From IMG/VR virus record IMGVR_UViG_3300022758_000415: a stretch of DNA of 4,043 nucleotides; one strand, given 5' to 3'. How positions within the stretch are numbered: the first letter of the stretch is position 1; each line of letters starts with the position of its first letter. Below, one piece after another: positions 1 to 4,043 of the stretch. The stretch is from a virus. Lineage: Duplodnaviria > Heunggongvirae > Uroviricota > Caudoviricetes. The position numbers and the translations under genes are program-made. Below the pieces are notes generated by a model. The model did not search any database and was not told the origin of the DNA. It saw only the letters and a program-made list of their open reading frames with translations.

Positions 1-149
1 CGACTTCCGTACCAGTCCGCAAAATCCCCTGAATATCAAGCCTTCCGTAGATTTACAGTTCGTCATGGTTCGCGTCAGATCGTTGACAGCCGCACTCCAT
101 GACGGGTAAAAAAGTGGATAAAATAATTTTACCCACCGGATTTTTACCC

Positions 150-1308
150 ATGCTCACCGTTAAGCAGATTGAAGCAGCAAAGCCGAAAGAAAAACCATAC
201 CGCCTTCTCGATGGTAATGGCCTGTACCTTTATGTCCCTGTGTCAGGGAAAAAGGTATGGCAGCTTCGCTACAAGATTGACGGTAAGGAGAAAATCCTGA
301 CCGTCGGAAAATATCCGCTTATGACTTTGCAGGAGGCAAGGGATAAAGCATGGACTGCGAGGAAAGACATCTCGGTTGGCATCGATCCGGTAAAGGCGAA
401 AAAGGCTTCGTCTAACAACAATTCCTTTAGTGCGATTTACAAGGAATGGTACGAGCACAAGAAGCAAGTCTGGTCAGTAGGCTATGCAACTGAACTTGCC
501 AAAATGTTTGATGACGACATTTTACCTATCATCGGCAGCCTTGAAATTCAGGATATTGAGCCGATGCAACTTCTGGAAGTAATCCGCAGATTTGAAGATC
601 GCGGTGCAATGGAGCGAGCCAACAAAGCACGCAGAAGATGCGGCGAGGTTTTCCGTTACGCTATTGTCACCGGAAGGGCTAAATATAACCCGGCACCTGA
701 CCTTGCTGACGCCATGAAGGGATACCGCAAGAAGAACTTCCCGTTTCTTCCTGCAGACCAGATCCCTGCATTCAACAAAGCACTGGCAACATTTTCAGGA
801 AGTATCGTATCGCTCATTGCGACCAAAGTTTTACGCTACACAGCCCTAAGAACGAAAGAGCTTCGTTCCATGCAATGGAAGAACGTCGATTTTGAAAACA
901 GGATTATCACTATCGACGCCAGTGTGATGAAGGGACGCAAGATTCATGTTGTCCCGATGTCGGACCAGGTGGTTGAACTTCTCACTACGCTAAGCTCAAT
1001 CACCAAACCAGTATCAGAGTTTGATTTTTGCCGGGCGCAACGATAAGAAGAAGCCAATCTGCGAGAACGCGGTACTGCTTGTGATCAAACAAATCGGCTA
1101 TGAAGGTCTGGAAAGCGGTCACGGATTCAGGCATGAATTCAGCACGATTATGAACGAGCACGAATGGCCTGCTGATGCTATTGAAGTACAACTGGCACAT
1201 GCCAACGGCGGATCTGTACGCGGAATTTACAACCATGCTCAGTATCTCGATAAGCGCAGAGAAATGATGCAGTGGTGGGCAGACTGGCTTGATGAAAAGG
1301 TGGAGTGA
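150..1308 (+). pseudogene. intS: P4-family tyrosine integrase (IntS-like), reading frame broken by a 1-nt indel around the T5 run at 1025-1029; would be intact if that run is really T4
   Basis: Seen: ORF 99-1046 translates to an N-terminal domain (MLTVKQIEAAKPKEKPYRLLDGNGLYLYV...WQLRYKIDGKE) resembling the P4 integrase N-terminus. ORF 1021-1308, in the +1 frame, carries the catalytic region (GHGFRHEF, LAH, VRGIYNHAQY, MMQWWADWLD). The span 150-1308 is 1159 nt, not a multiple of 3. Deleting one T at 1025-1029 gives a continuous ...PVSEFDFAGRNDKKKP... Start assigned to ATG 150 (MLTVKQ) rather than ATG 99 because homology begins there; no strong Shine-Dalgarno at either. The symbol intS is by analogy to the int-gtrA-gtrB arrangement I recall in E. 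coli K-12 CPS-53, not from a search. Confidence 0.85.
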
Positions 1309-1396
1309 ACCACCTTAACTATCGAATGACACAAATCCTTGCAATCCAGTGCAAAGCTTTGTGTACCAGAGTTTTTCTTCATCAACTACCGCAAGT

Positions 1397-1406
1397 ATCG
1401 ATCGAT
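1397..1406. repeat. Perfect 10-bp palindrome ATCGATCGAT containing the only Dam GATC site in the int-gtrA intergenic region; regulatory role unproven
   Basis: Seen: ATCGATCGAT at 1397-1406 is self-complementary and is immediately followed by TTGAGA (1406-1411), a -35-like hexamer about 50 nt upstream of the gtrA ATG. No convincing -10 at canonical spacing. Confidence 0.25.
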
Positions 1407-1457
1407 TGAGACTTGGATGATAGACTTCATGCCTTTCAGAACTCATTGATTAAATAA

Positions 1458-1820
1458 ATGTTAAAGCTATTTGCAAAGTACACCTCGATTGGTGTGCTGA
1501 ACACACTTATACACTGGGTGGTTTTTGGTGTATGTATCTATGCCGCGCATACCAATCAGGCTCTGGCAAACTTCGCAGGTTTCGTTGTGGCTGTGAGTTT
1601 TAGCTTCTTCGCGAATGCAAAATTCACATTCAAAGCATCGACTACAACGATGCGCTACATGTTATTTGTCGGGTTCATGGGAACACTGAGTGCAACTGTT
1701 GGATGGGCTGCTGATAGATGTTCACTTCCTCCAATTATCACTCTCGTCACCTTTTCCGCCATCAGCCTGGTGTGCGGTTTCGTCTATTCAAAGTTCATTG
1801 TCTTTAGGGATGCGAAATGA
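1458..1820 (+). CDS. gtrA: GtrA, small 4-helix membrane protein of the O-antigen glucosylation system (flippase for undecaprenyl-phosphate glucose)
   Basis: Seen: 120-aa hydrophobic protein ([25 protein letters not shown]...[10 protein letters not shown]) matching my recollection of the highly conserved GtrA/YfdG family. Stop TGA 1818-1820 overlaps the gtrB ATG 1817-1819 (ATGA). Sits directly upstream of a GT2 gtrB. Weak Shine-Dalgarno. Confidence 0.9.
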
Positions 1821-2716
1821 AGATATCTCTTGTAGTTCCTGTCTTCAATGAAGAAGAAGCGATACCAATTTTTTATAAAACGGTACGTGAATTCGAAGAG
1901 TTGAAGCCATATGAAGTGGAAATTGTTTTCATAAATGACGGAAGCAAAGACGCTACGGAGTCAATTATTAATGCTCTGGCTGTTTCTGATCCGCTAGTTG
2001 TTCCGCTGTCATTTACACGCAACTTTGGTAAAGAACCAGCATTGTTTGCAGGGTTAGACCATGCAACTGGCGATGCCGTGATTCCAATTGATGTTGACCT
2101 GCAAGACCCGATTGAGGTCATTCCTCATCTTATTGAAAAGTGGCAGGCAGGTGCTGATATGGTGCTGGCAAAGCGCTCTGACAGATCAACTGATGGTAGG
2201 TTAAAGCGTAAAACTGCTGAGTGGTTTTATAAACTTCACAACAAAATTAGTAATCCGCAGATTGAAGAGAACGTTGGTGACTTCCGTCTTATGTCACGAG
2301 AGATGGTAGAAAATATCAAACTACTGCCAGAGCGTAACCTGTTTATGAAAGGCGTTTTATCTTGGGTTGGCGGTAAGACGGATGTTGTTGAATACATCCG
2401 TGCTGAACGCGTTGCCGGAAGCACAAAGTTCAATGGCTGGAAGCTCTGGAACCTGGCGCTTGAGGGGATTACAAGTTTCTCGACCTTCCCCTTGCGCGTG
2501 TGGACTTACATCGGTCTACTTGTTGCGGGACTCTCGTTCCTTTACGGGGTGTGGATGATTTTCGACACATTGGTGTTCGGTAATGCTGTCCGTGGTTATC
2601 CATCGCTATTGGTTTCAATTCTTTTCCTGGGGGGAATTCAGTTGATAGGTATTGGTGTGCTTGGGGAATACATTGGCAGAATATATGTCGAAGTAAATCA
2701 AGACCAAGATATATAA
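1817..2716 (+). CDS. gtrB: GtrB, GT2-family bactoprenol glucosyltransferase; C-terminus as sequenced is probably frameshifted, authentic stop predicted at 2737-2739
   Basis: Seen: GT2 N-terminus [17 protein letters not shown], DxD-type motif IDVDLQDP, two C-terminal hydrophobic helices, and LGEYIGRIY as in ArnC/GtrB. RBS AGGGA about 6 nt upstream of the ATG. The annotated frame ends ...EVNQDQDI, while the +1 frame from about 2696 reads [14 protein letters not shown], containing the RPRY motif conserved at ArnC/GtrB C-termini. Confidence 0.9.
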
Positions 2717-2731
2717 TTAAGGGGTCTAAAG

Positions 2732-3138
2732 ATGTTTAAATTAACGCGATATGAAATGCCAGCGATACTTATAGTCGCTTGCTTCTTCCTTCCATTCTTT
2801 TATATGCCTCCTTTTGTGGATGATGTAGCAAGATATTCATACGGATATATCGGGCTAGCTTCTCAAGGTCGATTTCTTACCGAGTTGTATTACATCCTTT
2901 TGAATTCATCAGGAAGTTGATCTCGCCAGATGTTTATCAACTGAACCTTGTTGTTTCATTTGTTATCATGATAGTAGCCTGCAATTACTTTGCTGAATCT
3001 GTGTTTGGCAAGCAATGGATTGCAAAAACAATCACGATATGTGTTTTAATTTGTTCTCCATTTTATATTGAAAACATGTCATACCACATTGATGTTATTG
3101 GAATGTCGGCATCGTTTTCTTTGGCTATGCTGGAGTAG
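2732..3138 (+). pseudogene. N-terminal remnant (about 134 codons after correcting one frameshift) of a serotype-specific GT-C glucosyltransferase (gtr type gene); frameshifted and truncated
   Basis: Seen: occupies the third position of the gtr operon, with RBS AAGGGG upstream of ATG 2732. Hydrophobic N-terminus followed by PFVDDVARYSYG, which resembles the D[DE]xxRY first periplasmic loop motif of GT-C enzymes such as ArnT. ORFs 2732-2920 and 2917-3138 join if the T4 run at 2898-2901 is T5 (...ELYYILFEFIRKLISPDVYQ...). The frame ends at TAG 3136-3138, far short of the 400-500 aa expected for this family. Markedly AT-richer than its neighbours by eye. Confidence 0.55.
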
Positions 3139-3283
3139 CTGTTGCGGTATCGCAGTAATGACGAGTGTCAACAAACTTATCCATGCCATCGATATCAAGT
3201 ACGCAAAACCATGTGTGATTCGGCATTTCAACAGATGGTATTTGTTGCCCACGTCGACGTTTATCAATAAGACATACAGTCAT
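3125..3283 (-). CDS. Short 52-codon ORF translationally coupled to the upstream hypothetical gene; possibly the 5' remnant of a truncated gene
   Basis: Seen: ATG (complement of 3281-3283) overlaps the TGA stop of the 3826-3280 gene as ATGA. Translation is MTVCLIDKRRRGQQIPSVEMPNHTWFCVLDIDGMDKFVDTRHYCDTATATPA, ending at TAG (complement of 3125-3127). It was not in the supplied ORF track, presumably because it is short. It ends within about 14 nt of the end of the gtr-type remnant. Confidence 0.25.
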   Translation of the reverse strand: MTVCLIDKRRRGQQIPSVEMPNHTWFCVLDIDGMDKFVDTRHYCDTATATPA

Positions 3284-3826
3284 GGTTCCACCTTCTCTAT
3301 TTGCTTAAGACCGTCTCTCACTGCATTAAGTACGCGTTCCAGATACTGGTATTTCGGGTTTGGTACCGTTGGCCAGTCGGCATACCACGGATCATCACCA
3401 AAGAGATTCAGCAGTTTGTTACCGACGCCGAAACAACAGCAGCTTTCTTTTACGTCATCGGCGTTTTCCGCCTCGTCCCACATTTCGCGAGCCTGTACCG
3501 CGTCGATTTCTTTCTCTCTTCGTAACTTTATGATTTCTGACTTCACGAAAAGCAGATTTGCATCGTTGTCATCGTCGACCGTGCTTAGCAGTTGAGGGTC
3601 GAAAATTGTCGATTAGATAGTCGTTGCTAACTCGCTTAATGAACGTCTGCACATCATCACCGCCCATAGCAAACCAAGCCGCAGTCCACGCCTTTCCGTA
3701 GCAGGTGATGGTGATTCTTCCCTTACCAGGTTCGTAGTTTTCAATCATCACTCGAACCGGATCTAGTCGCTCTGCACCGGTTATAACGAATGACAACACA
3801 TCAATCTTTTCAACCGTTACACTCAC
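3280..3826 (-). CDS. Hypothetical acidic protein of about 180 aa, function unknown; interrupted as sequenced by a 1-nt indel at the A4 run 3602-3605
   Basis: Seen: GTG start at 3826-3824 preceded by a strong Shine-Dalgarno AAGGAGG (complement of 3834-3840) with a 7-nt spacer. ORFs 3826-3569 and 3546-3280 on the - strand join into one protein (...SNDYLIDNF/DPQLLSTVDDDNDANLLF...) if one base is removed from the homopolymer. Central acidic stretch, CCC triplet and a PWYADWPTVPNPKYQYL C-terminal region. I do not recognise the family. Confidence 0.6.
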
Positions 3827-3866
3827 TGGTTCGCCTCCTTTGCGAAGCTGGTCGGCGACTCGTTAA

Positions 3867-3894
3867 GTGATATGTAGCAATCTCCAAATGTTAA
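3867..3894 (-). promoter_or_regulatory. Candidate sigma70 promoter for the - strand hypothetical gene (-35 TTAACA, 16-nt spacer, -10 TATCAC)
   Basis: Seen: on the - strand, TTAACA (complement of 3889-3894) and TATCAC (complement of 3867-3872) separated by 16 nt, about 40 nt upstream of the GTG start. Hexamer match only, so weak. Confidence 0.2.
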
Positions 3895-4043
3895 CGAACC
3901 GCTCGACTGCATATGCTCCATAGGCCATCTCCACGCCCTGCGCCCGTACCTTCAGCCAAGAAAGCGTCGGTGGCTGTGGTTTCCGATATCGTTAATTTCA
4001 GGAAGAATCTCTTCCCATGTAGCGATATCGCCATTCAAATGCC

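What the first reader, a model, noticed from the sequence alone, without database searches (positions are those of the whole stretch)
1..4043. Four of four neighbouring genes carry single-base homopolymer indels: sequencing artefact or prophage decay
The integrase (extra T), gtrB (missing A), gtr-type (missing T) and the - strand hypothetical (extra A/T) each have a 1-nt indel in a 3-5 nt homopolymer. The protein sequences are otherwise well conserved, with no internal stops from substitutions. Mixed insertions and deletions confined to homopolymers are the classic signature of uncorrected long-read or flow-based sequencing error. The alternative is slipped-strand inactivation of a cryptic prophage. 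The two readings give opposite functional conclusions.
Basis: inference. Interest (0 to 1): 0.6.

Follow-up and report, generated by a model that had tools for sequence, protein, structure and literature searches.

The report
Sequencing-error frameshifts in prophage contig
The broken genes on this short E. coli prophage contig are almost certainly base-calling or consensus errors (ten one-base insertions or deletions and no substitutions against identical public sequences), not real gene decay, so the finding is ordinary.

Summary
The window is one whole 4043-bp JGI/IMG contig. Bases 6-3133 are the argW-side end of an E. coli P22/Sf6-like prophage (intS, gtrA, gtrB, the 5' part of a gtrC-type gene). 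Bases 3134-4043 carry early genes of another lambdoid prophage on the - strand (DUF7739, phiTE_072 family, YfdS family).

Against public sequences that are otherwise identical, the window has 0 substitutions and 10 single-base indels: 4 on the left and 6 on the right, 7 insertions and 3 deletions. Only four lie in runs of 3-5 bases, two are not homopolymer events at all, and five fall in the last 212 bases of the contig.

Undoing one indel each in IntS, GtrB and the phiTE_072-family protein gives proteins identical to alleles seen on at least 1000, 78 and 51 public contigs. The frameshifted products occur on this contig only. None of the ten indel alleles is present in 5426 complete E. coli genomes.

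This is an indel-only sequencing or consensus artefact, not slipped-strand pseudogenisation. The tail-to-tail joint at 3133|3134 occurs nowhere else and is probably chimeric. The biology underneath is an ordinary, intact O-antigen glucosylation module.

The parts
1..5 (.). Five terminal bases (CGACT) that match no reference
   Evidence: L003 and L001 read ...GCTCCCA before TCCGTACC. Every alignment to genomes and phages starts at window base 6.
108..113 (+). Indel 1: +A (A5 to A6), intergenic, upstream of intS
   Evidence: Absent from 5426 complete genomes; the three apparent matches carry a T-to-A substitution instead.
150..1308 (+). intS, a P4-type prophage tyrosine integrase, split by indel 2
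   Evidence: The repaired 385-aa product equals the L003 protein, occurs on at least 1000 contigs, and matches PF13356, PF22022 and PF00589.
1024..1024 (+). Indel 2: +A inserted between G and T5; not a homopolymer event
   Evidence: The window allele is in 0 IMG/VR contigs; the reference allele is in at least 120.
1458..1820 (+). gtrA, intact
   Evidence: the exact protein is on 87 contigs; PF04138.
1817..2739 (+). gtrB (GT2 bactoprenol glucosyltransferase). Indel 3 shifts the frame after codon 292, so the ORF ends early at 2716.
   Evidence: The repaired 307-aa product is on 78 contigs; PF00535.
2692..2694 (+). Indel 3: -A (A4 to A3)
   Evidence: The window allele is absent from metagenome contigs and from complete genomes.
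2732..3133 (+). 5' part (codons 1-134 of 473) of the serotype-specific gtrC-type glucosyltransferase, with indel 4; cut at the joint
   Evidence: P0048; PF14264; one search shows the L003 sequence continuing past the joint.
2912..2913 (+). Indel 4: -A (A3 to A2)
3115..3134 (.). Joint between the two parental sequences (3133|3134), preceded by 14/19 imperfect identity between them
   Evidence: No record spans the joint.
3134..3283 (-). 5' part (about 50 of 99 codons) of a DUF7739 gene; no indel
   Evidence: PF24881 on the full-length reference protein.
3280..3826 (-). phiTE_072-family gene (181 aa), split by indel 5
   Evidence: The repaired product is on 51 contigs; PF26211 is precomputed for its homologues.
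3601..3604 (+). Indel 5: +A (A3 to A4)
3823..4043 (-). 3' part of a YfdS-family gene, running off the contig end, with indels 6-10
3832..3832 (+). Indel 6: +C between T and G (not a homopolymer event), two codons before the YfdS stop and just upstream of the phiTE_072 start
3857..3857 (+). Indel 7: -A (A2 to A1)
3923..3923 (+). Indel 8: +G (G1 to G2)
3949..3949 (+). Indel 9: +C (C1 to C2)
3983..3983 (+). Indel 10: +C (C1 to C2)

Best explanation
The frameshifts are errors of sequencing or consensus calling in a short, probably low-coverage JGI/IMG contig. They are not mutations in the organism. The DNA that was sequenced most likely carried intact intS-gtrA-gtrB-gtrC of an argW-integrated P22/Sf6-like E. 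coli prophage, and intact early genes (DUF7739, phiTE_072 family, YfdS family) of a second lambdoid prophage. The read or consensus process added or dropped single bases at ten places, increasingly towards the contig end. It probably also joined the two loci artificially at 3133|3134.

Shown: the indel-only difference, the uniqueness of the alleles, the clustering at the contig end, and the uniqueness and odd orientation of the joint. Inferred: the platform (an indel-dominated chemistry such as PacBio CLR or a flow-based method), the low coverage, and the way the chimera formed.
For: 1. Window 6-3133 against an E. coli genome (L003, GCA_052515165.1): 3130 aligned columns, 0 mismatches, 4 one-base gaps.
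2. Window 3134-4043 against two independent IMG/VR contigs (L052 from an isolate, L027 from a metagenome): 0 mismatches, 6 one-base gaps.
3. Even in mismatch-repair-defective E. coli, substitutions outnumber small indels in coding sequence about 7:1 (6.02 against 0.85 per CDS, PMC8510543). At that ratio, ten indels with no substitution has a probability of about 8e-10.
4. Five of the ten indels lie in the last 212 bases of the contig (binomial P = 8e-5). A contig end is a property of the assembly, not of the organism.
5. The frameshifted products (P0001, P0031, P0046, P0061) each occur on one contig of 4043 bp, from JGI/IMG only, among about 15 billion proteins. The repaired IntS, GtrB and phiTE_072-family proteins are exact matches to alleles on at least 1000, 78 and 51 contigs from NCBI, Logan, ENA and JGI.
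6. A query built from the ten window alleles matches none of them in 5426 complete E. coli genomes (its three hits carry a T-to-A substitution). The matching query built from the reference alleles hits 2401 genomes.
7. The int allele of the window is in 0 IMG/VR contigs and the reference allele in at least 120. The gtrB allele of the window is in 0 JGI metagenome contigs.
8. Only 4 of 10 indels are in runs of 3 or more bases, and two are insertions of a base unlike either neighbour. That fits random insertion error better than replication slippage.
9. All six A/T-type events are A on the + strand, although T runs are slightly more frequent there (80 against 69 runs of 3 or more).
Against: No reads, coverage or platform record could be consulted, so the error process itself is inferred. 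The exact-protein look-ups would miss a strain that shares a frameshift but differs elsewhere in the protein; the DNA allele searches partly cover that gap. Four of the indels are in A3-A5 runs, where real slippage does occur at a low rate. The imperfect homology at the joint (14/19) fits real illegitimate recombination as well as template switching in vitro.
Confidence: 0.93

Rival explanations
1. Real pseudogenisation: a cryptic prophage remnant whose genes were inactivated in vivo by slipped-strand single-base indels.
For: Four indels lie in A3-A5 runs. The gtrC-type and DUF7739 genes are truncated, as in decaying prophages. Prophage remnants of this locus do exist: L004 keeps gtrABC but only the 3' end of int.
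Against: There are ten indels and no substitution over 4038 aligned bases (P about 8e-10 at the mismatch-repair-defective ratio). Six of the ten are outside runs of 3 or more bases, where replication slippage is rare, since the indel rate rises with run length (PMC8510543). They cluster at the contig end. No allele is shared with 5426 complete genomes, IMG/VR or JGI metagenome contigs. The frameshifted proteins occur only on this contig.
Confidence: 0.03
2. The indels are errors, but the joint at 3133|3134 is real: a rearrangement formed by illegitimate, microhomology-assisted recombination between two prophages resident in one E. coli strain.
For: The two parental sequences share 14/19 identity, including a 9-mer, right at the joint (P about 1e-5 for one fixed register). 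Both halves seem to occur in one isolate: the NCBI protein accessions EMX5569558.1 and EMX5570528-30 belong to one numbering series. That they come from one assembly is my inference. A shared word this short is unlikely to cause a de Bruijn-graph mis-join (own knowledge).
Against: No record spans the joint in 5426 complete E. coli genomes, PLSDB plasmids, IMG/VR or JGI metagenome contigs. The two genes meet tail to tail, both losing their 3' ends. On natural contigs that carry IntS and this module on one locus, int and the module point the same way (L036, L016), so a simple deletion cannot give this arrangement. In the exact-match reference the right half belongs to a prophage with its own lambda-type integrase (L052). 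The contig is demonstrably error-laden. Template switching in vitro also prefers short homology (own knowledge).
Confidence: 0.15
3. Phase variation: the homopolymer tracts act as contingency switches that turn O-antigen glucosylation and integrase on and off.
For: gtr operons are known to be phase-variable in Salmonella (own knowledge). Three gtr or int genes carry frameshifts.
Against: The tracts are only A3-A5 or absent, far shorter than slippage-prone contingency tracts. Known gtr phase variation works through Dam/OxyR epigenetic control, not tract slippage (own knowledge). No other genome shows length variation at these sites. Hypothetical genes and an intergenic site are hit just as much.
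Confidence: 0.01

Closest known systems
Gene-fragmenting indel errors in uncorrected long-read or flow-based assemblies (for example as described for the Kastor tool, PMC12007338)
   Same: Single-base insertions and deletions, without substitutions, create frameshifts and early stops that mimic pseudogenes. They are detected by comparison with near-identical references.
   Different: The platform is unknown here. Only 4 of 10 events are in runs of 3 or more bases. Insertions dominate 7:3, and two insert a base unlike either neighbour, which a flow-based chemistry could hardly produce at those sites (own reasoning). That makes a PacBio-CLR-like profile more likely than 454 or Ion Torrent.
The intS-gtrABC O-antigen glucosylation module of argW-integrated P22/Sf6/HK620-like E. 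coli prophages (K-12 CPS-53 intS-yfdG-yfdH-yfdI is the cryptic relative)
   Same: The gene order is tRNA-Arg side, intS, gtrA, gtrB, then the serotype-specific glucosyltransferase. The sequence is identical to L003 apart from the indels and 95.4% identical to NCTC11121.
   Different: The window lacks the tRNA itself, stops inside gtrC at codon 134, and continues into unrelated phage genes.
Chimeric contigs or reads formed by template switching at short homology (for example in multiple-displacement amplification)
   Same: Two unlinked loci are joined in inverted (tail-to-tail) orientation at a short imperfect homology. The joint is unique to this one contig.
   Different: There is no evidence on how the library was prepared, and a real rearrangement cannot be excluded.

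Membership tests
Uncorrected indel-type sequencing or consensus error | Differences from otherwise identical independent sequences are indels only | tested here: met
   0 mismatches and 4 gaps in 3130 columns; 0 mismatches and 6 gaps in 911 columns.
Uncorrected indel-type sequencing or consensus error | The variant alleles are singletons, absent from independent assemblies | tested here: met
   with positive controls.
Uncorrected indel-type sequencing or consensus error | Error density follows assembly properties, with contig ends or low coverage worse | tested here: met
   5 of 10 indels in the last 212 of 4038 bases, P = 8e-5.
Uncorrected indel-type sequencing or consensus error | Raw reads, platform and coverage show the calls are unsupported | not testable with these tools
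   The contig's record could not be retrieved, so no reads or metadata were available.
Genuine prophage pseudogenes (decay of a cryptic prophage) | Inactivating lesions are accompanied by substitutions at the neutral rate and are shared by related genomes | tested here: not met
   There are no substitutions and no shared alleles. The expected substitution-to-indel ratio is at least 7:1.
Slipped-strand contingency (phase-variable) locus | A long homopolymer or short tandem tract whose length varies among genomes | tested here: not met
   The tracts are 0-5 bases long. No length variation at these sites was found in 5426 genomes.
gtrABC O-antigen glucosylation cluster | GtrA (PF04138), GtrB (GT2, PF00535) and a GtrC-type glucosyltransferase (PF14264) in that order | tested here: met
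   In the window gtrC is represented only by codons 1-134.
gtrABC O-antigen glucosylation cluster | Carried next to a phage integrase at a tRNA attachment site | tested here: met
   intS lies directly upstream. In L001, L003 and L055 the same sequence follows tRNA-Arg. The window starts just past the tRNA.
IntS / P4-type tyrosine integrase | Arm-DNA-bind_3, central domain and Phage_integrase catalytic domain in one reading frame | tested here: inconclusive
   All domains are present once the A at 1024 is removed. As written in the window, the frame breaks at codon 292, inside the catalytic domain (residues 199-365).

The most novel reading that the evidence does not exclude
The indels are errors, but the tail-to-tail gtrC'/'DUF7739 joint is real. 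It would be a snapshot, caught in an environmental sample, of illegitimate recombination at a 19-base imperfect homology between two different prophages resident in one E. coli cell, which is the elementary step thought to generate phage mosaicism.
Probability: 0.12. Interest if true: 0.2.

Novelty: not a real feature. Interest (0 to 1): 0.05.

Why it matters
The main value is as a caution. Taken at face value, this contig would be annotated as a decayed prophage with a dead integrase and dead O-antigen-modifying genes. The evidence says the underlying genes are intact, common alleles. The case also gives a simple, reusable test that separates error from decay without any reads. The test has three parts: the substitution-to-indel ratio against the nearest public sequence, the position of lesions relative to contig ends, and an exact look-up of the repaired and unrepaired products. 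Nothing here bears on an open biological question.

Tried and rejected
- tRNA scan of the window: none found. The contig starts just past argW.
- Complete E. coli genomes gave only 95.4% (left half) and 93-98% (right half) references. That is too distant to separate errors from divergence. The identical references came from an exact GtrA look-up and an IMG/VR 24-mer scan.
- My first 24-mer for the right half found nothing because it spanned what turned out to be indel 7.
- Retrieving the contig's own record through its frameshifted GtrB failed.
- The junction 25-mer was absent from IMG/VR and JGI metagenome contigs. The window itself is evidently not in those collections.
- The genome-contig scan returned only an odd 425-bp contig.
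- PMC3478608 (wild-type E. coli mutation spectrum) is not held. I used the mismatch-repair-defective data of PMC8510543 instead, which is the conservative choice.
- Considered and rejected: programmed frameshifting or transcriptional slippage (the runs are too short, and the sites include non-runs and an intergenic site), and phase variation (see rivals).
- A simple internal deletion of one prophage was rejected as the origin of the joint, because the orientation is wrong for IntS-type prophages. It would fit only an L002-like layout, where the module lies downstream of the replication genes.
Full report
**What the window is.** The ORF list and the comparison with annotated E. coli genomes show two parts. 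Bases 6-3133 are the left end of an argW-integrated P22/Sf6/HK620-like prophage: intS (150-1308), gtrA (1458-1820), gtrB (1817-2739) and the first 134 codons of a 473-codon gtrC-type glucosyltransferase (2732-3133). Bases 3134-4043 carry three genes on the - strand: the first 50 or so codons of a DUF7739 gene (3134-3283), a 181-codon phiTE_072-family gene (3280-3826), and the 3' part of a YfdS-family gene (3823-4043). Pfam confirms the identities: Arm-DNA-bind_3, Phage_int_M and Phage_integrase for IntS; GtrA_DPMS_TM; Glycos_transf_2; Glucos_trans_II; DUF7739. An exact-protein look-up shows that the window's broken products each exist on a single contig of exactly 4043 bp, from JGI/IMG only. 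The window is therefore one whole short JGI/IMG contig.

**Checking the observation.** Complete E. coli genomes were only 93-98% identical, which is too far to tell an error from divergence. Two routes gave identical references. The exact GtrA protein led to L003 (GCA_052515165.1). A 24-mer from the right half led to two IMG/VR contigs, L052 from an isolate and L027 from a metagenome.

Against L003, window 6-3133 has 0 mismatches and 4 one-base gaps:
- +A at 108-113 (A5 to A6, intergenic)
- +A at 1024 (between G and an unchanged T5 run, in intS)
- -A at 2694 (A4 to A3, in gtrB)
- -A at 2913 (A3 to A2, in gtrC)

Against L052 and L027, window 3134-4043 has 0 mismatches and 6 one-base gaps:
- +A at 3602 (A3 to A4, in the phiTE_072-family gene)
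- +C at 3832 (between T and G)
- -A at 3857 (A2 to A1)
- +G at 3923
- +C at 3949
- +C at 3983

The last five are all in the YfdS-family gene.

The int event is an inserted A outside any run, and the gtr-type event is a missing A. There are ten indels rather than four, and only four lie in runs of 3 or more bases. gtrA and the DUF7739 fragment are untouched.

**Artefact or decay.** Five independent lines point to artefact.

1. *Spectrum.* There are ten indels and no substitution in 4038 aligned bases. Even in mismatch-repair-defective E. coli, the most indel-prone background, coding sequences accumulate about 7 substitutions per small indel (6.02 against 0.85 per CDS), and the indel rate depends on run length (PMC8510543). 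At that ratio, ten of ten events being indels has a probability of about 8e-10.
2. *Position.* Five of the ten indels fall in the last 212 bases of the contig (P = 8e-5). Mutations cannot know where an assembler will end a contig, whereas falling coverage or read quality can produce this pattern.
3. *Uniqueness.*
   - The frameshifted proteins occur only on this contig among about 15 billion sequences.
   - Removing or adding the single base gives IntS, GtrB and phiTE_072-family proteins identical to alleles seen on at least 1000, 78 and 51 contigs from NCBI, Logan, ENA and JGI.
   - A query concatenating 40-41-mers centred on the ten window alleles found none of them in 5426 complete E. coli genomes. 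Its three hits are O157 genomes with a T-to-A substitution at the intergenic site.
   - The same construct with the reference alleles hit 2401 genomes.
   - The int allele is in 0 IMG/VR contigs, against at least 120 for the reference allele.
   - The gtrB allele is in 0 JGI metagenome contigs.
4. *Context.* Two insertions (1024, 3832) add a base unlike either neighbour, and four events are in runs of 1-2 bases. This is not what replication slippage does.
5. *Strand bias.* All six A/T-type events are A on the + strand, although T runs are slightly more common there. This is modest evidence for a strand-specific read process.

Which platform produced this is inference. Insertions outnumber deletions 7:3, there are no substitutions, and some insertions are of a non-neighbouring base. 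That resembles a low-coverage PacBio-CLR-type consensus more than 454 or Ion Torrent (own knowledge). Gene-fragmenting indel errors of this kind in long-read assemblies are well documented (PMC12007338).

**The joint at 3133|3134.** Homology to the gtrC-type gene stops at 3133 and homology to DUF7739 starts at 3134. The two genes meet tail to tail and each loses its 3' end. The parental sequences share 14 of 19 bases just left of the joint, including TTTTCTTTG.

No record spans the joint in 5426 complete genomes, PLSDB plasmids, IMG/VR or JGI metagenome contigs. In the exact-match reference L052, the right-hand genes sit in the early-left operon (erf, ssb, exonuclease, abc, DUF2737, YfdS, phiTE_072, DUF7739, Ea22-like) of a prophage with its own lambda-type integrase. 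On natural contigs that carry IntS and this module on one locus, both are transcribed in the same direction (L036, L016). In the window they oppose each other. A simple deletion inside such an IntS prophage cannot give this arrangement. It would fit only a layout like L002, where the module lies downstream of the replication genes.

NCBI accession numbers suggest that one isolate carries both loci about 970 proteins apart (EMX5569558.1 against EMX5570528-30). That they belong to one assembly is my inference. I therefore read the joint as a chimera of two loci of one strain, formed during library preparation or assembly (about 0.8). A real microhomology-assisted rearrangement is the minority alternative. 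The five unmatched bases at the very start of the contig fit an untrimmed or poor-quality end.

**Comparison with what is known.** The underlying biology is the well-known phage-borne O-antigen glucosylation module beside a P4-type integrase at tRNA-Arg (argW). The cluster passes its membership tests, apart from the window's truncation of gtrC. The 'pseudogene' and 'contingency locus' readings each fail a defining feature that I tested: there are no substitutions, no shared alleles and no long tracts.

**Verdict.** Sequencing or consensus artefact, confidence 0.93. Real slipped-strand decay about 0.03, phase variation about 0.01. Interest is low (0.05). The only mildly interesting residue is the possibility, about 0.12-0.15, that the joint is a real inter-prophage recombination product. 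Decisive tests are the contig's platform and coverage record, and accurate reads mapped over the ten sites and the joint.

Noticed in passing
window 3115-3134: The gtrC-type gene (codon 134) is joined tail to tail to a DUF7739 gene (codon about 50) from a different prophage. The parental sequences share 14/19 bases at the joint. No public record spans it, and the orientation is opposite to that on natural IntS prophage contigs.
   Followed up: yes
window 1-5: The first five bases (CGACT) match neither the chromosomal or prophage sequence next to argW nor any phage. Every alignment starts at base 6. This is possibly an untrimmed adapter or a poor read end.
   Followed up: partly
L054 135-285 (NZ_JACJFM010000154.1, Oceanospirillum sediminis D5, 425-bp contig): A tiny contig in a marine bacterium's draft genome is 94.6% identical to the YfdS-family gene of an E. 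coli prophage. It is probably enterobacterial or phage contamination of that assembly.
   Followed up: partly
L002 3870-5187 compared with L005 2851-4120 and L052 6982-8272: The same YfdS / phiTE_072 / DUF7739 three-gene module lies downstream of the replication genes (toward the terminase) in one E. coli prophage. In others it lies in the early-left operon next to abc, erf and ssb. This is a neat example of module shuffling.
   Followed up: no
L055 213-220 (NZ_CP018250.1 and two other O157 genomes): Three O157 genomes have a T-to-A substitution that turns GGGTAAAAA into GGGAAAAAA upstream of intS. It mimics the window's A6 run, but it is a substitution and not an insertion.
   Followed up: yes
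L004 5791-8697 (GCA_027224725.1): Another E. coli genome carries the same gtrABC with only the last 60 or so bases of intS, next to a PBP5-type carboxypeptidase gene instead of argW. It looks like a displaced or decayed copy of the module, and it differs from the window by 1 substitution apart from the window's own indels.
   Followed up: no
one search hits P0067-P0071: Several Logan/ENA homologues of the phiTE_072-family protein are 230-282 aa instead of 181 aa and carry extra Pfam domains (PF24881, PF04448). They look like fusions with neighbouring genes or ORF-calling artefacts on short-read contigs.
   Followed up: no

What the first reader, a model, noticed from the sequence alone, without database searches (positions are those of the whole stretch)
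150..3138. Integrase-linked O-antigen glucosylation cassette (int-gtrA-gtrB-gtr type)
The gene order is a P4-type integrase, then GtrA, then a GT2 GtrB, then a GT-C remnant, all co-directional. That is the signature of phage-borne serotype-conversion modules that add glucose to O-antigen through undecaprenyl-phosphate glucose. This is a known system, not a novel one; the interest is in its degraded state here.
Basis: partly seen in the sequence, partly recalled or inferred. Interest (0 to 1): 0.45.

Follow-up and report, generated by a model that had tools for sequence, protein, structure and literature searches.

The report
Broken prophage O-antigen glucosylation cassette
This is the integrase end of a P22-like prophage carrying the well-known three-gene system that adds glucose to the bacterial O-antigen, but here three of the four genes are broken, so it is an ordinary, already understood kind of element in a disabled (or badly sequenced) state.

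Summary
Window 150-3138 holds, co-directionally, intS (a P4-type tyrosine integrase), gtrA, gtrB and the start of a type-specific GT-C glucosyltransferase.

Every family assignment passed a test:
- IntS is 99.5% identical to E. coli K-12 IntS and 35% identical to P4 Int over its full length.
- GtrA is a full-length PF04138 protein.
- GtrB is 93% identical to Shigella SfII/SfIV/SfV GtrB and homologous to the solved GtrB.

- intS has a +1 frameshift at 1024.
- The "299-aa GtrB" is itself frameshifted and loses its conserved C-terminal beta-hairpin.
- The third gene has a -1 frameshift and stops at codon 134 of 473, at 3133/3134. There it abuts unrelated, also broken, phage early genes on the other strand.
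- Only gtrA is intact.

Window 6-3133 differs from intact copies elsewhere by four single-base indels and no substitutions. The point lesions are therefore either very recent or sequencing errors, and I cannot tell which.

This is a known system with a rare, uncharacterised type gene. Interest is low.

The parts
1..149 (+). Phage-side arm of attL and the intS leader. Positions 6-149 are identical to intact relatives except for one extra A in the run at 108-113. Positions 1-5 (CGACT) do not match the relatives.
   Evidence: Alignments; indel list. In relatives L001 and L003, tRNA-Arg(CCU) ends 18 nt upstream of the position equivalent to window 6. No tRNA lies inside the window.
150..1308 (+). 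intS, a P4-type tyrosine integrase, broken by an inserted A at 1024 (codon 292). This gives ORFs 150-1046 (298 aa, 291 of them native) and 1021-1308 (95 aa).
   Evidence: Pfam hits on both fragments. Removing base 1024 restores a 385-aa protein 99.5% identical to K-12 IntS. It is 35% identical, E 1e-77, to P4 Int. The insertion is absent from L001 and L003.
1309..1457 (+). intS-gtrA spacer, the conserved upstream (promoter/regulatory) region of the gtr module. It includes a conserved hairpin at 1337-1356 and a single GATC at 1400.
   Evidence: About 150 nt are conserved between the window, K-12 CPS-53 and phage SfV. The window lacks the thrW-type attP insert that SfV and P22 carry here. GATC count.
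1458..1820 (+). gtrA, intact, 120 aa. It is the proposed flippase for undecaprenyl-phosphate-glucose.
   Evidence: PF04138 positions 1-117/117. phrog_2224 positions 1-120/120, E 3.9e-70. 96.7% identical to K-12 YfdG. The exact protein is found in many public assemblies.
1817..2716 (+). gtrB, the GT2 undecaprenyl-phosphate glucosyltransferase, frameshifted by loss of one A in the run at 2695-2697. It is native to residue 293. NQDQDI* then replaces [14 protein letters not shown] (307 aa when intact).
   Evidence: 93% identical to SfII/SfIV/SfV GtrB, with the match ending at residue 295. The intact form aligns with solved GtrB 5EKP, E 3.8e-88, through the EVKxRPxY tail. The C-terminal beta-hairpin bridges subunits of the tetramer (PMC4728340).
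2732..3133 (+). Remnant of the type-specific GT-C glucosyltransferase (gtrC / gtr-type): codons 1-134 of 473, with one A lost at 2914-2915 (codon 62).
   Evidence: Identical to L003 and L004 apart from the 1-base deletion. The repaired 134 aa score 36.4 bits against PF14264. The intact homologue scores PF14264 2.6e-21 and has a GT-C fold.
3133..3134 (.). Breakpoint where homology to gtrC stops and homology to another phage module starts. The two parents share GG at the crossover, and a 9-nt identical block (TTTTCTTTG) ends 10 nt upstream of it.
   Evidence: One search gives the parent sequences side by side. The junction sequence was not found in genome, viral or metagenome collections.
3134..3283 (-). 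N-terminal half (about 50 of 99 codons) of a DUF7739 phage gene, cut at the breakpoint.
   Evidence: PF24881 3.5e-09, profile positions 1-52/98. phrog_1239. Intact 99-aa neighbours occur in L002 and L009.
3280..3826 (-). phiTE_072-family / phrog_3451 phage gene (181 aa when intact), split into 88-aa and 85-aa ORFs by an extra A in the run at 3602-3605.
   Evidence: PHROG hits cover consecutive parts of one profile. Alignments to L002 and L009 show the extra base.
3823..4043 (-). Fragmented continuation of the same phage early-gene module (YfdS-like position), with further indels, including an extra C at 3832.

Best explanation
**What it is.** The window is the integrase-proximal (attL) end of an IntS/argW-type, P22-like prophage. 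It carries a three-component O-antigen glucosylation ('serotype conversion') cassette.

**How the intact system works** (established knowledge of the families):
- IntS, a P4-type tyrosine recombinase, inserts the phage at the 3' end of argW.
- GtrB, a tetrameric GT-A/GT2 membrane enzyme, makes undecaprenyl-phosphate-glucose from UDP-glucose on the cytoplasmic face.
- GtrA, a small four-helix membrane protein, is thought to flip that lipid-linked glucose to the periplasm.
- The type-specific GT-C enzyme transfers the glucose to one position of the O-antigen repeat. This changes the serotype and blocks phages that use the O-antigen as receptor.

**State of this sequence as written.** The cassette cannot do this on its own.
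- intS is split at codon 292. The box-I Arg and the hairpin Lys fall on one fragment; HxxR and the Tyr nucleophile fall on the other.
- gtrB loses its conserved C-terminal hairpin.
- The GT-C gene is frameshifted at codon 62 and ends at codon 134, where it abuts unrelated phage early genes on the opposite strand. Whatever lay beyond the breakpoint, including the tailspike gene that follows gtrC in intact relatives, is not contiguous here.
- Only gtrA is intact.

**Shown versus inferred.** Shown: gene identities, lesions, breakpoint, fold. Inferred: loss of function, and the history of the breakpoint. That could be a deletion if the DUF7739 module sat in the rightward early operon, or an inversion or inter-prophage recombination otherwise.

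**Are the point lesions real?** I treat it as an open question, roughly even odds, whether the single-base lesions are real mutations or sequence errors.
For: **Gene identities.**

**Context in intact relatives.**
- argW-intS-gtrA-gtrB-gtrC, followed by a tailspike on the opposite strand, in E. coli NCTC11121 and in L003.
- A complete 40-kb P22-like prophage from argW to dsdC in NCTC11121.

**P4-type layout.** In P4, attP lies 5' of int.

**Lesions.** Mapped base by base against intact copies.

**GtrB tail.** Its conservation, and the role of the hairpin in bridging subunits (PMC4728340).

**GT-C gene.**
- D30, D31 and R34, invariant across 109 homologues, are retained in the remnant. Y159 (nearly invariant), Q160 (invariant) and R313 (nearly invariant) are lost.

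**Literature.**
- Three-component model (PMC3688519; PMC11127046).
- Degraded gtr clusters are known in Salmonella (PMC3688519).

**Independent inactivation.** An 8-bp deletion in the same gtrC allele exists in another sample (L012).
Against: - Window 6-3133 shows 0 substitutions but 4 single-base indels relative to intact L003. That is an odd spectrum for natural decay.
- None of the broken protein products is on record in a collection of 153 billion gene positions.
- The breakpoint sequence is found nowhere else, and two of the frameshift alleles (intS and gtrB), each searched in one collection, were not found either.
- No tRNA or att core can be seen, because the window starts after them, and its first five bases do not match the relatives.
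- No function was measured.
Confidence: 0.85

Rival explanations
1. The single-base frameshifts are sequencing or assembly errors. In the organism, intS and gtrB (and the first 134 codons of gtrC) are intact, and only the truncation at 3133/3134 is biological.
For: - Over 3,128 aligned bases the window differs from intact L003 by +A (108-113 run), +A (1024), -A (2695-2697 run) and -A (2914-2915 run), with no substitution at all.
- Two more single-base insertions break the right-hand genes relative to both available references.
- Four of the six events change the length of an A-run, and one is intergenic.
- If indels make up 10-20% of natural mutations (my own knowledge of E. coli mutation-accumulation data), four of four events being indels has a probability of about 1e-4 to 2e-3.
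- The frameshifted products are absent from public gene catalogues.
Against: - Two of the six indels are not in homopolymers (1024, 3832).
- Natural inactivation of this very gtrC allele is documented by an 8-bp deletion in another sample.
- Frameshifted products would also be missing from catalogues if annotators flagged them as pseudogenes.
- I could not see reads or identify the source.
Confidence: 0.45
2. The junction at 3133/3134 is a chimeric assembly join. The organism has a complete gtrC followed by a tailspike gene, as in the intact relatives.
For: - The junction sequence is absent from species-representative genomes, viral contigs and metagenome contigs, and no complete E. coli genome covers 80% or more of the window.
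- The window looks error-rich.
Against: - The two parents share only 2 nt at the crossover, plus a 9-nt block nearby. That is too little to mislead a k-mer or overlap assembler, and it is typical of illegitimate recombination.
- Truncated, rearranged prophages are commonplace. CPS-53 itself is one.
Confidence: 0.15
3. The A-run indels are reversible slippage switches, or sites of programmed frameshifting, that turn integrase and glucosylation genes on and off.
For: Four of six indels lie in A-runs. gtr operons of Salmonella are known to phase-vary, though by a different, Dam/OxyR mechanism (PMC2909390).
Against: - The runs are only 2-6 nt long, far shorter than known contingency tracts (own knowledge).
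- The same tracts are invariant in L001, L003, L004 and L012.
- Two events are not in runs.
- gtrC is truncated anyway.
- The Dam/OxyR signature of four GATC sites is absent; the window has one.
Confidence: 0.02
4. The locus is simply cryptic prophage CPS-53 (KpLE1) of E. coli K-12.
For: IntS is 99.5%, GtrA 96.7% and GtrB 89.9% identical to K-12, with the same gene order next to argW in relatives.
Against: - The type-specific gene is unrelated in sequence to yfdI: 16% identity in a global alignment, and YfdI gives no PF14264 hit.
- The downstream genes differ.
- The best E. coli match is only 95.4% identical.
Confidence: 0.01

Closest known systems
Cryptic prophage CPS-53 / KpLE1 of E. coli K-12 (argW-intS-yfdG-yfdH-yfdI)
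   Same: - Same integrase (99.5% identical once repaired).
- Same order int-gtrA-gtrB-type gene, all co-directional, with att on the 5' side of int.
- GtrA 96.7% and GtrB 89.9% identical.
- A conserved region upstream of gtrA.
- Both are defective prophage remnants.
   Different: - The type-specific gene belongs to another family (PF14264-positive, versus no hit for YfdI).
- Here intS, gtrB and the type gene are broken, whereas all four are annotated intact in K-12.
- The sequence to the right is a different phage module.
Intact P22-like argW prophages of E. coli NCTC11121 / NCTC9966 and of assembly GCA_052515165.1 (L003)
   Same: Same cassette, including the same rare gtrC type. L003 is base-for-base identical over window 6-3133 apart from four single-base indels. 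NCTC11121 is 95.4% identical.
   Different: Those copies have all four genes intact, followed by the tailspike and a full set of virion genes. The window has the lesions and the breakpoint at 3133/3134.
Shigella flexneri serotype-converting phages SfII, SfIV, SfV, SfI, and Salmonella phage P22 (gtrA-gtrB-gtr(type)/gtrC)
   Same: - Same three-component mechanism.
- GtrB is 93% (Shigella phages) and 88% (P22) identical.
- Same map order xis-int-gtrA-gtrB-gtr(type)-terminator, with a tail gene opposite.
- The region upstream of gtrA is shared with SfV.
   Different: - Their integrase is unrelated beyond the recombinase fold (E 0.024 against SfV Int).
- Their attP, with a tRNA-Thr fragment, lies between int and gtrA, so int and gtr separate on integration.
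- The type genes share 25% identity or less.
- P22's four-GATC phase-variation region is not present here.
Synechocystis GtrB (PDB 5EKP) and ArnC polyisoprenyl-phosphate glycosyltransferases
   Same: The intact form of the window's GtrB aligns end to end with both: E 3.8e-88 for GtrB and 1e-45 for ArnC. The alignment includes the two transmembrane helices and the C-terminal EVKxRPxY hairpin.
   Different: The window's copy lacks the hairpin because of the frameshift at residue 294.

Membership tests
Three-component Gtr O-antigen glucosylation system | GtrA: a small (about 120 aa) polytopic membrane protein of the GtrA/DPMS family, encoded first in the operon | tested here: met
   PF04138 positions 1-117/117, E 1.7e-13. 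phrog_2224 full length, E 3.9e-70. Intact ORF 1458-1820.
Three-component Gtr O-antigen glucosylation system | GtrB: a GT2/GT-A catalytic domain plus two C-terminal transmembrane helices, homologous to solved GtrB | tested here: met
   PF00535 4.4e-31. phrog_841 3.7e-160. 93% identical to SfII/SfIV/SfV GtrB. The intact form matches 5EKP at 3.8e-88.
Three-component Gtr O-antigen glucosylation system | GtrB complete through its conserved C-terminal beta-hairpin (K-x-R-P-x-Y) | tested here: not met
   A one-base deletion at 2695-2697 replaces residues 294-307 with NQDQDI. The hairpin's role is described in PMC4728340.
Three-component Gtr O-antigen glucosylation system | Type-specific transferase with a GT-C fold | tested here: met
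Three-component Gtr O-antigen glucosylation system | Type-specific transferase present as a complete gene | tested here: not met
   Only codons 1-134 of 473 are present, with a frameshift at codon 62.
Three-component Gtr O-antigen glucosylation system | Operon order gtrA-gtrB-gtr(type) with overlapping or abutting genes and a conserved upstream region | tested here: met
   The gtrA stop overlaps the gtrB start at 1817-1820. The order matches K-12, SfV and P22. The upstream 150 nt are conserved.
Three-component Gtr O-antigen glucosylation system | Synthesis of undecaprenyl-phosphate-glucose and glucosylation of O-antigen | not testable with these tools
   Requires LPS chemistry or serology.
P4-type (IntS/CP4-57-like) tyrosine integrases | Arm-binding N-terminal domain, central SAM-like domain and C-terminal catalytic domain | tested here: met
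   PF13356 1.5e-25, PF22022 1.5e-28, and PF00589 on both fragments. NF007246 on both fragments.
P4-type (IntS/CP4-57-like) tyrosine integrases | Full-length sequence similarity to phage P4 Int | tested here: met
   35% identity over 402 columns, E 1e-77. By contrast, E 0.024 against SfV Int.
P4-type (IntS/CP4-57-like) tyrosine integrases | att site on the 5' side of int, at the 3' end of a tRNA gene | tested here: inconclusive
   True in P4 and in relatives L001, L003 and K-12. The window itself starts after the tRNA, and bases 1-5 differ from the relatives.
P4-type (IntS/CP4-57-like) tyrosine integrases | Uninterrupted reading frame that joins all catalytic residues | tested here: not met
   An inserted A at 1024 splits the gene at codon 292. 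ALRTKE and KGRKIH lie upstream; HGFRHE and GIYNH lie downstream.
CPS-53 / KpLE1 of E. coli K-12 (same element) | Type-specific gene yfdI and the K-12 downstream genes | tested here: not met
   16% identity to YfdI in a global alignment, and a different Pfam result. The downstream genes differ.
Dam/OxyR phase-variable gtr operons (P22 type) | Four GATC sites in two pairs within about 115 bp upstream of gtrA | tested here: not met
   There is one GATC (1400) in the 149-nt spacer. The alignment with P22 shows the other three are absent. The feature is defined in PMC2909390.

The most novel reading that the evidence does not exclude
The most novel reading not excluded has two parts.
1. The frameshifts are real and recent. 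The lineage has then just switched off a rare, uncharacterised O-antigen glucosylation type while keeping gtrA intact, for example because GtrA serves another gtr cluster in the same cell.
2. The intact form of this gtrC specifies an O-antigen modification that has not been described. The gene is present in only 2 of 5,426 complete E. coli genomes and in 3 protein clusters among 5.8 billion.
Probability: 0.2. Interest if true: 0.3.

Novelty: new member of a known kind. Interest (0 to 1): 0.12.

Why it matters
Very little for biology at large. It is a textbook lysogenic-conversion module in a disabled state.

Two modest points are worth keeping:
- The type-specific gene belongs to a rare, uncharacterised GT-C family. 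Its intact copies (E. coli NCTC11121, NCTC9966 and several draft assemblies) probably define an O-antigen glucosylation of unknown specificity, which matters for serotyping and for phage-receptor studies.
- The pattern of four indels and no substitutions relative to intact copies is a warning. 'Pseudogenes' called from this sequence may be sequencing errors, which matters for anyone counting gene decay in this genome.

Tried and rejected
**Finding the source or a second copy of the breakpoint and frameshift alleles**
- Exact-pattern scans of species-representative genomes, viral contigs and metagenome contigs all found nothing.
- Exact-protein look-ups for the 299-aa GtrB, the 298/315-aa IntS fragment and the 85-aa right-hand ORF all found nothing.

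**Scans of the window**
- No tRNA.
- No Rfam family at gathering threshold.
- The promoter/terminator consensus scan gave fewer promoter-like sites than shuffled controls and nothing convincing.

**Structure**
- A first prediction from a 3-sequence alignment was unusable (pLDDT 48). It was replaced by a 109-sequence alignment.
- A sequence search of the PDB with the GT-C protein found nothing.

**Ideas rejected**
- Identity with K-12 CPS-53: the type gene differs.
- Dam/OxyR phase variation: one GATC instead of four.
- Slippage switches: the tracts are too short and are invariant in relatives.

**Not achieved**
- A near-identical reference for window 3134-4043. The best is 98% identical, so the indel-versus-substitution test could not be repeated on that side.
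Full report
**1. What is in the window**

Six-frame ORF listing shows a co-directional + strand series:
- two overlapping integrase fragments, 150(99)-1046 and 1021-1308
- a 120-aa ORF at 1458-1820
- a 299-aa ORF at 1817-2716
- two short ORFs at 2732-2920 and 2917-3138

Pfam assigns them as follows:
- Integrase fragments: Arm-DNA-bind_3, Phage_int_M and Phage_integrase.
- 120-aa ORF: GtrA_DPMS_TM.
- 299-aa ORF: Glycos_transf_2.
- Two short ORFs: Glucos_trans_II (PF14264), weakly.

PHROGs names the middle two 'GtrA-like' and 'GtrB-like O-antigen conversion', with E 3.9e-70 and 3.7e-160.

**2. Context from relatives**

Window 6-3133 matches the chromosome of E. coli NCTC11121 at 95.4% identity. 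There the genes are annotated tRNA-Arg, intS, yfdG, yfdH and a 473-aa 'glucosyltransferase domain-containing protein', followed by a P22-type tailspike on the other strand. In that strain the element is a complete 40-kb P22-like prophage between argW and dsdC.

A look-up of the exact GtrA protein returned locus L003 from assembly GCA_052515165.1. It has the same argW-int-gtrA-gtrB-gtrC-tailspike arrangement.

E. coli K-12 carries the same layout in cryptic prophage CPS-53.

**3. Tests of the family assignments**

*Integrase.*
- Deleting base 1024 restores a 385-aa IntS that is 99.5% identical to K-12 IntS.
- It is 35% identical to phage P4 Int over the whole length, E 1e-77.
- It shows no significant similarity to the SfV integrase, E 0.024.
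- In P4, attP lies 5' of int, as argW does in the relatives.

*GtrB.*
- It is 93% identical to GtrB of Shigella phages SfII, SfIV, SfV and SfI, and 88% identical to P22 GtrB.
- Its intact form aligns end to end with the solved Synechocystis GtrB (5EKP, E 3.8e-88) and with ArnC.

*Third gene.*
- The intact homologue scores 2.6e-21 against PF14264. The repaired 134-aa remnant passes the Pfam cut-off.
- A first AlphaFold model from three sequences was unusable (pLDDT 48).
- With 109 homologues gathered by a profile search, the model reached pLDDT 95.9.

The 'GT-C remnant' claim is therefore supported by test.

**4. The lesions**

Alignment with the intact copies L003 and L004 shows that window 6-3133 is identical to them except for four single-base indels:

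| Position | Change | Location |
|---|---|---|
| 108-113 run | extra A | intergenic |
| 1024 | inserted A | intS codon 292 |
| 2695-2697 run | one A lost | gtrB, residue 294 onward |
| 2914-2915 run | one A lost | gtrC codon 62 |

- *intS.* The frameshift separates ALRTKE and KGRKIH (box-I Arg and hairpin Lys, by family knowledge) from HGFRHE and GIYNH (HxxR and the Tyr nucleophile).
- *gtrB.* The frameshift replaces [14 protein letters not shown] with NQDQDI. The lost K-x-R-P-x-Y segment is conserved even in the cyanobacterial enzyme. It forms the C-terminal beta-hairpin that bridges subunits of the tetramer (PMC4728340).
- *gtrC.* It keeps the invariant D30, D31 and R34 of the family. It loses Y159, Q160, R313 and everything after residue 134.

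**5. The breakpoint**

Homology to gtrC stops after 3133. From 3134 the sequence matches a lambdoid early-gene module on the minus strand:
- the first ~50 codons of a DUF7739 gene
- a phiTE_072-family gene split by an extra A at 3602-3605
- further fragments, with an extra C at 3832

.

The two parental sequences share GG at the crossover, and a 9-nt identical block ends 10 nt upstream of it.

In different phages this module sits in different places. It follows the replication genes in L002. It lies in the leftward early operon next to xis and int in L009 and in CUS-3. Depending on which applied here, the join could be a deletion that removed the tailspike, virion, lysis and late-control genes. 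It could equally be an inversion or a recombination between prophages. A 4-kb window cannot decide this.

**6. Real decay or sequence error?**

For error:
- Zero substitutions against four indels over 3,128 bases is not what natural divergence normally gives. With indels at 10-20% of mutations (my own knowledge), the chance is about 1e-4 to 2e-3.
- Four of the six single-base events are length changes of A-runs.
- None of the broken products, nor the breakpoint, is on record anywhere I could search. The intS and gtrB frameshift alleles, each scanned in one collection, were not found either.

For real decay:
- Two events are not in homopolymers.
- Another sample (Logan contig ERR273788_271, L012) carries an independent 8-bp deletion in the same gtrC allele, four bases away. 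This gene is therefore inactivated in nature.
- Degraded gtr clusters are documented in Salmonella (PMC3688519).

I put the odds near even for the point lesions. I favour a real rearrangement for the breakpoint, because the shared sequence is too short to mislead an assembler.

**7. How it works**

The mechanism of the intact system is established for the family (PMC3688519; PMC4728340; PMC11127046):
- GtrB makes undecaprenyl-phosphate-glucose.
- GtrA is the proposed flippase.
- The GT-C enzyme adds the glucose to the O-antigen in the periplasm.

In the window as written, only the flippase step could be supplied. GtrA and GtrB of different clusters are reported to be interchangeable (PMC3688519). 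An intact gtrA could therefore still serve another cluster; this is inference.

On regulation, the 150 nt upstream of gtrA are conserved with K-12 and SfV. The Dam/OxyR phase-variation signature of P22 (four GATC sites; PMC2909390) is absent, since only one GATC is present.

**8. Comparison and novelty**

The element is a close relative of CPS-53, but with a different type gene. That gene is 16% identical to YfdI in a global alignment, and YfdI has no PF14264 hit.

It differs from the SfV/P22 arrangement in two ways. Those phages use another integrase. They also carry attP, with a tRNA-Thr fragment, between int and gtrA.

The type gene is rare:
- 2 of 5,426 complete E. coli genomes carry it.
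- Three clusters appear in a 5.8-billion-protein collection.
- The next homologues are 27% identical or less.

It is already present, unnamed, in RefSeq.

Verdict: a known kind of system, a new and uncharacterised member as regards the type gene, and disabled or mis-sequenced here. Interest is low.

Noticed in passing
L004 9206-12697 and L005 (same arrangement): The identical gtrA-gtrB-gtrC cassette also sits about 600 nt from dacD (pdu-yeeX-yeeA-sbmC-dacD neighbourhood) with no integrase beside it. Only the last ~75 nt of intS are kept. This marks a mosaic joint inside the 3' end of intS and shows that the int-gtr linkage is not obligatory. Of the places read for the exact GtrA protein, 16 similar ones were grouped with L004 and 5 with L003.
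   Followed up: partly
L012 (Logan ERR273788_271) 980-1000, equivalent to window 2919-2926: An independent 8-bp deletion (TGATCTCG) frameshifts the same gtrC allele four bases downstream of the window's 1-base deletion. The rest of that gene and the tailspike are present there.
   Followed up: yes
window 578-592 and 2249-2263: A 15-nt exact direct repeat, AGTAATCCGCAGATT (20 of 21 with one gap), lies inside intS and inside gtrB in different reading frames. It is also present in L001 and L003 but not in K-12. By my own estimate about 0.008 such repeats are expected by chance in 4 kb. It is probably coincidence, but it could mediate deletion.
   Followed up: partly
window 1-5: The first five bases (CGACT) do not match the sequence that follows argW in all relatives (CCCAT). 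The left flank may therefore not be a normal attL, or the window's end may be of poor quality.
   Followed up: partly
window 1337-1356: A hairpin, CCTTGCAATCCAGTGCAAAG, followed by a T-rich stretch is conserved upstream of gtrA in the window, K-12 and SfV; P22 keeps a recognisably similar copy (CCTTGCAAACCGATGCAAAG) further upstream of its gtrA. It could be an integrase terminator or part of gtr regulation.
   Followed up: no
window 3280-3826 and 3823-4043, minus strand: The phage early genes to the right of the breakpoint are also broken by single-base insertions (A-run 3602-3605; C at 3832). The same kind of lesion therefore runs through the whole window, not only the gtr cassette.
   Followed up: partly
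L006 4132-5463 (K-12 yfdI): K-12's serotype-specific transferase YfdI gives no Pfam hit at E <= 0.01, whereas the gtrC type found here hits PF14264 and, weakly, EpsG. The two 'type' genes at the same locus belong to very different families.
   Followed up: partly
alignment A7 (109 homologues of the 473-aa GT-C protein): Only D30, D31, R34 and Q160 are invariant across the family. G46, R47, P110, D121, M125, Y159 and R313 are nearly so. The DD pair lies between the first (residues 8-24) and second (29-37) helices of the model; by analogy with GT-C enzymes (own knowledge) that is the first periplasmic loop, where they carry their catalytic acidic residues.
   Followed up: partly

What the first reader, a model, noticed from the sequence alone, without database searches (positions are those of the whole stretch)
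2690..2739. GtrB C-terminus: conserved RPRYII motif sits in the +1 frame
The annotated GtrB ends ...[13 protein letters not shown] at 2716. Adding one A to the A3 run at 2695-2697 instead yields ...[16 protein letters not shown] with a stop at 2737-2739. The RP(K/R)Y motif is what I recall at the C-terminus of ArnC/GtrB-type enzymes. The stop would then overlap the next ATG at 2732, giving a tightly coupled gtrB-gtr(type) junction.
Basis: partly seen in the sequence, partly recalled or inferred. Interest (0 to 1): 0.45.

Follow-up and report, generated by a model that had tools for sequence, protein, structure and literature searches.

The report
One-base sequencing error truncating gtrB

Summary
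gtrB (1817-2716) ends ...EVNQDQDI*. Adding one A to the A3 run at 2695-2697 gives ...[16 protein letters not shown], with a stop at 2737-2739 that overlaps the next ATG (2732) by 8 nt. The motif lies in the -1 (+2) frame, not the +1 frame.

All 120 closest homologue clusters, Synechocystis GtrB and ArnC carry K/R-x-R-P-x-Y/F at this point, and none ends like NQDQDI. The repaired 307-aa protein matches exactly an E. coli protein seen on 78 contigs.

The cause is almost certainly a sequence error:
- The window is a complete 4,043-nt JGI/IMG contig.
- Across 3,128 nt it has no substitutions against an E. coli genome (GCA_052515165.1) and differs by four 1-nt indels.
- Three of those four break genes (intS, gtrB, gtr-type). 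The fourth lies upstream of intS.
- Six more 1-nt indels break the phage genes at 3134-4043, five of them within 72 codons.
- All ten are absent from every relative compared, and reversing them restores the conserved ORFs.

The locus is a standard prophage intS-gtrA-gtrB-gtr(type) O-antigen glucosylation cassette. There is no sign of programmed frameshifting or phase variation. Interest is low.

The parts
150..1308 (+). intS prophage integrase. It is split into two ORFs by an extra A at 1024 (TTTG[A]TTTTT).
   Evidence: Aligns to intS of NCTC11121 (L001 3144..4301) and to the 385-aa integrase of L004. Removing base 1024 restores one ORF.
1458..1820 (+). gtrA (120 aa), intact. Its stop overlaps the gtrB ATG by 4 nt (ATGA at 1817-1820).
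   Evidence: PF04138 GtrA_DPMS_TM, E=1.7e-13. The exact protein is present in 154 blocks of the public collection.
1817..2716 (+). gtrB as it reads in the window: 299 aa, correct up to V293, then the out-of-frame tail NQDQDI*.
   Evidence: PF00535, E=4e-31. ORF listed.
2695..2697 (+). A3 run where one A is missing. All relatives have A4.
   Evidence: Pairwise alignments to L001, L002, L003, L004 and L005. It is the only difference from L002 in the 45 nt downstream and the 1,445 nt upstream of it.
2698..2739 (+). True C-terminal coding segment of gtrB in the -1 (+2) frame: [13 protein letters not shown] plus TAA. It corresponds to the C-terminal beta-hairpin tail that follows TM2.
   Evidence: Translation. 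Motif conserved in 120 of 120 homologues and in solved GtrB and ArnC. Role of the tail taken from PMC4728340, PMC12690121 and PMC12698845.
2719..2724 (+). AAGGGG, a Shine-Dalgarno-like sequence 7 nt upstream of the gtr(type) ATG, lying inside the true gtrB tail.
   Evidence: Read directly from the sequence. Its function is inferred.
2732..3133 (+). N-terminal third of the serotype-specific gtr(type) glucosyltransferase (GtrII-like). It is frameshifted by a missing A at 2913 (A2 versus A3) and cut off at 3133 of the window, about codon 134 of 473.
   Evidence: The intact 473-aa homologue in L001 hits PF14264 Glucos_trans_II, E=2.6e-21. Alignments.
3134..4043 (-). Unrelated lambdoid/P22-like early-region genes (DUF7739 fragment, phiTE_072-family, YfdS-family) carrying six further 1-nt indels at 3602, 3832, 3857, 3923, 3949 and 3983.
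   Evidence: Annotated relatives L006, L007 and L008. Alignments. Reversing the indels restores the conserved reading frames.

Best explanation
The window carries an ordinary prophage O-antigen glucosylation cassette: intS, gtrA, gtrB and gtr(type). GtrB is the GT2 enzyme that makes undecaprenyl-phosphate-glucose. Its real gene is 307 codons long and ends ...[16 protein letters not shown], and its stop overlaps the start of the next gene by 8 nt. In this record one A of an A4 run is missing, so the last 14 codons are read out of frame as NQDQDI*. The missing base is most probably a sequencing or assembly error in a low-quality 4,043-nt metagenome contig, one of ten such single-base indels, and not a mutation in the organism. 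Shown here: the lesion, the conserved frame, and the indel-only pattern of differences. Inferred: that the indels are technical, because no reads could be examined.
For: (a) Window 6..3133 and E. coli GCA_052515165.1 (L004) show 0 substitutions in about 3,128 aligned bases and four 1-nt indels: +A at 108, +A at 1024, -A at 2695-97, -A at 2913. A gut-metagenome contig (L002) and a second E. coli assembly (L005) match in the same way from window position 1248 onward, with a single mismatch at 1250.
(b) The remaining 910 nt hold six more 1-nt indels relative to 95-98% identical E. coli prophages. Five of them lie within 72 codons of a YfdS-family gene. Reversing them restores the conserved protein sequence.
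(c) Seven of the ten indels are insertions, and several are not in homopolymers (TTTG[A]TTTTT, GGTT[C]GCC). This looks like read error rather than replication slippage.
(d) The 299-aa product exists in about 15 billion proteins only on one JGI/IMG contig of 4,043 nt, which is this window. The repaired 307-aa product is an exact E. coli protein seen on 78 contigs.
(e) The broken intS and gtr(type) ORF products are on record nowhere else.
(f) Every gene in the window except the 363-nt gtrA is frameshifted.
Against: No reads or quality values were available, so the error is inferred from comparison only. The contig also contains a truncated gtr(type) gene joined to unrelated phage DNA at 3133/3134. 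If that junction is genuine, the locus is a degraded prophage in which real frameshifts would be tolerated. A short A4-to-A3 contraction is also a plausible natural slippage event.
Confidence: 0.85

Rival explanations
1. This is a genuine 1-nt deletion in a decaying, defective prophage. gtrB would be a recent pseudogene, or would encode a protein lacking its C-terminal beta-hairpin, in a cassette already inactivated by truncation of the gtr(type) gene.
For: The gtr(type) gene is cut off at about codon 134 and joined to unrelated phage genes at 3133/3134, as expected for a prophage remnant. intS and gtr(type) also carry frameshifts. gtr pseudogenes in Shigella, Salmonella and E. coli are mentioned in the literature (hits, papers not read in detail).
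Against: Zero substitutions alongside four indels in 3.1 kb is very unlikely for natural decay. From general knowledge of E. coli mutation-accumulation studies, base substitutions outnumber small indels several-fold, so four indels out of four events has a probability of roughly 1e-3 to 1e-4. Five frameshifts within 72 otherwise conserved codons at the contig end cannot plausibly be biological, which shows that the record contains technical indels. The A3 allele is private to this contig.
Confidence: 0.12
2. The frame change is functional. Either a programmed -1 ribosomal frameshift at GUA-AAU-C produces the RPRYII tail, or the A-run acts as a slipped-strand phase-variation switch for O-antigen glucosylation.
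For: The conserved tail is intact and stop-free in the -1 frame. From general knowledge, gtr operons are known to phase-vary in Salmonella, but by Dam/OxyR methylation rather than by slippage.
Against: There is no X XXY YYZ slippery heptamer at the site (sequence). Every relative examined encodes the tail in frame with A4, as do all 120 homologue clusters. A 3-4 nt run is far shorter than known contingency tracts. The same contig has nine other frameshifting indels in unrelated genes.
Confidence: 0.01
3. The 299-aa NQDQDI-ending protein is a genuine functional GtrB variant with a divergent short tail.
For: The GT-A domain, juxtamembrane region and both TM helices (to residue 293) are unaffected.
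Against: No homologue has such a tail, and the shortest of the 120 closest is 300 aa. The DNA after the shift is identical to that encoding the conserved tail, so the variant tail is merely the out-of-frame reading of conserved sequence. In GtrB and ArnC structures the lost tail bridges neighbouring protomers of the tetramer.
Confidence: 0.02

Closest known systems
YfdH/GtrB bactoprenol glucosyltransferase of E. coli argW-type prophages (CPS-53-like intS-yfdG-yfdH-gtr(type) cassette), e.g. E. coli NCTC11121 WP_097729459.1 and the exact 307-aa E. coli protein EHP0635526.1
   Same: Same gene order next to tRNA-Arg/intS. The DNA is identical to GCA_052515165.1 apart from 1-nt indels. The repaired protein is an exact match. 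The 8-nt gtrB/gtr(type) overlap is the same.
   Different: The window lacks one A at 2695-2697, so the last 14 residues are replaced by 6 out-of-frame residues. The downstream gtr(type) gene is truncated.
GtrB of Shigella flexneri serotype-converting phages (SfII, SfIV, SfV, SfI)
   Same: gtrA-gtrB matches at 84-86% DNA identity, annotated as flippase plus bactoprenol glucosyltransferase. In general knowledge these phages use the same three-gene O-antigen glucosylation scheme.
   Different: Different phage backbone and a different type-specific third gene.
Synechocystis GtrB (PDB 5EKP/5EKE, 9NYC etc.) and Salmonella/E. coli ArnC (8VXH, 9BHC, 9HWJ)
   Same: Homologous over residues 2-302 (E=3.8e-89 and about 1e-43 to 1e-45), including the (K/R)xRPxY tail. 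[quoted passage not shown]
   Different: About 50% or lower identity. ArnC transfers L-Ara4FN rather than glucose. As read in the window, the tail is absent.

Membership tests
GtrB / polyisoprenyl-phosphate glycosyltransferase (GT2, GtrB-ArnC type) | N-terminal GT-A catalytic domain (Pfam Glycos_transf_2) with a DxD motif | tested here: met
   PF00535 at residues 4-167, E=4.4e-31, 108.5 bits against a cut-off of 23.3. [10 protein letters not shown] aligns to IPIDADLQDP of Synechocystis GtrB.
GtrB / polyisoprenyl-phosphate glycosyltransferase (GT2, GtrB-ArnC type) | Two C-terminal transmembrane helices after a juxtamembrane region | tested here: met
   Full-length alignment to solved GtrB through both TM helices. 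The AF2 model has helices at 223-254 and 260-294.
GtrB / polyisoprenyl-phosphate glycosyltransferase (GT2, GtrB-ArnC type) | Conserved cytosolic tail (K/R)-x-R-P-x-(Y/F)-hydrophobic after TM2 (the C-terminal beta-hairpin) | tested here: not met
   It is absent from the ORF as it reads in the window (NQDQDI*). It is present, and identical to relatives, in the -1 frame or after restoring one A. It is conserved in 120 of 120 homologues. The gene is therefore a member, while the open frame as recorded is defective.
GtrB / polyisoprenyl-phosphate glycosyltransferase (GT2, GtrB-ArnC type) | Operon context gtrA-gtrB-gtr(type) on a prophage | tested here: met
   GtrA PF04138 lies upstream with a 4-nt overlap. 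A GtrII-like gene (PF14264 in the intact homologue) lies downstream. intS and tRNA-Arg flank the cassette in relatives.
GtrB / polyisoprenyl-phosphate glycosyltransferase (GT2, GtrB-ArnC type) | UDP-glucose:undecaprenyl-phosphate glucosyltransferase activity | not testable with these tools
   Inferred only from homology to Synechocystis GtrB, which was assayed in PMC4728340.
Programmed -1 ribosomal frameshift site | Slippery heptamer X XXY YYZ, and conservation of the two-frame arrangement among relatives | tested here: not met
   The site reads GAA GTA AAT CAA with no slippery heptamer. All relatives encode the tail in frame.
Slipped-strand phase-variable (contingency) gene | Long homopolymer or short tandem repeat tract whose length varies among strains | tested here: not met
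   The tract is only 3 nt here and 4 nt in every relative examined. No other A3 allele is on record.
Natural pseudogene in a decaying prophage | Lesions accompanied by substitutions and/or shared by a lineage | tested here: not met
   There are 0 substitutions against 4 indels over 3,128 nt. All ten indels are absent from every relative compared. Five frameshifts fall within 72 conserved codons.

The most novel reading that the evidence does not exclude
The A3 allele is real in the source organism. It would then be a natural GtrB that keeps the catalytic domain and both TM helices but lacks the conserved C-terminal beta-hairpin. That would be a ready-made test of whether the hairpin, which bridges protomers in GtrB and ArnC tetramers, is needed for assembly or activity.
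Probability: 0.1. Interest if true: 0.2.

Novelty: already known. Interest (0 to 1): 0.06.

Why it matters
Biologically it matters very little. The gene, its conserved tail, the overlapping junction and the cassette are all well known. The practical value is in annotation:
- The contig should be treated as indel-error-prone.
- The 299-aa GtrB stored from it in the JGI/IMG-derived protein collection, and the broken ORFs called from its other frameshifted genes, are artefactual.
- The correct product is the 307-aa E. coli protein.
- Comparing a contig with a near-identical reference and counting indels against substitutions is a quick way to separate technical frameshifts from real pseudogenes.

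Tried and rejected
- Exact-product look-ups of the three broken ORFs (299, 62 and 315 aa) in the gene-position index found nothing. The cluster look-up later showed that the 299-aa protein exists only on a single 4,043-nt JGI contig.
- Scans of GTDB species genomes for the A3/A4 site and for the 3133/3134 junction found nothing.
- IMG/VR scans for the junction and for a right-hand 36-mer found nothing. The source sample could therefore not be identified, and no second copy of the junction was found.
- No complete E. coli genome covers more than 80% of the window.
- The AlphaFold2 monomer model of the repaired protein had mean pLDDT 68 and below 50 for residues 296-307. This is unsurprising if, as the solved structures show, the tail packs on a neighbouring protomer. 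The model was uninformative for the tail and gave only the TM2 boundary at about residue 294. No fold search was run on it.
- Programmed frameshifting and phase variation were considered and rejected: there is no slippery site, the run is short, and all relatives read in frame.
- No closer relative of the right-hand 910 nt than 98% identity was found. The zero-substitution test could therefore be applied only to the left 3.1 kb.

Full report
**What is in the window**

The ORF list and Pfam/NCBIfam scans show a prophage O-antigen glucosylation cassette.
- An integrase (intS) runs from about 150 to 1308. It is split into a 315-aa and a 95-aa ORF.
- gtrA lies at 1458-1820 (PF04138).
- gtrB lies at 1817-2716 (299 aa, PF00535 GT2).
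- At 2732 begins the N-terminal part of a serotype-specific glucosyltransferase. The intact homologue is 473 aa and hits PF14264 GtrII.
- From 3134 onward the minus strand carries unrelated lambdoid/P22-like early genes: a DUF7739 fragment, a phiTE_072-family gene and a YfdS-family gene.
- In E. coli NCTC11121 the same cassette sits beside tRNA-Arg as intS-yfdG-yfdH-glucosyltransferase. The gtrAB pair is 84-86% identical to those of Shigella phages SfII, SfIV, SfV and SfI.

**Checking the observation**

- gtrB as read ends [13 protein letters not shown] at 2716.
- Positions 2695-2697 are AAA.
- The frame beginning at 2698 reads [13 protein letters not shown], followed by TAA at 2737-2739.
- Adding one A gives a 307-aa protein ending [16 protein letters not shown]. 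Its stop overlaps ATG 2732 by 8 nt.
The only correction is that the motif is in the -1 (+2) frame relative to gtrB. The +1 frame is full of stops.

**Is that the real C-terminus?**

Yes.
- All 120 best cluster representatives (87-93% identical) continue GEYxGRxYxExK-x-[RK]-P-[KR]-[YF]-hydrophobic. They are 300-341 aa long, and none ends like NQDQDI.
- At the aligned position, solved Synechocystis GtrB has EVKARPLYLV and ArnC has DVRARPRYFV.
- A profile built from the 120 homologues scores the window protein at 648.5 bits, with the match ending at profile position 295 of 307. The repaired protein scores 667.5 bits, with the match ending at 305.
- The curated NCBIfam PgfS and ArnC models score NCTC11121's intact 307-aa protein about 19 bits higher than the window's 299-aa protein.
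- My AF2 monomer model places the end of TM2 at residue 294, which is the frameshift point. It gives no confident structure for the tail.

**Is an A really missing?**

- NCTC11121 (95.8% identical) has GAAGTAAAATCAAGACC, and its yfdH ends [16 protein letters not shown], overlapping the next gene by 8 nt.
- A human-gut metagenome contig (L002) is identical to window 1248-2739 apart from one base at 1250 and the A4 run.
- Looking up the exact GtrA protein led to two NCBI E. coli assemblies with an intact 307-aa GtrB and a 473-aa type gene.
- The repaired 307-aa protein is an exact E. coli protein seen on 78 contigs. The 299-aa form exists only on one JGI/IMG contig of 4,043 nt. The window is therefore an entire metagenome contig.

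**Mutation or artefact?**

The decisive result comes from the comparison with L004 (GCA_052515165.1).
- Across window 6-3133 there are no substitutions.
- There are four single-base indels: +A at 108, +A at 1024 (intS frameshift, not in an A run), -A at 2695-97 (gtrB) and -A at 2913 (gtr-type).
- The right-hand 910 nt, compared with 95-98% identical prophages, contain six more: +A at 3602, +C at 3832, -A at 3857, +G at 3923, +C at 3949 and +C at 3983.
- Reversing all ten restores intS, gtrB, the type-gene N-terminus and the 181-aa phiTE_072-family ORF.
- It also restores a YfdS-family C-terminus that matches its homologue almost residue for residue. In the window that region hops through all three frames, with five shifts in 72 codons.

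Natural decay produces substitutions as well as indels, and it does not put five frameshifts into 72 otherwise conserved codons. The indels are insertion-biased (7 to 3), several lie outside homopolymers, all are absent from every relative compared, and they are densest at the contig end. I therefore conclude, at about 85% confidence, that the gtrB A3 is a sequencing or assembly error. A genuine recent deletion in a degraded prophage remains possible at about 12%, because the type gene is truncated at 3133/3134. That junction could itself be a chimera, and it was found in no other collection.

**Rejected alternatives**

Programmed -1 frameshifting and slipped-strand phase variation both fail their defining tests. 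There is no slippery heptamer, the run is only 3-4 nt, and every relative is in frame.

**Comparison with what is known, and novelty**

This is a member of the GtrB/YfdH family, and the repaired protein is an exact match to a known E. coli protein. The conserved tail, the gtrA/gtrB 4-nt overlap and the gtrB/gtr(type) 8-nt overlap are standard features of these cassettes. Nothing here is new. The useful outcome is a quality flag on the contig and on the artefactual 299-aa GtrB stored from it.

**Verdict**

The cause is most likely technical. Interest is very low.

Noticed in passing
window 1024: An extra A (TTTG[A]TTTTT) splits the intS integrase into 315-aa and 95-aa ORFs. All relatives lack it. 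It is not a homopolymer change.
   Followed up: yes
window 108: A6 here versus A5 in relatives, upstream of the real intS start (ATG 150). It puts ATG 99 in frame, which is why the listed ORF starts at 99 rather than at the real start.
   Followed up: partly
window 2913: A missing A (GGAAGTT versus GGAAAGTT) frameshifts the gtr(type) glucosyltransferase after residue 61, splitting it into 62-aa and 73-aa ORFs.
   Followed up: yes
window 3133/3134: Homology to the gtr(type) gene stops at about codon 134 of 473 and switches to the interior of a DUF7739 phage gene on the opposite strand, with only a few bases of microhomology (CTGG/CCGG-AG). The junction was not found in GTDB genomes or in IMG/VR. 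It could be a real prophage deletion or rearrangement, or an assembly chimera.
   Followed up: partly
window 3602-3983 (- strand genes): Six further private 1-nt indels lie here. One splits the phiTE_072-family gene. Five fall within the last 72 codons of a YfdS-family gene at the contig end. Error density rises towards the contig end.
   Followed up: yes
window 1248; L002 and L005: In two other sequences, identity to the window starts abruptly at 1248, inside the 3' end of intS. In L005 the same gtrABC module sits at a different chromosomal site, next to a gene for a PBP5-type D-alanyl-D-alanine carboxypeptidase, with no integrase beside it. This suggests a module boundary or attachment-site position at about 1248, and mobility of the gtr module between P22-like prophage backbones.
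   Followed up: no
window 1817-1820 and 2732-2739: Both gene junctions in the cassette are overlapping: ATGA for gtrA/gtrB, and ATGTTTAA for gtrB/gtr(type) once repaired. An AAGGGG Shine-Dalgarno-like sequence lies at 2719-2724. This is consistent with translational coupling.
   Followed up: partly

What the first reader, a model, noticed from the sequence alone, without database searches (positions are those of the whole stretch)
3125..3283. Convergent truncated ORFs mark a probable deletion or recombination junction
The + strand gtr-type remnant stops at 3138 after only about 134 codons. A - strand 52-codon ORF stops at 3125 with no extension in any frame. The two ends overlap by about 14 nt. 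Composition also changes from the AT-rich gtr-type remnant to more balanced sequence to the right. This pattern is what a deletion or illegitimate recombination leaves when it removes the 3' part of the gtr-type gene and the distal part of a - strand gene. Alternatively the 52-codon ORF is a complete small protein.
Basis: inference. Interest (0 to 1): 0.5.

Follow-up and report, generated by a model that had tools for sequence, protein, structure and literature searches.

The report
Inverted breakpoint inside one P22-like phage
Two truncated phage genes do meet at this spot, but the join links two parts of one P22-like phage genome head-to-head rather than marking a deletion, and in this error-laden 4-kb sequence it is slightly more likely a sequencing or amplification chimera than a real, ordinary inversion.

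Summary
A gtrC-type remnant on the + strand stops at 3138. A 52-codon ORF on the - strand stops at 3125. They overlap by 14 nt, and GC rises from about 0.35 to about 0.47 across the site.

Both ORFs are truncated genes. The left one is codons 1-134 of a 473-aa GtrC-type glucosyltransferase. The right one is residues 1-52 of a 99-aa DUF7739 protein. The crossover is the dinucleotide GG at 3132-3133, at the end of a 14-of-19 imperfect microhomology (3115-3133). Each ORF takes its stop codon from the other partner's sequence.

The deletion reading fails. One 39.6-kb P22-like phage contig (IMG/VR 3300022758_000220) carries both flanks with 0 substitutions in 4,033 nt. There they lie on the same strand, 5,845 nt apart. 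So the window joins gtrC to the reverse complement of DUF7739, a head-to-head (inversion-type) joint.

Against that contig the window has 10 one-base indels and no substitutions, most of them near its right end. It is therefore low-quality sequence, and its frameshifts are probably errors. An inverted orientation, a distance under 10 kb and short complementarity are the typical signature of displacement-amplification chimeras. In-vivo strand switching leaves the same signature. I lean towards artefact (about 0.5) over a genuine inversion (about 0.38). Either way it is ordinary and of low interest.

The parts
1..5 (.). Five terminal bases (CGACT) that match neither the phage (attP side) nor the chromosomal (attL side) reference, both of which read TCCCA
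6..149 (+). Region upstream of the integrase gene, just right of the argW-type att core. It is identical in the phage (L013) and the chromosomal prophage (L010), so it cannot say whether the source was integrated. There is a 1-nt insertion at 108 (A5 to A6).
150..1308 (+). IntS-type tyrosine integrase gene. It is split in the window by a 1-nt insertion at 1024 (ORFs 99..1046 and 1021..1308). It is intact (385 aa) in the references.
1458..1820 (+). gtrA (120 aa, GtrA_DPMS_TM), intact
1817..2739 (+). gtrB (native 307 aa, Glycos_transf_2). A 1-nt deletion at 2694/2695 (A4 to A3) changes the last codons, so the window ORF stops at 2716 (299 aa).
2732..3133 (+). 5' 403 nt (codons 1-134 of 473) of a GtrC-type serotype-specific glucosyltransferase gene (Pfam Glucos_trans_II; PHROG GtrC-like). 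There is a 1-nt deletion at 2913/2914. Low GC (about 0.35).
3115..3133 (.). Imperfect microhomology patch between the two parents. TTTTCTTTGGCTATGCTGG aligns with TTTTCTTTGCTTTCGCCGG, 14 of 19 matching. The crossover is within the GG at 3132-3133.
   Evidence: 54 of 2,000,000 random position pairs reach 14/19
3136..3138 (+). TAG that ends the gtrC remnant. It is supplied by the antisense strand of the DUF7739 gene, so it was created by the joint.
3125..3127 (-). TAG (CTA on the + strand) that ends the 52-aa ORF. It is supplied by the antisense strand of gtrC, so it was created by the joint.
3132..3283 (-). 5' 152 nt (residues 1-50, with residues 51-52 preserved by synonymous chance) of a 99-aa DUF7739 / phrog_1239 early-region gene. 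The C-terminal half is absent.
3280..3826 (-). phiTE_072-family gene (native 181 aa; phrog_3451). A 1-nt insertion at 3602 splits it in the window into the 88-aa and 85-aa ORFs.
3823..4043 (-). 3' part of a 144-aa Eae-like early gene (phrog_614), cut by the window end. It carries five 1-nt indels (3832, 3857/8, 3923, 3949, 3983).

Best explanation
The site is a head-to-head novel joint between two places in one P22-like, serotype-converting phage genome.

Shown:
- The window equals the phage contig L013 read forwards from the int gene through gtrA and gtrB to nucleotide 403 of gtrC. It then continues as the same genome read backwards, from nucleotide 152 of the DUF7739 gene through the phiTE_072-family gene into the Eae-like gene.
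- In the intact genome these two places are 5,845 nt apart on the same strand.
- The join lies at a GG dinucleotide, at the 3' end of a 14-of-19 complementary patch.
- The 14-nt overlap, both truncated ORFs and both stop codons follow directly from this joint.

Inferred mechanism: a growing DNA strand copying the gtrC sense strand ended at ...TTTTCTTTGGCTATGCTGG-3'. It re-annealed to the partly complementary stretch on the DUF7739 sense strand and was extended there. That is strand or template switching.

Inferred origin: the joint was most probably made in the tube or in the read, as a displacement-amplification-type or library chimera carried in a low-coverage contig, and not in the cell. 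The same 4 kb carries 10 one-base indels and no substitutions against its source genome. The joint also has the typical form of such chimeras.

The confidence of 0.5 is for the whole statement, including the technical origin. For the structural part alone (an inverted joint within one phage genome, not a deletion) my confidence is about 0.9.
For: Structure:
- L013 matches window 6-3133 on its + strand (13412-16539) and window 3132-4043 on its - strand (10694-9787). There are 0 substitutions in 3,126 + 907 nt.
- Two further references, L019 and NCTC11121, also have the flanks on the same strand. The gene order in L013 is Eae-like, phiTE_072, DUF7739, dATP/dGTP pyrophosphohydrolase-DUF551, PerC, xis-like, int, gtrA, gtrB, gtrC, then a convergent tailspike.
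- The microhomology is 14/19. Only 54 of 2,000,000 random pairs reach that level.

Technical origin:
- There are 10 one-base indels (7 insertions, 3 deletions, mostly run-length changes) against 0 substitutions. Five of them fall in the last 210 nt, and the first 5 nt are unmatched.
- The whole source is only 4,043 nt long.
- The junction 22-mer or 40-mer is absent from GTDB representative genomes, IMG/VR and JGI metagenomes. No complete E. coli genome, plasmid or phage record spans it.
- Lasken and Stockwell 2007 (PMC1855051) studied multiple-displacement-amplification chimeras. They found 85% inverted, mostly joining segments under 10 kb apart, and 93.5% of the inverted ones under 10 kb apart had at least 2 nt of complementarity, up to 21 nt.
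- An assembler mis-join is unlikely, because the exact overlap is only 2 nt.
Against: - Nothing in the sequence itself separates an in-vitro strand switch from an in-vivo one.
- I do not know how the source DNA was prepared or sequenced.
- Poor base quality does not prove that the joint is false.
- A phage with this 5.8-kb inversion would lose only two accessory genes (gtrC and DUF7739), so by inference it could be viable. That makes a genuine variant plausible.
- The 5.8-kb distance applies only to the phage (vegetative or circular) gene order. If the template was an integrated prophage, the two sites are about 34 kb apart, which fits the amplification-chimera pattern less well.
Confidence: 0.5

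Rival explanations
1. This is a genuine in-vivo inversion, produced by illegitimate recombination or replication template switching at the short imperfect inverted repeat. In phage DNA it would flip the 5.8-kb block that runs from the DUF7739 3' half through xis, attP, int, gtrA and gtrB to the 5' part of gtrC. In a prophage integrated at argW it would flip the roughly 34-kb interior. Either way it splits gtrC and the DUF7739 gene without losing DNA. The window shows one of the two inversion joints.
For: The same structural evidence applies: inverted flanks, microhomology, and 0 substitutions, which implies a recent event. Only accessory genes are broken, so the rearranged phage or prophage could persist. 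Prophage rearrangement and decay are common (established knowledge).
Against: The joint is found in no other sequence searched. The carrier is a 4-kb sequence with an indel-only error pattern and ragged ends. In such a sequence a single chimeric molecule can set the consensus. The reciprocal joint cannot be examined.
Confidence: 0.38
2. This is the first reader's model: a simple deletion inside one prophage, or between neighbouring elements, removed everything between a + strand gtrC and a convergent - strand gene. It would leave a cryptic remnant like CPS-53 at argW in E. coli K-12.
For: Epsilon15-like prophages at guaA (DFL.5, IMT16316) and phage EC.W1-9 carry the trio of Eae-like, phiTE_072 and DUF7739 genes downstream of their replication genes. 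That is the late-gene direction, which in an argW P22-like prophage would be convergent with gtrC. A mosaic phage with that layout could give the window by a deletion of about 25 kb.
Against: Those epsilon15-like copies are only about 96-97% identical and diverge in the third gene. The P22-like genome L013 is identical to both flanks and has them on the same strand. No genome with the required convergent layout next to int-gtrABC was found. A deletion between argW and a guaA prophage would span about 160 kb of chromosome containing essential genes (from knowledge of the K-12 map, not tested here).
Confidence: 0.07
3. The 52-codon ORF is a complete small protein, and the gtr-type ORF is a naturally short gene. 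On this reading there is no breakpoint.
For: Both ORFs have start and stop codons.
Against: The 52 aa align to residues 1-52 of 99-aa proteins and to profile positions 1-52 of 98. phrog_1239 covers 1-99 in the intact protein. The intact gtrC is 473 aa. DNA homology to each parent stops abruptly at 3132/3133. There is no terminator. The only exact database match to the 52-aa product is a gene call cut off by a contig end.
Confidence: 0.01

Closest known systems
P22-like (Lederbergvirus-type) serotype-converting phages with an IntS integrase and a gtrABC module, such as IMG/VR UViG 3300022758_000220, Escherichia phage HF4s and the argW prophage of E. coli NCTC11121
   Same: The window is this module. 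The order int, gtrA, gtrB, gtrC is the same, with 0 substitutions against the IMG/VR contig, 91% identity to HF4s and 95-98% to NCTC11121. The early-region genes Eae-like, phiTE_072 and DUF7739 come from the same genome.
   Different: In the intact genomes gtrC is 473 aa and is followed by a convergent tailspike gene. The DUF7739 gene lies upstream of xis and int on the same strand. In the window gtrC stops after 134 codons and is joined to the reverse complement of the DUF7739 gene.
Chimeras of multiple displacement amplification (Lasken and Stockwell 2007, PMC1855051)
   Same: The second segment is inverted. The two segments are under 10 kb apart in the template (5,845 nt in phage order). 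There is short complementarity at the joint (2 nt exact within a 14/19 patch). The sequence also shows indel-type errors.
   Different: Whether the source DNA was amplified is unknown. If the template was an integrated prophage, the segments are about 34 kb apart.
Cryptic prophage remnants at argW, such as CPS-53/KpLE1 of E. coli K-12 (intS-yfdG-yfdH-yfdI; recalled from knowledge, not tested here)
   Same: Both have an IntS integrase followed by gtrA/gtrB-type genes (yfdG, yfdH), and both show prophage genes interrupted by rearrangement.
   Different: Those remnants are deletion products fixed in a lineage and show substitutional divergence. Here the flanks are inverted relative to each other and show no substitutions against an intact phage.
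Epsilon15-like prophages at guaA (E. coli DFL.5, IMT16316) and phage EC.W1-9
   Same: They carry the same three-gene block (Eae-like, phiTE_072-family, DUF7739) at about 96-97% identity.
   Different: In them the block lies downstream of the replication genes. They have a different integrase and no gtr genes. They are not the source of the window's right flank, because L013 and L005 match it with 0 substitutions.

Membership tests
GtrC-type serotype-specific glucosyltransferase (Pfam PF14264 Glucos_trans_II; PHROG 4829) | Full-length polytopic membrane protein of about 400-500 aa that matches the family profile above threshold | tested here: not met
   The intact homologue (473 aa) scores 76.5-77.8 bits against a cut-off of 30, with a PHROG E-value of 9.8e-50. 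The two window pieces score 15.5 and 17.7 bits and cover profile positions 4-40 and 48-110 of 317. This is a 134-codon fragment, not a functional member.
GtrC-type serotype-specific glucosyltransferase (Pfam PF14264 Glucos_trans_II; PHROG 4829) | Third gene of a gtrA-gtrB-gtrC operon next to a phage integrase | tested here: met
   The order int, gtrA, gtrB, gtrC remnant is seen in the window and in the references.
DUF7739 (Pfam PF24881; phrog_1239) | Protein of about 96-99 aa covering the whole profile | tested here: not met
   The 52-aa ORF scores 37.6 bits (cut-off 27) but covers only profile positions 1-52 of 98. Intact proteins cover 1-92 of 98. It is a truncated member.
Simple deletion junction in a prophage | The two flanks are collinear and in the same relative orientation in the intact parent as in the rearranged sequence | tested here: not met
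   In L013, L019 and NCTC11121 the right flank has the opposite relative orientation to that in the window. In L013 both flanks lie on one strand, 5,845 nt apart.
Inversion-type (head-to-head) strand-switch joint or amplification chimera | The second segment is inverted relative to the parent genome | tested here: met
Inversion-type (head-to-head) strand-switch joint or amplification chimera | Short complementarity at the joint (2-21 nt in PMC1855051) | tested here: met
   GG is the exact overlap, and 14/19 positions match over 3115-3133. Only 54 of 2,000,000 random pairs do as well.
Inversion-type (head-to-head) strand-switch joint or amplification chimera | Segments under 10 kb apart on the template molecule | tested here: inconclusive
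   The distance is 5,845 nt in phage order. It is about 34 kb if the template was an integrated prophage. The window begins to the right of the att core and cannot tell which applies.
Inversion-type (head-to-head) strand-switch joint or amplification chimera | The joint is present only in amplified or library molecules and not in native DNA | not testable with these tools
   Neither the reads nor the library method of the source is available.
Genuine inversion | A reciprocal second joint exists in the same molecule | not testable with these tools
   The source is only 4,043 nt long, and the junction is absent from every collection searched.

The most novel reading that the evidence does not exclude
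The joint is a genuine, very recent inversion in a P22-like serotype-converting phage or prophage, made by template switching at a 19-nt imperfect inverted repeat. It would flip the int-xis-attP-gtrAB block relative to the rest of the genome. It would abolish GtrC-dependent O-antigen modification and uncouple int and xis from early-left (PL) transcription. That would be a natural example of how a serotype-converting module is switched off and a prophage altered without any loss of DNA.
Probability: 0.35. Interest if true: 0.2.

Novelty: already known. Interest (0 to 1): 0.1.

Why it matters
It matters little for biology. If the joint is real, it is one more microhomology-mediated rearrangement that inactivates an accessory O-antigen-modification gene in a temperate phage.

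Its practical value is as a caution. The window is a low-quality 4-kb sequence. Its apparent pseudogenes (int, gtrB, gtrC, the phiTE_072-family gene and the Eae-like gene) and its convergent truncated ORFs should not be read as prophage decay. They are best explained by indel errors plus one inverted joint. A deletion model would have inferred the loss of about 25 kb of late genes, and nothing supports that loss.

Tried and rejected
1. My first working model was an internal deletion of about 25 kb in an argW prophage, running from gtrC to a nin-region gene. It rested on the DFL.5 locus, where a tRNA-Arg lies near the DUF7739 block. I rejected it for two reasons. That tRNA-Arg is phage-borne inside an epsilon15-like prophage at guaA. 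The true parent, L013, has both flanks on one strand.

2. I looked for the junction elsewhere. The 40-mer and 22-mer gave no match in GTDB representative genomes. The 22-mer gave no match in IMG/VR or JGI metagenomes. No complete E. coli genome, plasmid or phage record spans it. The source organism and sample remain unknown.

3. Exact-protein look-ups of the frameshifted gtrB (299 aa) and of the 88-aa ORF found nothing. That fits these products being error-derived.

4. The Logan contig L005 ends 4 nt from the crossover, which looked like independent support for a break there. I rejected this. Its last bases are the native DUF7739 sequence. An exact-match look-up with a 52-aa query can only return a gene call cut at that codon, so this is selection bias.

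5. I considered an assembler mis-join at a repeat. The exact shared sequence is 2 nt, and the window holds no relevant repeats, so I rejected it.

6. I scanned for a terminator or promoter that could make the 52-aa ORF a stand-alone gene. There is none at the junction.

Full report
**What is in the window**

The window, which is the whole 4,043-nt source, carries the following on the + strand:
- an IntS-type integrase gene (150-1308)
- gtrA (1458-1820)
- gtrB (1817 to about 2739)
- the start of a gtrC-type gene (from 2732)

On the - strand it carries:
- a 52-codon ORF (3125-3283)
- two ORFs of 88 and 85 codons (3280-3546 and 3569-3826)
- a partial ORF that runs off the right end

**Checking the observation**

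The - strand ORF ends at 3125, the + strand ORF ends at 3138, and they overlap by 14 nt. GC rises from 0.335-0.38 (2601-3200) to 0.435-0.51 (3101-4000).

One correction applies. The gtr-type remnant is not one ORF in the window as given. It is split at 2913/2914 into pieces of 62 and 73 codons.

**Identity of the two truncated genes**

The left flank, up to 3133, matches the 5' end of an intact 1,422-nt (473-aa) gene. That gene follows gtrA and gtrB in the argW prophage of E. coli NCTC11121 at 98.2% identity. The left flank matches two NCBI assemblies and an IMG/VR phage contig with no substitutions. The intact protein belongs to Pfam Glucos_trans_II (76.5-77.8 bits, cut-off 30) and to the PHROG called GtrC-like O-antigen conversion translocase.

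The 52-aa ORF is 52/52 identical to residues 1-52 of a 99-aa DUF7739 protein. It covers profile positions 1-52 of 98. So both ORFs are fragments, and the alternative of a complete small protein is refuted. No terminator-like site lies at the junction.

**The breakpoint**

An ungapped three-way comparison fixes the breakpoint. The gtrC parent is identical to the window through 3133, and the DUF7739 parent is identical from 3132. The crossover is therefore the GG at 3132-3133.

Immediately to its left the two parents share an imperfect patch of 14 matches in 19 positions (3115-3133). Only 54 of 2,000,000 random pairs of positions from the parent genome reach that level.

Each stop codon comes from the partner. 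The TAG at 3136-3138 lies in antisense DUF7739 sequence. The TAG on the - strand at 3125-3127 lies in antisense gtrC sequence. Residues 51-52 of the small ORF stay Pro-Ala only because CCAGCA and CCGGCG are synonymous.

**Why it is not a deletion**

I first assumed an internal prophage deletion. The DUF7739 block sits near a tRNA-Arg in E. coli DFL.5 and lies in the late-gene orientation there. That tRNA turned out to be phage-borne, inside an epsilon15-like prophage inserted next to guaA. Those copies are also only about 96-97% identical to the window.

A search of IMG/VR with the phiTE_072-family protein found a 39.6-kb P22-like phage contig that holds both flanks (L013, IMGVR_UViG_3300022758_000220):
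- Window 6-3133 equals L013 13412-16539 on the + strand.
- Window 3132-4043 equals L013 10694-9787 on the - strand.
- There are 0 substitutions in 3,126 + 907 aligned nt.

The gene order in L013 runs on one strand:
1. HNH endonuclease
2. Eae-like gene (144 aa)
3. phiTE_072-family gene
4. DUF7739
5. dATP/dGTP pyrophosphohydrolase-DUF551
6. PerC-like gene
7. xis-like gene
8. int
9. gtrA
10. gtrB
11. gtrC

A convergent P22-type tailspike gene follows.

Two other references that hold relatives of both flanks, L019 and NCTC11121, show the same same-strand arrangement. The window therefore joins gtrC nucleotide 403 to the reverse complement of DUF7739 nucleotide 152. These two points are 5,845 nt apart on the same strand of the phage genome. 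In an integrated prophage they would be about 34 kb apart, because attP lies between them. No simple deletion can produce this. It needs an inversion, a fold-back or a chimeric molecule.

**Quality of the sequence**

Against L013 the window has no substitutions but 10 one-base indels:
- Seven insertions, at 108, 1024, 3602, 3832, 3923, 3949 and 3983.
- Three deletions, at 2694/5, 2913/4 and 3857/8.

Most are changes in the length of a base run, and five lie in the last 210 nt. The first five bases match no reference.

Real divergence or pseudogene decay would bring substitutions as well. This is the pattern of low-coverage, indel-prone sequencing. The frameshifts in int, gtrB, gtrC, the phiTE_072-family gene and the Eae-like gene are therefore most likely errors, not decay. 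Fittingly, the frameshifted products are unknown to the protein index, while the intact gtrA product is common.

**How the joint was made**

The anatomy is that of strand switching. A 3' end of sequence ...TTTTCTTTGGCTATGCTGG re-anneals to the partly complementary stretch on the DUF7739 sense strand and is extended.

The origin of the joint is inferred, not shown. Chimeras of multiple displacement amplification have exactly this form. In that study 85% were inverted and most joined segments under 10 kb apart. Of those nearby inverted chimeras, 93.5% showed at least 2 nt of complementarity, up to 21 nt (PMC1855051). Ligation-based nanopore libraries also produce inverted chimeras (PMC13141652 abstract).

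The joint occurs nowhere else that I could search:
- GTDB representative genomes
- IMG/VR
- JGI metagenomes
- 5,426 complete E. coli genomes, PLSDB plasmids and GenBank phages

An assembler mis-join is unlikely because only 2 nt are shared exactly, and the window has no relevant repeats.

In-vivo template switching leaves the same signature. The inversion would break only two accessory genes, so a genuine variant is plausible. My estimates are:

| Reading | Probability |
|---|---|
| Technical chimera | about 0.5 |
| Genuine inversion | about 0.38 |
| Simple deletion in an unobserved mosaic phage | about 0.07 |
| Complete small genes, no breakpoint | about 0.01 |

**Comparison with what is known, and verdict**

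The genes are ordinary members, or fragments, of known families in a known kind of phage: a P22-like phage with IntS and gtrABC. The joint is a known kind of event, whether it arose in the cell or in the tube.

Interest is low.

Noticed in passing
window 108, 1024, 2694/5, 2913/4, 3602, 3832, 3857/8, 3923, 3949, 3983: There are ten one-base indels and zero substitutions against an otherwise identical phage contig (L013). They create every apparent frameshift in the window (int, the gtrB 3' end, gtrC, the phiTE_072-family gene, the Eae-like gene). They crowd towards the right end, which looks like sequencing error rather than pseudogenisation.
   Followed up: yes
window 1-5: The first five bases (CGACT) differ from both the phage and the chromosomal references (TCCCA). 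After them identity is perfect. They may be an adaptor or vector remnant, or a ragged read end.
   Followed up: partly
window 6-149; L010 about 8480-8550; L013 about 13345-13411: The chromosomal (argW attL) and phage (attP) references become identical at CTGCAGGGGACACCA, the 3' end of tRNA-Arg, which lies about 33 nt left of the first base of the window. The window lies wholly on the phage side of the att core, so it cannot show whether the source was integrated.
   Followed up: partly
L001 5870-7187; L008 19870-21187; L006 19851-21168: The three-gene block (Eae-like, phiTE_072-family, DUF7739) sits in the early-left region of P22-like phages. It also occurs at about 96-97% identity downstream of the replication genes in epsilon15-like prophages at guaA and in phage EC.W1-9. 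This is a clear case of a module shared between unrelated phage architectures.
   Followed up: partly
L008 14091-14167 (also L001 91-167): The epsilon15-like prophages carry their own tRNA-Arg gene between the portal and terminase genes. It is easily mistaken for the chromosomal argW attachment site.
   Followed up: yes
L011 and L012, 9791-12697: In two other assemblies the same gtrA-gtrB-gtrC-tailspike module is nearly identical to the window from position 1248 onwards. It lies next to a PBP5-type carboxypeptidase gene and eut/pdu-like microcompartment genes. No IntS gene is called upstream. This is a different insertion context for the same module.
   Followed up: no
L005 (Logan ERR4320050 contig 19346), 139-435: In this contig an Anti-RecBCD (Abc2) gene lies directly upstream of the Eae-like gene. 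In L013 an HNH endonuclease gene occupies that position. This is local mosaicism just beyond the window's right end.
   Followed up: no

What the first reader, a model, noticed from the sequence alone, without database searches (positions are those of the whole stretch)
3280..3826. Unrecognised acidic protein with strong translation signals, the least explained gene in the window
A roughly 180-aa protein with a strong RBS and a GTG start. It has a hydrophobic/aromatic N-terminal part (ITITCYGKAWTAAWFAMGG), a strongly acidic centre (STVDDDNDA...EMWDEAENADDVKE), a CCC triplet and a W/P/Y-rich C-terminal region. I cannot place it in a family. Acidic phage proteins near integrases are sometimes DNA-mimic or anti-restriction factors, but that is speculation here.
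Basis: inference. Interest (0 to 1): 0.5.

Follow-up and report, generated by a model that had tools for sequence, protein, structure and literature searches.

The report
Broken copy of phage gene phiTE_072
This is a frameshifted copy of a widespread phage accessory gene (Pfam Phage_phiTE_072) that is already catalogued but has no known function; nothing found here supports the idea that it is a DNA-mimic anti-restriction protein.

Summary
The gene is real and lies on the minus strand at 3826..3280. It has an AAGGAGG ribosome-binding site 7 nt before a GTG start. In this window one extra base in a homopolymer run (A4 at 3602-3605 on the + strand; intact relatives have A3) splits it into 85-aa and 88-aa ORFs. 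With that base removed it encodes 181 aa, 96% identical to intact E. coli prophage proteins. RefSeq calls these 'phiTE_072 family protein' (Pfam PF26211 Phage_phiTE_072, PHROG 3451, both of unknown function). The family is large, with 1259 representative clusters. It occurs in temperate phages, SSU5-like phage-plasmids and virulent phages, and is under purifying selection (dN/dS about 0.12). AlphaFold gives a confident single alpha/beta domain (pLDDT 96, pTM 0.86). An earlier, weaker model found no relative among solved structures. The protein is only moderately acidic (pI 4.5, net -12), much like its neighbours. The Cys triplet and the DDDNDAN motif are not conserved across the family. There is no conserved partner gene, no catalytic motif and no literature. 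My best guess, held weakly, is a stand-alone, non-enzymatic early accessory protein that binds a host or phage macromolecule. The window itself is a decayed prophage mosaic with many 1-nt indels.

The parts
3834..3840 (-). Ribosome-binding site AAGGAGG, 7 nt upstream of the GTG start
   Evidence: Read directly from the sequence. The intact E. coli homologue is annotated with the same start.
3569..3826 (-). 5' ORF fragment of the phiTE_072-family gene. Codons 1 to about 75 are authentic (the beta-sheet domain and first helices), followed by an out-of-frame tail RPSTAKHGRR and a stop.
3602..3605 (-). Frameshift site: a homopolymer run one base longer (4 instead of 3) than in intact homologues
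   Evidence: Pairwise DNA alignment to E. coli DFL.5 and the blastn indel list.
3280..3603 (-). 3' part of the gene in the second frame (FDPQLLSTVDDDNDAN ... KQIEKVEP, then stop). The listed ORF 3546..3280 is its portion downstream of the first in-frame start codon.
3280..3283 (-). ATGA overlap: the stop codon of the phiTE_072-family gene overlaps the ATG of the downstream DUF7739 gene, which suggests translational coupling
   Evidence: Sequence. The same 4-nt overlap is annotated in the intact prophage.
3125..3283 (-). Downstream DUF7739 gene, truncated after about 48 authentic codons at the junction with the gtr remnant
   Evidence: Pfam PF24881 E = 3.5e-9, covering profile positions 1-52 of 98. 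phrog_1239 E = 5e-25.
3823..4043 (-). 3' part of the upstream eae-like (phrog_492) gene. Its stop overlaps the GTG start (GTGA). It is broken by three 1-nt indels and runs off the window.

Best explanation
Window 3826..3280 (minus strand) is a frameshifted copy of a Phage_phiTE_072-family gene (Pfam PF26211, PHROG 3451). The frameshift is either a true pseudogene or a homopolymer sequencing error. The gene lies in a remnant of a lambdoid prophage that a deletion fused to a CPS-53-like intS-gtrABX element. In intact phages the gene encodes a protein of about 180 aa with one compact alpha/beta domain: a four-stranded antiparallel sheet (residues 9-51) packed against six or seven helices. It is transcribed within the early accessory-gene arrays, either the ea region between recombination genes and int, or the region after the replication genes. 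It is often translationally coupled to interchangeable small neighbours. I infer, without demonstration, that it is a stand-alone, non-enzymatic accessory protein. It would act early in infection by binding a host or phage macromolecule, as host take-over or counter-defence, probably through the sequence-variable but consistently acidic helical surface at residues 113-146. Identity and family membership are shown (about 0.95). The binding-protein mechanism is inference (about 0.45).
For: Identity:
- 96% identity at E = 2e-114 to intact 181-aa proteins that carry PF26211.
- RefSeq names the syntenic gene 'phiTE_072 family protein'.
- 42% identity at E = 3e-33 to locus tag phiTE_072 itself.
- phrog_3451 matches at E = 1e-85.

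Frameshift.

A functional gene in phages:
- 1259 representative clusters match at E <= 1e-3.
- Pairwise dN/dS averages 0.12.
- The gene is present in virulent Certrevirus phages (phiTE, CR3, CR8), Pseudomonas and Vibrio phages, SSU5-like phage-plasmids and lambdoid prophages.

Single folded domain: AlphaFold2 gives pLDDT 96.0 and pTM 0.86 with the diverse alignment.

Probably non-enzymatic:
- The near-invariant positions are mostly aromatic or structural: D22, G36, W47, W51, F62, Y70, R102, A112, P152.
- No His or Cys is conserved, and the Cys and DDDNDAN motifs are lost in distant members.
- There are no Pfam, NCBIfam or PDB profile hits.

Stand-alone accessory gene:
- Neighbours vary between loci: phrog_492 in 41 of 83, DUF551 in 38, DUF7739 in 25, HD domain in 17.
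- Distant members sit in arrays of small unannotated genes.

Acidic variable surface: segments 77-92, 113-128 and 129-146 are net negative in 82%, 89% and 95% of 87 diverse members.
Against: - No experiment, paper or annotation gives any function. The mechanism therefore rests only on genomic niche and the absence of catalytic signatures.
- Several charged positions are well conserved and could form an active site: D22, E29, D86, R102, R103, R164.
- The fold searches used the first, weaker model (pLDDT 87.8, pTM 0.64). 'No structural relative' is therefore provisional.
- Timing of expression was not measured. It is inferred from gene position.
Confidence: 0.6

Rival explanations
1. DNA-mimic anti-restriction protein of the Ocr or ArdA type. 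An acidic surface would imitate the DNA backbone and titrate type I restriction enzymes or other DNA-binding defence proteins.
For: pI is 4.5 and net charge -12. The family median pI is about 4.9, and 95% of distant members are below pI 6. The central segments remain net negative despite sequence drift. The gene lies in early accessory regions, sometimes with orphan DNA methyltransferases about 2 kb away (19 loci).
Confidence: 0.08
2. A small enzyme acting on nucleotides or nucleic acids, using conserved acidic and basic residues as a metal or phosphate site.
For: D22 (99% acidic), E29 (97%), D86 (91%), R102 (91%) and R164 (91%) are conserved. In SSU5-like phage-plasmids the gene directly follows, and overlaps, an HD-domain phosphohydrolase gene. 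In lambdoid phages it follows replication genes and DUF1064.
Against: No known catalytic motif was found. No hit appeared against Pfam, NCBIfam, PDB sequences or PDB folds. Most near-invariant residues are aromatic core positions. The HD neighbour is limited to one phage lineage (17 of 83 loci).
Confidence: 0.12
3. Accessory factor for phage replication or recombination, for example a modulator of the host replisome or of RecT/Exo-type recombination.
For: The gene lies immediately after the replication module (DnaT-like protein, replication protein P, DUF1064) in E. coli prophages and in phage EC.W1-9. In P22-like contigs it lies downstream of RecT and YqaJ. In Pseudomonas phage USP_18 it is near a sliding-clamp gene.
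Against: The position varies between lineages and no partner is conserved. Lambdoid genomes place many unrelated accessory genes in the same two regions. No similarity to known replication or recombination proteins was found.
Confidence: 0.12
4. Prophage-encoded defence or superinfection-exclusion protein that benefits the lysogen.
For: The gene is common in prophages and phage-plasmids of Enterobacteriaceae (577 of 5426 complete E. coli genomes). It sits in accessory regions that can carry defence cargo.
Against: It is present in strictly virulent phages such as phiTE, CR3, CR8 and CR9, and in phages of about 140 kb isolated on E. coli. PADLOC gives no hit. The gene lies in early lytic operons rather than being transcribed independently like a moron; no promoter or terminator signal flanks it.
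Confidence: 0.06
5. The frameshift is a sequencing or assembly error, and the gene in the source organism is intact.
For: At least nine 1-nt indels relative to close homologues occur in 4 kb, at 108, 1024, 2694, 2913, 3602, 3832, 3936, 3949 and 3983. Most are changes in homopolymer length, which is the typical error pattern of some sequencing platforms.
Against: The locus also carries a large deletion that fuses two truncated genes at 3115-3133. It is therefore a decaying remnant in which real frameshifts are expected. The indel at 1024 is not a homopolymer extension.
Confidence: 0.35

Closest known systems
Pfam PF26211 Phage_phiTE_072 / PHROG 3451 / RefSeq 'phiTE_072 family protein' (type member: Pectobacterium phage phiTE gene 072, AEZ66238.1)
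   Same: Full-length homology: 42% identity to phiTE_072 and 96% to E. coli prophage members. Same length, same single-domain architecture and same early accessory-gene niche.
   Different: The window copy carries a +1 frameshift. As written it encodes only 85-aa and 88-aa fragments. The family itself has no assigned function.
DNA-mimic anti-restriction proteins (T7 Ocr; ArdA of conjugative elements)
   Same: Small, acidic, early-expressed proteins of mobile elements. A net-negative surface is maintained despite sequence drift.
   Different: The charge density here is much lower. There is no sequence or fold similarity in the searches run. The predicted structure is a compact alpha/beta domain rather than an elongated DNA-shaped dimer, although the oligomeric state was not examined. 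No functional data exist.
Lambdoid and P22-like 'ea' and nin-region accessory genes (Ead/Ea22-like, DUF551, DUF7739, eae/phrog_492)
   Same: Same genomic neighbourhoods, often with overlapping start and stop codons. They shuffle as cassettes between phages, and their functions are likewise unknown.
   Different: No detectable sequence relationship. Unlike most of these, the phiTE_072 family extends well beyond lambdoid phages to large virulent myoviruses and to Pseudomonas, Vibrio and Pseudoalteromonas phages.

Membership tests
Phage_phiTE_072 (PF26211) / phrog_3451 | Significant full-length sequence match to the family profile or type member | tested here: met
   phrog_3451 E = 1.2e-85 over residues 2-180. 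tblastn to the phiTE_072 locus E = 3e-33, 42% identity, 97% coverage. Homologues at 96% identity carry precomputed PF26211. The local Pfam copy lacks this model, so a direct hmmscan returned nothing.
Phage_phiTE_072 (PF26211) / phrog_3451 | Intact ORF of about 175-185 aa encoding the whole domain | tested here: not met
   One extra base at 3602-3605 splits the gene into 85-aa and 88-aa ORFs. The window copy is therefore a pseudogene or an error-containing read of a member.
Phage_phiTE_072 (PF26211) / phrog_3451 | Family-wide near-invariant residues (D22, G36, W47, W51, F62, Y70, R102, A112, P152) | tested here: met
   All are present in the frameshift-corrected window protein.
Ocr / ArdA-type DNA mimics | Sequence membership (Pfam Ocr, ArdA and ArdB/KlcA families) | tested here: not met
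   Pfam scan at E <= 1 returned 0 families. A PDB sequence and profile search found nothing relevant.
Ocr / ArdA-type DNA mimics | Fold resembling a solved DNA mimic | tested here: not met
Ocr / ArdA-type DNA mimics | Exceptionally high density of surface carboxylates | tested here: inconclusive
   Net -12 in 181 aa and pI 4.5, similar to neighbouring genes. However, the central segments are negative in 82-95% of family members. The surface charge pattern could not be computed because no coordinates were available.
Ocr / ArdA-type DNA mimics | Inhibition of type I restriction-modification enzymes | not testable with these tools
   This needs plating assays with the intact allele.
Known anti-phage defence proteins (PADLOC-DB) | Match to a defence-system protein model | tested here: not met
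   No family at E <= 0.1 for the protein, for its phiTE orthologue, or for three neighbours.

The most novel reading that the evidence does not exclude
The Phage_phiTE_072 family is an uncharacterised class of phage counter-defence or host-take-over protein with a fold that has no solved relative. Its sequence-variable but persistently acidic helical face (residues about 113-146) would be an evolving interface that sequesters a host immunity or nucleic-acid-binding protein.
Probability: 0.25. Interest if true: 0.55.

Novelty: already known. Interest (0 to 1): 0.2.

Why it matters
For this window it matters little. The gene is a broken copy of a catalogued family inside a decayed prophage, so it is unlikely to contribute to the host's biology. 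The family as a whole is a reasonable candidate for functional work for four reasons:
- It is widespread across temperate and virulent phages of Gammaproteobacteria.
- It is under purifying selection.
- It is predicted with very high confidence to be a compact domain, and no solved homologue was found.
- It sits in the genome regions where anti-defence and host-take-over genes tend to accumulate.

Tried and rejected
1. Pfam, NCBIfam and PADLOC scans of the corrected protein gave no hits. PF26211 is newer than the local Pfam copy.
2. PDB sequence searches with the single protein and with an 87-sequence profile found nothing below E = 0.2.
4. I tested whether the family equals K-12 CPS-53 YfdS, YfdN or YfdT, prompted by the HD-domain neighbour in SSU5 resembling YfdR. 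The hhalign probabilities were below 1%, so this was rejected.
5. Longer family members were checked for informative domain fusions. They are fused only to other PHROGs of unknown function (3205, 1229) and have no Pfam domains.
6. A neighbourhood census of 83 viral loci and 5 look-ups of distant homologues found no conserved partner.
7. Four literature searches on every identifier found no papers.
8. Two exact-match scans of species-representative genomes, for the frameshift allele and for the junction, found nothing, so the source organism was not identified.
9. The idea that the Cys triplet is a metal or Fe-S site was rejected. C129 and C130 are invariant only among close relatives and are lost in the wider family.

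Full report
**Observation.**
The minus strand of window 3280-3826 carries two adjacent ORFs, 3826..3569 (85 aa, GTG start) and 3546..3280 (88 aa). An AAGGAGG ribosome-binding site (+ strand 3834-3840) lies 7 nt upstream of the GTG. Aligning the region to an intact E. coli prophage copy shows 98% nucleotide identity and one extra base in a homopolymer run. This is AATTTT against AATTT on the coding strand, or the A-run 3602-3605 on the + strand. Removing that base gives a 181-aa protein.

**What it is.**
- The corrected protein matches intact 181-aa proteins of E. coli, Salmonella, Klebsiella, Enterobacter and many other hosts at up to 96% identity (E = 2e-114). All of them carry the precomputed Pfam domain PF26211, whose name is Phage_phiTE_072.
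- RefSeq annotates the syntenic gene in E. coli prophages as 'phiTE_072 family protein'.
- The protein is 42% identical over 97% of its length to locus tag phiTE_072 of Pectobacterium phage phiTE.
- It matches PHROG 3451 (unknown function) at E = 1e-85.
- The local Pfam-A copy predates PF26211, so the direct scan returned nothing. NCBIfam and PADLOC also returned nothing.
- Every name given by any source is 'hypothetical' or 'uncharacterised'.
- Four full-text literature searches on all identifiers found no paper.

The gene is thus a member of a catalogued family of unknown function.

**Extent and selection.**
A profile search of 1.84 billion cluster representatives found 1259 members at E <= 1e-3 and 768 at E <= 1e-10. 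Among deposited phage genomes the family occurs in several groups:
- a lambdoid E. coli phage (EC.W1-9);
- SSU5-like phage-plasmids;
- virulent Certrevirus phages (phiTE, CR3, CR8, CR9);
- phages of about 140 kb isolated on E. coli;
- Pseudomonas, Vibrio, Pseudoalteromonas and Yersinia phages.

In complete E. coli genomes, 577 of 5426 carry similar DNA, some of it on plasmids. Pairwise Nei-Gojobori dN/dS among close homologues averages 0.12. The intact gene is therefore maintained by purifying selection.

**Anatomy of the protein.**
With a diverse 87-sequence alignment, AlphaFold2 gives a very confident single domain (mean pLDDT 96.0, pTM 0.86). It has a four-stranded antiparallel sheet (residues 9-51), followed by helices at 59-65, 68-75, 87-103, 109-121, 125-130 and 137-140, and a long C-terminal helix at 157-179.

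A first model from 30 close sequences (pLDDT 87.8, pTM 0.64) had the same secondary structure, and it was the one used for fold searches:
- Foldseek against PDB: best E = 0.054 at TM about 0.2.
- BFVD: significant matches only to four unnamed viral proteins that align at 20-38% identity over about the full length and that I take to be family members (the best two at TM 0.73-0.78).

Even so, 'no solved structural relative' remains provisional, because the better model could not be searched.

Across the wide family the near-invariant positions are D22, G36, W47, W51, F62, Y70, R102, A112 and P152. No His or Cys is conserved and no known catalytic motif is present.

**Acidity.**
The protein has pI 4.48 and net charge -12. 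The family median pI is about 4.9. This charge density (-0.066 per residue) is much like that of neighbouring accessory genes of similar size. It is far below what I recall for Ocr or ArdA, a figure from memory that I did not compute here.

One point does favour a functional acidic surface. Segments 77-92, 113-128 and 129-146 are net negative in 82%, 89% and 95% of 87 diverse members, although the sequence in 113-146 is poorly conserved. These segments are predicted to be ordered helices, not a disordered acidic tail.

**Genomic context.**
In the intact E. coli DFL.5 prophage and in phage EC.W1-9 the gene order is as follows:
- replication genes (DnaT-like protein, replication protein P);
- DUF1064;
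- an eae-like gene (phrog_492);
- the phiTE_072-family gene;
- DUF7739;
- Ead/Ea22-like genes;
- terminase.

In the DFL.5 prophage, where the coordinates were checked, the start and stop codons on both sides of the phiTE_072-family gene overlap by 4 nt.

A census of 83 viral contigs shows variable neighbours:
- phrog_492 directly adjacent in 41 loci;
- DUF551 in 38;
- DUF7739 in 25;
- an HD-domain gene directly upstream in 17 (SSU5-like elements);
- a DUF4942 DNA methyltransferase about 2 kb away in 19;
- RecT and YqaJ upstream and an integrase about 2 kb downstream in P22-like arrangements.

Distant members lie in long arrays of small unannotated genes. No partner is conserved, and fused versions carry only other unknown PHROG domains. 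The gene therefore behaves as a stand-alone cassette in early accessory regions.

**State of the window.**
The window is a mosaic of two parts.
- Positions 6-3133 match the argW-linked CPS-53-like element (intS, gtrA/yfdG, gtrB/yfdH and a serotype-specific glucosyltransferase) at 95% identity.
- Positions 3115-4043 match the lambdoid cassette on the opposite strand at 97% identity.

The two truncated genes, the glucosyltransferase and DUF7739, meet at 3115-3133. No complete E. coli genome and no species-representative genome spans this junction.

Relative to close homologues the window has 1-nt indels at 108, 1024 (which breaks intS), 2694 (which alters the gtrB C-terminus), 2913 (which breaks the glucosyltransferase), 3602 (the target gene), 3832, 3936, 3949 and 3983 (the last three break the eae-like gene). 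Most are changes in homopolymer length. This fits either a decaying cryptic prophage or error-prone sequencing, and I cannot tell which.

**Mechanism.**
Shown:
- family membership;
- the frameshift;
- purifying selection;
- a confident single-domain fold;
- a variable genomic neighbourhood;
- presence in virulent phages.

Inferred:
- The family occurs in virulent as well as temperate phages and lies in early operons without its own promoter or terminator signals.
- It has no catalytic signature, and it keeps a charge-conserved but sequence-variable surface.
- For these reasons I think it most likely acts during infection as a non-enzymatic binder of a host or phage macromolecule, in host take-over or counter-defence (about 0.45).

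Rivals are a small enzyme (0.12), a replication or recombination accessory factor (0.12), a DNA mimic in the strict sense (0.08) and a lysogen-protecting defence gene (0.06). The remainder is unassigned.

**Comparison and verdict.**
The closest known entity is the family itself (PF26211, PHROG 3451). The window copy meets the sequence and residue criteria but not the intact-ORF criterion. It does not meet the sequence or fold criteria for Ocr or ArdA-type mimics, and the charge criterion is inconclusive. The finding is a real gene, correctly spotted, but it is an already catalogued 'known unknown' and is broken in this window. Interest is low for the window (0.2) and moderate for the family if an anti-defence role were demonstrated.

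Noticed in passing
window 99-1308 (indel at 1024): The intS-type integrase is split into 315-aa and 95-aa ORFs. The cause is a 1-nt insertion (GATTTTT against GTTTTT) relative to E. coli NCTC11121 intS.
   Followed up: partly
window 2690-2716 (indel at 2694): A 1-nt deletion in an A-run near the 3' end of gtrB/yfdH changes the reading frame of the last codons. The ORF is 299 aa and ends differently from its E. coli homologue.
   Followed up: no
window 2732-3138 (indel at 2913): The serotype-specific glucosyltransferase (gtr type gene, 473 aa in NCTC11121) is frameshifted at 2913. It is then cut off at about 3133, leaving only roughly the first 135 codons.
   Followed up: partly
window 3115-3133: This is the junction between the CPS-53-like gtr element and a lambdoid prophage remnant on the opposite strand. 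The two homologies overlap by about 19 nt. No complete E. coli genome and no GTDB species-representative genome contains this junction, so it looks like a lineage-specific deletion.
   Followed up: partly
window 3125-3283 (minus strand): Truncated DUF7739 (PF24881, phrog_1239) gene. Its ATG overlaps the stop codon of the phiTE_072-family gene. Only profile positions 1-52 of 98 remain.
   Followed up: yes
window 3823-4043 (minus strand): The C-terminal part of an eae-like (phrog_492) gene is broken by three 1-nt indels (3936, 3949, 3983). Its stop overlaps the GTG start of the target gene.
   Followed up: partly
whole window: Nine or more single-base indels relative to 95-97% identical homologues, mostly changes in homopolymer length. 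This suggests either heavy pseudogenisation of a cryptic prophage or an error-prone assembly, and it affects how far any ORF call in this window can be trusted.
   Followed up: partly
L002 4363-5552 (Salmonella phage SSU5) and 16 similar viral contigs: In SSU5-like phage-plasmids the phiTE_072-family gene directly follows an HD-domain phosphohydrolase gene (PF13328) and overlaps it by 4 nt. This lineage-specific pairing might hint at a nucleotide-related role.
   Followed up: partly
proteins P0206, P0212 (313-319 aa) and P0184 (286 aa): Some family members are fused at the C-terminus to other phage domains of unknown function (phrog_3205, phrog_1229). I did not check whether these are true fusions or read-through gene calls.
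   Followed up: no
window 1309-1457: The intergenic region between intS and gtrA is markedly more divergent from E. coli relatives than the flanking genes, with a cluster of small indels.
   Followed up: no
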